Origin: a virus
Reading direction: 5' to 3' (one strand)
Length of the DNA: 10,131 nucleotides
UHGV virus genome: UHGV-0819168
Part shown: one piece after another, positions 1 through 10,131 of the stretch
Layout: each line of letters starts with the position of its first letter
Position numbering within the stretch: position 1 is the first letter of the stretch
Notes under the pieces: generated by a model
What the model saw: the letters and a program-made list of their open reading frames with translations, nothing else
The model's database searches: none
Told to the model about the DNA's origin: nothing
Program-made: the position numbers and the translations under genes

Positions 1-127
1 GCGCTGACAGCTTTACCTGGTGATCTTCAGCATCTTCCCGGGCTATTGTGGTTCGCGCAGTGGCTGATTTTGCTGACATCACCACAGGGGGCAGACGGAC
101 CATTGAACCATGGCCTCCGGAACAAAT
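1..127. repeat. Direct repeat copy 1 (127 bp, identical to 2177-2303); left boundary cut by window start
   Basis: Base-for-base identity of 1-127 with 2177-2303; identity stops at 128 (ttt) versus 2304 (aag). Confidence 0.9.
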
Positions 128-797
128 TTTCAGGAAGGTACTGATCGATGTTTTCCGGGAAGCTCAGCAAACGGGCGATGTCCCGCCAGGCTTTAACCCT
201 GCAGAATCGGCAAAAAAACCGCAGGTGCGGATATCAAGACAGCGACTGACTTTTGATGAGTGGATGATGATTTATAACGCAGCGGAAAAGGATGGTTACT
301 TTTTACAGCGCGGTATGCTGCTGGCACTGATGACAGGCCAGCGCCTTTCAGATATTTGCAAAATGCAATTTTCGGATATCCGGGATGGTTATCTTCATGT
401 CGAACAGCAAAAAACAGGAACCCGGATTGCCATCCCTCTGGCTCTGCGTTGCGATAAATTAAATCTCACCCTAGATGATGTGGTGTCATCCTGCCGCGAT
501 TGCGTTCTTAGTCCGTGGCTATTGCACCACCATCACGCGAAAGGGACAGCTAAGCGCGGCGGGATGGTTAAGCCAGCAACATTAACCGTTGCATTTAAAA
601 AAGCCCGGGATTCTGTGGATTACAACTGGCGTGCTAATGGCACCCCACCCTCTTTCCATGAGCAGAGATCTTTATCAGAGCGATTGTTCAGAGAGCAGGG
701 GGTTGATACCAAAATTTTGCTGGGCCATTCGAATCAAAAAATGACCGATATTTACAACGACGCACGCGGTAAGGAATGGAAAAAACTGGTCATTTGA
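48..797 (+). CDS. int: Tyrosine recombinase / phage integrase, lambda Int-like catalytic domain; probably 5'-truncated (in-frame TGA at 21-23, homology to Int begins just after the direct repeat)
   Basis: Translation matches lambda Int C-terminal half as recalled: RLTFDEW..IYNAAE, LLALMTGQRLSDICKMQFSDIRDGYLHVEQQKTGTRIAIP (lambda LAVVTGQRVGDLCEMKWSDIVDGYLYVEQSKTGVKIAIP), PPSFHEQRSLSERLF, LLGHSNQKMTDIYNDARGKEWKKL. Catalytic Arg, His-x-x-Arg and Tyr positions present. Stop TGA at 795-797. Confidence 0.85.
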   Translation: MVRAVADFADITTGGRRTIEPWPPEQIFRKVLIDVFREAQQTGDVPPGFNPAESAKKPQVRISRQRLTFDEWMMIYNAAEKDGYFLQRGMLLALMTGQRLSDICKMQFSDIRDGYLHVEQQKTGTRIAIPLALRCDKLNLTLDDVVSSCRDCVLSPWLLHHHHAKGTAKRGGMVKPATLTVAFKKARDSVDYNWRANGTPPSFHEQRSLSERLFREQGVDTKILLGHSNQKMTDIYNDARGKEWKKLVI

Positions 798-803
798 TGA
801 CCA

Positions 804-837
804 GTTTTGCAGAGGGGTTTTGCAGAAGTTTTGCAGA
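804..837 (+). promoter_or_regulatory. Three tandem copies of GTTTTGCAGA (804-813, 817-826, 828-837) immediately 3' of int; candidate integrase arm-type binding sites (P'-arm-like)
   Basis: Exact 10-bp repeats spaced 13 and 11 bp apart (about one helical turn), directly after the int stop, in an AT-rich non-coding region. This mirrors the position of P'1-P'3 relative to int in lambda attP. Confidence 0.45.
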
Positions 838-1079
838 GAAAATTAAAAACGATATCCTGCGGAGAACATAAACACCCACGGATCCAGTCGTACCGAGTCT
901 TTTACGGTAGTAACACCAGATTTGTACTTAGCCGTGGTATCGATATCCATGTACCACACTGACATGTTTTAAAAAATGCAATAAGACATTGTATCTGAAA
1001 GAAAAAACAGGATTTGAGGCGCTTTTTTATACCGTTTTTCCGTGTTTTTAACTGCCTGATTTTATTGAAATCTTTTTTA

Positions 1080-1089
1080 GTTTTGCAGA
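1080..1089 (+). promoter_or_regulatory. Fourth copy of GTTTTGCAGA; candidate distal arm-type site (P-arm-like)
   Basis: Exact repeat of the 10-mer ~250 bp from the tandem triplet, within the same AT-rich non-coding tract. Confidence 0.35.
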
Positions 1090-1152
1090 AAGGATTTTTT
1101 GCTCGATCGCTTTAATTTTATACATTCCTGATAACGGAAATTTTTTTGCCCG

Positions 1153-1182
1153 TTGACAGTTTTTGTTCTCCGGGGCTATATT
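1153..1182 (+). promoter_or_regulatory. Sigma70-type promoter (TTGACA, 18-bp spacer, TATATT) reading toward the rha-like gene
   Basis: Consensus -35 TTGACA at 1153-1158 and near-consensus -10 TATATT at 1177-1182, preceded by an A/T-rich UP-like tract (1136-1147). Confidence 0.6.
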
Positions 1183-1190
1183 CCTCACAC

Positions 1191-1264
1191 AACCGCAAAA
1201 TCGGTTGTCGGGATTGGCGTCTCGGATAACATCACAACGCATAGCCGCGTTTGCGGTTTTTTTT
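1191..1264 (+). terminator. Terminator-like or attenuator structure in the leader: 9-bp perfect long-range stem (1191-1199 with 1250-1258) followed by T8; possible small RNA of ~75 nt
   Basis: aaccgcaaa at 1191-1199 is the exact reverse complement of tttgcggtt at 1250-1258; a run of eight T follows (1257-1264); it begins at the predicted transcription start of the 1153 promoter. Confidence 0.35.
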
Positions 1265-1424
1265 GCGTTAAGCATTGCCACATTCGCATTATGGTGGGGC
1301 GTGCAGGGGCGGAGAAATCCGCGCCGGGTTTTGTGATGACCGGTTACGCCAACCCTGTACGTCTCACCACCTCCCTGATTGGCGTCAGAGGTGGTGATCA
1401 TCCAATTAATTGGAGTCATCACAT

Positions 1425-1982
1425 ATGAATACAGCTATAACTTTTTCTAACGAGTCACCAAAAGTCTTTTTCAAAGATGGTCGCCTGGTTACCACCTCTC
1501 AAGCTGTTGCCGACTACTTCGATAAACAACATAAACACGTTTTAGCTAAGATTGACACACTCGACTGCTCTCCCGAATTTACATCAGCCAACTTTTCGGC
1601 CGATGTTCAGACTGTCGAAATTGGCAACGGCGCAGAACGTGAATCACGATGCTACCTGATCACAAAAGACGGCTTCATGTTCCTCGTAATGGGATTTACT
1701 GGCAAAAAAGCAGCCAGACTAAAAGAAGCTTACATTGAAAAATTTAACGCAATGGAAGAAGAACTCCACAAACGTCCTCCTGCAGCACAAAACTCCCCCG
1801 CCCCAAATAATGGATGCGCATTACTGATCCACTTCGATAAACACGGTCAGGTCGAGTTCACAGAAAAAGTCCCCGCCGATGCGATGGTATGCACGCTGGA
1901 ACGGTTTAAATTTTATCTGGAGCAACATGGGTGGATCGTTGCCCGTAAAGAACAATTGGTGGAAAGGTTGATGCGGTTTTAA
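1425..1982 (+). CDS. Rha-family phage regulatory protein (antirepressor-like); ORF track 1410-1982, ATG 1425 with GGAG at 1412-1415 is the likelier start
   Basis: N-terminal Rha signature: VTTSQAVADYFDKQHKHVLAKIDTL and YLITKDGFMFLVMGFTGKKAARLKEAYIEKFNAMEEEL. Followed by an intrinsic terminator. Confidence 0.8.
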   Translation: MNTAITFSNESPKVFFKDGRLVTTSQAVADYFDKQHKHVLAKIDTLDCSPEFTSANFSADVQTVEIGNGAERESRCYLITKDGFMFLVMGFTGKKAARLKEAYIEKFNAMEEELHKRPPAAQNSPAPNNGCALLIHFDKHGQVEFTEKVPADAMVCTLERFKFYLEQHGWIVARKEQLVERLMRF

Positions 1983-1993
1983 TGAATGCAAAA

Positions 1994-2022
1994 CCCCGGA
2001 TGATCACCGGGGTTAATTTTAT
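1994..2022 (+). terminator. Rho-independent terminator after the rha-like gene
   Basis: GC stem ccccgg (1994-1999) / ccgggg (2007-2012) with loop atgatca, followed by T-rich ttaatttt. Confidence 0.6.
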
Positions 2023-2176
2023 CGAGCGTGATTGCCGCTAATCGCCATCGCTCTGATTGAGCGTAAATCATTCAGGTTATTCAGTTCTTCCTTCTGCTCT
2101 CGCTGACGTCAATAAATCCCATCATTGCGATCAACCTCATCCTTAACCATTGATGCGAGCAGTTCTTCCAGTTTCT

Positions 2177-2303
2177 GCGCTGACAGCTTTACCTGGTGAT
2201 CTTCAGCATCTTCCCGGGCTATTGTGGTTCGCGCAGTGGCTGATTTTGCTGACATCACCACAGGGGGCAGACGGACCATTGAACCATGGCCTCCGGAACA
2301 AAT
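2177..2303. repeat. Direct repeat copy 2 (127 bp, identical to 1-127)
   Basis: Perfect identity to window positions 1-127 at a constant offset of 2176; flanks differ on the right side. Confidence 0.9.
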
Positions 2304-2343
2304 AAGGGCAAAAATAACAACCACTATCGAAAGCTCACAAACT

Positions 2344-2477
2344 AACCGCAGCACGTTCCTGCATACGACGTGTCTGCGGCATAATCCCAATGATTACTCC
2401 CTGACAGGATTTGCAGGCCACTCAATATCAGGTGCAGTTGATGTATCAACACGATTCAACAATACCCGATATTTATT
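2344..2477. repeat. Direct repeat A (~134 bp, ~90% identical to 3394-3526): 3' end of a tfa gene plus a 34-bp imperfect palindrome (2346-2379)
   Basis: Alignment by eye with 3394-3526; contains the last ~28 codons of the minus-strand tfa-like ORF and the palindrome ccgcagcacgt...acgtgtctgcgg. Confidence 0.85.
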
Positions 2478-2663
2478 CCATGCCTCCAGCAACGATCTTT
2501 CTTCCTCCGTTGCGATTTCCAGATCTACAGCATCCTGCAGTGGCGCAATATACTCACTGAATTCCTGGATGTAGAACTGTGTGGTGACGGTCTTCCAGCC
2601 ATTCGGCTCCTGCTGTATCGAAGCATACCAGGCTATTTCAATATCGCTATGCTGCGGCAGCAT
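2394..2663 (-). CDS. tfa: Tail fibre assembly protein, lambda Tfa-like C-terminal domain (89 aa; short, possibly chimeric or remnant)
   Basis: C-terminal 55 aa match lambda Tfa as recalled: [54 protein letters not shown] versus [56 protein letters not shown]-terminal 35 aa unrelated. Confidence 0.6.
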
Positions 2664-2690
2664 TTAACCCCTTGTAATTCATCGCCATAA

Positions 2691-2719
2691 TTGATTTAAT
2701 TCACAAATAAAACTATAAC
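2691..2719 (+). promoter_or_regulatory. Candidate sigma70 promoter for the methyltransferase gene (TTGATT, 17-bp spacer, TATAAC)
   Basis: -35-like TTGATT at 2691-2696 and -10-like TATAAC at 2714-2719. Its position implies a very short leader and use of ATG 2732 rather than ATG 2720. Confidence 0.35.
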
Positions 2720-3388
2720 ATGGTGAAATCAATGAAAAAAAACACAGATGATGGGGCTAAAATTTACACACCACTTACCCTAAAGCTTTATGACTGGTGG
2801 GTTTTGGGAGTATCAAATCGGCTTGCATGGGGATGTCCTACAAAGGAACACCTTCTTCCACACTTTCTGGAACATGTAGGTAACAACCATCTGGATATTG
2901 GTGTTGGAACTGGGTTTTACCTTACTCACGTACCTGAGAGTAGTCTGATATCTTTAATGGATTTGAACGAAGCTAGCCTGAACGCGGCATCTACAAGGGC
3001 TGGGGAATCAAAAATTAAACATAAAATTAGCCATGATGTTTTTGAACCTTATCCCGCGGCGTTACATGGTCAATTTGATTCCATTTCCATGTTTTACCTT
3101 CTTCACTGCCTGCCTGGAAATATATCTACAAAAAGCTGTGTAATACGCAATGCGGCGCAGGCCTTAACTGACGATGGAACTCTATACGGAGCCACAATTC
3201 TTGGCGATGGAGTTGTGCACAATAGCTTCGGTCAAAAACTGATGCGCATTTACAATCAGAAAGGCATCTTTTCAAACACAAAAGATTCCGAAGAAGGCTT
3301 AACACATATACTCTCAGAGCATTTCGAGAATGTTAAAACCAAGGTTCAAGGTACTGTAGTAATGTTTTCCGCTTCAGGGAAAAAATAG
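2720..3388 (+). CDS. Class I SAM-dependent methyltransferase (Rossmann fold, ~220 aa, substrate unknown); AT-rich moron; alternative start ATG 2732
   Basis: Motif I hh-D-h-G-x-G-x-G (HLDIGVGTGFY), post-I acidic residue (SLMDLNE), motif II (FDSISMFYLLHCLP), motif III (LTDDGTLYGATIL) in canonical order. No DPPY/NPPY or C5-cytosine MTase motifs. Markedly lower GC than flanking genes (about 37% in a hand-counted 60-nt line at 3001-3060). Confidence 0.75.
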   Translation: MVKSMKKNTDDGAKIYTPLTLKLYDWWVLGVSNRLAWGCPTKEHLLPHFLEHVGNNHLDIGVGTGFYLTHVPESSLISLMDLNEASLNAASTRAGESKIKHKISHDVFEPYPAALHGQFDSISMFYLLHCLPGNISTKSCVIRNAAQALTDDGTLYGATILGDGVVHNSFGQKLMRIYNQKGIFSNTKDSEEGLTHILSEHFENVKTKVQGTVVMFSASGKK

Positions 3389-3393
3389 CATCC

Positions 3394-3526
3394 AACCGCA
3401 GCACGTTCTTGCTTAAGACGTGCTGCGGCATAATCCCAATGATTACTCCCTGACAGGGTTCGTAGGCCACTCAATATCAGGTGCAGTTGATGTATCAACA
3501 CGGTTCAGTAACACCCGATACTTTTT
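3394..3526. repeat. Direct repeat B (~133 bp, ~90% identical to 2344-2477): perfect 11-bp-stem palindrome (3396-3428) plus a 27-codon tfa 3' fragment ending in a TAG where Trp is expected
   Basis: ccgcagcacgt (3396-3406) / acgtgctgcgg (3418-3428) perfect inverted repeat. Minus-strand translation of 3446-3526 gives [27 protein letters not shown], preceded by TAG at the Trp position. Confidence 0.85.
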
Positions 3527-3574
3527 CTAGGCTTCCACCACCAGCACGACAAGATGCCGCATACAGTGAACCAG

Positions 3575-3769
3575 TCAGTCCAGTTTTCAGACAACCAGTG
3601 CGTCACCTTTTTGAAGGCGCTTTAAAGCACGTTTTAATCCAGGTCGGCCTGTCCTTGTTCCGCTTAATTTATCTTCAAATATTTGTTCATATCCTGCACA
3701 AACAAGAGCGTTTCGTTGCAGATCTGTATTCTGGTCATTTGTTGATACCCTTACATAGCCAATCAGCAC
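3575..3769 (-). pseudogene. pin: pin/gin-family serine DNA invertase, 5' remnant only (~60 codons; TGG to TGA nonsense then loss of the remaining ~120 codons)
   Basis: From GTG 3769 (RBS gggag upstream): MLIGYVRVSTNDQNTDLQRNALVCAGYEQIFEDKLSGTRTGRPGLKRALKRLQKGDALVV-stop-KLD-stop. This matches the Pin/Gin/Hin/Cin N-terminus including the catalytic Ser in VRVSTNDQ, and stops where Pin continues WKLDRLGRS. Confidence 0.8.
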
Positions 3770-3823
3770 GCTGAATCTCCCGTCCAAAAGCACAAATCAT
3801 GCCATGCAGGCCAGAAACCGCCA

Positions 3824-3849
3824 TTATCTAAAACCTCGGTTTACAGGAA
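3824..3849 (+). other. Gin/Pin-family 26-bp inversion crossover site (pix/gix-like, right-type orientation)
   Basis: ttatctaaaacctcggtttacaggaa; reverse complement ttcctgtaaaccgaggttttagataa differs at one position from the gix sequence as recalled. Lies ~50 bp upstream of the pin start. Confidence 0.7.
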
Positions 3850-3894
3850 ACGGTAAACAAGGCTGGTAACGCCGTTCAGCGTTCCGGCGATAAA

Positions 3895-4863
3895 ATGACC
3901 GGAGAACTGAAAATTGGCACGGTGAATGCGCTGCGAATTTTCAATGATGCCTTCGGTCTTATTTTCCGTCGTTCAGAAGATTTTCTTCATTTCATTCCGA
4001 CGGCTGAAGGACAAGGCGAAAACGGTGATATCGGCCCATTAAGGCCATTCGCTATAAATCTGAGAACAGGTGCTATATCTGTCAGCCACGGGGCCAAAAT
4101 TGATGGTGGGCTGGCGCTTGGTACAGATAACGCACTGGGCGGTAATTCCATTACTCTCGGAGATAACGACACTGGTATTAAACAGGGCGGCGACGGTGTC
4201 CTTTTATTCTATTCAAATGGACAACTGGCATTTGGGCTTCAACCCGCATCTGCTGATTTTTATAAGCGGGTTGCATATATTCATCAGGGAATAATTCCTG
4301 ATGGAAGTGGCGCATTTGCAGACCAGTTGAATAATGCCACCGCGCCTTTTGTTCAGACGCAGTTTGCCTGGAATCCCACTCCTGGTGGTCATTACGTGCC
4401 GATAGTTAAGGGCTTGTCCATTCGCAATGGACAGGGCTATCCCGGCGCGGTCAGCTTTGGGTATTTACTGACAGAACAGTATGGATTTCCGGTTCCATGT
4501 ATTCATATGCGTGGCGATGGCGGTAATGATGCTTTATGGCAGTTTAACCCGAACGATAAATCCTTTATTTCACCGGGTGCTCTTATTGCGGGTGGCGTCC
4601 GTTATAACACCGATGGAAATATATTTGGTGGGTGCTGGGGGTCAAACTTAAATGATTACCTGAATAGTTCTTTTATCAGAAATGTGCGTCTGGGAGGCAG
4701 ACGTTCTGACACATTATATCGCGGAGGACTTTGCGAACCAGGTAATGGTCATGTGACAACAGGATTGCAAATTATTGGTGAGGTTGATGGAGATGACTGG
4801 ATGGTGTCACGACCACTACAAAAATACATTTCTGGTAACTGGTATAACGTTGAACAGGCATAG
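3895..4863 (+). CDS. Silent alternative side-tail-fibre C-terminal cassette; open frame runs from the crossover site (3832) with no own initiation context, expressed only after inversion
   Basis: Frame open from 3832 through the 3824-3849 site in the same phase as stf through the 6905-6930 site. Shares LGGNSITLGDNDTGIKQGGDG and C-terminal RPLQKYISGNWYNV with the expressed stf C-terminus. Confidence 0.65.
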   Translation: MTGELKIGTVNALRIFNDAFGLIFRRSEDFLHFIPTAEGQGENGDIGPLRPFAINLRTGAISVSHGAKIDGGLALGTDNALGGNSITLGDNDTGIKQGGDGVLLFYSNGQLAFGLQPASADFYKRVAYIHQGIIPDGSGAFADQLNNATAPFVQTQFAWNPTPGGHYVPIVKGLSIRNGQGYPGAVSFGYLLTEQYGFPVPCIHMRGDGGNDALWQFNPNDKSFISPGALIAGGVRYNTDGNIFGGCWGSNLNDYLNSSFIRNVRLGGRRSDTLYRGGLCEPGNGHVTTGLQIIGEVDGDDWMVSRPLQKYISGNWYNVEQA

Positions 4864-4878
4864 CCATCAGGAGAATAT

Positions 4879-5406
4879 ATGCAACATCTGAAAAATATTA
4901 CCGCCGGAAACCCCAAAACCATTGAGCAGTATCAGCTTACGAAAAAAGCTGGCGTTATCTGGCTATATACAGAAGACGGTAAAAACTGGTATGACGAATT
5001 AAAAAACTTTCAGGATGATACTTTAAAAATAGCTTATGACCAGAAGGGGATTATTCGTTGTATTGAGAAAGACGTATCAACACTTAACCCTGACGGGTTA
5101 AGTGTTGTTGAGTTACCGAATATAACAGCCAACCGTCGCGCCGATATCTCGGGAAACTGGAAGTTTCTGGATGGTAAAGTAGTAAAGCGGGAATATACAA
5201 AACAGGAACTGCAACAGCAGGCAGAGTTACAAAAAGCCGCTTTGCTTTCCGAAGCGGAGTCTGTGATTCAACCGCTGGAACGTGCTGTCAGACTGAATAT
5301 GGCAACTGATGAGGAACGCACACGACTGGAATCATGGGAACGCTACAGCGTTATGGTCAGCCGTGTGGATACTGCAAAGCCTGAATGGCCACAGAAACCA
5401 GAATAA
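4879..5406 (+). CDS. tfa: Tail fibre assembly protein (second copy, partner of the silent fibre cassette)
   Basis: [38 protein letters not shown].. is 60-70% identical by eye to the 5437-5970 Tfa; C-terminus ..[31 protein letters not shown] is the Tfa C-terminal pattern. AGGAG RBS at 4867-4871. Confidence 0.85.
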
Positions 5407-5416
5407 CAACAAATTA

Positions 5417-5436
5417 AGGCCCGTACGGGCCTTTTC
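5417..5436. terminator. Bidirectional intrinsic terminator between the convergent tfa genes
   Basis: Perfect palindrome ggcccgtacgggcc (5417-5430) flanked by A-rich sequence on one side and T-rich (ttttctt) on the other. Confidence 0.6.
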
Positions 5437-5970
5437 TTATTCTGGTGGTTCCGGGAATGTTACAGGAAGAACCGAGGTATCAGTTGTCTCAACCTGTTGC
5501 ACGTATCGCATCCAGTTCATCAGTTGCTGTCTGTCTGAATCAGTGATAATCCCCAAAGTAAGCTGTGTTTGCCAGAACTGCGTTTTTTCTCTGGCCTGCT
5601 GTAATAATATTTTTTTCTGGTTTTCCGTCTGTAGGCGCAACTCTTCTTCGGTATATACACGTTTAATGACTGCGCCATCTTTAAACATCCATTTACCTGA
5701 GTCGTCAGCACGCCGGTTGGCGGTAATATCAGGAATCTCAACGACGCTATAACCTTCAGGGTTAAGTGTGGAGGCATCTTTGGTTATGGCAACAATAATA
5801 TTATTTTCATCGTAAACAATCTTTATGGTGTCTGGCTGAAAGTTTTTCACTTCCTCATACCAGTTTTTTCCGTCCTCAGAGTAAAGCCAGATAACTCCGT
5901 GTTTCTTTGTTAACTCATACTGTTCCAGTGTTTTAGCATTACCCGCTTTTATGTTCTTTAAGTGCATCAT
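5437..5970 (-). CDS. tfa: Tail fibre assembly protein (currently expressed orientation), translationally coupled to stf
   Basis: [58 protein letters not shown].. matches the E. coli prophage TfaE/TfaR-type family. ATG lies 1 nt after the stf stop. Confidence 0.9.
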
Positions 5971-5971
5971 A

Positions 5972-8797
5972 TTAAACGCTCGCTACATTATACCAGGTGC
6001 CATTTATATACTTTTGAACGGGTCTGTAATAAACGCCCGCTATATTATCGGCAGAGTTAGACCCTGTATCCTGAACATTAATACCAGACAATACATGACC
6101 TGAAGGGCACTGGAAATTCCATGTTTGCCAGTTGTTCACTCCATAATATTGCTGTGAACCAAGTCGAACATCTTTCACATAACGGGAATCAAAGTTACCG
6201 TAATCCGAGGGGTTAACACGCCCTGTAATATTTATGGTTTTATTACTTTGAATGCTTCCGGAGACAAAGCGCATAACATGGACGTTATTAGCATAAACAT
6301 CCAGATTACCATCGCCATTTTGTTTAAAGCCCGTGTCATTATCACCCAATACAATCGAATTACCGCCAAGAGCACTGGATGTTCCGATACCCAGTGCACC
6401 ATTCAGTTGACCACCAGATAACGGCAGTGCACCAACATCTCCTGCTGAAGGCTTTCTGGTGGTGGTGTAAAATTCGGACCAGTCGGCTTCAAAACCATAA
6501 CCATCACGGGCTGAACGATAAAAAATACCGCCATTTTTATAATTAATCCGAAACTGAGCTGCAGGACAACTTCCTTCTCCCATATAAAAATGAATAATTA
6601 ACGTTGATGCACCACTAATAGTTGCGTTATAGGCTCCGCTACTCCAGTTCCATCCAACTGCTTTATCATTCGCAACGGTGCTTCCTGTTTTCCCTAAGGC
6701 AAACGCACCAACATGACTTGCTTTTAATGTGATATCGGAGGAACCATCAAAAGCCACATTGCTTATTTTCCTGGCAGTTTTTAATTTTGCAGCTGTAGAA
6801 GCATTGCCGGATAGTTCACCAGAAAGGCCACCGCTGAATGTTTGTCGATTAGTCCAGGTATTCGCTGTACTGAGTAACGGTATTTTCTCCCCGCTTGTGC
6901 CGAGTTCTCGTAAACCGAGGTATTCGATAACGGCGGCAACGGTCGATTTCGCAAGAATATCCCGCCCAACTTTTGTCAGGGTTGCCAGACTGGCAACATC
7001 ATTCCCCGTAAAATACGGAAACCTGTCTGCCGCAGTAGCAAGCCCGGCCAGCGCCGTCAGGGTGGCATCTTTCGGTTGCTTACCCGCAAGCGCGCTAGTC
7101 ATGGTGGTCGCAAAATTCGGGTCGTTGCCCAACGCCGCAGCCAGCTCGTTCAGCGTATTCAGTGCGTCAGGCGACGAGTCCACGAGGGCAGCGATCGCAG
7201 CCATAACATAAGCCGTGCTTGCGATTTGGGTATTATTCGTTCCCTGTCGCGCAGTTGGTGTTGTTGGCGTTCCGGTCAGTGCAGGACTATTTAAGGGCGC
7301 TTTCTTGTTCGTTTCACCCATTACCGCCTTAACCGCTTTTGGCGTTGCCGCCAGTGACTCGGAAGTGCTGTTGGTCGCACTGCTGAGCTGTACTATCCCC
7401 TTTTTCGTCGTGCTCGCATCCTCAAGCGCCACGGCGGATGCAATATCCTCTGCCCGTTTTGCCGCTGTCTCGGCGCGCGTTGCCGCGGATTCCGCCGTAC
7501 TTTTGCTCTGAGCTGCCGCCGTCGCACTGCCAGCTGCCTCTGTCGCCTTCGTGGATGCCGTCGTGGCGCTGCCCTTTGCTGCTGACGCCTGTCTGGTCGC
7601 CTCATCTTTTGAAGCAGACGCAGATGATGCCGATGACGCCGCTGAACTGGCTGACGATGCGGCTGCCGCCTTAGAGGAAGCAGCATTGTCTGCTGAAGTC
7701 TTTGCATTTGTTTCAGAGGTTTTTGCTGCAGAAGCAGACCTCGCTGCTGCAGTGGCTTGCTCAGTGGCTTTGCCAGCCTTCGTTGTGGCTGTTGAAGCGG
7801 ATGATGCGGCGCTTTCTGCCGATTTTCCGGCGGCGGTGGCACTGGCTGAGGCCTGCCCGGCACTTGTTGACGCGGCACTGGCAGATAATGCAGCCGCTGT
7901 TTTTGAACCTGCCGCAGCTGAGGCGCTCTGTCCCGCTGCTGTTTCAGAAGACTTAGCGTTCGTCTCGGACGTTTTTGCCGCCTTCGCGGAATTTCCTGCC
8001 GCCGTTGCCGAGGAAGCTGCACTACTGGCACTTGATGATGCATTCGTTTCTGAAGATTTCGCTGCCTCTTTTGAGGCCGCCGCACCCCGTGCCGAGGTGG
8101 CAGCTTCTGACGCCTTCGTGGTCGCTGTGGATGCAGAAGTGGCTGCCGATTTTTGTGATGCTGCGGCATTCGTTTCTGACGTTTTCGCGGCACTGGCGCT
8201 GGTAGCTGCCGCGCTTTTTGATGACTCTGCAGCAGCAGCACTTTTTGCTGCTTCACGGGCCTTTGTCGATGCCGTTCCTGCGCTGGAAGACGCTGACTGA
8301 GCCGACGACGCGGCCTGTCCGGCTGACGTGCTGGCGGCACGTGATGAGGCTGCAGCATCGGTTGCATGAGTTGCCGCCTCGCTGGCTGATGCACTGGCAT
8401 CGCTGGCTGATTTTTTCGCGGCTGCCGTATTCTGTGCAACCGCGGAGGCGTTACGTGACACCTCTTCTACCATCTGCTCAAAGCGGCGCAGTGCCTCCGG
8501 TCGGACATCATCCTCCGTCATGGCACCGAGAAAATCATTCAGCGTACCTGGTCTGGAACCTTCATAGACGGTAATGGTCCCGGCATGTGAAGGCGGAAAA
8601 CCTTCAACCAGCAGGGTGACGCTGTACTGACCATGCTCAACATCCATGCTGTAACGTCCGGCTTCATCCGGATTTTCAGAGGCCACCGTGTTCACCACCA
8701 CCGTGCTGCTGGTTCGTCTGGCCTTCAGCACAATGGTGCAGTTCTGTACTGGTTTTCCTGTGCCATCTTTAAGCACGCCAGAAATTTTTACTGTCAT
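5972..8797 (-). CDS. stf: Side tail fibre protein, lambda Stf-like (941 aa): conserved N-terminal domain, long Ala/Ser/Thr-rich repeat region, C-terminal ~310 aa encoded inside the invertible segment
   Basis: N-terminus [74 protein letters not shown] is near-identical to lambda Stf as recalled; repeated AAKTSETNA units; VIEYLG junction at the crossover site. Confidence 0.9.
6905..6930 (+). other. Gin/Pin-family 26-bp inversion crossover site inside stf (left-type orientation)
   Basis: ttctcgtaaaccgaggtattcgataa resembles gixL as recalled (TTCCTGTAAACCGAGGTTTTGGATAA), is inverted relative to the 3824-3849 site, and encodes VIEYLGLRE in the stf frame. Confidence 0.65.
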
Positions 8798-8811
8798 ACT
8801 TTTCCACCAAT

Positions 8812-8844
8812 AAAAAAAGCCCGCAGCAGTGACGCCACGGGCTT
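8812..8844 (-). terminator. Rho-independent terminator downstream of lom, 15 nt upstream of the stf start
   Basis: Minus-strand stem aagcccg / cgggctt followed by a T7 run (plus-strand aaaaaaa at 8812-8818). Confidence 0.6.
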
Positions 8845-8948
8845 CAGGACGGTGTAACTTTACGTTTCCTCAAACGCAGTTCACCCCATAAGGTGGATGA
8901 ACCTGCGTATCATAACAATATTTACAGAAGATAAATCGGCGTCTGTTG

Positions 8949-9548
8949 TCAGAAACGGTATCCGATACCAACAATAAATGCATCCGTTCGCCAGTCGCCA
9001 CTACCGGAACCTTCATAAGCAAGGTCAATGGTCACGGATTCGGTCGGGTTAAACTGCACGCCAGCCCCCCACGCCAGAGACGTGTTGCTGTGGCGACCGT
9101 CATCACTTCCGGTCAGCACATCGTGCGTTTTCCCCTTGTTGTCAGTTACGCGGAGATAATCCCCGGAGAAAGTCGACACACGGCTGTAAGCCACACCCGC
9201 CATCGCATACGCGCTGAACCATTCATTCACGCGTACAGACGGCCCCGCCATCACGCTGAACCAGCGGTTACGCACGGAATCTTCATGCCAGCGGGTATCG
9301 CTGTAGCGCGTTTTTTGCTCATCCTCAGCATTGGCATAACTGAAGGACGTAATCAGCCCCAGCGCGTCCGTAAACTCATAACGGTATTTCACGTTAATCC
9401 CGTTCAGATCATCACTACCGGGAACGTTCGTCGAGGCATGGAGATACCCCGCGCTCAGCGTGGACTGATGTTCTGCTGCACTCGCTGGCGTAGCAGCGGC
9501 GACCTGCCAGACTACTGCGGACAAAATAACAGCACATAATTTACGCAT
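8949..9548 (-). CDS. lom: Lom/Ail/OmpX-family outer membrane beta-barrel protein (lambda Lom homologue)
   Basis: Signal peptide MRKLCAVILSAVVWQVAAATPASA; motifs GINVKYRYEFTD, SVMAGPSV, SAYAMAGVAYSR, AYEGSGSGDWRTDAFIVGIGYRF match lambda Lom as recalled. RBS gagagg upstream. Confidence 0.9.
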   Translation of the reverse strand: MRKLCAVILSAVVWQVAAATPASAAEHQSTLSAGYLHASTNVPGSDDLNGINVKYRYEFTDALGLITSFSYANAEDEQKTRYSDTRWHEDSVRNRWFSVMAGPSVRVNEWFSAYAMAGVAYSRVSTFSGDYLRVTDNKGKTHDVLTGSDDGRHSNTSLAWGAGVQFNPTESVTIDLAYEGSGSGDWRTDAFIVGIGYRF

Positions 9549-9572
9549 AATTACCTCTCGCTTTTCTGCAAT

Positions 9573-9597
9573 AAAAAAGGCGCCATTTCTGGCGCCC
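9573..9597 (-). terminator. Rho-independent terminator between J and lom
   Basis: Palindrome ggcgcca / tggcgcc (9579-9597) followed on the minus strand by a T6 run (plus-strand aaaaaa at 9573-9578). Confidence 0.6.
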
Positions 9598-9615
9598 GTA
9601 TCTGGGTTATAAAAT

Positions 9616-10131
9616 TCAGCTAATCGTGATGCCTGCAGTGGCTTTCTTCATCACCACAACCAGCAAATCGCTGATACTTGCTGTGGGATACCAGTTATTT
9701 ACCAGCCATGCTGACACCGAAAACTCCAGTGTCATGTGACCGTGACCGGCAGGCATATCAATAACACCACTGTAAATCAGCGTATTATCCAGCGCGGTAC
9801 GGTTATAAATTTCAGCACCGTTTTTCCGCACTATCAGACGGCATGAGGAGTAAATATCAGTATGCTCTTTCTCATGTTTAGCGCCGCTGAATGCCACCGC
9901 CGGAATAACAATCTGCCGGTCAAACGGCTGATCGTCATAAACCCTGACGGTAATGGTTCCTGATGGCCACCGCTCCGGTGCACGGGAGTCCCGGGGGAAA
10001 GCTTTGCCCACTGTTTTAACGAGATCGCCTTCAATCTGGTTCGCGGACAATTTTCCCAGAACCCGACAGTTCTCGTTAATCGTGACGTTGTTGAGCGTCC
10101 CGGAGTTCGCATTCACGTTACCGCTGATATC
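9616..10131 (-). CDS. J: Tail tip / host specificity protein J, C-terminal receptor-binding region (partial; gene continues beyond the window end)
   Basis: [52 protein letters not shown] match the C-terminal part of lambda gpJ as recalled; the open frame continues to the window edge. Confidence 0.85.

What the first reader, a model, noticed from the sequence alone, without database searches (positions are those of the whole stretch)
1..2303. 127-bp perfect direct repeat brackets the int 3' fragment, att-like region and rha gene
Positions 1-127 and 2177-2303 are identical and the identity stops abruptly on the right side. Homology of the integrase to lambda Int begins immediately after copy 1, and the int frame has a TGA at 21-23, so copy 1 appears to replace the 5' third of int. 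The reverse strand of the repeat is open and in copy 2 continues into a charged C-terminus (..AEDHQVKLSAQKLEELLASMVKDEVDRNDGIY), so the repeat may itself be part of a gene. The left extent is unknown because the window starts inside copy 1. Possible interpretations are a recombination junction, a duplication that created or deleted the intervening 2 kb, or att-type junctions of a nested element.
Basis: seen in the sequence. Interest (0 to 1): 0.6.

Follow-up and report, generated by a model that had tools for sequence, protein, structure and literature searches.

The report
Prophage rearrangement scar, truncated at window start
The 127-base repeat is real in the sequence, but it is most likely the visible tip of a longer duplication made by one accidental DNA joint inside a common E. 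coli prophage, with its length set by the sequence start (probably an assembler's 127-base overlap), so it is ordinary.

Summary
Positions 1-127 and 2177-2303 are identical, and the identity ends abruptly on the right.

The window is the attP-type end of a lambdoid "PPompW" prophage of E. coli. In order it holds: int 3' part, the 121-bp ompW att, isrK/C4 RNAs, ash, rha, a tail-fibre pseudogene, and tail-fibre genes up to J.

Copy 2 is the native sequence. With its flanks it occurs in 954 of 5,426 complete E. coli genomes. Copy 1 creates a single novel joint at 127|128. This joint fuses the tail-fibre pseudogene to int nucleotide 462 across a 6-bp microhomology (ACAAAT). I found the joint in no complete genome, no public contig collection and no protein collection.

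The left edge of the repeat is simply the first base of the window. 127 is the largest k-mer SPAdes allows, so the length is probably an assembler overlap at a graph branch and not a biological unit.

Best reading: one illegitimate-recombination joint in tandem ompW prophages, which do exist (strain EC15). It is either a deletion scar or a 2,176-bp tandem duplication, and the true repeat is longer than 127 bp. A chimeric artefact cannot be excluded. It is not an att pair of a nested element. Interest is low.

The parts
1..127 (.). Copy 1 of the repeat. It is a displaced copy of the tail-fibre-pseudogene segment, cut on the left by the start of the window, and is probably the 127-nt k-mer with which a de Bruijn-graph contig begins.
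   Evidence: 100% identical to 2177-2303. Bases 1-121 have no similarity to the int 5' region of EC15. 127 as the SPAdes maximum k is my own knowledge.
122..127 (.). 6-bp microhomology ACAAAT at the novel joint, shared by the native int gene (nt 456-461) and the native end of copy 2 (2298-2303).
   Evidence: Three-way comparison of int, window and copy 2; alignment.
128..797 (+). 3' 59% of the tyrosine integrase gene (from int nt 462, codon 154, to the stop). The arm-binding domain and most of the core-binding domain are missing.
   Evidence: 99.5% identical to the intact 1131-nt int of EC15. Pfam PF00589 7e-17 covers the whole catalytic domain. The intact relatives carry PF09003 Arm-DNA-bind_1 in the N-terminal part that is absent here.
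841..961 (-). 121-bp att of ompW-integrating prophages (a phage-borne surrogate of the ompW 3' end), here in P-O-P' (attP or tandem-junction) configuration.
   Evidence: The repeat_region 'duplication due to insertion of PPompW' maps here. Pfam OmpW C-terminus 9e-14 for ORF 843-965. In the five-way alignment the left arm is the int-side type and the right arm is the ash-side type. PMC8112680 describes the 121-bp att.
1153..1428 (+). ash-family ORF, overlapping two Rfam RNA genes: isrK (1189-1263) and C4 antisense RNA (1287-1374).
   Evidence: Pfam Phage_ASH 3e-14. Rfam isrK 72 bits and C4 76 bits, both above their gathering scores.
1425..1982 (+). rha-family regulator gene.
   Evidence: Pfam Phage_pRha 3.5e-27. 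PGAP 'Rha family transcriptional regulator' in EC15 and SUISSEKPC3NDM5.
2019..2297 (-). Tail-fibre (DUF4376) pseudogene remnant that contains copy 2.
   Evidence: PGAP: DUF4376 domain-containing protein, internal stop, missing N-terminus. The translation shows the internal stop. tblastn hits tail-fibre proteins of Rac-SA53 and phiP27 at 57-62% identity. No Pfam hit for the 93-aa ORF alone.
2177..2303 (.). Copy 2 of the repeat, the native copy, continuous with both of its flanks.
   Evidence: Window 2077-2403 is found at >=80% coverage in 954 of 5,426 complete E. coli genomes, 853 of them at >=99%. It is collinear in EC15 (119-3844, 99.9%) and in phage 204576 (2031-3537).

Best explanation
There is only one unusual thing here: a single breakpoint at 127|128. 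It joins the end of a tail-fibre pseudogene segment (native position 2303) to nucleotide 462 of the prophage integrase gene across 6 bp of microhomology. The background is a lambdoid ompW prophage in attP or tandem-junction form (int - 121-bp att - ash - rha - tail-fibre remnants). In that background the joint is most simply an illegitimate-recombination event. One version is a deletion that removed nearly all of one of two tandem prophages, leaving att-ash-rha-X|int3' as a scar next to the surviving prophage. The other is a tandem duplication of the 2,176-bp unit 128-2303. In both versions the sequence to the left of base 1 would be the same as 2050-2176 and beyond, so the true direct repeat is about 1.4-2.2 kb and not 127 bp. 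The figure 127 arises because the window starts there, most likely at the start of a SPAdes contig. A contig that starts on the edge leaving a branching vertex begins with that vertex's k-mer, and the largest k is 127. The vertex is fixed by the right-hand branch point (128 against 2304), which is why the identity ends sharply on the right and spans exactly 127 nt to the left. Shown: the repeat, the joint, the microhomology, the native status of copy 2, the attP-type configuration, and the existence of tandem ompW prophages. Inferred: that the joint exists in the cell's DNA, which rearrangement made it, and that the window start is a contig start. No function is implied. The int fragment lacks its DNA-targeting domains and should be inactive in integration and excision.
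For: Repeat of exactly 127 nt starting at base 1. The joint lies in the ACAAAT microhomology, with int nt 462 following it. Copy 2 with native flanks is in 954/5,426 genomes. There is no boundary at 2176|2177 in relatives: EC15 is collinear over 119-3844, phage 204576 over 2031-3537, and PEC422 up to 2264. The window's att is P-O-P'. EC15 carries two tandem prophages with identical int, xis and exo, and the same int-att-ash junction at 99.9% identity to the window. Tandem PPompW prophages and their general defectiveness are described in PMC8112680. The source is not a complete RefSeq E. coli genome, since no place covers 1-330, which fits a draft short-read contig. Another public draft contig (GCA_019456115.1, L007) begins with about 126-127 nt of an element that is multi-copy in some genomes (up to 22 places per genome) fused to the same int gene. 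That is the same kind of stub. Cluster members of the copy-2 ORF include several 'partial' proteins on contigs of 252-838 bp, so assemblies often break here. The right end of the window lies in gene J, which is multi-copy in most genomes.
Against: I could not identify the source record, so 'window start = contig start' and 'SPAdes, k=127' are inferences. The only test I could make at the right end, using EC15's two J genes as proxy, put the nearest shared >=127-nt run at 10067-10206 and not ending at 10131. The joint is unique: it is absent from 5,426 complete genomes, IMG/VR, JGI metagenomes and GTDB representatives, and its fused ORFs are absent from 15 billion proteins. There is therefore no independent support that it exists in any cell.
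Confidence: 0.6

Rival explanations
1. Chimeric artefact. The joint 127|128 does not exist in the genome. A chimeric library molecule or read (template switching at the ACAAAT microhomology) added a spurious edge to the assembly graph, and the contig happens to start on it. The genome would then simply carry the EC15-like int-att-ash-rha arrangement with an intact int.
For: The joint is found nowhere else. The closest relative, EC15, has the same region with an intact int. Short microhomology is also typical of in vitro chimeras (my knowledge). The foreign part is only a stub at the very end of the sequence.
Against: A de Bruijn edge from the 127-mer into int needs every intermediate 128-mer in the reads, and low-coverage chimeric edges are normally removed (my knowledge of SPAdes). 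A contig that runs from such an edge through the int 3' part into ash would be unexpected if an intact int of higher coverage competed at the same vertex. Truncated int genes are common real features of these defective prophages (PMC8112680).
Confidence: 0.22
2. A 2,176-bp circular molecule, or a tandem array present in part of the population (unit 128-2303: int 3' - attP - isrK/C4 - ash - rha - X). Window 1-2303 has the 'same k-mer at both ends' signature of a circle in SPAdes output, and the graph also exits into the prophage at 2304.
For: 1-2303 begins and ends with the same 127-mer. The unit contains a complete attP.
Against: No replication function was found in the unit. The int fragment lacks its arm-binding domain. 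The joint lies at a microhomology inside two pseudogenised genes and not at the att core. The sequence continues natively past 2303.
Confidence: 0.08
3. A discrete 127-bp direct repeat that is functional: attL/attR or a target-site duplication of a nested mobile element carrying int', att and rha.
For: Perfect identity and a sharp right-hand edge. The prophage-in-prophage paper reports integration sites inside PPompW prophages (PMC8112680).
Against: The left edge is not observed. The bracketed int is truncated by the repeat itself. The known att of this integrase is the 121-bp ompW segment at 841-961. 954 genomes carry the 'inside' flank plus copy 2 plus the 'outside' flank without copy 1, which is not an occupied/empty pattern. 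Phage 204576 shows the same. The joint is seen in no other genome.
Confidence: 0.03

Closest known systems
PPompW lambdoid prophages of E. coli and tandem prophages at ompW (Nakamura et al. 2021, PLoS Pathog, PMC8112680)
   Same: Same integrase (99.4% over window 122-968), the same 121-bp att in the ompW 3' end, and the same end of the prophage. Tandem arrangements and widespread decay by deletion are described. EC15 shows the identical int-att-ash junction.
   Different: In the window the int is cut at nt 462 and fused to a tail-fibre pseudogene segment. That joint is not present in any record examined.
k-mer overlaps at contig ends and loops in de Bruijn-graph assemblies (SPAdes, maximum k = 127; my knowledge)
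   Same: The length is exactly 127, it starts at base 1, and it ends at a point where two continuations diverge. A comparable stub of about 126-127 nt starts another public draft contig in the same int gene.
   Different: The assembler and k of the source are unknown. The second copy is internal, not at the other end of the sequence, so this is a branch or loop and not a simple circular contig.
Microhomology-mediated illegitimate recombination scars in cryptic prophages (truncated int genes)
   Same: Both parental sequences are known and collinear up to the joint, with 6 bp of shared bases at the crossover and no longer homology.
   Different: There is only one sequence and no read support, so a real event cannot be separated from an in vitro chimera.

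Membership tests
attL/attR (or target-site duplication) of an integrated element | The repeat corresponds to the recombination site used by the associated integrase | tested here: not met
   The att of this integrase family is the 121-bp ompW segment at 841-961 (PMC8112680). The 127-mer lies in a tail-fibre pseudogene and has no counterpart there.
attL/attR (or target-site duplication) of an integrated element | Related genomes show occupied and empty sites, with the bracketed segment present or absent as a unit | tested here: not met
   954 complete genomes have the inner flank, copy 2 and the outer flank contiguous without copy 1. No genome has the copy 1|int joint. Phage 204576 lacks ash-rha but with different end points, 1108-2030.
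attL/attR (or target-site duplication) of an integrated element | Both ends of the repeat are defined boundaries | not testable with these tools
   The left end coincides with base 1 of the window and the source record could not be found.
de Bruijn-graph contig-end k-mer overlap (SPAdes) | The length equals the assembly k, and the block starts at the first base of the contig | tested here: inconclusive
   The length is 127 and it starts at base 1 of the window. That base 1 is a contig start, and that k was 127, could not be checked. The source is not among complete RefSeq E. coli genomes.
de Bruijn-graph contig-end k-mer overlap (SPAdes) | The k-mer is a branching vertex, with two different continuations immediately after it | tested here: met
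   After the 127-mer the window continues TTTCAGG... at 128 and AAGGGCA... at 2304, with zero shared bases.
Illegitimate (microhomology-mediated) recombination joint | Both parental sequences are collinear with the product up to the joint, with a few shared bases at the crossover and no extended homology | tested here: met
   int matches from 119/122 onward, copy 2 matches 1-127, and the shared ACAAAT is 6 bp.
Illegitimate (microhomology-mediated) recombination joint | The joint exists in genomic DNA (reads, PCR or an independent assembly) | not testable with these tools
   No reads are available, and there was no second occurrence in any collection searched.
PPompW-type lambdoid prophage, attP or tandem-junction form | int, the 121-bp ompW att with a phage-type left arm, and a phage-type right arm (ash side) are contiguous | tested here: met
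   Five-way alignment. EC15 junction is 99.9% identical over 119-3844. Annotation.

The most novel reading that the evidence does not exclude
The 2,176-bp unit (int catalytic-domain fragment, complete attP, isrK and C4 RNAs, ash, rha) is a real, separately amplified or excised module. It would be a tandem array or mini-circle that carries an attP and an anti-repressor-type control cassette, and that could be re-integrated by a helper prophage's integrase.
Probability: 0.04. Interest if true: 0.35.

Novelty: already known. Interest (0 to 1): 0.1.

Why it matters
It matters little biologically. At most it is one strain-specific deletion or duplication scar in a very common, usually defective E. 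coli prophage. Its practical value is as a caution. A perfect repeat of exactly 127 nt that begins at the first base of a sequence should first be read as an assembler k-mer overlap marking a graph branch. The real extent of the duplication then has to be taken from reads or the assembly graph. If the joint is real, it records the collapse or local duplication of tandem ompW prophages, a process already described for this locus.

Tried and rejected
1. I searched for the joint elsewhere. Window 1-330 against 5,426 complete E. coli genomes gave no place covering >=80%. The 40-mer and 23-mer across the joint had 0 matches in IMG/VR, JGI metagenomes and GTDB representative genomes (the 23-mer was not run against IMG/VR).

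2. I tried to find the source contig through exact products. The fused ORF with starts at 48, 60 and 225 and the 47-aa minus-strand ORF are not on record. The 177-aa product (start 264) is on record in 593 blocks, but the places read are native int genes split by a frameshift or contigs starting inside native int. The 941-aa tail fibre is in 1,242 blocks, which is too common to single out the source.

3. I tested whether the right end of the window is a k=127 graph vertex, using EC15's two J genes. The nearest shared run is 10067-10206, so the result is inconclusive.

4. I considered that int and the 127-mer recombined by extended homology. This is rejected, because the alignment shows only GGnACAAAT in common.

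5. I considered that the repeat is the ompW att. This is rejected, because the att lies at 841-961.

6. I considered an intact gene on the reverse strand of the repeat. This is rejected. It is a pseudogene remnant with no Pfam hit on its own.

7. I considered a rotated circular contig with an untrimmed overlap. This is rejected, because that would put the two copies next to each other and not 2,176 nt apart (reasoning).

Full report
**Observation.** The window contains one exact 127-nt direct repeat, at 1-127 and 2177-2303, 2,176 nt apart. A perfect 127-mer pair cannot arise by chance in 10 kb; my estimate is about 1e-69. The bases that follow the two copies share nothing (128 TTTCAGG..., 2304 AAGGGCA...). 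The left end of the repeat is base 1 of the window, so it is not an observed boundary.

**What the region is.** The window is E. coli DNA from the end of a lambdoid prophage that integrates into ompW, called "PPompW" in GenBank phage records and in PMC8112680. Along the + strand it holds:
- the 3' 59% of a tyrosine integrase gene (128-797; Pfam catalytic domain complete);
- the 121-bp att, which is a phage-borne copy of the ompW 3' end (841-961);
- an ash ORF overlapping Rfam isrK and C4 RNAs (1153-1428);
- rha (1425-1982);
- a tail-fibre/DUF4376 pseudogene on the minus strand (2019-2297), which holds copy 2;
- tail-fibre-assembly fragments, a methyltransferase gene, a truncated invertase gene, an invertible tail-fibre segment, stf, lom and the 3' end of J.

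A five-way alignment shows that the att here has the int-side left arm and the ash-side right arm. That is the attP form, which is also the junction between two tandem prophages.

Strain EC15 has exactly this junction, at 99.9% identity over window 119-3844. It lies between two tandem prophages that share identical int, xis and exo genes. Phage 204576 has int-att followed directly by the pseudogene region, without ash-rha.

**Which copy is native.**
- Copy 2 with 100 nt of flank on each side is found in 954 of 5,426 complete E. coli genomes, 853 of them at >=99%. Its ORF is on more than 1,000 contigs.
- No relative has a boundary at 2176|2177. EC15 is collinear through it, phage 204576 is collinear from 2031, and PEC422 stops at 2264.
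- Copy 1 is the displaced copy. Bases 1-121 have no similarity to the int 5' region.
- Similarity to int starts at 119-122. The last six bases of the repeat, ACAAAT, are also int nt 456-461, and int nt 462 (codon 154) follows.

The only non-native feature is therefore one joint at 127|128, formed across a 6-bp microhomology. It removes 461 of 1,131 nt of int, including the arm-binding domain seen in intact relatives.

**Is the joint seen elsewhere?** No.
- It is absent from all complete RefSeq E. coli genomes.
- It is absent from IMG/VR, JGI metagenome contigs and GTDB representative genomes as a 40-mer, and from the latter two as a 23-mer.
- The fused ORFs are absent from a 15-billion-protein exact look-up.

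This also means the source is not a complete RefSeq genome, which points to a draft assembly.

**Why 127.** From my own knowledge, 127 is the largest k SPAdes accepts and its top default k for long Illumina reads. Contigs are paths of graph edges, and each edge sequence includes the k-mer of its start vertex. If a genome contains the joint, the last 127-mer shared by the paths "X to 2304" and "X to int" is a branching vertex, and that 127-mer is exactly window 1-127 = 2177-2303. A contig that starts on the edge leaving that vertex towards int, goes round through att-ash-rha back to the vertex and exits to 2304 has precisely the structure of this window. The sharp right edge, the exact length and the start at base 1 then all follow from the assembler.

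Three supporting hints:
- Another public draft contig (GCA_019456115.1) begins with about 126-127 nt of an element that is multi-copy in some genomes, fused to the same int gene.
- The protein cluster of the copy-2 ORF contains several "partial" members on contigs of 252-838 bp.
- The window's right end lies in J, which is multi-copy in most genomes.

I could not confirm that the window is a whole contig. A proxy test of the right end with EC15's two J genes was inconclusive.

**Most likely history.** Tandem ompW prophages exist (EC15; PMC8112680). In such an array, illegitimate recombination between the end of the pseudogene segment of one prophage and int nt 456-461 of the same prophage would delete that prophage. 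It would leave yciE-attL-ash-rha-X|int3'-att-ash-rha-X-tail fibres. Alternatively the 2,176-bp unit was tandemly duplicated. Either way the sequence left of base 1 should repeat 2050-2176 and further. The true repeat would be about 1.4 kb (att to X) or 2.2 kb (the whole unit). I put 0.6 on this reading, meaning a real joint with a repeat longer than what is visible.

The main rival is a chimeric library or assembly artefact (0.22). It fits the uniqueness of the joint. It fits less well with a contig that runs from the joint through the int 3' part into ash.

A mini-circle or array present in a subpopulation (0.08) and a true 127-bp att or target duplication of a nested element (0.03) are poorly supported. 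The unit has no replication function and only a crippled int. The real att lies elsewhere. The presence/absence pattern across genomes is not that of an insertion.

**Function.** None is implied. The int fragment lacks the arm-binding domain and most of the core-binding domain. By analogy with lambda Int (established knowledge), it should not carry out integration or excision.

**Verdict.** The repeat is confirmed, but its length is not a biological unit. The feature is an ordinary prophage rearrangement scar, or an artefact, in a well-described prophage family. Interest is low.

Noticed in passing
window 3818-6936, with inverted repeats at 3818-3849 and 6905-6936; invertase fragment at 3587-3793 (-): A 3.1-kb tail-fibre segment (alternative fibre C-terminus plus two tail-fibre-assembly genes) flanked by 32-nt inverted repeats (84% complementary) is in the opposite orientation in strain EC15, at 99.8% identity. 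So the segment has flipped recently. Yet the adjacent serine-invertase gene is only a 68-aa N-terminal fragment, and inversion would need an invertase supplied in trans.
   Followed up: partly
window 1189-1263 and 1287-1374 (+), inside the annotated ash ORF 1153-1428: Rfam isrK (72 bits) and C4 antisense RNA (76 bits) lie back to back just upstream of rha and are fully overlapped by the PGAP/Pfam 'ash family' ORF. The region may be an RNA-based immunity/anti-repressor control cassette and not, or not only, a protein gene.
   Followed up: no
window 2344-2491 and 3394-3540: Two about 148-nt direct repeats at 89-90% identity (3' ends of tail-fibre-assembly genes) bracket the class I SAM-dependent methyltransferase gene (2720-3388). 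This looks like a cargo gene inserted between duplicated tfa fragments.
   Followed up: no
window 803-844 and 1079-1096: The motif GTTTTGCAGA occurs three times in tandem just after the int stop codon (left arm of att) and once more about 110 nt to the right of the att core. These are candidate arm-type integrase binding sites (family D11).
   Followed up: no
window 1108-2030 compared with L015 (phage 204576, CP025907.1) 9799-9883: The whole isrK/C4-ash-rha module is replaced by about 85 bp in phage 204576, so it behaves as an optional insert between attP and the tail-fibre remnants.
   Followed up: no
L001/L013/L014 (E. coli EC15, NZ_CM169486.1, 2.10-2.19 Mb): In EC15's two tandem prophages, the second ends next to zinT and not at an ompW/yciE att. 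This suggests a prophage-mediated chromosomal rearrangement.
   Followed up: no
L016-L020 (ST131-like genomes), about 17370-18830 in locus coordinates: In these genomes the ash end of the prophage lies about 375 bp from trpA, so yciG, yciF and yciE appear to be deleted next to the prophage. lom is also interrupted by ISEc12 in many of them, but not in the window.
   Followed up: no
L003-L005, int region 9403-10534 in locus coordinates: In many strains the same int gene is split into 196-aa and 177-aa products by a 1-nt indel. The 177-aa product is listed in 593 blocks of the contig collection, so this integrase is often already a pseudogene.
   Followed up: partly

What the first reader, a model, noticed from the sequence alone, without database searches (positions are those of the whole stretch)
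798..1150. attP-like organisation downstream of int: GTTTTGCAGA arm-type repeats and a candidate core
Three exact copies of GTTTTGCAGA about one helical turn apart (804-837) sit directly after the int stop, as the P' arm sites do in lambda, and a fourth copy lies at 1080-1089. Between them, taccg-agtctttta-cggta (891-909) is a short inverted repeat that could be a core-type site pair around an overlap region. The tract is AT-rich with A and T runs, typical of IHF-bent att DNA. If this is a functional attP next to tail genes, the window has vegetative phage gene order (J-lom-stf-tfa ... attP-int) rather than the prophage order, where int and J are at opposite ends.
Basis: inference. Interest (0 to 1): 0.5.

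Follow-up and report, generated by a model that had tools for sequence, protein, structure and literature searches.

The report
Phage attachment site at ompW, relic copy
This is the attachment site of a known family of lambda-like prophages that insert into the E. coli ompW gene: the repeats are very probably integrase arm sites, the proposed core is misplaced by about 45 bases, and this copy sits beside a truncated integrase gene, so it is ordinary biology.

Summary
The sequence observations hold. GTTTTGCAGA occurs exactly four times (804, 817, 828, 1080; 0.01 expected). The 891-909 inverted repeat exists but is chance-level.

The attP reading is right in outline. Window 122-968 is the int end of the published "PPompW" prophages, which integrate into ompW. 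Bases 843-968 (- strand) are a phage-borne copy of the ompW 3' end.

Both junctions of a single lysogen, compared with K-12 attB, place the exchange inside the shared block 934-968. P-arm allele differences at 962/965 suggest 934-961. The proposed core at 891-909 lies in a diverged stretch (26 differences, 861-933) that is not exchanged, so it is refuted.

The repeats behave as arm-type integrase sites. They stay invariant while their spacers mutate, and homology between P-arm alleles stops right after the fourth copy. Relatives with about 50% identical integrases (phage 21, e14, others) show the same layout of three sites after int plus one in the far arm, with variant motifs.

The vegetative gene order comes from a chromosomal junction where one element's int end abuts a resident prophage's P arm. 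Here int lacks codons 1-151, including the arm-binding domain. This is known biology with a small annotation gain.

The parts
1..127 (.). Exact second copy of window 2177-2303, a fragment of a DUF4376 tail-fibre-region pseudogene. It joins the int fragment at a 6-bp microhomology (ACAAAT, 122-127).
   Evidence: One search shows two 127-nt copies at 100% identity. One search shows the junction next to EC15 int and next to 2277-2326. No collection searched holds this junction. A repeat of exactly 127 nt that starts at base 1 suggests the end of a k=127 short-read contig (inference).
122..797 (+). 3' two-thirds of the PPompW-type integrase gene (codons 152-376 and the stop). The arm-binding domain and part of the core-binding domain are missing.
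   Evidence: 99.4-99.9% identity to the int genes of PPompW prophages and of E. coli EC15. The full-length protein has PF09003 at aa 2-71 and PF00589 at 193-367. The window fragment has PF00589 only. The join is at int nucleotide 456, codon 152.
804..813 (+). Arm-type site in the int-proximal (P') arm, copy 1 (GTTTTGCAGA), the copy furthest from the core.
   Evidence: It is invariant in diverged alleles whose spacers differ. The same position relative to the int stop is occupied in phage 21 and in the Providencia and Klebsiella relatives. In e14, lit, ymfE and ymfD now lie between intE and the repeats, which sit by the icd 3' end.
817..826 (+). Arm-type site in the P' arm, copy 2.
828..837 (+). 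Arm-type site in the P' arm, copy 3, the copy nearest the core.
   Evidence: In two alleles the first base is A (ATTTTGCAGA; L027 and L033).
843..968 (-). Phage-borne copy of the ompW 3' end: 41 codons plus the stop codon at 843-845. After integration it completes the interrupted ompW gene.
   Evidence: PF03922 OmpW, E = 9e-14, matching profile positions 156-195 of 195. Annotated as a partial OmpW pseudogene in EC15. Lysogens carry a full 212-aa ompW that ends in this sequence.
861..933 (-). The stretch where the phage-type and native ompW 3' ends differ. It is not exchanged during integration.
   Evidence: 26 nucleotide and 7 amino-acid differences from K-12. The phage type stays on the int side and the native type stays on the yciE side within one lysogen. 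Other phage alleles encode other loop sequences, including one 5 residues longer.
934..968 (.). Identity block shared by attB (K-12 ompW), both prophage junctions and the window: GTGGTATCGATATCCATGTACCACACTGACATGTT. This is the region where strand exchange must occur. Other alleles suggest 934-961.
   Evidence: Four-way alignments. P-arm alleles differ from ompW at 962 and 965. The published 121-bp att duplication corresponds to 841-961. A P'-side variant reaching 936 in L033 hints at 937-961.
934..957 (.). Candidate pair of core-type sites: GTGGTA (934-939) and TACCAC (952-957), inverted, with 12 bp between them.
   Evidence: One search lists it as TGGTA...TACCA at 935-956; reading the sequence extends each arm by one base. 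Of the four chance-level inverted repeats in the region, two overlap the exchange block, and this is the only one lying wholly inside the 934-961 subrange. The assignment is inference only.
969..1089 (.). P arm, distal to int and AT-rich. It holds a conserved 44-bp block (1046-1089) that ends at the fourth repeat.
   Evidence: 70.3% AT across 969-1150. In an alignment of about six distinct P-arm alleles, 1046-1089 is conserved and homology ends right after 1089.
1049..1061 (-). IHF-like site, AATCAGGCAGTTA, with one mismatch to WATCAANNNNTTR.
   Evidence: On its own it is chance-level in this window. It is conserved, though, and is a perfect match (AATCAATCAGTTA) in the P-EibA-type alleles (L008, L024) and the L017-type alleles (L017, L023).
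1080..1089 (+). Arm-type site in the P arm (GTTTTGCAGA). It marks the outer limit of the att site.
   Evidence: It is retained in every P-arm allele examined (one has GTTTTGCAGG) although the flanks diverge completely beyond it. Phage 21 has an equivalent single copy 118 bp beyond the end of homology, and e14 has one at about 121 bp.

Best explanation
Window 798-1089 is a complete lambda-type phage attachment site, laid out as P' arm, core, P arm. It belongs to the lambdoid prophage family that integrates into the 3' end of the E. coli outer-membrane protein gene ompW ("PPompW").

How it most likely works. The cognate integrase is a 376-aa heterobivalent tyrosine recombinase. Its N-terminal arm-binding domain would bind the GTTTTGCAGA decamers: three just after int (804-837) and one about 112 bp beyond the core homology (1080-1089). 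Its core-binding and catalytic domains would act on a core inside 934-961. IHF-type bending of the AT-rich P arm probably helps to bring the arms to the core.

Strand exchange with ompW splits the gene. The phage supplies a replacement 3' end (843-933 plus the shared block), so the lysogen keeps a full-length ompW. Only residues 185-194 of the protein change.

Why this copy looks vegetative. Here the site is not in a vegetative phage genome. It is a chromosomal P'-core-P junction of the kind made when a second phage of the family integrates next to a resident one. The int end of one element abuts the P-arm end (isrK/C4 RNAs, Rha, tail-fibre genes) of a widespread resident prophage. The left-hand element has lost int codons 1-151, with no xis ahead of the fragment in the window. 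This copy therefore cannot recombine by itself and could act only if integrase and excisionase were supplied in trans.

Shown versus inferred. Shown here: the sequence anatomy, the position of the exchange block, conservation of the repeats across alleles and across the integrase clade, and the truncation of int. Taken from the literature: excision and attP formation in this family. Inferred: integrase binding to the decamers, the IHF site, the exact overlap region, and the tandem-then-deletion history.
For: Identity of the element. Window 122-968 is 99.4% identical to the int ends of 11 deposited PPompW prophages. Their authors annotate a 121-bp "duplication due to insertion" that corresponds to window 841-961. 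PMC8112680 reports mitomycin-induced excision and circularisation, and sequencing of the attP region of the ompW prophage.

Position of the exchange. In the single lysogen SUISSEKPC3NDM5 the order is yciE, orphan native ompW 3' end, P arm ... int, P', complete ompW. Aligning both of its junctions with K-12 attB and the window shows that all differences left of 934 and right of 968 stay with their parent.

The repeats as arm-type sites:
- Four exact copies against 0.01 expected.
- The copies are invariant while the spacers change (GGG to AGA, A to G) in diverged alleles.
- Homology between P-arm alleles ends right after the fourth copy.
- Of 29 viral-contig hits to two adjacent copies, 19 are ompW-type. 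Two more (L028, L036) have the same triple repeat after integrases only 49-53% identical, next to a copy of the icd 3' end instead of ompW. The other 8 are unrelated.
- Phage 21 has GTTTTGGGGA three times after int and ATTTTGGGGA once in the P arm. e14 has (G)TTTTGATAA three times plus once. Providencia and Klebsiella relatives have RTTTTGG-type triples after int (their far arms were not checked).
- The full integrase carries PF09003, the lambda Int arm-DNA-binding domain. Several N-domain residues differ between the CAGA-type and GGGA-type integrases.

Chromosomal relic rather than virion. int is truncated at codon 152 and fused to a duplicated pseudogene fragment. Window 119-10131 is collinear with the EC15 chromosome. 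The right flank matches the yciE-side prophage end found in many complete genomes.
Against: No biochemical evidence for integrase binding to the decamers was found in the searchable literature.

The IHF-like match is chance-level by itself.

The exact overlap region could not be fixed. Polymorphisms at 957 and 960 are not linked to either arm.

The DNA left of base 1 is unknown. The tandem-then-deletion history is therefore inferred, and the int truncation could in principle be an assembly artefact.

In EC15 the prophage that carries the ompW-type int ends next to zinT, not yciE. The history of these junctions can thus include rearrangements that I did not resolve.
Confidence: 0.85

Rival explanations
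1. The window is part of a vegetative or excised phage genome with a functional attP. The int truncation would then be an artefact.
For: The order int, P', core, P arm, accessory genes, tail fibres is the vegetative order. A 31.5-kb record deposited as "Escherichia phage 204576" has this order with a full int and four repeats at +7, +20, +31 and +284 from the int stop. The family does excise.
Against: In the window int starts at codon 152 and is fused to a copy of bases 2177-2303. The right-hand 9 kb matches the EC15 chromosome, whose annotation there lists pseudogene fragments of tfa, the tail fibre, the recombinase and DUF4376. The same P-arm end is a normal yciE-side prophage junction in many complete genomes.
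Confidence: 0.05
2. The source genome carries an intact tandem pair of prophages with a full-length int. The 1-127 fusion would be an assembly-graph artefact at a contig end, making the site a live hybrid att site rather than a relic.
For: The duplicated stretch is exactly 127 nt and starts at base 1, as expected at the end of a k=127 de Bruijn contig. EC15 and PEC422 have the same junction with complete int and xis. The fusion junction was found in no collection.
Against: A de Bruijn edge leaving that 127-mer into int nucleotide 462 needs reads that span the junction, and only 6 bp of microhomology exist between the two partners. A false join is therefore unlikely unless the reads are chimeric (inference).
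Confidence: 0.15
3. The GTTTTGCAGA repeats are binding sites for another protein (excisionase, or a regulator of int or of the neighbouring isrK/Rha module), or an RNA-level element, and not integrase arm-type sites.
For: No binding data exist. The fourth copy lies about 70 bp upstream of a strong sigma-70-like promoter at 1153-1182 that precedes the isrK and C4 RNA matches.
Against: The fourth copy is retained in P-arm alleles that lack the isrK promoter region entirely (P-EibA and L017 types). The three-plus-one layout follows the integrase gene through phage 21 and e14, which use a different target gene, and the motif changes together with the integrase N-terminal domain. Triple repeats also follow int in the dcp-adjacent Klebsiella relative. 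The triple repeat was never found upstream of unrelated genes. The 8 unrelated hits have two or more copies at 12- or 15-bp spacing, in unrelated sequence contexts.
Confidence: 0.07
4. The core is the inverted repeat at 891-909.
For: It is a real 5-bp inverted repeat with a 9-bp spacer, and it lies between the repeat clusters.
Against: It is absent from attB: K-12 has TACGCTATCGTGTTGCTGT at that position. It lies in the unexchanged diverged segment. It is broken or replaced in other alleles that use the same site. Its frequency is chance-level.
Confidence: 0.01

Closest known systems
attP of the PPompW prophages of E. coli (Nakamura et al. 2021, PLoS Pathog 17:e1009073; records LC567818-LC567841)
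   Same: It is the same element family. Identity is 99.4% over window 122-968, and the integration site in ompW is the same. The published 121-bp att duplication corresponds to window 841-961. Excision, circularisation and the attP sequence were determined experimentally.
   Different: That paper defines the att sequence as the whole 121-bp duplication and does not mention arm-type sites. Here the exchange is narrowed to 934-961/968 and the arm sites are identified. The window copy sits at a prophage-prophage junction beside a truncated int, not in an intact inducible prophage.
attP of phage 21 and of the defective prophage e14, which both integrate into icd (Wang et al. 1997, J Bacteriol 179:5705; record M61865)
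   Same: The integrases are about 50% identical. Each attP carries a replacement 3' end of the target gene. Each has three direct GTTTTGNNNA repeats in the int-proximal arm and one co-oriented copy 112-121 bp beyond the end of target homology. The phage 21 repeats span 395 bp. That fits the 366-418 bp minimal attP, bounded by "repeated dodecamers", which I recall from the abstract of that paper. The paper itself is not held.
   Different: The target gene differs (ompW instead of icd). The last four bases of the motif differ (CAGA, against GGGA in phage 21 and ATAA in e14). The int-proximal arm is shorter because the ompW replacement is shorter. In e14, lit, ymfE and ymfD lie between intE and the repeats. 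Two viral contigs combine the CAGA motif with an icd core, so arm and core specificities are not strictly linked.
Bacteriophage lambda attP (P1, P2, core C-O-C', P'1-P'3, IHF/Xis/Fis sites)
   Same: The logic is the same: a heterobivalent integrase with a PF09003 arm-binding domain, three tightly spaced arm sites next to the int stop, further arm site(s) in the other arm, and an AT-rich arm with IHF-type sites.
   Different: The integrase is only about 37% identical to lambda Int. The arm motif is unrelated to the lambda one (recalled as C/AAGTCACTAT). Only one P-arm copy is detectable. The core lies inside a coding sequence that the phage must repair, so the int-proximal arm is longer.

Membership tests
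Lambda-type (heterobivalent tyrosine integrase) attP | An adjacent integrase that has both an N-terminal arm-binding domain and a tyrosine recombinase catalytic domain | tested here: not met
   In the window only PF00589 remains, because codons 1-151 are missing. The full-length gene in EC15, SUISSE, PEC422 and the PPompW records has PF09003 (aa 2-71) plus PF00589. The site type qualifies; this copy has lost its own enzyme.
Lambda-type (heterobivalent tyrosine integrase) attP | Repeated arm-type sequences on both sides of the core, unrelated in sequence to the core | tested here: met
   Three copies at 804-837 and one at 1080-1089, on either side of the 934-968 block. They are conserved across alleles and across the integrase clade.
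Lambda-type (heterobivalent tyrosine integrase) attP | A short core shared with attB, within which the prophage junctions are exchanged | tested here: met
   A 35-bp block (934-968) is identical in attB, both junctions and the window, apart from one SNP at 957 in the SUISSE int-side junction. The flanks segregate as expected within one lysogen.
Lambda-type (heterobivalent tyrosine integrase) attP | Integrase binding to the arm and core sites; IHF-dependent intasome | not testable with these tools
   There is only a conserved IHF-like match at 1049-1061. EMSA or footprinting is needed.
Lambda-type (heterobivalent tyrosine integrase) attP | Demonstrated excision and integration that form attP and attB | not tested
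   Reported for the family in PMC8112680. Not testable for this copy.
Phage 21 / e14 integrase clade att sites (target-gene 3'-end replacement) | Integrase homologous to the 21 and e14 Int proteins | tested here: met
   50.1% identity to phage 21 Int and 49.9% to e14 IntE. tblastn E = 1e-123 to 1e-124.
Phage 21 / e14 integrase clade att sites (target-gene 3'-end replacement) | attP carries a diverged copy of the target gene's 3' end that restores the reading frame | tested here: met
   843-968 encodes the last 41 OmpW residues. The lysogen's ompW is 212 aa like that of K-12, with 7 substitutions.
Phage 21 / e14 integrase clade att sites (target-gene 3'-end replacement) | Layout of three plus one GTTTTGNNNA direct repeats at the outer limits of attP | tested here: met
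Vegetative (virion or circular) phage genome | Intact int and xis next to attP, with a contiguous functional phage genome | tested here: not met
   int is truncated and no xis precedes it in the window. The right-hand region matches an EC15 chromosomal stretch annotated with pseudogene fragments.

The most novel reading that the evidence does not exclude
The att region may also act as a lysogenic-conversion cassette. The only part of ompW that the phage rewrites on integration is residues 185-194, the connection between the last two beta-strands. From the 8-stranded barrel topology I infer this to be extracellular loop 4; that was not tested. Different phages of the family carry very different versions of this loop, one of them 5 residues longer, while the flanking strand codons stay conserved. 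If so, integration changes a surface feature of OmpW, which could alter susceptibility to OmpW-dependent phages or colicins. The variable segment would then be under diversifying selection rather than drifting.
Probability: 0.3. Interest if true: 0.45.

Novelty: already known. Interest (0 to 1): 0.2.

Why it matters
The practical gain is annotation. The ompW prophage family is common in pathogenic and commensal E. coli and hosts secondary integration sites for Stx2 phages (PMC8112680).

Three points follow for annotating and reading such loci:
- The functional site spans about 804-1089.
- The exchange lies within 934-961/968, not across the whole 121-bp duplication.
- GTTTTGCAGA marks the arm sites.

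These points allow cleaner calling of prophage boundaries and recognition of tandem or hybrid junctions. They also help the design of integration vectors.

The clade-wide series of motifs gives a ready-made system for studying how arm-site specificity diverges among related integrases that share targets: CAGA in the ompW type, GGGA in phage 21, ATAA in e14. None of this is surprising to a specialist.

Tried and rejected
Source of the window. I searched for the DUF4376'/int' fusion (window 110-144) in complete E. coli genomes, in one genome per species, in IMG/VR and in JGI metagenomes. None holds it, so the left flank stays unknown.

Narrowing the crossover. I tried to use the 957/960 polymorphisms seen in EC15, L019, L039, L040 and the SUISSE int-side junction. 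These are synonymous ompW variants that occur with either arm allele, so they are uninformative.

EC15 junctions. I fetched both flanks of the EC15 prophages to see its other two junctions. The prophage with the ompW-type int ends at zinT instead of yciE, which points to a rearrangement. I did not pursue it.

Literature. The 1997 phage 21/e14 paper (PMC179457) is not held. Searching the literature for the decamer string returned only unrelated primers.

IHF consensus scan. It is at chance level over the window (13 matches against 11.5 expected). Only the conserved 1049-1061 site was kept, and only as a weak inference.

Rejected readings. The 891-909 core was rejected by the junction alignments. 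A known RNA family inside 798-1150 was rejected because the Rfam matches lie outside it, at 1189-1263 and 1287-1374.

Full report
OBSERVATION

The decamer GTTTTGCAGA occurs exactly four times in the window, all on the + strand, at 804-813, 817-826, 828-837 and 1080-1089. Dinucleotide-preserving shuffles give a mean of 0.01 copies, and none of 200 reaches four. Allowing two mismatches adds no further copy inside 798-1150. The first copy starts 7 bp after the stop codon (795-797) of an ORF with a tyrosine-recombinase catalytic domain.

The inverted repeat TACCG-N9-CGGTA at 891-909 is present. Repeats of that size are at chance frequency in this stretch: 4 observed against 4.6 +/- 2.5 in shuffles. 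AT-richness is real only for 969-1150 (70.3% against about 51% elsewhere).

WHAT THE ELEMENT IS

Window 122-968 is 99.4% identical to the int ends of eleven deposited "PPompW" prophages. These are lambdoid prophages integrated in the E. coli ompW gene. Their authors annotate a 121-bp "duplication due to insertion" that maps to window 841-961.

The paper describing them (PMC8112680) reports that the ompW prophage excises and circularises after mitomycin C. It also reports that its attP region was sequenced and that the att sequence was taken to be 121 bp. Arm-type sites are not mentioned.

On the - strand, 843-968 encodes the last 41 residues of OmpW (PF03922, E = 9e-14). The phage therefore carries a replacement 3' end for the gene it interrupts, as phage 21 and e14 do for icd.

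WHERE THE EXCHANGE HAPPENS

Strain SUISSEKPC3NDM5 is a clean single lysogen. Its gene order is yciE, orphan ompW 3' fragment, AT-rich arm, ash/Rha, tail and head genes, immunity region, exo, xis, int, triple repeat, complete ompW, yciC. The prophage is about 43 kb long.

I aligned both of its junctions with unoccupied K-12 ompW and with the window (other strains):
- From 861 to 933 the phage-type and native sequences differ at 26 positions.
- The phage type stays on the int side, and the native type stays on the yciE side.
- From 934 to 968 all four sequences are identical (GTGGTATCGATATCCATGTACCACACTGACATGTT), apart from one synonymous SNP at 957.
- To the right of 968 the sequence is either ompW or the phage arm.

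The exchange therefore lies within 934-968.

Other P-arm alleles differ from ompW at 962 and 965, and the published duplication ends at 961. Both suggest 934-961. One int-side allele that varies up to 936 hints at 937-961.

It is absent from attB and is broken or replaced in other alleles that use the same site.

Two of the four inverted repeats in the region overlap the exchange block. Only GTGGTA/TACCAC at 934-939/952-957 lies wholly inside 934-961. I offer it as a candidate core-site pair, without further evidence.

THE REPEATS

Several independent comparisons point to integrase arm-type sites.

1. Conservation against a mutating background. In diverged alleles (PEC422, SW070917, viral contigs) the spacers change (GGG to AGA, A to G) while the decamers do not.

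2. The outer boundary. Across about six distinct P-arm alleles, a 44-bp block (1046-1089) is conserved, and homology stops right after the fourth decamer. The P-EibA prophage end is only 79.5% identical over 841-1089. Together with the L017-type allele it loses the downstream isrK promoter region entirely, yet both keep the decamer.

3. Genomic context of the motif. A scan of IMG/VR for two adjacent copies gave 29 loci:
- 19 are ompW-type att regions.
- 8 are unrelated, with copies at 12- or 15-bp spacing in unrelated sequence contexts.
- 2 (L028, L036) have the identical triple repeat just after integrases only 49-53% identical to this one, followed by a copy of the icd 3' end instead of ompW.

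4. The same layout across the integrase clade:
- Phage 21 Int is 50.1% identical. Phage 21 has GTTTTGGGGA three times at 11-46 bp after the int stop and ATTTTGGGGA once in the other arm.
- e14 IntE is 49.9% identical. In K-12, e14 has (G)TTTTGATAA three times by the icd 3' end and once in the icdC-side arm. Three genes (lit, ymfE, ymfD) lie between intE and the repeats.
- A Providencia phage and a Klebsiella phage (the latter next to dcp) have RTTTTGG-type triples after int. Their far arms were not checked.
- In phage 21, e14 and the ompW type, the single far-arm copy lies 112-121 bp beyond the end of target homology.

5. The enzyme. The full-length integrase has the lambda-Int arm-DNA-binding domain (PF09003, aa 2-71). 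Several N-domain residues separate CAGA-type from GGGA-type integrases. This is suggestive only.

The phage 21 repeats span 395 bp. That agrees with my recollection that Wang et al. 1997 placed the minimal 21 attP between 366 and 418 bp, bounded by repeated dodecamers. I could not retrieve that paper.

An IHF-like site at 1049-1061 has one mismatch here and is a perfect match in the P-EibA-type and L017-type alleles. As a bare pattern match it is at chance level.

WHY THE ORDER LOOKS VEGETATIVE

In single lysogens the two halves of this region are about 43 kb apart. They are contiguous in only 21 of 5,426 complete E. coli genomes. Examples are EC15 and PEC422, where a full xis-int module abuts the P-arm end of a second prophage. 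Integration of a second phage of the family next to a resident one would produce exactly this arrangement.

The window is collinear with EC15 from base 119 to its end. The exceptions are an inverted tail-fibre segment and an IS element that only EC15 carries.

In the window, however, int begins at codon 152. It is fused, at a 6-bp microhomology, to an exact 127-nt copy of bases 2177-2303. The arm-binding domain is gone, and no xis precedes the fragment in the window.

The fusion was not found in any searched collection. The duplicate is exactly 127 nt long and starts at base 1, so the window is probably a whole short-read contig that ends at a repeat (inference).

The simplest history is a tandem pair in which nearly all of the left-hand element was deleted. 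An assembly artefact is a lesser possibility.

Either way this is chromosomal prophage DNA and not a virion genome. This att copy could recombine only with integrase and excisionase supplied in trans.

COMPARISON AND VERDICT

The system is a lambda-type attP of the phage 21/e14 integrase clade. The specific element's att site is already published. This analysis adds the arm-site motif and layout, a narrower exchange region than the published 121 bp, and an explanation for the apparent vegetative order. It is ordinary biology with modest annotation value, so I score interest at 0.2.

The least ordinary thing seen is a side observation. The phage-borne ompW end rewrites only OmpW residues 185-194, and different phages carry very different versions of this stretch. 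It may be a surface loop.

Noticed in passing
window 861-933 (- strand); L009, L010, L014, L027 and L033 for other alleles: The phage-borne ompW 3' end changes only OmpW residues 185-194 (NYKLGGAQQH becomes KYKSGVTTVK). Other phages of the family carry quite different versions, one of them 5 residues longer, while the flanking strand codons are conserved. By barrel topology this is probably extracellular loop 4 (inference). Integration may therefore alter a surface feature of OmpW.
   Followed up: partly
window 1153-1428: Just right of the att site there is a near-consensus sigma-70 promoter (1153-1182). It is followed by Rfam matches to the isrK sRNA (1189-1263, 72 bits) and the C4 antisense RNA (1287-1374, 76 bits), and then by a Rha-family gene (1410-1982). 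The ORF annotated as an "ash family protein" (1153-1428) overlaps both RNA matches. This looks like a Gifsy-1/P1-type antirepressor control module.
   Followed up: partly
window 1-127 and 2177-2303: An exact 127-nt direct repeat starts at base 1 and fuses a DUF4376 pseudogene fragment to int codon 152 at the microhomology ACAAAT. The length equals the usual largest assembler k-mer, so the window is probably a whole short-read contig. The junction occurs in no collection searched.
   Followed up: yes
window 3818-6936: A 3.1-kb tail-fibre segment bounded by 32-nt inverted repeats (84% complementary) is in the opposite orientation in the otherwise 99.8-99.9% identical EC15 chromosome. The adjacent invertase gene is only a fragment (annotated at about 3590-3769, - strand; ORF 3587-3793). 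Any recent inversion would need an invertase supplied in trans.
   Followed up: partly
window 2344-2491 and 3394-3540: Two repeats, 89-90% identical and about 1,050 bp apart, overlap tail-fibre-assembly gene fragments. They flank a class I SAM-dependent methyltransferase gene (2720-3388), as if that gene had been inserted as a cassette.
   Followed up: no
L002, L011 and L012 (E. coli EC15, NZ_CM169486.1 at about 2.10-2.20 Mb): The EC15 prophage that carries the ompW-type int ends next to zinT rather than yciE. This implies a rearrangement or recombination between prophages at different sites. EC15 also has ISEc12 inserted in lom, which the window lacks.
   Followed up: partly
L036 5300-6060 (- strand): In this icd-type locus the int-proximal arm has GTTTTGCAGA three times, but the far arm carries GTTTTGATAA, the e14-type motif. 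It may be a hybrid junction between two different icd prophages, analogous to the window.
   Followed up: no
L039 (IMG/VR UViG_643886067), int-side junction: The same int and triple repeat are joined, after ...GTACCAGACCG, to a clearly diverged ompW (encoding GMTVWYMDIDTT). The family therefore also lysogenises hosts with a different ompW allele, possibly another species.
   Followed up: no
window 7697-8191: Five diverged copies of a 33-nt unit, at spacings of 84-150 nt, lie inside the 941-aa tail-fibre gene (5972-8797, - strand).
   Followed up: no

What the first reader, a model, noticed from the sequence alone, without database searches (positions are those of the whole stretch)
1153..1424. 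Strong promoter followed by a ~235-nt structured leader before rha: possible small RNA or attenuator
A near-consensus sigma70 promoter (1153-1182) would start transcription at about 1189. The first 9 nt of that transcript (aaccgcaaa) pair perfectly with 1250-1258 just before a T8 run, making a ~75-nt unit with paired ends and a terminator-like 3' end. Further downstream a 10-bp inverted repeat (caccacctcc at 1354-1363 with gaggtggtga at 1386-1395) sits just before the rha start. None of the ORFs in this stretch (1048-1422 minus, 1153-1428 plus) looks protein-like. This could be a regulatory RNA, or an attenuator or operator controlling the Rha-type antirepressor.
Basis: partly seen in the sequence, partly recalled or inferred. 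Interest (0 to 1): 0.5.

Follow-up and report, generated by a model that had tools for sequence, protein, structure and literature searches.

The report
P1-type antisense-RNA switch before rha
The 235-base "leader" is a known phage immunity cassette: a short decoy RNA (IsrK/c4-a1b1), then the C4 antisense repressor RNA, then the C4 target sites on the ribosome-binding site of an Rha-type antirepressor gene; it is ordinary, but databases mislabel it as a protein gene.

Summary
The features are real, but the key element was missed. Rfam finds two full-length RNA families above their curated thresholds: isrK at 1189-1263 and C4 antisense RNA at 1287-1374. The layout matches phage P1 immI. A promoter (1153-1182) is followed by sites a1 (1212-1221) and b1 (1230-1237) in a terminated ~75-nt RNA. 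C4 follows with b' (1331-1340) and a' (1346-1355). Then come a2 (1377-1386) and b2 (1415-1423), with b2 lying between the Shine-Dalgarno sequence and the rha ATG (1425).

Across 22 lineages, including P1 and Gifsy-1, b', b1 and b2 change together, and four a' alleles each match their own a1 and a2. The second inverted repeat is real but misplaced by 11 and 2 nt. It is a conserved hairpin that displays a2 and competes with the C4 closing stem.

The mutations published for Gifsy-1 IsrK/orf45 map base for base onto a1:a' and the C4 stem. The "ash family protein" called here by RefSeq and Pfam PF10554 shows no coding signature.

Verdict: a new member of a known kind, of low to moderate interest.

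The parts
1153..1182 (+). sigma-70 promoter (-35 TTGACA 1153-1158, 18-nt spacer, -10 TATATT 1177-1182); predicted start A1189
   Evidence: 11/12 match. Hexamers at the same position in homologues. 1189 is Rfam isrK position 1 and maps to the Gifsy-1 +1.
1189..1264 (+). IsrK-like / c4-a1b1 small RNA: hairpin 1 (1189-1208), hairpin 2 (1209-1224), single-stranded b1 region, intrinsic terminator (1243-1258 plus the T8 run 1257-1264)
   Evidence: Rfam RF01394 72.2 bits (GA 50), full length. RF03163 c4-a1b1 43.8 bits, E 5.5e-10. Helices covary. Terminator.
1212..1221 (+). a1 site GATTGGCGTC, in hairpin 2, complementary to a'
   Evidence: D2, I4; G1216/G1219 correspond to Gifsy-1 G28/G31.
1230..1237 (+). 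b1 site CATCACAA, complementary to b'
   Evidence: I7, D8. All 8 b1:b' pairs show compensatory changes. Cognate versus non-cognate test.
1287..1374 (+). C4 antisense RNA (P1 stem 1292-1308/1353-1369, P2 1309-1322, P3 1323-1344). The mature form is predicted as about 1293-1371, by analogy with the annotated P1 c4 ends.
   Evidence: Rfam RF01695 75.9 bits (GA 45). MFE -47.4, z -5.2. Covariation. P1 mature ends.
1331..1340 (+). b' (TTGTGATGAC), loop of P3: the variable specificity determinant
   Evidence: I5, I7; about 20 distinct b' alleles, each matching its own b1 and b2.
1346..1355 (+). a' (ACGCCAACCC), single-stranded junction between P3 and P1
   Evidence: I2, I4; 4 a' alleles with matching a1 and a2; C1347/C1350 correspond to Gifsy-1 C159/C162.
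1364..1397 (+). a2 hairpin: the 3' strand of the C4 P1 stem (TCACCACCTC) pairs instead with GAGGTGGTGA, with a2 GATTGGCGTC (1377-1386) at the tip.
   Evidence: I3, D2. MFE -19.5, z -3.3. The outer 7 bp are kept in at least 20 of 22 lineages; the inner 3 bp are allele-specific.
1412..1427 (+). rha translation initiation region: SD GGAG 1412-1415, b2 GTCATCACA 1415-1423, ATG 1425-1427. It can also be sequestered by a local hairpin with 1391-1408.
   Evidence: (I5, I11).
1291..1428 (+). 45-codon leader ORF (equivalent of Gifsy-1 orf45). Its ATG lies in the 5' strand of the C4 P1 stem, and its TGA overlaps the rha ATG (ATGA).
   Evidence: The peptide and frame are not conserved, so it is a possible translational-coupling device, not a protein gene.
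1425..1982 (+). Rha-family regulator (presumed antirepressor), the regulated gene
   Evidence: Pfam PF09669 95.3 bits. TIGR02681. Strong third-codon-position bias, 15/8/68.
1992..2014 (+). terminator-like hairpin that ends the isrK-C4-rha unit
   Evidence: 8 pairs, 6 GC, T-rich tail.

Best explanation
Window 1153-1428 is a P1-immI-type antisense-RNA immunity cassette that keeps the Rha-family antirepressor gene silent in the lysogen.

Transcription starts at about 1189. Most transcripts stop at the intrinsic terminator (1243-1264) and give a ~75-nt IsrK-like RNA that carries target-mimic sites a1 and b1. Read-through transcripts carry C4 (1287-1374), then a2 and b2, then rha.

C4 may act folded inside the leader, or after excision as a stable ~79-nt RNA. 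In either form its a' junction and b' loop pair with a2 (1377-1386) and b2 (1415-1423). Because b2 lies between the Shine-Dalgarno sequence and the ATG, ribosome binding to rha is blocked. Untranslated RNA is then likely to be terminated or degraded.

The short a1b1 RNA competes for the same a' and b' surfaces. It acts as a decoy, so a rise in its level frees the rha start region. Translation then begins, possibly helped by the 45-codon leader ORF whose stop overlaps the rha ATG.

The b' / b1 / b2 triplet is the allele-specific 'immunity code', while a' / a1 / a2 is nearly constant.

Shown here: the identity of the two RNAs, their folds, and the three-way complementarity with its covariation. 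Inferred from P1 and Gifsy-1 experiments: processing, repression, decoy action and antirepressor function of Rha.
For: - Rfam matches are full length and above the gathering score for isrK and C4. c4-a1b1 scores E 5.5e-10.
- The order and spacing match the annotated P1 immI region: promoter, a1, b1, c4, a2, b2, gene.
- Exact repeats a1 = a2 and b1 = b2, and their complements inside C4, are present.
- On 22 lineages the cis structure is 97.7% paired, with 20 of 46 pairs changed on both sides (0/500 shuffles).
- a1:a' plus b1:b' are 90% paired, with 14 of 18 pairs changed on both sides (0/500; slid controls at most 0.12 against 0.427).
- In a register-free test, cognate b':b1 runs average 9.1 nt against 5.3 for non-cognate pairs, and b':b2 9.5 against 6.4 (0/10,000 permutations each). 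Four a' alleles each have matching a1 and a2.
- The published Gifsy-1 compensatory mutations G28-C162, G31-C159 and G114-C175 map onto a1:a' and the C4 P1 stem, and onto identical bases in the window.
- In Gifsy-1, IsrK in trans raises antirepressor translation about 140-fold, and an ~80-nt processed species (STnc1160) comes from the read-through transcript.
- Homologous cassettes precede pRha, ORF6N, Bro-N or Icd-like genes.
Against: - No expression data exist for this allele.
- Pairing energies within the single sequence are modest. Of 500 shuffled targets, 1 to 34 do as well, depending on the site.
- There is no icd-like ORF as in P1, and b2 sits after rather than on the SD, unlike most homologues.
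- The Gifsy-1 authors explain their data by a cis structural switch plus leader-ORF translation, without a trans-acting repressor RNA. Over-expressing the orf45/STnc1160 region did not counteract IsrK.
- Antirepressor activity has not been shown for this Rha protein.
- In this allele the IsrK-like RNA has a lower-energy rod fold that partly buries a1 and b1.
Confidence: 0.75

Rival explanations
1. Purely cis mRNA switch, as in the published Gifsy-1 model. The read-through leader folds into an inactive structure with a1 paired to a'. The short IsrK-like RNA opens it in trans, so the 45-codon leader ORF is translated and ribosomes are passed to rha through the ATGA overlap. The C4-like fold is only an mRNA structure, and no excised repressor RNA acts.
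For: The window keeps the 45-codon ORF and the ATGA junction exactly as in Gifsy-1. In Gifsy-1, start and stop mutations in orf45 reduce activation, and orf45 is translated. Constitutive STnc1160 did not block IsrK toxicity.
Against: The leader ORF is 8, 14, 28, 33 or 35 codons long, or fused to the next gene, in other lineages. It therefore often cannot couple to the downstream start, yet the RNA cassette and the b2 complementarity are kept. This model does not explain b':b2 covariation at the downstream RBS. P1 C4 is an established trans-acting RNA (annotation; Weinberg supplement).
Confidence: 0.15
2. P4-type transcription control. The C4/CI-like RNA pairs with the a1b1 and a2b2 regions of nascent transcripts and causes premature termination. 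Regulation is then mainly transcriptional, with the translation block secondary.
For: Phage P4's immunity region carries the same isrK plus C4 pair. The Gifsy-1 paper cites CI RNA as acting through termination. In Gifsy-1, IsrK in trans raised read-through transcript levels about 8-fold.
Against: b2 lies on the rha initiation region, and in most homologues it abuts the SD. The effect in Gifsy-1 was 140-fold on translation against 8-fold on transcription.
Confidence: 0.1
3. One reading: the 5' end of the transcript pairs with the 3' half of the terminator. This makes a closed ~75-nt unit, or an attenuator that tunes read-through into rha.
For: The 9-bp pairing is perfect and belongs to the MFE of 1189-1264 (-24.0 kcal/mol; pair probability 0.99 at equilibrium).
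Against: It is not conserved: 57.6% paired against 58.0% in shuffles, with runs of 3-7 nt in other lineages. Prefix folding shows hairpins 1 and 2 form first. In the full 242-nt leader the MFE returns to the three-hairpin form.
Confidence: 0.05
4. The stretch encodes a real 91-aa 'Ash family' protein, as RefSeq annotates it (WP_001296031.1).
For: Pfam PF10554 scores 53.8 bits. The same annotation appears in more than 400 E. coli genomes.
Against: - Its TTG start codon is the -35 hexamer of the only promoter.
- Variable sites show no codon-position bias (18/14/21), against 15/8/68 in the adjacent rha of the same genomes.
- The frame and ORF length are not conserved, and indels of 2 and 4 nt are tolerated.
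- The Pfam match covers exactly isrK plus C4.
- The P4 ORF that hits PF10554 overlaps the P4 C4/CI RNA.
Confidence: 0.03

Closest known systems
Phage P1/P7 immI operon (c4 - icd - ant)
   Same: A promoter is followed by a1, b1, then C4 with a' and b', then a2 and b2 at the RBS of the next ORF, all in the same order and with similar spacing. The C4 fold and the 5' GGUGGGG / 3' CCACC ends are shared. Allele-specific b' is the basis of heteroimmunity.
   Different: There is no icd ORF: b2 directly precedes an Rha-family gene instead of icd-ant1/2. b2 lies between the SD and the ATG. No C1 operator is recognisable. A strong terminator follows b1. The a' allele differs (ACGCCAA against CUGUCAA).
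Salmonella Gifsy-1 isrK - orf45 - anrP locus (Hershko-Shalev et al. 2016, PMC4825925)
   Same: It is 75% identical over window 1165-1398. It has the same isrK and C4 Rfam matches, the same 45-codon leader ORF with an ATGA junction, and the same bases at the experimentally paired positions.
   Different: The cargo is ORF6N AnrP in Gifsy-1 and pRha here. The b' allele differs. Gifsy-1 has isrJ downstream and the late-gene activator Q upstream, whereas this cassette lies at the prophage end beside the ompW attachment-site remnant. That paper does not describe the locus as a C4 system.
Phage P4 immunity (CI RNA with seqA / seqB / seqC)
   Same: The P4 leader carries the same isrK and C4 families. 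The repressor is a processed RNA with targets on both sides.
   Different: P4 CI is reported to act through premature transcription termination of the replication operon, not on an antirepressor RBS (as cited, and from general knowledge).
Phage P22 sar RNA / ant
   Same: A small RNA limits antirepressor translation by pairing at the ant initiation region (review PMC12197685).
   Different: sar is a true cis-antisense transcript from the opposite strand. There is no C4 fold, no duplicated target sets and no decoy RNA. It is not homologous.

Membership tests
C4 antisense RNA (Rfam RF01695; P1/P7 immI) | Full-length covariance-model match at or above the curated gathering score | tested here: met
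   75.9 bits against GA 45, model positions 1-87 of 87, at 1287-1374 +.
C4 antisense RNA (Rfam RF01695; P1/P7 immI) | Long closing stem P1 enclosing two hairpins (P2 with a stable tetraloop, P3 with the b' loop), supported by covariation | tested here: met
   The MFE equals the Rfam structure, -47.4 kcal/mol, z -5.2. P1 has 6 pairs changed on both sides and P2 has 5 of 5. The P2 loop is GAAA.
C4 antisense RNA (Rfam RF01695; P1/P7 immI) | a' and b' complementary to a2 and b2 downstream, with b2 at the ribosome-binding site of the next gene | tested here: met
   a' 1346-1352 pairs with a2 1379-1385. b' 1332-1340 pairs with b2 1415-1423, between SD 1412-1415 and ATG 1425. Cognate beats non-cognate, 0/10,000 permutations.
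C4 antisense RNA (Rfam RF01695; P1/P7 immI) | A second target set, a1 and b1, upstream of c4 in the same transcript | tested here: met
   a1 1212-1221 and b1 1230-1237. 14 of 18 pairs have compensatory changes.
C4 antisense RNA (Rfam RF01695; P1/P7 immI) | Excision from a longer transcript (RNase P at the 5' end) to give a stable ~77-nt RNA | not testable with these tools
   The sequence is compatible: the same 5' GGUGGGG and 3' CCACC as the annotated mature P1 c4. An ~80-nt processed species is reported for the Gifsy-1 homologue.
C4 antisense RNA (Rfam RF01695; P1/P7 immI) | Downstream icd-like ORF translationally coupled to ant | tested here: not met
   There is no Icd-like ORF; the next gene is pRha. 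Other homologues show Icd-like, pRha, ORF6N or Bro-N genes in this slot. This concerns operon content, not the RNA family.
IsrK sRNA (Rfam RF01394; Gifsy-1) | Full-length covariance-model match at or above the gathering score | tested here: met
   72.2 bits against GA 50, model positions 1-77 of 77, at 1189-1263 +.
IsrK sRNA (Rfam RF01394; Gifsy-1) | Own promoter and Rho-independent terminator giving a ~75-nt RNA, with partial read-through into the antirepressor operon | tested here: inconclusive
   The promoter and terminator sequences are present and conserved. Transcript ends and read-through cannot be measured here.
IsrK sRNA (Rfam RF01394; Gifsy-1) | The middle of IsrK pairs with the downstream 'orf45' region (G28-C162, G31-C159) | tested here: met
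   The equivalent bases G1216-C1350 and G1219-C1347 are present and identical.
IsrK sRNA (Rfam RF01394; Gifsy-1) | 45-codon leader ORF whose stop overlaps the antirepressor start (AUGA) | tested here: met
   ATG 1291 to TGA 1426-1428, overlapping ATG 1425.
c4-a1b1 motif (Rfam RF03163) | Covariance-model match at or above the gathering score | tested here: not met
   43.8 bits against GA 46.7 (E 5.5e-10) at 1176-1228. The two hairpins and a1 are present. The shortfall comes from a G-U and a mismatch in hairpin 2. Close homologues and P1 pass.
Ash protein family (Pfam PF10554) | Profile match above the gathering score | tested here: met
   53.8 bits against 26, residues 9-83 of ORF 1153-1428.
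Ash protein family (Pfam PF10554) | Evidence that the ORF is a protein-coding gene (conserved frame, codon-position bias, start downstream of a promoter) | tested here: not met
   The frame and length vary. Codon-position variability is 18/14/21 against 15/8/68 in rha. The TTG start is the -35 hexamer.
Terminator/antiterminator attenuator | A conserved alternative pairing that competes with the terminator hairpin | tested here: not met

The most novel reading that the evidence does not exclude
The short terminated IsrK-like RNA is a dedicated decoy (sponge) for the C4 repressor RNA made from the same promoter. The efficiency of the terminator at 1243-1264 would then set the decoy-to-repressor ratio and so decide whether the antirepressor is made. 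On this reading Salmonella 'IsrK / orf45 / STnc1160', P1 'a1b1 / C4' and P4 'seqA / CI' are one system, and its hypervariable b' loop defines dozens of mutually orthogonal immunity specificities among enterobacterial prophages. The papers found here treat these as separate systems: the IsrK paper does not mention phage P1 or RNase P, although it compares STnc1160 with P4 CI RNA, and a 2025 review lists IsrK and c4 separately.
Probability: 0.5. Interest if true: 0.45.

Novelty: new member of a known kind. Interest (0 to 1): 0.28.

Why it matters
For this window the result is mainly a correct annotation. Two non-coding RNAs and their target sites replace a spurious 'ash family protein' CDS that RefSeq carries in more than 400 complete E. 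coli genomes. The Rha gene also gains a predicted post-transcriptional off-switch.

More generally, the comparison shows that Pfam PF10554 is very probably a conceptual translation of the C4/CI RNA cassette. It shows that Rfam isrK and c4-a1b1 describe the same element. It also shows that the mutational data for Gifsy-1 IsrK are direct experimental support for the a1b1 competitor idea proposed for P1.

The set of about 20 co-varying b'/b1/b2 alleles is a natural library of orthogonal RNA repressor, target and decoy triplets. It could be used to predict cross-immunity between prophages, or as synthetic-biology parts.

Tried and rejected
- tRNA/tmRNA scan of the window: nothing found.
- RNAduplex energy matrices of b' and a' against whole target regions. 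They were noisy, because G+C-rich stem flanks and the invariant a sites dominated. I replaced them with a register-free count of contiguous pairs on defined windows.
- Column-based count for a2:a'. It gave only weak covariation, because the three lineages with other a' alleles are misaligned there. The register-free test shows 7-nt matches in all of them.
- Literature search with 'immI' and 'icd ant'. It was swamped by unrelated words.
- Genome-contig scan with the translated leader. It returned only 6 loci, because the peptide patterns are allele-specific.
- LexA-box-like control of the promoter: none seen by eye, and not pursued.
- Minus-strand ORF 1048-1422: no family match.
- A protein-coding reading of 1153-1428: rejected.

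Full report
**1. What is in the sequence**

- Reading 900-1700 and the consensus scan confirm the promoter TTGACA-18-TATATT at 1153-1182. It matches 11 of 12 positions and is the best in the window.
- A short G+C hairpin lies at 1243-1258 and runs into eight T (1257-1264).
The reported 1354-1363 / 1386-1395 is wrong.
GATTGGCGTC occurs twice, at 1212-1221 and 1377-1386. CATCACA occurs twice, at 1230-1236 and 1417-1423. Both are complementary to segments at 1331-1340 and 1346-1355.

**2. Identity**

- A scan of the window against Rfam at curated thresholds gives exactly two matches, both full length.
  - isrK (RF01394) scores 72.2 bits against a gathering score of 50, at 1189-1263.
  - C4 antisense RNA (RF01695) scores 75.9 bits against 45, at 1287-1374.
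- A permissive scan adds c4-a1b1 (RF03163) at 1176-1228. It scores 43.8 bits against 46.7, with E 5.5e-10.
- C4 alone folds into the Rfam structure at -47.4 kcal/mol, z = -5.2.
- The order of parts is promoter, a1, b1, C4 (b', a'), a2, b2, start codon. This is the order annotated in the phage P1 immI region: P1c4, a1, b1, c4, a2, b2, icd.
- Weinberg et al. 2010 describe the c4-a1b1 motif as two hairpins containing a1 and lying just 5' of b1. They recall the proposal that a1b1 competes with a2b2 for C4.
- In Rfam scans of homologues, c4-a1b1 and isrK overlap on the same bases, including in Gifsy-1 itself. P1 carries c4-a1b1.
- So isrK is the a1b1 element plus a terminator.

**3. Context**

- The window is the end of a lambdoid prophage of E. 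coli.
- Its contents are an integrase 3' part (48-797), an ompW remnant at the attachment site, the cassette, rha (1425-1982, Pfam pRha), tail-fibre-assembly fragments, a methyltransferase, tail fibres, lom and J.
- The identical 291-nt cassette (at least 99% identity) occurs in 417 records of complete E. coli genomes. The listed records are labelled 'ash family protein | Rha family transcriptional regulator' and show no RNA feature.

**4. Comparative test**

- I collected 80 viral contigs, 6 genomes and 6 annotated phages: Gifsy-1, phiV10, Hafnia yong2, VT2-Sakai, mEp460 and P1.
- I reduced these to 22 lineages that differ in a' or b' and aligned them as A1.
- The cis structure comprises three isrK hairpins and C4 P1/P2/P3.
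  - It is 97.7% paired, with 20 of 46 pairs changed on both sides.
  - Its covariation score is 0.354, against 0.157 in shuffles (0/500) and at most 0.07 when slid.
- The intermolecular-type pairings a1:a' and b1:b' are 90% paired.
  - 14 of 18 pairs are changed on both sides, including all 8 b1:b' pairs.
  - The score is 0.427 against 0.151 in shuffles (0/500).
- A register-free test compared each lineage's b' loop with its own and with other lineages' target windows.
  - b1 gave 9.1 against 5.3 contiguous pairs.
  - b2 gave 9.5 against 6.4.
  - No permutation out of 10,000 reached the observed value in either case.
- Four a' alleles each have exactly matching a1 and a2: ACGCCAA, GUGCAAA in Y. 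pestis, UUUCCAC in mEp460 and CUGUCAA in P1.
- Thus b'/b1/b2 is a co-evolving specificity triplet, and a'/a1/a2 is a nearly fixed anchor.

**5.

The end-to-end pairing:
- It is the MFE for the isolated 76-nt RNA of this allele, at -24.0 kcal/mol against about -16 to -21 for the three-hairpin form.
- It is absent elsewhere. On the 22 lineages 57.6% of cells pair, against 58.0% in shuffles. Runs are 3-7 nt in other lineages, whose MFE is the three-hairpin fold.
- In the 242-nt leader of the window itself, the MFE is again the three-hairpin form.
- I treat it as an allele-specific coincidence: the stem of hairpin 1 happens to resemble the 5' half of the terminator.

The second inverted repeat:
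- It is a conserved hairpin. The 3' strand of the C4 closing stem (CACCACC) pairs with GGUGGUG and presents a2 at its tip.
- The outer 7 bp are kept in at least 20 of 22 lineages, with double changes in P1 and Aeromonas. The three inner pairs are specific to this allele.
- It is mutually exclusive with the C4 P1 stem. That is the structure A / structure B alternative described for Gifsy-1.

**6. Link to experiments**

- I took Rfam isrK position 1 as +1 in Gifsy-1. The published positions then fall exactly as follows.
  - A107 and A119 start the two AUGs of 'orf45'.
  - G28-C162 and G31-C159 are a1:a'.
  - G114-C175 is in the C4 P1 stem.
- The C4 match spans +103 to +186, so 'orf45' is the C4 region.
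- The same bases occur in the window at G1216-C1350 and G1219-C1347.
- In Gifsy-1, IsrK supplied in trans raises anrP translation about 140-fold and transcript level about 8-fold.
- An ~80-nt species (STnc1160) is processed from the read-through transcript, and the action is Hfq-independent.
- That paper compares STnc1160 with P4 CI RNA. A search of its text found no mention of phage P1 or RNase P.
- A 2025 review lists IsrK and c4 as separate systems.
- P4 itself carries isrK plus C4 in its immunity leader.

**7. Coding or not**

- RefSeq calls 1153-1428 an 'ash family protein', and Pfam PF10554 matches residues 9-83, which is nt 1177-1401.
- Its TTG start is the -35 hexamer.
- In other lineages the ORF that begins at the AUG inside C4 is 8, 14, 28, 33, 35 or 45 codons long, or runs in frame into the next gene. 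Indels of 2 and 4 nt in the b' loop shift the frame of the conserved 3' half.
- Variability shows no codon periodicity: 0.72/0.70/0.73 bits over 22 lineages.
- Within three genomes the leader gives 18/14/21 variable sites by codon position, while the adjacent rha gives 15/8/68.
- The P4 'cI' ORF also hits PF10554, and it overlaps the P4 C4 match.
- The ORF is therefore not a protein gene.
- The 45-codon version with its ATGA junction may still serve translational coupling, as shown for Gifsy-1.

**8. Mechanism proposed**

- Shown here: two RNA genes, their folds, and duplicated target sites with three-way covariation. One target site (b2) lies between the SD (1412-1415) and the ATG (1425) of rha.
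- Inferred from P1, P4 and Gifsy-1:
  - C4, in cis or after RNase P excision at about U1292/G1293, pairs with a2 and b2 and blocks rha translation. Excision at that point would also destroy the leader-ORF AUG.
  - The abundant terminated a1b1 RNA competes for a' and b' and relieves the block.
  - Rha then acts as an antirepressor.
- The same slot holds ORF6N AnrP, Bro-N, pRha or Icd-like genes in homologues.
- One allele-specific feature is a local hairpin (about 1391-1423) that can also sequester the SD and b2.

**9. Verdict**

- This is a real, conserved regulatory RNA cassette of a well-known kind, present here as an uncharacterised allele.
The structural details and the central element were not.
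- Interest is low to moderate. The useful by-products are annotation corrections and the unification of the IsrK, C4 and CI literatures.

Noticed in passing
window 1153-1428; L095 (phage P4) 8168-8584 and 8420-8507: Pfam PF10554 (Phage_ASH) and the RefSeq name 'ash family protein' appear to be conceptual translations of the isrK-C4 RNA cassette. The Pfam match covers exactly the two RNAs. The P4 'cI' ORF that hits PF10554 overlaps the P4 C4/CI RNA. No coding signature is present.
   Followed up: yes
L089 (Gifsy-1) 1525-1741; window 1189-1428: Rfam isrK (RF01394, no clan) and c4-a1b1 (RF03163, clan CL00128) annotate the same bases. The published Gifsy-1 'orf45' / STnc1160 coincides with a full C4 match. 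The IsrK paper does not mention phage P1 or RNase P, and a 2025 review lists IsrK and c4 separately.
   Followed up: yes
window 1-127 and 2177-2303: A 127-bp direct repeat is 100% identical in both copies. It is an internal fragment of the integrase gene (48-797 and upstream) repeated downstream of rha, where RefSeq calls a DUF4376 pseudogene on the other strand. It is probably a recombination scar between tandem prophages at the ompW site.
   Followed up: partly
window 2344-2491 and 3394-3540: Direct repeats of about 150 bp, about 90% identical, bracket a class I SAM-dependent methyltransferase gene (2720-3388). They are 3' fragments of tail-fibre-assembly genes. The methyltransferase looks like cargo inserted between duplicated tfa ends.
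   Followed up: partly
window 3895-5406 (+) versus 5437-8797 (-): Two opposed sets of tail-fibre C-terminus plus tail-fibre-assembly genes are present. A recombinase pseudogene lies next to them in a near-identical genome (L002 7469-7648). The arrangement resembles the remnant of an invertible host-range segment (Mu G / P1 C / e14 type).
   Followed up: no
window 7697-8191 (inside tail-fibre gene 5972-8797, - strand): Five diverged copies of a 33-nt unit, spaced in multiples of 3, correspond to the Ala/Ser-rich repeat region of the 941-aa tail fibre.
   Followed up: no
window 1391-1423: An allele-specific hairpin (GGUGAUCAUCCAAUU / AAUUGGAGUCAUCAC, about -14 kcal/mol) can hide the rha SD and b2 without C4. 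Relative to most homologues this allele has b2 moved from the 5' side of the SD to between the SD and the ATG.
   Followed up: partly
homologous cassettes in Stx phages (e.g. L092 VT2-Sakai 1219-1404): A review (PMC12197685) describes a 20-nt RNA, '24B_1', of Stx phage phi24B that represses the antirepressor gene d_ant. Stx phages carry this same isrK-C4-ant cassette, so 24B_1 may be a fragment of it. Its coordinates were not checked.
   Followed up: no

What the first reader, a model, noticed from the sequence alone, without database searches (positions are those of the whole stretch)
2344..3526. The methyltransferase cassette is bracketed by ~135-bp direct repeats that are copies of a tfa 3' end plus a palindrome
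2344-2477 and 3394-3526 are ~90% identical at a constant offset. Each contains the final ~27 codons of a lambda-type tfa on the minus strand and a palindrome (perfect 11-bp stem in copy B, one-base bulge in copy A). In copy B the Trp codon of the tfa fragment is a TAG, and the adjacent pin remnant ends at a TGG to TGA change. The arrangement suggests the cassette arrived, or can be lost, by recombination between duplicated tfa 3' ends; the palindrome could be a terminator, an RNA processing site or a recombination site.
Basis: seen in the sequence. Interest (0 to 1): 0.6.

Follow-up and report, generated by a model that had tools for sequence, protein, structure and literature searches.

The report
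Prophage methyltransferase moron flanked by tfa remnants
The repeats are real, but they are the leftover ends of two lambda-type tail-fibre-assembly genes, each with its terminator hairpin, on either side of an accessory methyltransferase gene; the same arrangement is already annotated in E. coli K-12 (tfaD-ybcY-tfaX) and occurs in about 70% of complete E. coli genomes.

Summary
Window 2344-2491 and 3394-3540 are 88.5% identical direct repeats (131/148, one 1-bp indel, blastn E 1e-50). Each holds a lambda-type tfa 3' end on the minus strand plus an 11-bp-stem hairpin.

It is not a new kind of cassette. It is the widespread lambdoid-prophage module that K-12 DLP12 carries as tfaD-ybcY-tfaX. The methyltransferase occurs in 3836 of 5426 complete E. 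coli genomes and in isolated phages such as ev243 and 2G7b.

Copy A is a tfa fragment of about 55 codons. Its junction to the AT-rich promoter spacer is identical in every locus in my set of about 95 that retains it, which points to one ancestral illegitimate join. Copy B is the end of an intact 194-aa tfa in 50 of 95 instances. Here it is cut to about 30 codons by fusion to codon 79 of a dead pin invertase gene.

The hairpin is lambda's own tfa/ea47 intergenic hairpin and most likely a terminator. Covariation support for it is not significant.

An unoccupied allele (DUF4376, hairpin, full tfa, no methyltransferase) exists in 20 of 5426 genomes. The exact repeat-by-repeat deletion product of this arrangement was found in none.

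Exchange through the tfa homology arms is plausible but not shown. Low novelty.

The parts
2019..2343 (-). 3' part of a DUF4376-domain (tail-fibre-like) pseudogene; conserved left flank of the module at the ompW attachment site
   Evidence: RefSeq annotation of the collinear locus H1. phrog_1141 / phrog_7703 hits. 96-99.7% identical flank in both the unoccupied and the occupied alleles.
2346..2379 (-). Hairpin A: arms 2346-2356 / 2368-2379, T2373 bulged, 11-nt loop. It lies 15 nt downstream of the copy-A tfa stop codon and is followed on the minus strand by UUAGUUUGU
   Evidence: Direct reading. Fold z = -3.0. Terminator-like site flagged on the minus strand. Homologous to the lambda hairpin just after tfa.
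2394..2559 (-). Copy A: the last ~55 codons of a lambda-type tfa (the K-12 tfaX equivalent), truncated at its 5' end at 2559/2560
   Evidence: Translation. Pfam Caudo_TAP profile positions 75-130 of 131. Alignment to full-length tfa genes shows the breakpoint ...CACTG|AATTCC. The junction is the same in every locus that retains it.
2560..2731 (.). AT-rich spacer (35-38% GC) carrying the methyltransferase promoter(s): TTGATT-17-TATAAC at 2691-2719 and TTAACC-16-CATAAT at 2664-2691. The minus-strand ORF 2394-2663 gains a non-tfa N-terminus here
   Evidence: Composition. Promoter scan. Genomic SELEX reports an RpoD peak and H-NS binding in the K-12 ybcY/tfaX spacer with the same hexamers (PMC3946193).
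2732..3388 (+). Class I SAM-dependent methyltransferase (ybcY family, phrog_2132), substrate unknown. It is annotated from ATG 2720, but ATG 2732 is the likelier start
   Evidence: Pfam Methyltransf_12/23/25. phrog_2132 matches residues 5-222. Enterobacter homologues start at residue 5. 21 alleles, none disrupted, 14 synonymous and 13 non-synonymous variant codons.
3396..3428 (.). Hairpin B: perfect 11-bp stem with an 11-nt loop, 7 nt after the methyltransferase stop codon (+) and 14 nt after the copy-B tfa stop codon (-). It sits where a shared terminator of the convergent genes would sit
   Evidence: Direct reading. Fold z = -5.3 / -5.1. Identical to the 3'-terminal stem-loop of the Rfam CssrB model. 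Follows the methyltransferase in every context examined.
3443..3535 (-). Copy B: the last ~30 codons of a lambda-type tfa, with TAG replacing Trp at 3527-3529
   Evidence: Translation. In HH97, K-12 and 50 of 95 instances the same position is the end of a longer or intact tfa.
3533..3769 (-). Dead pin/gin-type invertase gene: codons 1-79 of about 193, with TGA at Trp-61 (3587-3589) and at Arg-65 (3575-3577), fused to copy B
   Evidence: Translation. Pfam Resolvase. Alignment to Gin 4m6f/3uj3 residues 1-79.
3818..6936 (.). Context: 3.1-kb invertible tail-fibre segment bounded by gix-like inverted repeats (3818-3849, 6905-6936). It carries two alternative fibre tips and two tfa genes
   Evidence: Inverted repeat I2. 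ORFs and Pfam/PHROG hits. The segment is found inverted at 99.8% identity in strain EC15.

Best explanation
This is the right end (the side next to the b region) of a lambdoid prophage integrated in ompW. The 'cassette' is a common accessory-gene module (a moron) that sits just after the tail-fibre assembly gene tfa. On the tfa strand the order is:
1. the resident tfa
2. a terminator hairpin
3. a convergent SAM-methyltransferase gene with its own sigma-70 promoter in an AT-rich spacer (H-NS-bound in K-12)
4. a 55-codon fragment of a second tfa
5. a second copy of the hairpin
6. the flank.

The two repeats are therefore the 3' ends of two tfa genes, each with the hairpin that lambda itself carries between tfa and the convergent ea47 gene.

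Shown:
- The fragment/spacer junction is the same in every locus that retains it, so the module arose once by an illegitimate join.
- The module now sits next to several different tail-fibre systems and several different left flanks.
- Occupied and unoccupied alleles coexist at the same chromosomal site.

Inferred:
- The module spreads by ordinary homologous recombination. One crossover falls in the full-length tfa (or stf) and the other in the tfa fragment, hairpin or flank, so any phage with a lambda-type tfa can acquire it. Unequal exchange between the copies could remove it.
- In this window a later event replaced the fibre genes with a Mu/P1-type invertible segment. It left copy B as a 30-codon stub fused to a pin gene that then decayed.
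- The hairpins act as intrinsic terminators: for the tail-fibre operon on the minus strand and, at hairpin B, as the 3' end of the methyltransferase transcript.
For: - Repeat and reading frames.
- Same module in K-12 DLP12, as tfaX (168 bp), frameshifted ybcY and tfaD (146 codons fused to a terminase fragment).
- Methyltransferase in 3836 of 5426 genomes, 4882 places.
- In isolated phages.
- Invariant copy-A breakpoint, variable right and left contexts.
- Right copy is an intact 194-aa tfa in 50 of 95 instances. HH97 has the occupied site with a full tfa and a 211-bp repeat.
- Unoccupied allele at the same ompW site in 20 genomes.
- Hairpin homologous to lambda 22558-22615 between tfa and ea47, with one C-G to A-T compensatory pair.
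- The same hairpin is followed by canonical T-runs on the + strand in other contexts, for example CTGCGGTTTAATTTTTA after the O157 methyltransferase.
- The hairpin is the 3' stem-loop of CssrB, a ~180-nt RNA seen by northern blot in Shigella flexneri and located directly after the methyltransferase.
- Low GC across the cassette.
- RpoD SELEX peak and H-NS binding in the homologous K-12 spacer.
- Pin remnant.
Against: - No recombination event was observed directly. The precise copy-A x copy-B deletion product of this arrangement is absent from 5426 genomes.
- The unoccupied alleles carry a tfa 4-7% different from every sampled copy A or copy B. They are neither clear ancestors nor clear excision products.
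- Hairpin covariation is not statistically significant. There is 1 compensatory pair, and 75-96 of 500 shuffles do as well.
- In this window hairpin B has no U-tract on the + strand, and its minus-strand U-run is 9 nt away. Its terminator efficiency here is uncertain.
- The CssrB 3' end was predicted by its authors, not mapped.
- The methyltransferase substrate is unknown.
Confidence: 0.78

Rival explanations
1. The palindrome is the recognition site of a dedicated mobility system (a hairpin-specific HUH transposase, an integron-like attC, or a REP/RAYT-type element). On this view the 1-kb unit is a site-specific cassette that inserts at tfa-terminal hairpins.
For: Several mosaic joints fall exactly at the 3' edge of the hairpin. 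At least five different sequences follow CTGCGG in different loci. The hairpin is present at both ends of the unit.
Against: - The unit encodes no recombinase; its only intact gene is the methyltransferase.
- The duplicated sequence is 148-211 bp of coding DNA rather than a short site.
- Other joints fall inside tfa, at 98, 120 and 139 nt from the stop, not at the hairpin.
- K-12 copy A lacks the hairpin altogether.
- The hairpin is present in lambda itself, where no cassette exists.
- Joints at gene and terminator edges are what selection on functional recombinants would produce.
Confidence: 0.04
2. The repeats arose in situ in this prophage as a tandem duplication of the tfa end, or as a long target duplication when the methyltransferase DNA inserted. 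That would make this locus a recent, independent acquisition.
For: Direct repeats bracketing foreign, lower-GC DNA resemble an insertion footprint.
Against: - The two copies differ by 11.5%, while whole-locus identity to other strains is 99.7-99.9%.
- The copy-A/spacer junction is the same in K-12, O157, HH97, phage 2G7b and every other locus that retains it. The join therefore long predates this prophage.
- 148-211 bp is far beyond any known transposition target duplication (from my own knowledge).
Confidence: 0.04
3. The tfa fragment is not debris. The 89-aa ORF (2394-2663, phrog_2341), or the RNA transcribed from the divergent promoter, is functional. It could be a decoy C-terminal Tfa domain that interferes with fibre assembly of competing phages, or an RNA acting on co-resident tfa genes. 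On this view the repeat is kept by selection.
For: - The ORF is open in most alleles and has its own PHROG.
- Variant codons split 23 synonymous to 24 non-synonymous.
- The RpoD SELEX peak is assigned to both directions of the K-12 spacer.
- Rfam lists the tfa region as candidate RNA IS009.
Against: - About 10 of 32 alleles carry premature stops or frameshifts. The stops fall at codons 12, 29 and 62 and the frameshifts near codons 46 and 79.
- The C-terminus is replaced in several contexts.
- The excess of synonymous changes is expected if the fragment exchanges sequence with functional tfa genes.
- IS009 scores best on K-12 tfaD coding sequence, so it is probably a pseudogene catalogued as an RNA.
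- The window hit is below the Rfam gathering score (112.5 < 117).
Confidence: 0.07

Closest known systems
E. coli K-12 DLP12 prophage right end: tfaD - ybcY - tfaX (then appY, ompT)
   Same: Same methyltransferase (98.8-98.9% nucleotide identity). Same truncated tfa fragment with the identical breakpoint and spacer. Same hairpin after the methyltransferase. Same convergent layout.
   Different: - In K-12 ybcY is frameshifted.
- The right copy (tfaD) keeps 146 codons and is fused to a terminase fragment instead of pin.
- The left copy (tfaX) has lost its own 3' end and its hairpin, and itself carries TAG at the same Trp codon.
Bacteriophage lambda tfa / ea47 intergenic region (J02459 22558-22685)
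   Same: The hairpin and the last ~55 tfa codons are homologous (84% over 235 bp). The hairpin lies between tfa and a convergent gene, as hairpin B does here.
   Different: Lambda has one copy and no methyltransferase; ea47 occupies the convergent position. Its stem has A-T where the window has C-G. From memory, terminators at the end of the lambda late operon were described by Luk and Szybalski in 1983. I could not check that this hairpin is one of them.
Morons of lambdoid phages (Hendrix, Juhala and colleagues; concept cited from my own knowledge)
   Same: An extra gene with its own promoter and terminator and a lower GC content, inserted between neighbours that are adjacent in related phages.
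   Different: This moron carries a 55-codon piece of the neighbouring gene as a second flank. That gives it homology arms on both sides.
Rfam RF02799 CssrB (Shigella flexneri sRNA B) and RF02111 IS009
   Same: The 3' stem-loop of CssrB is base-for-base hairpin B. In Shigella and O157-type loci CssrB lies directly after the same methyltransferase. IS009 matches the tfa sequence of both copies.
   Different: The 133-nt body of CssrB is absent here, replaced by tfa and pin remnants. That hit scores 32.6 bits against a gathering score of 76. IS009 scores 112.5 against 117, and the family is built on tfaD coding sequence.
Mu G / P1 C / e14 P invertible tail-fibre segments with gin/cin/pin
   Same: The right neighbour of copy B is a pin-type gene next to gix-like 26-32-bp inverted repeats. 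These bracket alternative fibre tips and tfa genes.
   Different: The invertase gene is truncated at codon 79 and carries two stop codons. It is context, not part of the repeat mechanism.

Membership tests
ybcY-type prophage methyltransferase module (K-12 tfaD-ybcY-tfaX) | Methyltransferase orthologous to ybcY | tested here: met
   98.8-100% nucleotide identity over 730 bp to K-12 and 3836 genomes; phrog_2132 at E 4e-157.
ybcY-type prophage methyltransferase module (K-12 tfaD-ybcY-tfaX) | Truncated tfa fragment upstream of and divergent from the methyltransferase, with the same breakpoint and spacer | tested here: met
   Window 2417-3537 is collinear with K-12 at 97%. The junction is the same in every locus that retains it.
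ybcY-type prophage methyltransferase module (K-12 tfaD-ybcY-tfaX) | A second tfa 3' end convergent with the methyltransferase, separated from it by the hairpin | tested here: met
Moron (autonomous accessory gene unit in a lambdoid phage) | Own promoter | tested here: inconclusive
   Consensus-like hexamers at 2664-2691 and 2691-2719 (direct reading). An RpoD SELEX peak lies in the homologous K-12 spacer (PMC3946193). There are no transcript data for this locus.
Moron (autonomous accessory gene unit in a lambdoid phage) | Own terminator | tested here: inconclusive
   A stable GC-rich hairpin lies 7 nt after the stop codon, but no U-tract follows it on the + strand in this window. Other loci have one.
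Moron (autonomous accessory gene unit in a lambdoid phage) | Absent from the same position in related phages, and of different base composition | tested here: met
   Unoccupied alleles in 20 genomes and in lambda. GC is 35-44% in the cassette against 45-53% in the flanks.
Rho-independent terminator | GC-rich stem-loop followed directly by a U-tract, at the end of a transcription unit | tested here: inconclusive
   - Stem of 11 bp with 7 G-C pairs.
- Minus-strand tails are UUAGUUUGU (A) and UUGGAUGCUAUUUUUU (B).
- The plus-strand tail is CAUAAUCCC.
- The position after tfa and after the methyltransferase fits.
Rho-independent terminator | Mapped RNA 3' ends | not testable with these tools
   There is only indirect support: the CssrB northern band of about 180 nt, with a 3' end that the authors predicted rather than mapped.
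Rfam CssrB (RF02799) | Score at or above the gathering threshold over the full model | tested here: not met
   32.6 bits against 76; only the terminal hairpin matches. Full matches of 230 bits occur in L091 and L072.
Rfam IS009 (RF02111) | Score at or above the gathering threshold | tested here: not met
   112.5 and 43.5 bits against 117.
Transposable element or insertion with target-site duplication | Short target duplication, terminal inverted repeats and a transposase | tested here: not met
   The repeat is 148-211 bp at 88.5% identity. No terminal inverted repeats were found at the ends of the unit. No transposase domain was found.
Gin/Pin/Hin DNA invertase system (context only) | Intact serine recombinase gene | tested here: not met
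   Only codons 1-79 of about 193 remain, with two in-frame TGA codons.

The most novel reading that the evidence does not exclude
The truncated tfa fragment and the duplicated terminator hairpin may be more than debris. They could be a selected pair of portable homology arms that let this methyltransferase moron move by host RecA or phage Red recombination into any phage with a lambda-type tfa. That would explain why one ancestral junction now sits beside at least four different tail-fibre systems and in 70% of E. coli genomes. A weaker variant is that the 89-aa Tfa-C-terminal ORF acts as a decoy against competing phages.
Probability: 0.12. Interest if true: 0.45.

Novelty: already known. Interest (0 to 1): 0.15.

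Why it matters
The value here is mainly in correct annotation. The finding explains why two tfa pseudogene stubs flank a methyltransferase gene in hundreds of RefSeq genomes. It shows that Rfam IS009 is tfa coding sequence. It ties the CssrB 3' stem-loop to a shared prophage terminator.

The locus is a clean, data-rich example of how a moron travels with a piece of its neighbour as a homology arm, and it could serve as a model for measuring recombination-driven moron exchange. The one open biological question is what the ybcY-family methyltransferase does. It is very common, it is intact here, none of the 21 sampled alleles is disrupted, and nobody has tested it.

Tried and rejected
- Exact deletion product. 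I built the predicted junction (left flank + chimeric repeat + pin flank). No place covers 80% or more of the 328-nt query in 5426 genomes. All 40 listed hits to the 812-nt version were the occupied site split into two pieces.\n- Chimera test on the unoccupied allele. No sampled occupied locus has a copy A and copy B that together reconstruct the strain-10 tfa. Ancestral versus derived is therefore unresolved.\n- Hairpin covariation over 14 distinct variants. 96% of cells are paired but there is only one compensatory pair, which is not significant.\n- Origin of the spacer and the non-tfa N-terminus of the 89-aa ORF. tblastx against Enterobacter loci that hold 61-64% homologues, and a MAG locus with a 41% homologue, found nothing.\n- Context of the Enterobacter homologues. 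The contexts differ (prlC-like peptidase; flhE/flhA with a Peptidase_S74 fibre fragment) and give no functional clue.\n- Methyltransferase function:\n - Only weak PDB hits, to UbiG and juvenile-hormone acid methyltransferase, at E about 1e-3.\n - NCBIfam hits far below their cut-offs.\n - Single-sequence AlphaFold gave pLDDT 32, which is unusable, so no fold search was run.\n- Literature. No functional study of ybcY was found, and no paper on a lambda tfa/ea47 terminator was found in the library.\n- A fuzzy-regex scan timed out and was replaced by an anchored pattern.
Full report
OBSERVATION

The window holds two direct repeats, 2344-2491 and 3394-3540. They share 131 of 148 positions (88.5%) with one 1-bp indel. 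blastn of copy A against the whole window finds copy B at E = 1.4e-50, and everything else is at E about 1. The longest perfect runs are 41 and 39 bp.

On the minus strand:
- Copy A reads ...[54 protein letters not shown].
- Copy B reads [29 protein letters not shown].

Copy A matches Pfam Caudo_TAP positions 75-130 of 131. Both copies end in a hairpin:
- Copy B has a perfect 11-bp stem (3396-3406 / 3418-3428).
- Copy A has the same stem with T2373 bulged (2346-2356 / 2368-2379).
- Fold z-scores on the tfa-sense strand are -5.3 and -3.0.

The TAG in copy B is at 3527-3529.

The pin remnant aligns to Gin (PDB 4m6f) residues 1-79. It has TGA at Trp-61 and a second TGA at Arg-65, and it runs straight into the tfa fragment.

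- The repeats are about 14 bp longer than stated.
- The offset changes by one base at the indel.
- Copy A holds about 55 tfa codons rather than 27.
- The pin homology continues 18 codons beyond the first stop.

CONTEXT

The window is the right end of a lambdoid prophage inserted in ompW, next to trp and yciEFG. On the minus strand, reading right to left, the order is:
1. lom
2. a 941-aa side tail fibre gene
3. a 3.1-kb invertible segment bounded by gix-like inverted repeats (3818-3849 and 6905-6936), carrying two fibre tips and two tfa genes
4. the dead pin
5. copy B
6. the methyltransferase, on the opposite strand
7. copy A
8. a DUF4376 pseudogene
9. Rha and Ash genes
10. the 126-bp ompW attachment-site fragment.

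WHAT THE CASSETTE IS

The unique part of the cassette (2664-3393) is present at 98% or higher identity in 3836 of 5426 complete E. coli genomes, in 4882 places and up to four per genome.

In K-12 it is the right end of the DLP12 prophage. There the order is a 168-bp tfa pseudogene (tfaX), the frameshifted methyltransferase (ybcY), and a 146-codon tfa pseudogene (tfaD) fused to a terminase fragment. The gene names are from my own knowledge of the K-12 annotation.

The module also occurs elsewhere:
- In O157:H7, beside an IS66 element.
- In isolated phages such as ev243, 2G7b and the PhiR series.

I compared about 95 module instances from IMG/VR, GTDB genomes and RefSeq.
- Wherever the left tfa fragment is retained it is truncated at the same base...CACTG|AATTCC at window 2559/2560, and is followed by the same 160-bp spacer. 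This points to one ancestral illegitimate join.
- The right copy, by contrast, is the end of an intact 194-aa tfa in 50 instances. It is truncated at various points in 31 instances, including the pin fusion seen here, a K-12-type fusion, and stubs of 120 and 139 nt beside unrelated fibre genes. It is absent in 13 instances, where other DNA follows the hairpin.
- In strain HH97, at the same ompW site, the right copy is a full tfa and the repeat is 211 bp long.

The 148-bp length seen in this window is therefore a secondary consequence of the pin::tfa fusion.

UNOCCUPIED ALLELES AND DELETION PRODUCTS

Strain 10 carries, at the same ompW site, the DUF4376 flank, one hairpin and an uninterrupted 194-aa tfa with no methyltransferase. 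Twenty of 5426 genomes have this configuration as one contiguous match.

The flank is 99.4-99.7% identical to occupied alleles. The tfa 3' region, however, is only 92.6-95.8% identical to either copy in any sampled occupied locus. These alleles therefore differ by replacement of a tfa-containing segment, not by a simple excision. I cannot say which state is ancestral.

The precise product expected from copy A x copy B recombination in the pin-fused arrangement is absent from all 5426 genomes. About 376 genomes carry the occupied form, many of them ST131 and so not independent.

THE HAIRPIN

Lambda itself has the homologous hairpin immediately after tfa, in the 128-bp gap before the convergent ea47 gene. 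Where the window stem has C-G, lambda has A-T.

Among 14 distinct variants the loop varies while 96% of stem cells pair. With only one compensatory pair the covariation is not significant.

In other loci the same hairpin is followed by canonical T-runs on the plus strand, for example CTGCGGTTTAATTTTTA after the O157 methyltransferase and CTGCGGTTTTTCTTTTT elsewhere.

The Rfam model CssrB ends in exactly hairpin B. Full-length CssrB (230 bits) lies directly after the methyltransferase, on the opposite strand, in Shigella flexneri and O157-type loci. CssrB was detected as a band of about 180 nt on northern blots, but its 3' end was only predicted (PMC3071730).

I conclude that the hairpin is most likely the intrinsic terminator at the end of the tail-fibre operon, and that hairpin B also sits where it could serve the convergent methyltransferase gene. 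In this window the U-tracts are imperfect, so efficiency here is uncertain.

THE METHYLTRANSFERASE UNIT

- GC content falls to 35-44% across the spacer and gene.
- The spacer holds TTGATT-17-TATAAC at 2691-2719. This is the promoter that genomic SELEX assigned to ybcY in K-12, together with H-NS binding (PMC3946193). A second consensus-like site lies at 2664-2691.
- PHROG and Enterobacter homologues begin at residue 5, so ATG 2732 is the likelier start.
- The protein is a class I SAM methyltransferase of unknown substrate.
- None of its 21 sampled alleles is disrupted, and 14 synonymous and 13 non-synonymous variant codons were seen. This is consistent with moderate purifying selection.
- The tfa fragment shows premature stops or frameshifts in about 10 of 32 alleles and has a replaced C-terminus in several contexts. 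I read it as a pseudogene.

MECHANISM

Shown:
- One ancient junction.
- Many backgrounds.
- Coexisting occupied and unoccupied alleles.

Inferred: the module carries tfa sequence on both sides. A double crossover, one in the full tfa or stf and one in the fragment, hairpin or flank, can therefore place it in any phage with a lambda-type tfa. Unequal exchange between the copies could remove it. The 39-41-bp perfect blocks are above the roughly 25-bp minimum for RecA recombination that I recall from the literature, though the 11.5% divergence should keep rates low.

Nothing suggests a dedicated recombinase. The unit has no such gene, some joints lie inside tfa rather than at the hairpin, and K-12 copy A lacks the hairpin.

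VERDICT

The finding is real and well described, but the object is ordinary and already annotated. It is a moron with remnants of its neighbouring gene as flanks, in a region of lambdoid genomes known to be mosaic. The duplication itself is ancient rather than a footprint of a recent arrival. Interest is low.

Noticed in passing
window 1-127 and 2177-2303: A perfect 127-bp direct repeat. Bases 1-127 are a DUF4376 fragment fused to a 5'-truncated integrase gene (48-797), followed by the ompW attachment fragment (843-965). In strain EC15 the integrase is full length and preceded by xis and exo. The window therefore seems to hold the deletion remnant of a second prophage integrated in tandem at ompW.
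   Followed up: partly
window 3818-6936: The 3.1-kb tail-fibre segment between the gix-like repeats is inverted in strain EC15 at 99.8% identity, while both flanks stay collinear, including the same dead pin. The inversion apparently happened after pin was inactivated. That implies an invertase supplied in trans by another element.
   Followed up: partly
window 2720-2734: The annotated methyltransferase start (ATG 2720) abuts the -10 hexamer of the SELEX-assigned promoter. PHROG and Enterobacter homologues start at residue 5, and a GGTGA lies 5 nt before ATG 2732. The true start is probably 2732, giving 218 aa.
   Followed up: partly
window 2437-2640 and 3486-3565; L002 4821-5019: Rfam IS009 (RF02111) matches tfa sequence and scores best (228 bits) inside the K-12 tfaD pseudogene. 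The family looks like tfa coding DNA catalogued as a candidate sRNA.
   Followed up: partly
window 3333-3470 (-): A 45-aa ORF overlaps the methyltransferase 3' end and hairpin B. RefSeq annotates it as 'hypothetical protein', and in K-12 as 'nucleocapsid protein'. It is probably a spurious call.
   Followed up: no
L002 3740-3907 (K-12 tfaX) versus window 3527-3529: The same Trp codon is TAG in K-12 copy A and in the window's copy B. The surrounding DNA is only about 80% identical, so these look like independent TGG-to-TAG hits.
   Followed up: partly
L050 261-517: A variant in which DUF4376 flank position 153 is joined directly to spacer position 53. Hairpin A and the whole tfa fragment are deleted while the methyltransferase is kept. 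The left arm can therefore be lost by illegitimate deletion.
   Followed up: no
L099 2333-2869 and 2947-3660: In an Enterobacter chromosome a 61% identical methyltransferase homologue sits just after a Peptidase_S74 (fibre chaperone) fragment, beside flhE and flhA. The association of this methyltransferase family with tail-fibre gene ends may therefore extend beyond lambda-type tfa.
   Followed up: no
L090, L095, L101: Short contigs binned as Bacillus sp., Planococcaceae and Segatella copri MAGs carry the E. coli module at 97-99% protein identity. This is most likely binning contamination.
   Followed up: no

What the first reader, a model, noticed from the sequence alone, without database searches (positions are those of the whole stretch)
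2691..3430. AT-rich SAM-dependent methyltransferase moron with its own promoter, inserted between tail-fibre remnants and a dead invertase gene
The 2720-3388 ORF has the full class I (Rossmann) methyltransferase motif set in canonical order and little else (~220 aa), so its substrate cannot be read from the sequence. It is visibly AT-richer than every neighbouring phage gene. It has its own sigma70-like promoter (2691-2719) and is followed by a perfect 11-bp-stem palindrome, and it is transcribed opposite to the tail genes. Those are the hallmarks of a lysogenic-conversion moron. It lacks DNA amino-methyltransferase (D/NPPY) and C5-cytosine MTase motifs, so it is probably not a classical restriction-modification methylase. 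Its position next to host-range determinants (stf, tfa, lom, J) suggests a role in cell-surface modification, superinfection exclusion or anti-defence, but that is inference only.
Basis: partly seen in the sequence, partly recalled or inferred. Interest (0 to 1): 0.75.

Follow-up and report, generated by a model that had tools for sequence, protein, structure and literature searches.

The report
Intact ybcY prophage methyltransferase gene
This is the intact form of ybcY, a small SAM-dependent methyltransferase gene of unknown substrate carried as cargo at the end of lambda-like prophages in about 70% of E. coli genomes, so it is real but already catalogued and ordinary.

Summary
The ORF at 2720-3388 (+) is real and encodes a single-domain class I SAM-dependent methyltransferase. 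It has Pfam hits above cut-off and a 7-stranded Rossmann model with pLDDT 90. It is not new. It is about 99% identical in DNA, flanks included, to E. coli K-12 ybcY, the DLP12 pseudogene between tfaD and tfaX. It matches PHROG 2132 (function unknown) at E = 4e-157.

The gene occurs in 3799 of 5426 complete E. coli genomes and in 14 lambdoid phages. It always lies beyond stf-tfa, near ompT and int. Its -10 hexamer abuts ATG2720, so ATG2732 (218 aa) is the likelier start.

The 11-bp hairpin is real but has no T-run, and it is duplicated together with the tfa 3' end. GC content (41%) matches the adjacent tfa, stf C-terminal and pin genes; it is lower only than J, lom and the stf N-terminus.

Homologues (56-68% identity) are stand-alone chromosomal genes across many bacteria, with no conserved neighbour. 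Fold and profile neighbours are small-molecule or lipid methyltransferases, not DNA methyltransferases. The "moron" reading is supported. The surface-modification and anti-defence roles have no evidence.

The parts
2720..3388 (+). ybcY-type class I SAM-dependent methyltransferase ORF. Annotated as 222 aa; the probable true start is ATG 2732, giving 218 aa.
   Evidence: ORF. Pfam Methyltransf_12/23/25/11 above cut-off. PHROG 2132 at E = 4e-157, with the profile starting at residue 5. About 99% DNA identity to K-12 ybcY. M5 is invariant and is the start of 32 of 33 homologues. ATG2720 is ACG in ABU 83972, where RefSeq starts the gene at the second ATG.
2691..2719 (+).
   Evidence: Read from the sequence. 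The same hexamers are listed for K-12 ybcY in an RpoD-holoenzyme genomic SELEX study, in a spacer that also binds H-NS (PMC3946193). The hexamers there were chosen in silico inside the bound spacer. No transcription start has been mapped.
2664..2691 (+). Alternative promoter-like site TTAACC-16-CATAAT.
   Evidence: It is the only + strand site returned by the consensus scan, and the count is not above chance. It would give a 5' leader of about 33 nt that includes GGTG, 6 nt upstream of ATG2732 (inference from the sequence).
3396..3428 (.). Perfect 11-bp-stem hairpin lying between the methyltransferase stop codon and the tfa 3' remnant.
   Evidence: dG -23.9 kcal/mol on the + strand (z = -5.35) and -28.5 kcal/mol on the - strand. 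There is no T-run immediately after the stem, and the terminator scan does not call it. It is present at the same place in an intact prophage and in phages 2G7b and PhiR26_1.
2344..2491 (.). Left copy of a ~150-bp direct repeat (hairpin plus tfa 3' end) that brackets the methyltransferase cassette.
   Evidence: Repeat families D2 and D5, 89-90% identical to 3394-3540, spacing 1049-1050 bp.
3394..3540 (.). Right copy of the same direct repeat. It includes a tfa 3' remnant at about 3443-3526 (-).
   Evidence: RefSeq annotates a partial tail fibre assembly protein at the matching position in strain A1.S1.126.
2394..2663 (-). tfaX-like fragment of a tail fibre assembly gene, divergent from the methyltransferase gene.
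   Evidence: Pfam Caudo_TAP, C-terminal 56 residues only. Equivalent to tfaX next to ybcY in K-12.
3587..3793 (-). Truncated Pin/Gin-type invertase gene (N-terminal 68 aa only).
   Evidence: Pfam Resolvase, residues 11-68 against profile positions 2-69 of 145. RefSeq annotates 'recombinase family protein, incomplete' at the matching position.

Best explanation
Shown:
- The ORF is the intact allele of E. coli ybcY.
- It is an accessory cargo gene (a "moron") in the region between the tail-fibre genes and att/int of lambda-like prophages.
- It encodes a soluble, single-domain class I SAM-dependent methyltransferase of about 24 kDa.
- The phage copy belongs to a widespread family of stand-alone chromosomal bacterial genes.

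Supported indirectly:
- It is transcribed on its own, convergently to the tail operon, from a sigma-70 promoter in the 27%-GC spacer at 2664-2719.
- That spacer binds RNA polymerase holoenzyme in vitro and is also bound by the silencer H-NS. Expression in a lysogen is therefore probably low and conditional.
- Translation most likely starts at ATG 2732.

Inferred:
- The enzyme binds SAM through motif I (D59-G65), D81 and D106.
- It transfers the methyl group to a small, conserved cellular metabolite. The acceptor is most likely an O atom (carboxyl or hydroxyl) or an N atom.
- The substrate would be held under the N-terminal helical lid (Y16, Y24, D25, W37, C39) and the conserved 178-189 loop (Y178, F184, N186, D189).
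- H129 and/or Y24 would act as general base.
- It needs no partner protein and does not act on DNA.
For: Identity:
- About 99% DNA identity to K-12 ybcY, including the spacer and the hairpin. K-12 differs by a 2-bp deletion that removes the second ATG.
- PHROG 2132 at E = 4e-157.

Cargo status:
- Present in 3799 of 5426 complete E. coli genomes, with every best place at 95% identity or more and the weakest full-length rows shown at 98.4-98.7%. Copy number is 1-4 per genome.
- Full-length in only 14 of 50,697 phage records, all E. coli lambdoid.
- The order is constant: J-lom-stf-tfa, then hairpin, methyltransferase gene, tfa fragment, (hydrolase or appY), ompT, int.
- It is retained intact where the prophage is reduced to an int fragment, a tfa fragment, the methyltransferase gene and ompT.
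- pN/pS is about 0.1-0.17 among alleles, from few differences.

Promoter and H-NS:
- PMC3946193.

Start codon:
-.

Enzyme class:
- Pfam and the AF2 model at pLDDT 90.4.
- The best sequence-profile hits in the PDB are juvenile hormone acid methyltransferase (E = 7e-6) and UbiG.
- Foldseek top hits are PE N-methyltransferase, JHAMT, phosphoethanolamine methyltransferases and natural-product methyltransferases.
- 32 of 67 diverse family members give weak BioC hits and 20 give weak UbiE hits.
- pI is 6.9, with no extra domain and no transmembrane run.

Stand-alone gene:
- 414 clusters at 50% identity score E < 1e-30, nearly all 210-235 aa.
- No neighbour family recurs in more than 6 of 76 loci from many phyla.
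Against: - No substrate is identified.
- No transcription start, expression data or phenotype exists for the intact allele.
- The K-12 ybcY mutant showed no effect in the one assay found, but K-12 carries the pseudogene.
- The roles assigned to individual residues come from alignment and general knowledge of the fold, not from measurements on the model's coordinates.
- K-12 tolerates loss of the gene, so it is dispensable in the laboratory.
Confidence: 0.6

Rival explanations
1. The gene is a selectively neutral passenger in E. coli. It would be kept by linkage to ompT and by frequent recombination between tfa repeats, be silenced by H-NS, and have no function in the lysogen.
For: - K-12 carries a frameshifted copy without obvious cost.
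- The spacer binds H-NS.
- It lies directly next to ompT in decayed remnants.
- The K-12 mutant had no phenotype in the Hha assay.
Against: - The ORF is annotated intact in all 29 full-length sampled rows apart from K-12 derivatives.
- The 100%-identity cluster holds 6589 sequences.
- Synonymous differences exceed non-synonymous ones per site (pN/pS 0.1-0.17).
- The ~150-bp direct repeats flanking the cassette could delete it, yet it persists.
- Active-site and lid residues are invariant across phyla.
Confidence: 0.15
2. It methylates a macromolecule, either a host or phage protein or an RNA (for example a translation factor, tRNA or rRNA), rather than a small molecule.
For: - A few family members give weak hits to PrmC, RlmA or Erm models.
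- A stand-alone gene with no operon partner fits a ubiquitous macromolecular target.
Against: - These hits rank below, and are far fewer than, the small-molecule methyltransferases.
- The protein is neutral (pI 6.9) and has no RNA-binding or substrate-recognition domain.
Confidence: 0.13
3. It is a phospholipid head-group N-methyltransferase working like bacterial PmtA. It would convert phosphatidylethanolamine to monomethyl-PE, dimethyl-PE or phosphatidylcholine in a host that normally lacks them, and so change the envelope of the lysogen.
For: - There is a weak NCBIfam hit to Legionella-type PmtA.
- Like Rt-PmtA (Tyr10, Tyr17, His117), it has two conserved tyrosines in the N-terminal helix (Y16, Y24) and a histidine after strand 4 (H129).
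Against: - The NCBIfam score is 15.7 bits against a cut-off of 390.
- Identity is 15-17%.
- The residue correspondence is by position only and needs different offsets.
- Membrane binding through the arginine residues and C-terminal helix that the Rt-PmtA paper describes was not examined.
- The family occurs in many bacteria not known to make phosphatidylcholine this way (the last clause is from my own knowledge).
Confidence: 0.08
4. It is a DNA methyltransferase that protects phage or host DNA from restriction, or is an orphan epigenetic methylase.
For: - Phages often carry orphan DNA methyltransferases (own knowledge).
- PADLOC gives a 12.9-bit hit to mad2.
Against: - It has no DPPY-type or PCQ motif and no target-recognition domain in 218 aa.
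- No DNA methyltransferase appears among the top 50-60 structural matches.
- The PADLOC hit is at chance level.
Confidence: 0.03

Closest known systems
E. coli K-12 ybcY (b0562), pseudogene of cryptic prophage DLP12 between tfaD and tfaX
   Same: About 99% DNA identity over the gene, the upstream spacer and the downstream hairpin. It has the same neighbours (tfa on one side, tfaX fragment on the other, ompT nearby) and the same TTGATT-17-TATAAC hexamers.
   Different: The window copy is intact. K-12 has a 2-bp deletion that destroys the second ATG and shifts the frame. In the window the cassette sits next to a dead pin invertase and an invertible tail-fibre segment, not next to appY and ompT.
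PHROG 2132 (phage protein family, function unknown) and the methyltransferase of phages 2G7b, ev243, PhiR26_1, Turner and Kati
   Same: E = 4e-157, full-length match from residue 5. Protein identity is 98-100%, at the same position after stf-tfa.
   Different: Nothing substantive. Those phages are inducible or complete and keep hydrolase-ompT-int beside it.
Chromosomal homologues such as Salmonella STM1638 and the Enterobacter, Klebsiella, Yersinia and Pseudomonas genes
   Same: 56-68% identity in Enterobacterales, 40-53% elsewhere. Length is the same (about 218 aa), as are the invariant residues, and each is a stand-alone gene.
   Different: They are not prophage-borne in most genera. The contexts are unrelated to one another. 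All are uncharacterised.
Small-molecule class I O-methyltransferases: juvenile hormone acid methyltransferase, UbiG, BioC
   Same: They share the Rossmann core, motif I, the 'LLH' segment after strand 4 and an N-terminal helical lid. They are the best sequence-profile matches.
   Different: Identity is 21% or less. E-values are 1e-5 to 1e-3, and all NCBIfam scores are far below cut-off. No substrate-binding residues could be matched.
Bacterial phosphatidylethanolamine N-methyltransferase Rt-PmtA (PDB 8ys9)
   Same: It is the top Foldseek match, of similar size (207 aa), with Tyr residues in the N-terminal helix and a His after strand 4.
Lambdoid prophage morons (lom, bor) and cargo loci beyond the tail-fibre genes
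   Same: It is an extra gene present in some relatives only. It has its own promoter-like site, is AT-rich relative to the core structural genes, and sits at the cargo site beside ompT, an alpha/beta hydrolase and a yciGFE/catalase-like block. The moron concept itself is from my own knowledge.
   Different: No lysogen phenotype is known. The terminator is not canonical, and the composition is not distinct from the adjacent tail-fibre C-terminal and tfa genes.

Membership tests
Class I (Rossmann-fold) SAM-dependent methyltransferases | Glycine-rich motif I (E/D-x-G-x-G-x-G) after strand 1 | tested here: met
   D59-I-G-V-G-T-G65. D59, G61, G63 and G65 are invariant in 34 homologues; G65 is invariant in 67 diverse members.
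Class I (Rossmann-fold) SAM-dependent methyltransferases | Acidic residue at the end of strand 2 (binds the ribose hydroxyls) and an acidic residue in motif III | tested here: met
   D81 is invariant in both alignments. H105-D106 are invariant in Enterobacterales. The roles are assigned by analogy with the fold (Asp73 in Rt-PmtA).
Class I (Rossmann-fold) SAM-dependent methyltransferases | Seven-stranded sheet with alternating helices; significant match to curated domain models | tested here: met
Class I (Rossmann-fold) SAM-dependent methyltransferases | Binds SAM and transfers a methyl group | not testable with these tools
   Needs biochemistry.
YbcY / PHROG 2132 | Full-length significant match to the family profile and near-identity to K-12 ybcY | tested here: met
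   E = 4e-157 over profile positions 1-218. About 99% DNA identity (mean column identity) to b0562.
YbcY / PHROG 2132 | Position between a tfa gene and a tfaX-like tfa fragment in a lambdoid prophage | tested here: met
Phage moron (independently expressed cargo gene) | Present in some members of a phage group and absent from close relatives | tested here: met
   Full-length in 14 of 50,697 phage records. Phage Ayreon keeps only the last 36 bp. Absent from about 30% of E. coli genomes.
Phage moron (independently expressed cargo gene) | Own promoter | tested here: inconclusive
   The hexamers are present but not above chance by sequence. RNA polymerase holoenzyme binds the nearly identical K-12 spacer in vitro, and the same hexamers were picked there in silico. 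No transcription start is mapped. The geometry conflicts with ATG2720.
Phage moron (independently expressed cargo gene) | Own terminator | tested here: inconclusive
   There is a strong hairpin 7 nt after the stop codon, but it has no T-run and the scan does not call it. It is duplicated with the tfa 3' end where no methyltransferase gene precedes it.
Phage moron (independently expressed cargo gene) | Nucleotide composition different from neighbouring phage genes | tested here: inconclusive
   GC is 41.1% against 50-58% for J, lom and the stf N-terminal part (p < 0.002). It is not different from tfa, tfa', the stf C-terminal part or pin (p = 0.39-0.92).
Phage moron (independently expressed cargo gene) | Expressed from the repressed prophage and changes the host phenotype | not testable with these tools
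   No expression or phenotype data were found for the intact allele.
DNA N6-adenine / N4-cytosine methyltransferases | (D/N/S)PP(Y/F/W) catalytic motif and a target-recognition domain | tested here: not met
   No such motif. It is a 218-222 aa single domain. No DNA methyltransferase appears in the top structural matches.
DNA C5-cytosine methyltransferases | PCQ motif IV with a catalytic Cys, plus ENV motif VI in order | tested here: not met
   No PC[QN] motif. A lone 'ENV' at 203-205 lies in the C-terminal strands, out of context.
Bacterial phospholipid N-methyltransferase PmtA | Match to the curated family model above cut-off | tested here: not met
   NF045882 scores 15.7 bits against a cut-off of 390.
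Bacterial phospholipid N-methyltransferase PmtA | Catalytic Tyr in the N-terminal helix, His/Ser contacting the phosphate, and membrane-binding arginines with a C-terminal helix | tested here: inconclusive
   Y16, Y24 and H129 are conserved and resemble Tyr10, Tyr17 and His117 of Rt-PmtA. No residue-level superposition was possible. Membrane-binding features were not examined.
BioC / UbiE / UbiG / RquA / CpaM (named small-molecule methyltransferase families) | Score above the curated NCBIfam cut-off | tested here: not met
   The window protein scores at most 18 bits against cut-offs of 162-390. None of 67 family members scores better than E = 8e-10 against any named family model.

The most novel reading that the evidence does not exclude
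The prophage-borne YbcY enzyme could methylate an envelope lipid head group, for example phosphatidylethanolamine to monomethyl-PE, or another abundant host metabolite. That would change the lysogen's membrane or physiology. It would be a previously unrecognised kind of lysogenic conversion present in most E. coli strains.
Probability: 0.07. Interest if true: 0.65.

Novelty: already known. Interest (0 to 1): 0.2.

Why it matters
The gene is one of the most widespread prophage cargo genes of E. coli, present in about 70% of complete genomes. It often sits beside the virulence-associated protease gene ompT, yet its substrate is unknown. Because the laboratory strain K-12 carries a frameshifted copy, standard K-12 screens could not have revealed its function. 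The useful outcome here is practical. Experiments should use the intact allele, start at ATG 2732, and relieve H-NS silencing. As a discovery the finding adds little, because the gene, its family and its promoter are already catalogued.

Tried and rejected
Attempts to find the function or substrate:
- Sequence search of the PDB with the single protein and with a 34-sequence profile gave only weak JHAMT and UbiG hits.
- The afdb50 library was not available.
- NCBIfam on the protein and on 67 diverse family members found no named family.
- PADLOC found nothing meaningful.
- A profile search of 1.84 billion representatives defined the family size but gave no names.
- Cluster names for 10 distant members were only generic "UbiE" or "class I SAM-dependent methyltransferase" labels.
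- Longer homologues were checked for informative fusions. The only extra domain was an RCC1 fusion in one fungal gene model; the rest had no extra Pfam domain.

Genomic context:
- Seven context look-ups, of which six returned loci, and 76 genome loci with neighbour clustering were examined. No partner is conserved; SDR, ABC-F, MCP and GST neighbours occur at chance or lineage level.

Literature:
- Searches for ybcY, WP_000240999, STM1638 and combined prophage terms found no functional study.

Rejected readings:
- DNA methyltransferase: motifs absent.
- Defence-system component: no evidence.
- The hairpin as a methyltransferase-specific terminator: it is duplicated with tfa.
- A role for the two near-invariant cysteines (C39, C130) in binding a metalloid or thiol substrate was considered.
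Full report
**Observation.** The ORF at 2720-3388 (+) exists and is 222 aa long. It scores above Pfam's gathering thresholds for Methyltransf_12 (37.5 bits, cut-off 30), Methyltransf_23, _25 and _11. The class I motifs are in canonical order: D59-IGVGTG65, D81, H105-D106 and D120. An AlphaFold2 model built on 34 homologues has mean pLDDT 90.4 and a seven-stranded sheet. There is no (D/N/S)PP(Y/F/W) or PCQ motif.

The palindrome is real. Stems 3396-3406 and 3418-3428 form 11 perfect pairs, with dG -23.9 kcal/mol and z = -5.35. The neighbours are as described. A C-terminal fragment of a tail-fibre assembly gene lies at 2394-2663 (-). The first 68 codons of a Pin/Gin-type invertase lie at 3587-3793 (-). 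Further right are stf, tfa, lom and J.

**Identity.** The gene is not new. Over 810 bp, covering spacer, ORF and hairpin, it is about 99% identical (mean column identity) to ybcY (b0562). That gene is annotated as a pseudogene between tfaD and tfaX in the cryptic prophage DLP12 of E. coli K-12. K-12 differs by a 2-bp deletion that removes the second ATG and shifts the frame. The protein matches PHROG 2132, a phage family of unknown function, at E = 4e-157. RefSeq names it "class I SAM-dependent methyltransferase".

**Distribution.**
- The ORF alone is found over at least 80% of its length in 3799 of 5426 complete E. coli genomes. Every best place is at 95% identity or more (2855 records at 99% or more), and the weakest full-length rows shown are 98.4-98.7% identical. 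There are one to four places per genome.
- In 50,697 phage records it occurs full-length only in 14 E. coli lambdoid phages, including 2G7b, ev243, the PhiR series, Turner and Kati. tblastn finds no divergent phage relatives.
- The order is constant: J, lom, stf, tfa (all leftward), the hairpin, the methyltransferase gene (rightward), a tfa fragment, then an alpha/beta hydrolase or appY, ompT and int.
- In ABU 83972 the prophage is reduced to an int fragment, a tfa fragment, the methyltransferase gene and ompT.
- In an O157:H7 strain a yciGFE/catalase-like block lies between the methyltransferase gene and tfa.
- This is the usual cargo site of lambdoid prophages (own knowledge). The literature on ompT names ybcY as ompT's neighbour in CFT073, UTI89, 536 and others.

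**Anatomy of the cassette: promoter and start codon.** The consensus scan does not list them, because the last base is C. It expects 2.8 sites by chance in 1.6 kb. On sequence alone the promoter is therefore not significant.

A published genomic SELEX study of RpoD holoenzyme lists a constitutive promoter for ybcY in the ybcY-tfaX spacer of K-12, with exactly these hexamers. It marks the spacer as H-NS-bound. Holoenzyme and H-NS binding there are experimental and in vitro. The hexamers were chosen in silico within the bound spacer. The K-12 spacer differs from the window's at one base, outside both hexamers.

The -10 hexamer ends one base before ATG2720, so a transcript would begin at about 2726, inside the annotated ORF. 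Four observations make ATG2732 (218 aa) the likelier start:
- M5 is invariant and is the first residue of 32 of 33 homologues.
- The PHROG profile begins at residue 5.
- In ABU 83972 the first ATG is ACG, and RefSeq starts the gene at the second ATG.
- GGTG lies 6 nt upstream of ATG2732 (sequence).

A second promoter-like site, TTAACC-16-CATAAT at 2664-2691, would give a normal leader. Which site is used is unknown.

**Anatomy of the cassette: hairpin and composition.** The hairpin has no T-run after it on the + strand, and the terminator scan does not call it. A 90%-identical copy lies at 2344-2372, together with a second copy of the tfa 3' end. These form repeat families D2 and D5, at 2344-2491 and 3394-3540. 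The hairpin therefore travels with the tfa 3' flank. The methyltransferase cassette is bracketed by ~150-bp direct repeats.

GC content is 41.1% (GC3 35.9%). That is clearly below the stf N-terminal part, lom, J and int (p < 0.004). It is not different from tfa (41.6%), tfa', the stf C-terminal part or the pin fragment (p = 0.39-0.92).

**The protein family.**
- Homologues at 56-68% identity occur in Enterobacter, Citrobacter, Klebsiella, Salmonella, Yersinia and Erwinia. Homologues at 40-53% identity occur in Pseudomonas, Dyella, Burkholderiales, Vibrio, Legionella, Nostoc, Acidobacteria and Pseudarthrobacter.
- A profile search of 1.84 billion representatives finds 414 clusters at E < 1e-30. 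Nearly all are 210-235 aa.
- The Salmonella member is STM1638, still described as a "putative SAM-dependent methyltransferase". It lies next to the sRNA gene rydC and cybB.
- Contexts are unrelated between genera. Clustering of 296 neighbour proteins from 76 loci gives no family present in more than six loci. Those that recur are SDR, ABC-F, MCP and GST.
- The gene is 8-12 GC points below its flanks in Enterobacter, Klebsiella and Citrobacter. It is compositionally native in Pseudomonas, Dyella, Pseudarthrobacter and Salmonella.
- Across 67 diverse members, Y24, H57, G65, D81, S121, H129, G157, N186 and D189 are invariant. Y16, D25, W37, C39, C130, P132, K138, Y178 and F184 are conserved at 90% or more.

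**What it probably does.** No named family claims it. NCBIfam scores are 13-18 bits against cut-offs of 162-390. Diverse members give only weak BioC (32 of 67), UbiE (20) and CpaM/NodS hits. The best PDB sequence-profile hits are juvenile hormone acid methyltransferase (E = 7e-6) and UbiG.

My best-supported reading is a partner-independent methyltransferase acting on a small, conserved metabolite. The N-terminal helices and the conserved 178-189 loop would form the substrate pocket. H129 and/or Y24 would act as base, by analogy with the Tyr/His arrangements described for Rt-PmtA. This step is inference, and the substrate is unknown.

**Rivals.**
- Neutral passenger, confidence 0.15. K-12 tolerates a frameshift and the spacer binds H-NS. 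Against this, the ORF is almost always intact, pN/pS is about 0.1-0.17 on few differences, and it persists despite flanking direct repeats.
- Protein or RNA methyltransferase, 0.13.
- PmtA-like lipid methyltransferase, 0.08. It is the top Foldseek hit, but the family model is failed by a wide margin.
- DNA methyltransferase, 0.03. The motifs are absent.
- Surface modification, superinfection exclusion and anti-defence have no evidence. PADLOC gives one 12.9-bit hit.

**Verdict.** The "moron" interpretation is reasonable and partly backed by published in vitro data. The element is the well-catalogued but uncharacterised ybcY, so novelty is "already known" and interest is low. The remaining open question is the substrate. 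K-12 genetics cannot answer it, because K-12 carries the pseudogene.

Noticed in passing
window 3818-3849 and 6905-6936 (inverted repeat); segment 3818-6936: 32-nt inverted repeats (84% complementary) with a gix/pix-like core (TTC..GTAAACCGAGGT) bracket a 3.1-kb segment. The segment holds two alternative tail-fibre C-termini with their tfa genes in opposite orientations. The adjacent pin invertase is truncated to 68 codons, so the host-range switch is frozen unless another invertase acts in trans.
   Followed up: partly
window 1189-1263 (+) and 1287-1374 (+): Rfam matches above gathering score to the Hfq-binding sRNA isrK (72 bits) and the C4 antisense RNA (76 bits). They lie just upstream of the ash/Rha-family regulator ORF at 1410-1982 and form a P1/P7/P4-style immunity module at the prophage edge.
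   Followed up: no
window 1-127 and 2177-2303: A perfect 127-bp direct repeat of an internal integrase segment, 2176 bp apart, flanks the isrK/C4/Rha module. The second copy is an isolated int fragment fused to the tfa-hairpin repeat. This suggests a deletion or recombination that removed the hydrolase-ompT-int block seen in intact phages.
   Followed up: partly
window 2720-2722; L018 5999-6001: The upstream ATG2720 is ACG in E. coli ABU 83972, while the rest of the ORF is intact. K-12's inactivating 2-bp deletion hits the second ATG. Both point to ATG2732 as the functional start.
   Followed up: yes
L103 3501-3536 (phage Ayreon) and E. coli CH4797 (hit H79): Only the last 36 bp of the methyltransferase ORF are present in phage Ayreon and in one E. 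coli genome (in Ayreon, beside the side tail fibre gene). This is either a deletion scar or the original junction of the cassette.
   Followed up: partly
L009 7001-7663 (Salmonella STM1638): The Salmonella homologue lies immediately upstream of, and co-oriented with, the sRNA gene rydC. RydC activates cfa, another SAM-dependent lipid methyltransferase gene. This is probably coincidence and was not examined.
   Followed up: no
L005, L014, L029 (Enterobacter, Citrobacter, Klebsiella homologues): The homologues are 8-12 GC points below their flanks, so the gene looks horizontally acquired in these genera too. The Citrobacter copy sits beside sodC, dinI and a SopA-like gene in what looks like a prophage remnant.
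   Followed up: partly
L019 7167-9380 (O157:H7 prophage): A second copy of a yciG/yciF/yciE-like stress-gene block plus a manganese catalase gene is inserted between the methyltransferase gene and tfa. This shows the site accumulates varied cargo.
   Followed up: no
window 7390-8440 (-), inside stf: The N-terminal half of the side tail fibre gene is 57-62% GC. It encodes a long Ala/Ser/Thr-rich low-complexity stretch with diverged ~30-nt repeats (families D3 and D4). It also generates long spurious ORFs in other frames.
   Followed up: no

What the first reader, a model, noticed from the sequence alone, without database searches (positions are those of the whole stretch)
3575..3793. Invertase gene pin is truncated to ~60 codons, leaving the switch dependent on an invertase supplied in trans (or frozen)
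The pin reading frame starts normally (RBS, GTG, MLIGYVRVSTNDQ..) but ends after ..KGDALVV at a TGA where Pin family proteins have Trp; after three more codons (KLD) homology is lost and the sequence runs into repeat B. The catalytic Ser region remains but the rest of the catalytic domain and the DNA-binding helix-turn-helix are gone. The 5' part of invertase genes in this family carries the Fis-dependent recombinational enhancer, so the cis elements may be intact even though the enzyme is not.
Basis: partly seen in the sequence, partly recalled or inferred. Interest (0 to 1): 0.55.

Follow-up and report, generated by a model that had tools for sequence, protein, structure and literature searches.

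The report
Dead invertase gene, switch still flips
This is the stump of a DNA-invertase gene beside a prophage tail-fibre switch in E. coli ST131; the switch still flips using an invertase from another resident prophage, and this was already published for strain EC958 in 2014.

Summary
On the minus strand (GTG 3769 to TGA 3587) lies a 60-codon stump of a Gin/Pin-family serine invertase gene, next to a 3.1-kb invertible tail-fibre segment. Homology continues past the first stop to about codon 78. The gene is a gin-like/pinE-like mosaic fused in frame to the 3' end of a tfa gene. The W61 stop is a late hit on a gene already dead.

The switch is not frozen. Among complete E. coli genomes with this remnant, 144 have the window's orientation and 239 the flipped one, each at 100% identity across the predicted junction. 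One assembly contains both. The enzyme must therefore act in trans. ST131 genomes carry intact invertases in a P2-like prophage (Phi1) and a Mu-like prophage (Phi2). Two Phi1-less strains show opposite orientations, so Phi2's enzyme is also a candidate.

The stump keeps two Fis-consensus sites 48 bp apart, about 100 bp from the crossover site, positioned as in Mu gin.

All of this is prophage Phi4 of EC958. Forde et al. 2014 reported the truncated invertase, the inversion and the trans hypothesis, and RefSeq annotates the pseudogene. Verdict: real, correctly interpreted, already known, low interest.

The parts
3538..3769 (-). Remnant of a Gin/Pin-family serine invertase gene. Codon 1 is GTG at 3769-3767. 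Codons 1-60 are translatable. In-frame stops are TGA at 3589-3587 (Trp61) and TGA at 3577-3575 (Arg65). Homology runs to about codon 78. The 5' part is gin-like; 3563-3538 is identical to e14 pinE.
   Evidence: RefSeq annotates it as a pseudogene, 'recombinase family protein, missing C-terminus'.
3777..3781 (-). Ribosome-binding site GGGAG, 8 nt upstream of the GTG start, at the same position as the annotated RBS of Mu gin.
3685..3747 (.). Putative Fis-dependent recombinational enhancer inside the remnant. The two 15-bp Fis-consensus sites are 3733-3747 (TATCAACAAATGACC on the coding strand, identical to Mu and Phi1) and 3685-3699 (GTGCAGGATATGAAC, one change at an unconstrained position). Their centres lie 97 and 145 bp from the crossover core.
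   Evidence: motif scan, same positions in Mu gin, the Phi1 invertase gene and the remnant. Published architecture in PMC3798978. Function is inferred, not tested.
3824..3849 (.). Invertase-proximal 26-bp crossover site (coding strand TTCCTGTAAACC GA GGTTTTAGATAA). The core dinucleotide is at 3836-3837.
   Evidence: It matches the Phi4 sites in Table 3 of Forde et al. 2014 with the inner half-sites exchanged.
6905..6930 (.). Distal 26-bp crossover site inside the stf gene (TTCTCGTAAACC GA GGTATTCGATAA). The core is at 6917-6918, in inverted orientation relative to the first site.
3836..6918 (.). Invertible segment, 3083 nt between the cores. It carries the silent alternative Stf C-terminus (3838-4863, + strand) with its tfa (4879-5406, +), and the currently expressed Stf C-terminus (5972-6918, -) with its tfa (5437-5970, -).
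   Evidence: in silico flip gives an in-frame 968-aa Stf. (both orientations found in nature).
6919..8797 (-). Constant N-terminal part of the side tail fibre gene stf, onto which either C-terminus is joined.
3443..3537 (-). 3' end of a tfa gene (about the last 28 codons plus its stop at 3445-3443), fused in frame to invertase codon ~78. Its Trp codon is mutated to TAG (3529-3527). The breakpoint lies at about 3533-3545 within a short microhomology (GCTGG.GGAG).
   Evidence: RefSeq annotates 'tail fiber assembly protein, missing N-terminus'.

Best explanation
This is the decayed 5' stump of a Gin-family serine invertase gene. It sits beside an otherwise intact G-segment-type tail-fibre switch in a lambdoid prophage: Phi4 of E. 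coli ST131, next to trpA/ompW.

A deletion joined invertase codon ~78 to the 3' end of a tfa gene. Nonsense mutations then accumulated: R65 first, then W61 and the tfa Trp codon. The stump cannot make an active enzyme.

The switch still inverts because everything needed in cis survives. The two 26-bp crossover sites have matching GA cores. The first ~130 nt of the dead gene hold the enhancer with its two Fis sites. A related invertase from another resident prophage supplies the catalysis in trans. The candidates are the P2-like Phi1 enzyme (199 aa) and the Mu-like Phi2 enzyme (190 aa).

Shown here: the truncation, its junction, the order of the lesions, intact cis sites, in-frame alternative fibres, both orientations in nature, and intact invertase genes elsewhere in the same genomes. 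Inferred: that the Fis sites work as an enhancer, and which enzyme does the flipping.
For: Truncation and homology.

Order of lesions: the H9Ecoli allele has the same junction and the R65 TGA but intact Trp61, Cys27 and tfa Trp.

Switch cargo is intact: an in silico flip gives a 968-aa in-frame Stf.

Active switching: a synthetic flipped junction is found at 100% identity. Locus-specific counts are 144 genomes in the window's orientation and 239 flipped, which together equal the ~380 genomes carrying the remnant. Assembly GCF_001874485.1 holds both orientations, on the chromosome and on a 32.7-kb contig with the same trpB-trpA-ompW flanks. Half-sites are exchanged exactly at the core between this window and EC958.

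Published support: PacBio reads of one EC958 culture contain both orientations, and the authors propose trans action (PMC4134206). PCR confirmed switching in ST131 'Bone' isolates, where only the other two prophages encode an invertase.

Helpers: intact invertase genes in EC958 Phi1 and Phi2. The Phi1 gene's 3' part is 100% identical in many remnant-bearing strains. The Phi1 and Phi2 enzymes are 83% identical, with an identical STIYRYHPVG segment in the DNA-binding domain.

Enhancer: Fis-consensus sites at +97 and +145 in the remnant, Mu gin and Phi1. This fits the published 65-bp element about 100 bp from the crossover site, with 47 bp between Fis-site centres.
Against: No experiment here links a specific enzyme to the flipping.

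AR_451 (orientation A) and H105 (orientation B) both lack Phi1 at serS and have only one other pin-like locus, Phi2. Phi1 therefore cannot be the sole explanation, unless those orientations were fixed before Phi1 was lost.

The window lineage has 2 substitutions inside the ~63-bp enhancer against 3 in the other ~190 nt of the remnant. There is thus no sign of purifying selection on the enhancer, and its activity is untested.

The Fis consensus used is degenerate. About 2 matches per 300 nt are expected by chance, and 5-6 were seen.
Confidence: 0.9

Rival explanations
1. The switch is frozen. With no cis-encoded enzyme the segment no longer inverts, and the two orientations are old, vertically inherited states.
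For: The invertase is certainly dead. Population counts alone do not give a rate.
Against: Both orientations coexist in a single assembly from one culture. They also coexist in PacBio reads of one EC958 culture, and switching was confirmed by PCR in a single isolate. Orientation is mixed 38:62 across ~380 genomes that are 99% or more identical at the remnant.
Confidence: 0.03
2. Inversion occurs by RecA-dependent homologous recombination between the short inverted repeats, not by a site-specific invertase.
For: The two sites form a 32-nt imperfect inverted repeat. Exchange anywhere within the shared GTAAACCGAGGT stretch would give the same products.
Against: The longest perfect match is only 12 nt. 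By general knowledge that is below the ~20-25 bp needed for efficient RecA exchange. The sites fit the 26-bp Gin-family consensus with identical GA cores. The high within-culture frequency implied by separately assembled contigs is typical of invertase switches.
Confidence: 0.03
3. The Phi1 (P2-like) invertase is the only helper, as proposed in 2014; Phi2's enzyme does not act on Phi4.
For: Phi1 and Phi4 crossover sites are nearly identical, whereas Phi2's sites differ more and have a different core (Table 3). The Phi1 gene is 100% conserved in many remnant-bearing strains.
Against: AR_451 and H105 lack Phi1 at serS, keep only the Phi2 invertase, and have opposite Phi4 orientations. The Phi1 and Phi2 enzymes share an identical STIYRYHPVG segment in the DNA-binding domain. 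Cross-complementation among Gin, Cin, Pin and Hin is established knowledge. The core only has to match between the two partner sites.
Confidence: 0.3
4. The stop codon is a sequencing or assembly error and the gene is full length.
For: None found.
Against: The identical sequence is present in ~380 independent complete genomes. Beyond codon ~78 the sequence is tfa, not invertase, so no read-through could restore the protein.
Confidence: 0.01

Closest known systems
Prophage Phi4 of E. coli ST131 EC958 (Forde et al. 2014, PLoS One 9:e104400; PMC4134206)
   Same: It is the same locus. It has the same 26-bp crossover sites, a ~3.1-kb invertible segment (3106 bp in the paper) and a 'severely truncated' invertase gene. 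Inversion was observed, and trans action by the Phi1 enzyme was proposed. The remnant is 100% identical to EC958.
   Different: The window shows the opposite orientation to the EC958 reference. It has an intact lom and an extra integrase fragment at its left end. The paper does not describe the pin'::'tfa junction, the multiple stops, the retained enhancer, population frequencies or Phi1-less strains.
Bacteriophage Mu G segment with gin and its sis enhancer
   Same: The layout is the same: stf constant part, then the invertible segment with two alternative C-termini and assembly genes, then the crossover site, then the invertase gene reading away from the segment with the enhancer in its 5' end. 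Identity is 92-95% over 272 nt from the crossover site into the gene.
   Different: Mu encodes a functional 193-aa Gin. Here the gene stops at codon 61 and ends at codon ~78. The host element is a lambdoid prophage, not a transposable phage.
e14 P segment with pinE (E. coli K-12)
   Same: It is a defective-prophage tail-fibre switch of the same family. A 26-nt stretch of the remnant (3563-3538) is identical to pinE codons 70-78.
   Different: pinE is intact (184 aa) and acts in cis. Overall the remnant is only 74% identical to PinE in protein sequence and is much closer to gin in its 5' part.

Membership tests
Serine DNA invertase, Gin/Pin/Hin/Cin subfamily (as a functional enzyme) | N-terminal catalytic region with the nucleophilic serine (Ser9) in the YxRVST motif | tested here: met
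   MLIGYVRVSTNDQ is present. Pfam Resolvase E = 2.9e-15. Gin 4m6f E = 8e-38.
Serine DNA invertase, Gin/Pin/Hin/Cin subfamily (as a functional enzyme) | Complete ~100-residue catalytic domain followed by the oligomerisation helix E | tested here: not met
   Only Pfam profile positions 2-69 of 145 are covered. There are stops at codons 61 and 65, and homology ends at codon ~78.
Serine DNA invertase, Gin/Pin/Hin/Cin subfamily (as a functional enzyme) | C-terminal helix-turn-helix DNA-binding domain | tested here: not met
   It is absent. The sequence after codon ~78 is tfa-derived. Compare the intact Phi1, Phi2, Gin and PinE proteins.
Gin-type invertible tail-fibre switch (G, C and P segments) | Two 26-bp crossover sites in inverted orientation with identical central dinucleotides | tested here: met
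   Sites at 3824-3849 and 6905-6930, with cores TC/GA. They fit the consensus quoted in Forde et al. Table 3.
Gin-type invertible tail-fibre switch (G, C and P segments) | Inversion joins alternative in-frame tail-fibre C-termini, each with its own assembly gene | tested here: met
   The present orientation gives a 941-aa Stf and the in silico flip a 968-aa Stf. Both Caudo_TAP genes are intact.
Gin-type invertible tail-fibre switch (G, C and P segments) | Fis-dependent enhancer in cis: two Fis sites about 48 bp apart, natively ~100 bp from a crossover site within the invertase gene | tested here: inconclusive
   Consensus sites lie at +97 and +145, identical in position to Mu gin and Phi1, with 2 substitutions in the element. 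Fis binding and enhancer activity cannot be tested with these tools.
Gin-type invertible tail-fibre switch (G, C and P segments) | Functional invertase encoded adjacent to the segment | tested here: not met
   The adjacent gene is a pseudogene. Intact homologues lie ~530 kb (Phi1) and ~480 kb (Phi2) away in EC958.
Gin-type invertible tail-fibre switch (G, C and P segments) | Both orientations occur in populations | tested here: met
   144 versus 239 genomes. Both orientations are in one assembly. Published read-level and PCR evidence.

The most novel reading that the evidence does not exclude
The stump persists as a cis-regulatory module rather than as mere debris. In this reading, its first ~130 nt are the only Fis enhancer available to the switch. 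That would make Phi4's host-range switch dependent on invertases of unrelated co-resident prophages (P2-like Phi1 and/or Mu-like Phi2), a cross-prophage dependency. The same pin'::'tfa remnant has spread by recombination to other lambdoid prophages in other chromosomal sites: about 200 further genomes carry an allele 98.4% identical in the one example examined (H9Ecoli). My evidence does not exclude this, but it gives no positive sign of selection on the enhancer.
Probability: 0.3. Interest if true: 0.35.

Novelty: already known. Interest (0 to 1): 0.15.

Why it matters
The locus is a clear natural example of a phase-variation switch that outlives its own recombinase by borrowing one from another mobile element. 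Annotators should not call such switches dead just because the adjacent invertase is a pseudogene. Assemblers should expect spurious extra contigs at such loci: RefSeq record CP015087 is labelled 'extrachromosomal' for this reason. For ST131 biology the consequence is probably small, because Phi4 is a degraded prophage. The principle and this specific case were published in 2014, so the finding adds detail rather than discovery.

Tried and rejected
(1) My first orientation counts used 800-nt junction queries and gave 144 versus 374. I rejected the 374 as inflated, because Phi1-like and H9-type loci could reach 80% coverage. I replaced it with 1000-nt locus-specific queries, which gave 144 versus 239.

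(2) I looked for the window's exact source genome. The best complete genomes cover only 91-93%, so the source strain is not in the collection. The left end (1-935) differs from the JJ1886 type.

(3) A literature search for 'recombinational enhancer/Fis/Gin/sis' returned mostly irrelevant fish papers. A six-term search found nothing. A guessed PMC id for R.C. Johnson's review was not held. Enhancer coordinates for Mu therefore rest on the Hin description in PMC3798978 and the title of Kahmann et al. 1985, not on a Mu footprint.

(4) The promoter/terminator consensus scan of 3300-3900 found nothing. It gives no information on whether the stump is transcribed.

(5) A first fetch of AR_451 at the distance-predicted position showed no prophage but was uninformative until the Phi1 attachment site (downstream of serS) was known.

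(6) I considered whether the enhancer is more conserved than the rest of the stump. It is not: 2 of 5 lineage-specific substitutions fall within it.

(7) I could not make a full per-genome cross-tabulation of orientation against invertase content, because the search tool lists at most 60 records.

Full report
WHAT IS THERE

The feature lies on the minus strand. An RBS (GGGAG, 3781-3777) precedes a GTG at 3769-3767. The frame reads MLIGYVRVSTNDQNTDLQRNALVCAGYEQIFEDKLSGTRTGRPGLKRALKRLQKGDALVV and stops at TGA 3589-3587. The 60 residues match the Pfam Resolvase N-terminal domain (E = 2.9e-15, profile positions 2-69 of 145). They match the crystallised Gin invertase at E = 8e-38.

Homology does not end after KLD. 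A second TGA (3577-3575) replaces Arg65. The same frame then reads LVHCMRHLVVLV, which aligns with residues 66-77 of the family.

At the DNA level the stump is a mosaic. From the crossover site to about codon 64 it is 92-95% identical to gin of Mu, D108 and SfMu, and to the EC958 Phi1 invertase gene. Positions 3563-3538 are then identical to e14 pinE over 26 nt.

The gene truly ends at about 3533-3545. There a short microhomology (GCTGG.GGAG) joins it, in frame, to the last ~28 codons of a tail-fibre assembly gene. Its Trp codon is itself mutated to TAG (3529-3527).

CONTEXT

The window is the right arm of a lambdoid prophage. It runs J, lom, a 941-aa stf and tfa on the minus strand. These are followed by an inverted tfa and an alternative stf C-terminus, the crossover site and the invertase stump.

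Two 26-bp Gin-type crossover sites lie at 3824-3849 and 6905-6930, with cores TC and GA. Inverting the sequence between the cores in silico gives an in-frame 968-aa Stf with the other C-terminus. The cargo of the switch is therefore intact.

The locus matches E. coli ST131 genomes at 100% identity, next to trpA and a truncated ompW. RefSeq already marks the stump as a pseudogene, 'recombinase family protein, missing C-terminus'.

IS THE SWITCH FROZEN?

No. I built the junction expected after inversion and searched 5,426 complete E. coli genomes. Queries that only this locus can cover at 80% or more (700 nt outside plus 300 nt inside the segment) found the window's orientation in 144 genomes and the flipped one in 239. 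The top hits of each were 100% identical over 100% of the query.

The sum of 383 equals the number of genomes carrying the remnant at 99% identity or more (379-380). Assembly GCF_001874485.1 contains both orientations. One is on the chromosome. The other is on a 32.7-kb contig with the same trpB-trpA-ompW flanks, which is the signature of a mixed culture.

Comparing the window with EC958, the inner half-sites are exchanged exactly at the core.

WHO SUPPLIES THE ENZYME?

EC958 has two intact family members. One is a 199-aa gene in the P2-like prophage Phi1, downstream of serS. The other is a 190-aa gene in the Mu-like prophage Phi2, next to aroA. The 3' part of the Phi1 gene, which the stump lacks, is 100% conserved in many remnant-bearing strains.

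Two ST131 genomes, AR_451 and H105, have serS directly followed by dmsA, so they have no Phi1 there. They keep the identical Phi2 enzyme (WP_000904922.1) and have only two pin-like loci in the chromosome. Their Phi4 segments are in opposite orientations.

This does not prove that Phi2's enzyme flips Phi4, because the orientations could predate loss of Phi1. It does make Phi2 a second candidate. The two enzymes are 83% identical and share an identical STIYRYHPVG segment in the DNA-binding domain.

THE ENHANCER

Published work on Hin describes a 65-bp enhancer with a Fis site at each end and 47 bp between the site centres. It normally sits about 100 bp from a recombination site. For Mu the stimulating site lies 'within the invertase gene' (PMC3798978).

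The scan gives sites centred 97 and 145 bp from the core in Mu gin, in the Phi1 gene and in the remnant alike. In window coordinates they are 3733-3747 and 3685-3699.

The first site is identical in all three sequences. The second has one G-to-A change at an unconstrained position; this change also makes Cys27 into Tyr.

The evidence is positional and by consensus only. The lineage shows no extra conservation of this stretch: 2 of 5 lineage-specific substitutions fall in it.

HISTORY OF THE LESION

About 200 further genomes carry a second allele of the remnant. I examined one example, strain H9Ecoli, where the allele is 98.4% identical and sits in a degraded prophage next to bio/ybhB. It has the identical pin'::'tfa junction and the R65 TGA. 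It still has TGG at Trp61, TGG at the tfa Trp codon, Cys27 and the Mu-type enhancer bases.

The deletion and the R65 stop therefore came first. The three stop codons (TGA, TGA, TAG, replacing TGG, CGN and TGG) and the C27Y change are consistent with G-to-A or C-to-T transitions. For R65 this assumes a CGA ancestor, since Mu has CGC and e14 pinE has CGG.

PRIOR KNOWLEDGE

This is prophage Phi4 of EC958. Forde et al. 2014 (PMC4134206) listed the same crossover sites and a 3106-bp invertible segment. They found both orientations in PacBio reads of one culture. [quoted passage not shown]

A later preprint confirmed switching by PCR in the BP-4795-like prophage of ST131 wound isolates. It noted that only the P88-like and phiE255-like prophages encode an invertase.

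VERDICT

- the true extent and mosaic nature of the stump;
- the in-frame tfa junction;
- the order of the lesions;
- the positional conservation of the Fis sites;
- the orientation frequencies across ~380 genomes;
- the observation that Phi1-less strains show both orientations.

Noticed in passing
window 1-127 and 2177-2303; 48-797: There is a perfect 127-nt direct repeat. The first copy runs into a 249-aa ORF with a Phage_integrase domain (residues 66-240), whose first 27 residues come from the repeat. JJ1886-type ST131 genomes align only from window position 936 and lack this left end (they have ompW'-ash-Rha instead). The window's source strain therefore has a different, possibly tandem-prophage, arrangement. 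No complete genome covers more than 93% of the window.
   Followed up: partly
window 8949-9548 versus L001 17650-20842: The lom (Ail/Lom) gene is intact in the window. In JJ1886 and many clade-C ST131 genomes it is split by an IS21-family ISEc12 insertion.
   Followed up: no
L013 (NZ_CP029180.1, strain H9Ecoli) 5880-6320: An older allele of the same pin'::'tfa remnant (64-codon ORF, Trp61 intact) sits in a different chromosomal site (bio/ybhB region), in a prophage cut by IS1. About 200 genomes fall in this second class of matches to the remnant (208 records at 95-99% identity; the sampled rows were 98.1-98.4%). The truncated module predates ST131 and has moved between prophages.
   Followed up: partly
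L003 3052-5712; L010 32042-34696; L012 8884-11538: The tail-fibre region next to the Phi2 (Mu-like) invertase is annotated with three different gene arrangements in EC958, AR_451 and H105. This suggests a multi-segment inversion system that is itself active.
   Followed up: no
window 2330-3540: A class I SAM-dependent methyltransferase gene (2720-3388, + strand) is bracketed by two direct copies of a tfa 3' end plus hairpin (2344-2491 and 3394-3540, about 89-90% identical). It looks like a cargo cassette inserted between duplicated tail-fibre-module ends.
   Followed up: no
L006 (NZ_CP015087.1, 32.7-kb record): This RefSeq record is labelled 'extrachromosomal', but it carries chromosomal trpB-trpA-ompW flanks and the Phi4 segment in the alternative orientation. 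It also has several frameshifted genes. It is almost certainly a spurious contig from a mixed-orientation culture, not a replicon.
   Followed up: partly
window 7390-8470 (stf codons ~110-470): The constant part of Stf contains a region of about 370 residues rich in Ala, Ser and Thr. It shows periodic DNA repeats (families D3 and D4, 29-33 nt units), and several long spurious ORFs lie in other frames.
   Followed up: no

What the first reader, a model, noticed from the sequence alone, without database searches (positions are those of the whole stretch)
3824..6930. Complete Gin/Pin-type invertible tail-fibre switch: two fibre C-termini and two tfa genes between inverted 26-bp sites
The sites ttatctaaaacctcggtttacaggaa (3824-3849) and ttctcgtaaaccgaggtattcgataa (6905-6930) are inverted copies matching the gix/pix crossover pattern. 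The one inside stf is in frame (VIEYLGLRE), and the other is in the same codon phase ahead of an ORF with no own start. Inversion would therefore swap the last ~310 aa of Stf for a different ~340-aa C-terminus (..VIEYLGLQETVNKAG..) and bring the second tfa into play. The two cassettes share only short motifs (LGGNSIxLGDNDTGxKQxGDG; RPxQKYIxGxWYNV), so they probably bind different receptors.
Basis: partly seen in the sequence, partly recalled or inferred. Interest (0 to 1): 0.6.

Follow-up and report, generated by a model that had tools for sequence, protein, structure and literature searches.

The report
Orphan invertible phage tail-fibre switch
This is a real Mu-type DNA-inversion switch that swaps the tip of a prophage tail fibre, but its own invertase gene is dead, so another prophage must flip it, and this same locus (prophage Phi4 of E. 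coli ST131) was described in 2014.

Summary
Two 26-bp sites (3824-3849, 6905-6930) are inverted copies, identical at 22 of 26 positions. The first matches phage Mu gixR at 25 of 26. Simulated inversion at the central dinucleotide fuses the constant 629 aa of Stf in frame to a second C-terminus: 339 aa in place of 312 aa, giving 968 aa instead of 941 aa. Each cassette has its own tfa chaperone gene, and a bidirectional terminator hairpin lies between the two tfa genes.

"Complete" is wrong. The adjacent invertase gene is a remnant of about 83 of roughly 193 codons, with three in-frame stops, fused to a tfa 3' fragment. The 5' part that carries the recombinational enhancer in Mu and P1 is retained (70 of 72 bases identical to Mu gin).

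The segment still flips in nature. Over a 5.3-kb query, 138 complete E. coli genomes have the window's orientation and 233 the opposite one, with 100%-identical examples of each. EC958 is collinear with the simulated inverted window.

Forde et al. 2014 (PMC4134206) described this locus as ST131 prophage Phi4: the same sites, a 3106-bp segment, a truncated invertase, and inversion in trans proposed via the Phi1 invertase. Verdict: real, ordinary, already known. Low interest.

The parts
6917..8797 (-). Constant 5' part of stf (codons 1 to about 627, ending ..VIEYL). It has a lambda-type 'prophage tail fibre N-terminal' domain followed by an Ala/Ser-rich shaft.
   Evidence: ORF 5972-8797 of 941 aa. 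Pfam PF08400 at 5e-70. The constant part is 629 aa up to ..EYLGL.
6905..6930 (-). 26-bp gix-type crossover site inside stf: TTATCGAATACC TC GGTTTACGAGAA, in frame as VIEYLGLRE.
   Evidence: It equals the left half of 'Phi4_5prime' plus the right half of 'Phi4_3prime' in Forde et al. Table 3, as expected for the opposite orientation.
5972..6916 (-). Cassette A, the currently expressed variable C-terminus of Stf (312 aa after ..LGL).
   Evidence: 82% identical over 308 aa to the C-terminus of a P2-type gpH. 85% over 93 aa to Mu S' (PDB 8ju3).
5437..5970 (-). tfa (177 aa), the chaperone paired with cassette A. It lies 1 nt downstream of the stf stop on the same strand, so it is probably co-transcribed with stf.
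   Evidence: Caudo_TAP 6e-32. 69% identical to Mu U' over the full length.
5416..5433 (.). GC-rich hairpin AAGGCCCGTACGGGCCTT between the two convergent tfa genes. It reads as a terminator-like site on both strands.
   Evidence: 7 pairs, 5 of them G-C, T-rich tail on the + strand. This is a consensus match only.
4879..5406 (+). tfa (175 aa), the chaperone paired with cassette B. Silent in this orientation.
   Evidence: Caudo_TAP 9e-35. 78% identical to Mu U over the full length. PDB 5yvq_B at 2.8e-86.
3838..4863 (+). Cassette B, the silent alternative C-terminus (339 aa after ..LGL). It has no start of its own at its 5' edge.
   Evidence: About 97% nt identity to Mu-like Yersinia phages vB_YpM_3 and vB_YpM_23. 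Weak similarity to Mu S.
3824..3849 (+). 26-bp gix-type crossover site next to the invertase remnant: TTATCTAAAACC TC GGTTTACAGGAA.
   Evidence: 25 of 26 identical to Mu gixR in NC_000929..
3836..6918 (.). Invertible segment, measured between the central dinucleotides. It is 3107 bp from the outer end of one site to the outer end of the other (3824-6930).
   Evidence: The simulated inversion is collinear with EC958. Forde et al. give a 3106-bp segment.
3521..3769 (-). Serine-invertase (gin-type) pseudogene. GTG start at 3769, catalytic-domain N-terminus VLIGYVRVSTNDQ.., stops at 3587-3589 (TGG to TGA) and at two further codons. Everything beyond about codon 83 is deleted.
   Evidence: Pfam Resolvase N-terminal domain only, profile positions 2-69 of 145. 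92.5% nt identity to the 5' end of Mu gin. RefSeq pseudogene.
3680..3751 (-). Stretch equivalent to the recombinational enhancer (Fis-dependent in Mu, P1 and Hin) inside the 5' end of the invertase gene.
   Evidence: It aligns with the enhancer annotated in P1 cin, nt 19-90 of the CDS. 70 of 72 identical to Mu gin and to the intact EC958 Phi1 invertase gene, and 55 of 72 to P1. Function is inferred.
3443..3520 (-). 3' remnant of a tfa gene (..[25 protein letters not shown]) fused in frame to the invertase remnant. It marks the deletion that removed the invertase 3' half.
   Evidence: It is a direct repeat (89%) of the tfa remnant end at 2374-2491.

Best explanation
The window holds the tail-fibre end of a lambdoid prophage integrated at ompW next to the trp operon, known as Phi4 in E. 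coli ST131. The region 3824-6930 is a homologue of the phage Mu G segment.

Layout. A constant stf 5' part (lambda Stf-type N-terminus) ends in a 26-bp gix-type site. Between that site and a second, inverted site lie two alternative stf 3' cassettes. Each is followed by its own tfa chaperone gene. The two halves are convergent around a bidirectional hairpin.

Mechanism. A Gin-family serine invertase, with the host factor Fis bound to an enhancer in cis, would pair the two sites, cut at the central TC/GA dinucleotide and rotate the strands. That replaces cassette A plus the U'-like tfa with cassette B plus the U-like tfa, and so changes the receptor-binding tip of the fibre.

What is special here. 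The locus is an orphan. Its own invertase gene is reduced to a stop-ridden 5' fragment. Both crossover sites and the enhancer-bearing 5' stretch are kept, so flipping must be catalysed in trans by a paralogous invertase from another resident element. In EC958 the likely source is the P2-like prophage Phi1, whose invertase is 85% identical to Mu Gin and whose sites are nearly identical.

Shown: sites, frames, cassette and tfa homologies, the invertase pseudogene, and both orientations in otherwise identical DNA.

Inferred: that the retained enhancer works, which enzyme acts in trans, that the two tips bind different receptors, and whether the strain the window came from carries a suitable invertase.
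For: Site statistics and frame fusion.

Homology to Mu:
- site 25 of 26 identical to gixR, invertase 5' end 92.5% nt identical
- tfa genes 78% and 69% identical to Mu U and U', with identical lengths
- the same gene order as the Mu G segment

Invertase decay: and RefSeq pseudogene calls (8, 15, 20, 44).

Enhancer equivalent retained.

Inversion in nature:
- the alternative junction is present at 100% identity in many complete genomes and so is the native junction
- with a 5.3-kb query that includes the remnant and its flanks, 138 genomes have the native orientation and 233 the inverted one
- the simulated inverted window aligns with EC958 in one HSP, 936-9173, 99.94%, no gaps, while the native window aligns in one HSP with JJ1886
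- strain EC15 is annotated with a tail-fibre CDS of 2907 nt, which matches the predicted 968-aa fusion

Crossover position: half-site mismatches stay with the flanks or move with the segment as a central crossover predicts (window sites against Forde Table 3).

Literature:
- Forde et al. 2014 saw both Phi4 orientations in PacBio reads of a single culture, noted the truncated invertase and proposed trans action by Phi1
- PCR-confirmed switching in an invertase-less lambdoid prophage of ST131 'Bone' isolates
- PinQ of prophage Qin inverts the e14 P segment in trans

Candidate enzyme: an intact Phi1-type invertase 3' half is present at 100% identity in many ST131 genomes of either orientation.
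Against: - The genome the window came from is not among the complete genomes searched (best match 93% coverage). Whether it carries any intact Gin-family invertase is unknown, so the switch could be frozen in this strain.
- Some genomes with the locus (4/0, H105, Ecol_732) did not appear among the 100%-identity hits for the Phi1 invertase (the list was cut at 60 rows). Phi1 may therefore not be the only, or the necessary, enzyme.
- The enhancer stretch differs from Mu at two positions. One of them removes a loose Fis-consensus match that Mu and Phi1 have. The effect was not tested.
- In ST131 clade C genomes the prophage is degraded: the tape-measure gene is truncated and lom is split by ISEc12. 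Host-range switching may therefore have no phenotype there.
Confidence: 0.9

Rival explanations
1. Frozen relic in this particular genome. The sites and cassettes are intact, but the source strain has no compatible invertase, so the segment is locked in the window's orientation and only cassette A is ever made.
For: The cis invertase is dead. The source genome could not be identified. Some genomes with the locus seem to lack the Phi1-type invertase (truncated list).
Against: Across complete genomes, the same 5.3 kb at 100% identity occurs in both orientations, 138 against 233. Both orientations coexist within single cultures of EC958. Gin-family invertase genes are common in E. coli prophages: 628 genomes match the Phi1-type 3' half alone.
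Confidence: 0.15
2. The orientation polymorphism arises from RecA-dependent homologous recombination between the short inverted repeats, not from site-specific recombination.
For: The repeats belong to a 32-36-nt imperfect inverted repeat.
Against: The longest perfect identity is only about 12 nt (ACCTCGGTTTAC), well below what RecA uses efficiently (established knowledge). The exchange maps to that core around the central dinucleotide. About half of the reads in a single culture were flipped at the sister locus Phi1, a frequency typical of invertases. The sites are 25 of 26 identical to Mu gixR.
Confidence: 0.03
3. The two orientations in databases are assembly artefacts caused by inverted repeats.
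For: Short-read assemblers can mis-orient segments that are flanked by inverted repeats.
Against: The repeats are only about 30 nt, shorter than reads. The collection holds complete genomes, most of them built from long reads. PacBio read-level evidence and PCR with restriction digests exist.
Confidence: 0.01

Closest known systems
Prophage Phi4 tail-fibre inversion region of E. coli ST131 EC958 (Forde et al. 2014, PLoS One 9:e104400, PMC4134206)
   Same: It is the same locus. The 26-bp sites are identical once the half-site exchange expected for the opposite orientation is allowed for. The segment is 3106 bp. The invertase is truncated. The chromosomal position is next to trpA and ompW'. The window, once inverted by computer, is 99.94% identical to EC958 over 8.2 kb.
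   Different: The window is in the JJ1886-type orientation. Its lom gene is intact, whereas ISEc12 splits lom in EC958 and JJ1886. Its left flank differs: an integrase fragment from a neighbouring prophage.
Phage Mu G segment with Gin, gix and sis (genes S/U and S'/U')
   Same: The gene order matches: constant fibre part, site, Sv-U, U'-S'v, site, invertase. The site is 25 of 26 identical to gixR. The invertase 5' end is 92.5% nt identical. The tfa genes have identical lengths and are 78% and 69% identical. The enhancer-equivalent stretch is 70 of 72 identical.
   Different: The constant part is a lambda Stf-type side tail fibre of a lambdoid prophage, not Mu S. The cassettes are mosaic: cassette A is P2 gpH-like with a Mu S' block, and cassette B is only weakly like Mu S. 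The invertase gene is a pseudogene.
e14 P segment with Pin, and trans inversion by PinQ of prophage Qin (Kirigo et al. 2025, NAR, PMC12529663)
   Same: A cryptic-prophage tail-fibre inversion segment is flipped by a serine invertase encoded in a different prophage.
   Different: e14 keeps its own pin gene. The segment there is 1797 bp. In that work the proposed role of the flipped product, StfE2, is to block phage T2 adsorption. Nothing of that kind was tested for this locus.
P1 and P7 C segment with Cin and cix, and the P2-like prophage Phi1 inversion region of EC958
   Same: Both use a Gin-family invertase with an enhancer in the first ~90 nt of its gene (P1 annotation). The silent cassette of Phi1 is 96.6% nt identical to cassette A. 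The Phi1 sites differ from those here by 1-2 bases.
   Different: Those systems encode an intact invertase (Phi1: 199 aa, 85% identical to Gin). Here it is missing.

Membership tests
Gin/Cin/Pin/Hin serine-invertase DNA inversion systems | Two 26-bp crossover sites in inverted orientation, each an imperfect dyad of 12-bp half-sites around a 2-bp core, with the same core dinucleotide in both | tested here: met
   3824-3849 and 6905-6930. 22 of 26 positions identical, core TC/GA in both, half-site dyad matches of 7 of 12 and 9 of 12. No chance hits in 200 shuffles. 25 of 26 identical to Mu gixR.
Gin/Cin/Pin/Hin serine-invertase DNA inversion systems | An intact serine invertase gene of about 185-200 aa (catalytic domain plus C-terminal helix-turn-helix) adjacent to the segment | tested here: not met
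   Only about 83 codons remain, with three in-frame stops, fused to a tfa 3' remnant. Pfam matches positions 2-69 of 145 of the Resolvase domain only. RefSeq calls it a pseudogene.
Gin/Cin/Pin/Hin serine-invertase DNA inversion systems | A recombinational enhancer in cis (Fis-binding), located in the 5' end of the invertase gene | tested here: inconclusive
   The equivalent stretch, 3680-3751, is retained and is 70 of 72 identical to Mu gin and 55 of 72 to the annotated P1 enhancer. Fis binding and function were not tested. One substitution removes a loose Fis-consensus match.
Gin/Cin/Pin/Hin serine-invertase DNA inversion systems | The segment is actually found in both orientations, with exchange inside the sites | tested here: met
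   138 complete genomes in the native orientation and 233 in the inverted one over 5.3 kb. EC958 is collinear with the simulated inversion, with breakpoints within 3818-3844 and 6910-6936. Read-level evidence in Forde et al. 2014.
Gin/Cin/Pin/Hin serine-invertase DNA inversion systems | Dependence on host Fis and on negative supercoiling | not testable with these tools
   This needs in vitro or genetic assays.
Mu G-segment-type tail-fibre host-range switch | A constant 5' fibre part fused in frame, through the site, to one of two alternative 3' cassettes, each with its own downstream tfa chaperone gene | tested here: met
   Both fusions are open: 941 aa and 968 aa. The two tfa genes match Caudo_TAP and are 78% and 69% identical to Mu U and U'.
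Mu G-segment-type tail-fibre host-range switch | The two fibre tips confer different host ranges | not tested
   There is only indirect support. The cassettes share 31-60% identity over two short stretches and resemble different fibres.

The most novel reading that the evidence does not exclude
The orphan switch may be kept by selection rather than being on its way to decay. Both sites and the enhancer-bearing stretch are unchanged, and the segment keeps flipping, although its own invertase is dead and the prophage is degraded in ST131 clade C. It might therefore have been taken over by the host: the invertase of another prophage would toggle which Stf/Tfa pair a cryptic prophage produces. The host could gain from that, for instance by blocking adsorption of incoming phages, as reported for PinQ and StfE2 in K-12. 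Alternatively, the fibres could be lent to co-resident phages.
Probability: 0.08. Interest if true: 0.55.

Novelty: already known. Interest (0 to 1): 0.12.

Why it matters
Invertible tail-fibre segments are a textbook way for temperate phages to alternate host range. This example adds nothing new in kind, and the locus itself has been published.

Its modest value is as a clear case of cross-talk between prophages. A switch that has lost its own recombinase is still flipped at high frequency across the pandemic ST131 lineage, presumably by the invertase of another resident prophage.

For genome annotation it is a reminder of three things:
- the 322-aa 'hypothetical protein' at 3895-4863 is really a silent fibre cassette
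- assemblies of one clone can legitimately differ in this 3.1-kb orientation
- calling such a switch 'complete' requires checking the recombinase gene

Tried and rejected
- **Further or secondary crossover sites.** I looked for these, for example the AACCGAGGTATCAG match at 5470-5483 found. With up to 3 mismatches to the site pattern, only the two sites are found. By eye, the 5470 match agrees at 13 of 26 positions (one half-site). I treated it as chance.
- **Identifying the source genome.** The aim was to check it for a trans-acting invertase. No complete E. coli genome contains the whole window (best 93% coverage), and the left-end junction is found nowhere.
- **Cross-tabulating orientation against presence of the Phi1 invertase.** The search tool lists at most 60 rows, so only anecdotal overlaps could be read. 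No statistic was possible.
- **Scanning the retained enhancer for Fis consensus sites.** The consensus is too loose to be decisive.
- **The first simulated inversion.** It had an off-by-one cut and gave a false frameshift. It was corrected.
- **Pfam on cassette B.** No family was found.
- **Phage database.** No sequenced phage carries the whole segment; best coverage was 71%.


Full report
**1. The observation**

They are 3824-3849 (TTATCTAAAACCTCGGTTTACAGGAA) and, read on the minus strand, 6905-6930 (TTATCGAATACCTCGGTTTACGAGAA). As inverted copies they agree at 22 of 26 positions and share the central dinucleotide TC/GA. They are the core of a 32-nt inverted repeat, 3818-3849 / 6905-6936. That repeat is one of four inverted repeats found in the whole window at seed 12 and minimum length 18. 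A degenerate pattern built from the two sites, with up to three mismatches allowed, finds only these two places. It finds nothing in 200 dinucleotide-preserving shuffles.

The frame argument also holds. The minus-strand ORF 5972-8797 is a 941-aa Stf with a lambda-type 'prophage tail fibre N-terminal' domain. Inverting 3836-6918 by computer gives an open 968-aa protein. The constant 629 residues (..VIEYLGL) continue as QETVNKAG.. for 339 residues, in place of the present 312. My first attempt, had an off-by-one cut and should be ignored.

Two tfa genes lie between the cassettes: 4879-5406 (+) and 5437-5970 (-). Both match Pfam Caudo_TAP. A GC-rich hairpin at 5416-5433 reads as a terminator on both strands.

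**2. What it is**

The region is a homologue of the phage Mu G segment, grafted onto a lambdoid side tail fibre.
- The site next to the invertase is 25 of 26 identical to Mu gixR as it stands in NC_000929.
- The adjacent invertase 5' region is 92.5% identical in DNA to Mu gin.
- The 175-aa and 177-aa tfa genes have the same lengths as Mu U and U' and are 78% and 69% identical to them (PDB 5yvq_B).
- The gene order mirrors that of Mu.

The cassettes themselves are mosaic. Cassette A, expressed here, is 82% identical over 308 aa to the C-terminus of a P2-type gpH. It also carries a block that is 85% identical to Mu S'. Cassette B, silent here, is about 97% identical in DNA to Mu-like phages isolated on Yersinia pestis and only weakly resembles Mu S.

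**3. The switch is not complete**

The invertase gene on the minus strand starts at GTG 3769 and encodes the catalytic N-terminus VLIGYVRVSTNDQ... A TGG-to-TGA change ends it after 60 codons, at 3587-3589. Two further in-frame stops follow. At about codon 83 the sequence runs into the last 25 codons of a tfa gene (..[25 protein letters not shown]). Pfam sees only positions 2-69 of the 145-position Resolvase domain. RefSeq marks the gene 'incomplete; missing C-terminus' in every related genome I looked at. The rest of the catalytic domain and the DNA-binding domain are gone.

What survives may matter. In P1 the recombinational enhancer is annotated at nt 19-90 of cin. The aligned stretch here, 3680-3751, is 70 of 72 identical to Mu gin and to the intact invertase gene of EC958 prophage Phi1. 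So both crossover sites and the probable cis enhancer are present, and only the enzyme is missing. That the enhancer works is an inference. A loose scan for Fis consensus sites was not informative.

**4. Does it still flip?**

Yes, in the population.
- The window belongs to a prophage inserted at ompW beside the trp operon in E. coli ST131 and its relatives.
- A 600-nt junction built for the alternative orientation occurs at 100% identity in many complete genomes, and so does the native junction.
- With a 5.3-kb query (2700-8000) that includes the invertase remnant and both flanks, 138 genomes hold the window's orientation and 233 the inverted one. Both sets include 100%-identical examples.
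- The computer-inverted window aligns with EC958 in one ungapped HSP (936-9173, 99.94%). The native window aligns in one HSP with JJ1886.
- Strain EC15 is annotated with a tail-fibre CDS of 2907 nt, which matches the predicted 968-aa fusion.
- The half-site mismatches behave as a central crossover predicts. The left halves stay with the flanks and the right halves travel with the segment (against Table 3).

Identical DNA in two orientations, with breakpoints inside a 12-nt identical core, argues against ancient divergence, RecA-type recombination and assembly error.

**5. What is already published**

Forde et al. 2014 (PMC4134206) describe exactly this locus as prophage Phi4 of EC958.
- They list the same 26-bp sites and a 3106-bp invertible segment.
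- PacBio contigs showed both orientations within one culture.
- They name the Phi1 invertase as the candidate because the Phi1 and Phi4 sites are nearly identical.

I confirmed that Phi1 encodes an intact 199-aa invertase that is 85% identical to Mu Gin. The Phi1 silent cassette is 96.6% identical to cassette A. The 3' half of the Phi1 invertase gene is present at 100% identity in many ST131 genomes of either orientation.

A preprint on ST131 wound isolates confirmed switching by PCR in a lambdoid prophage that lacks an invertase. Kirigo et al. 2025 showed that PinQ of prophage Qin inverts the e14 P segment in trans. Trans action between prophages therefore has direct precedent.

**6. Open points**

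- The strain the window came from is not in the complete-genome collection. I cannot say whether it carries a usable invertase, so a locked switch in that strain remains possible (about 15%).
- A few genomes with the locus did not show up among the 100%-identity hits to the Phi1 invertase. The list was truncated, so no conclusion follows.
- In ST131 clade C the prophage is degraded: the tape-measure gene is truncated and lom is split by ISEc12. The switch may therefore have no effect on any virion there. In the window lom is intact, and in the related strain 300033 the tail genes are annotated as intact.
- That the two tips bind different receptors is plausible from their different relatives but was not tested.

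**7. Verdict**

The locus is a member of the Mu Gin/gix type of tail-fibre inversion system that has lost its own recombinase. It has already been described in the literature. Novelty: already known. Interest: low.

The most novel reading still open is that the orphan switch is maintained for a host benefit, such as Stf-mediated exclusion of other phages under the control of another prophage's invertase. I put that at about 8%.

Noticed in passing
window 1-127 and 2177-2303: There is a perfect 127-nt direct repeat. The copy at the very start of the window joins a piece of a DUF4376 pseudogene to the middle of a lambda-type integrase gene, at a 6-9-nt microhomology (ACAAAT). No complete E. coli genome has this junction, and strain EC15 has a full-length integrase there. 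127 is the usual largest k-mer of de Bruijn assemblers (from general knowledge), so this may be a contig-end artefact. It could also be a real 2176-bp duplication or a circle junction.
   Followed up: partly
window 2344-2491 and 3394-3540, flanking 2720-3388: A class I SAM-dependent methyltransferase gene (222 aa, + strand) is bracketed by direct repeats of about 148 nt (89% identical). The repeats are the 3' ends of tfa genes. It looks like a moron cassette inserted or duplicated between two tail-fibre-assembly remnants. The right-hand remnant is the one fused to the invertase pseudogene.
   Followed up: partly
window 48-797, 1410-1982 and 2019-2663: The window holds, in order, the C-terminal part of a lambda-type integrase, an ash/Rha regulator pair, then a DUF4376 pseudogene and an 89-aa tfa remnant. 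By comparison with EC15, a second lambdoid prophage sits in tandem at the ompW attachment site next to this one.
   Followed up: partly
window 8949-9548: The lom gene (Ail/Lom family, 199 aa) is intact here. In ST131 JJ1886 and EC958 it is split by an IS21-family element, ISEc12. The window therefore comes from a less degraded version of the prophage.
   Followed up: no
window 7697-8191 (stf, about aa 200-370): The Stf shaft is extremely rich in Ala and Ser, with imperfect 33-nt repeat units at irregular spacing. This also produces long spurious ORFs in other frames (for example 7393-8439 and 7551-8300).
   Followed up: no
window 3895-4863: RefSeq annotates the silent cassette as a free-standing 322-aa 'hypothetical protein' (WP_001513292.1), starting from an internal ATG. 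In the opposite orientation, the other cassette is annotated as a truncated 'tail fiber protein' pseudogene. The annotation therefore changes with the state of the switch.
   Followed up: yes
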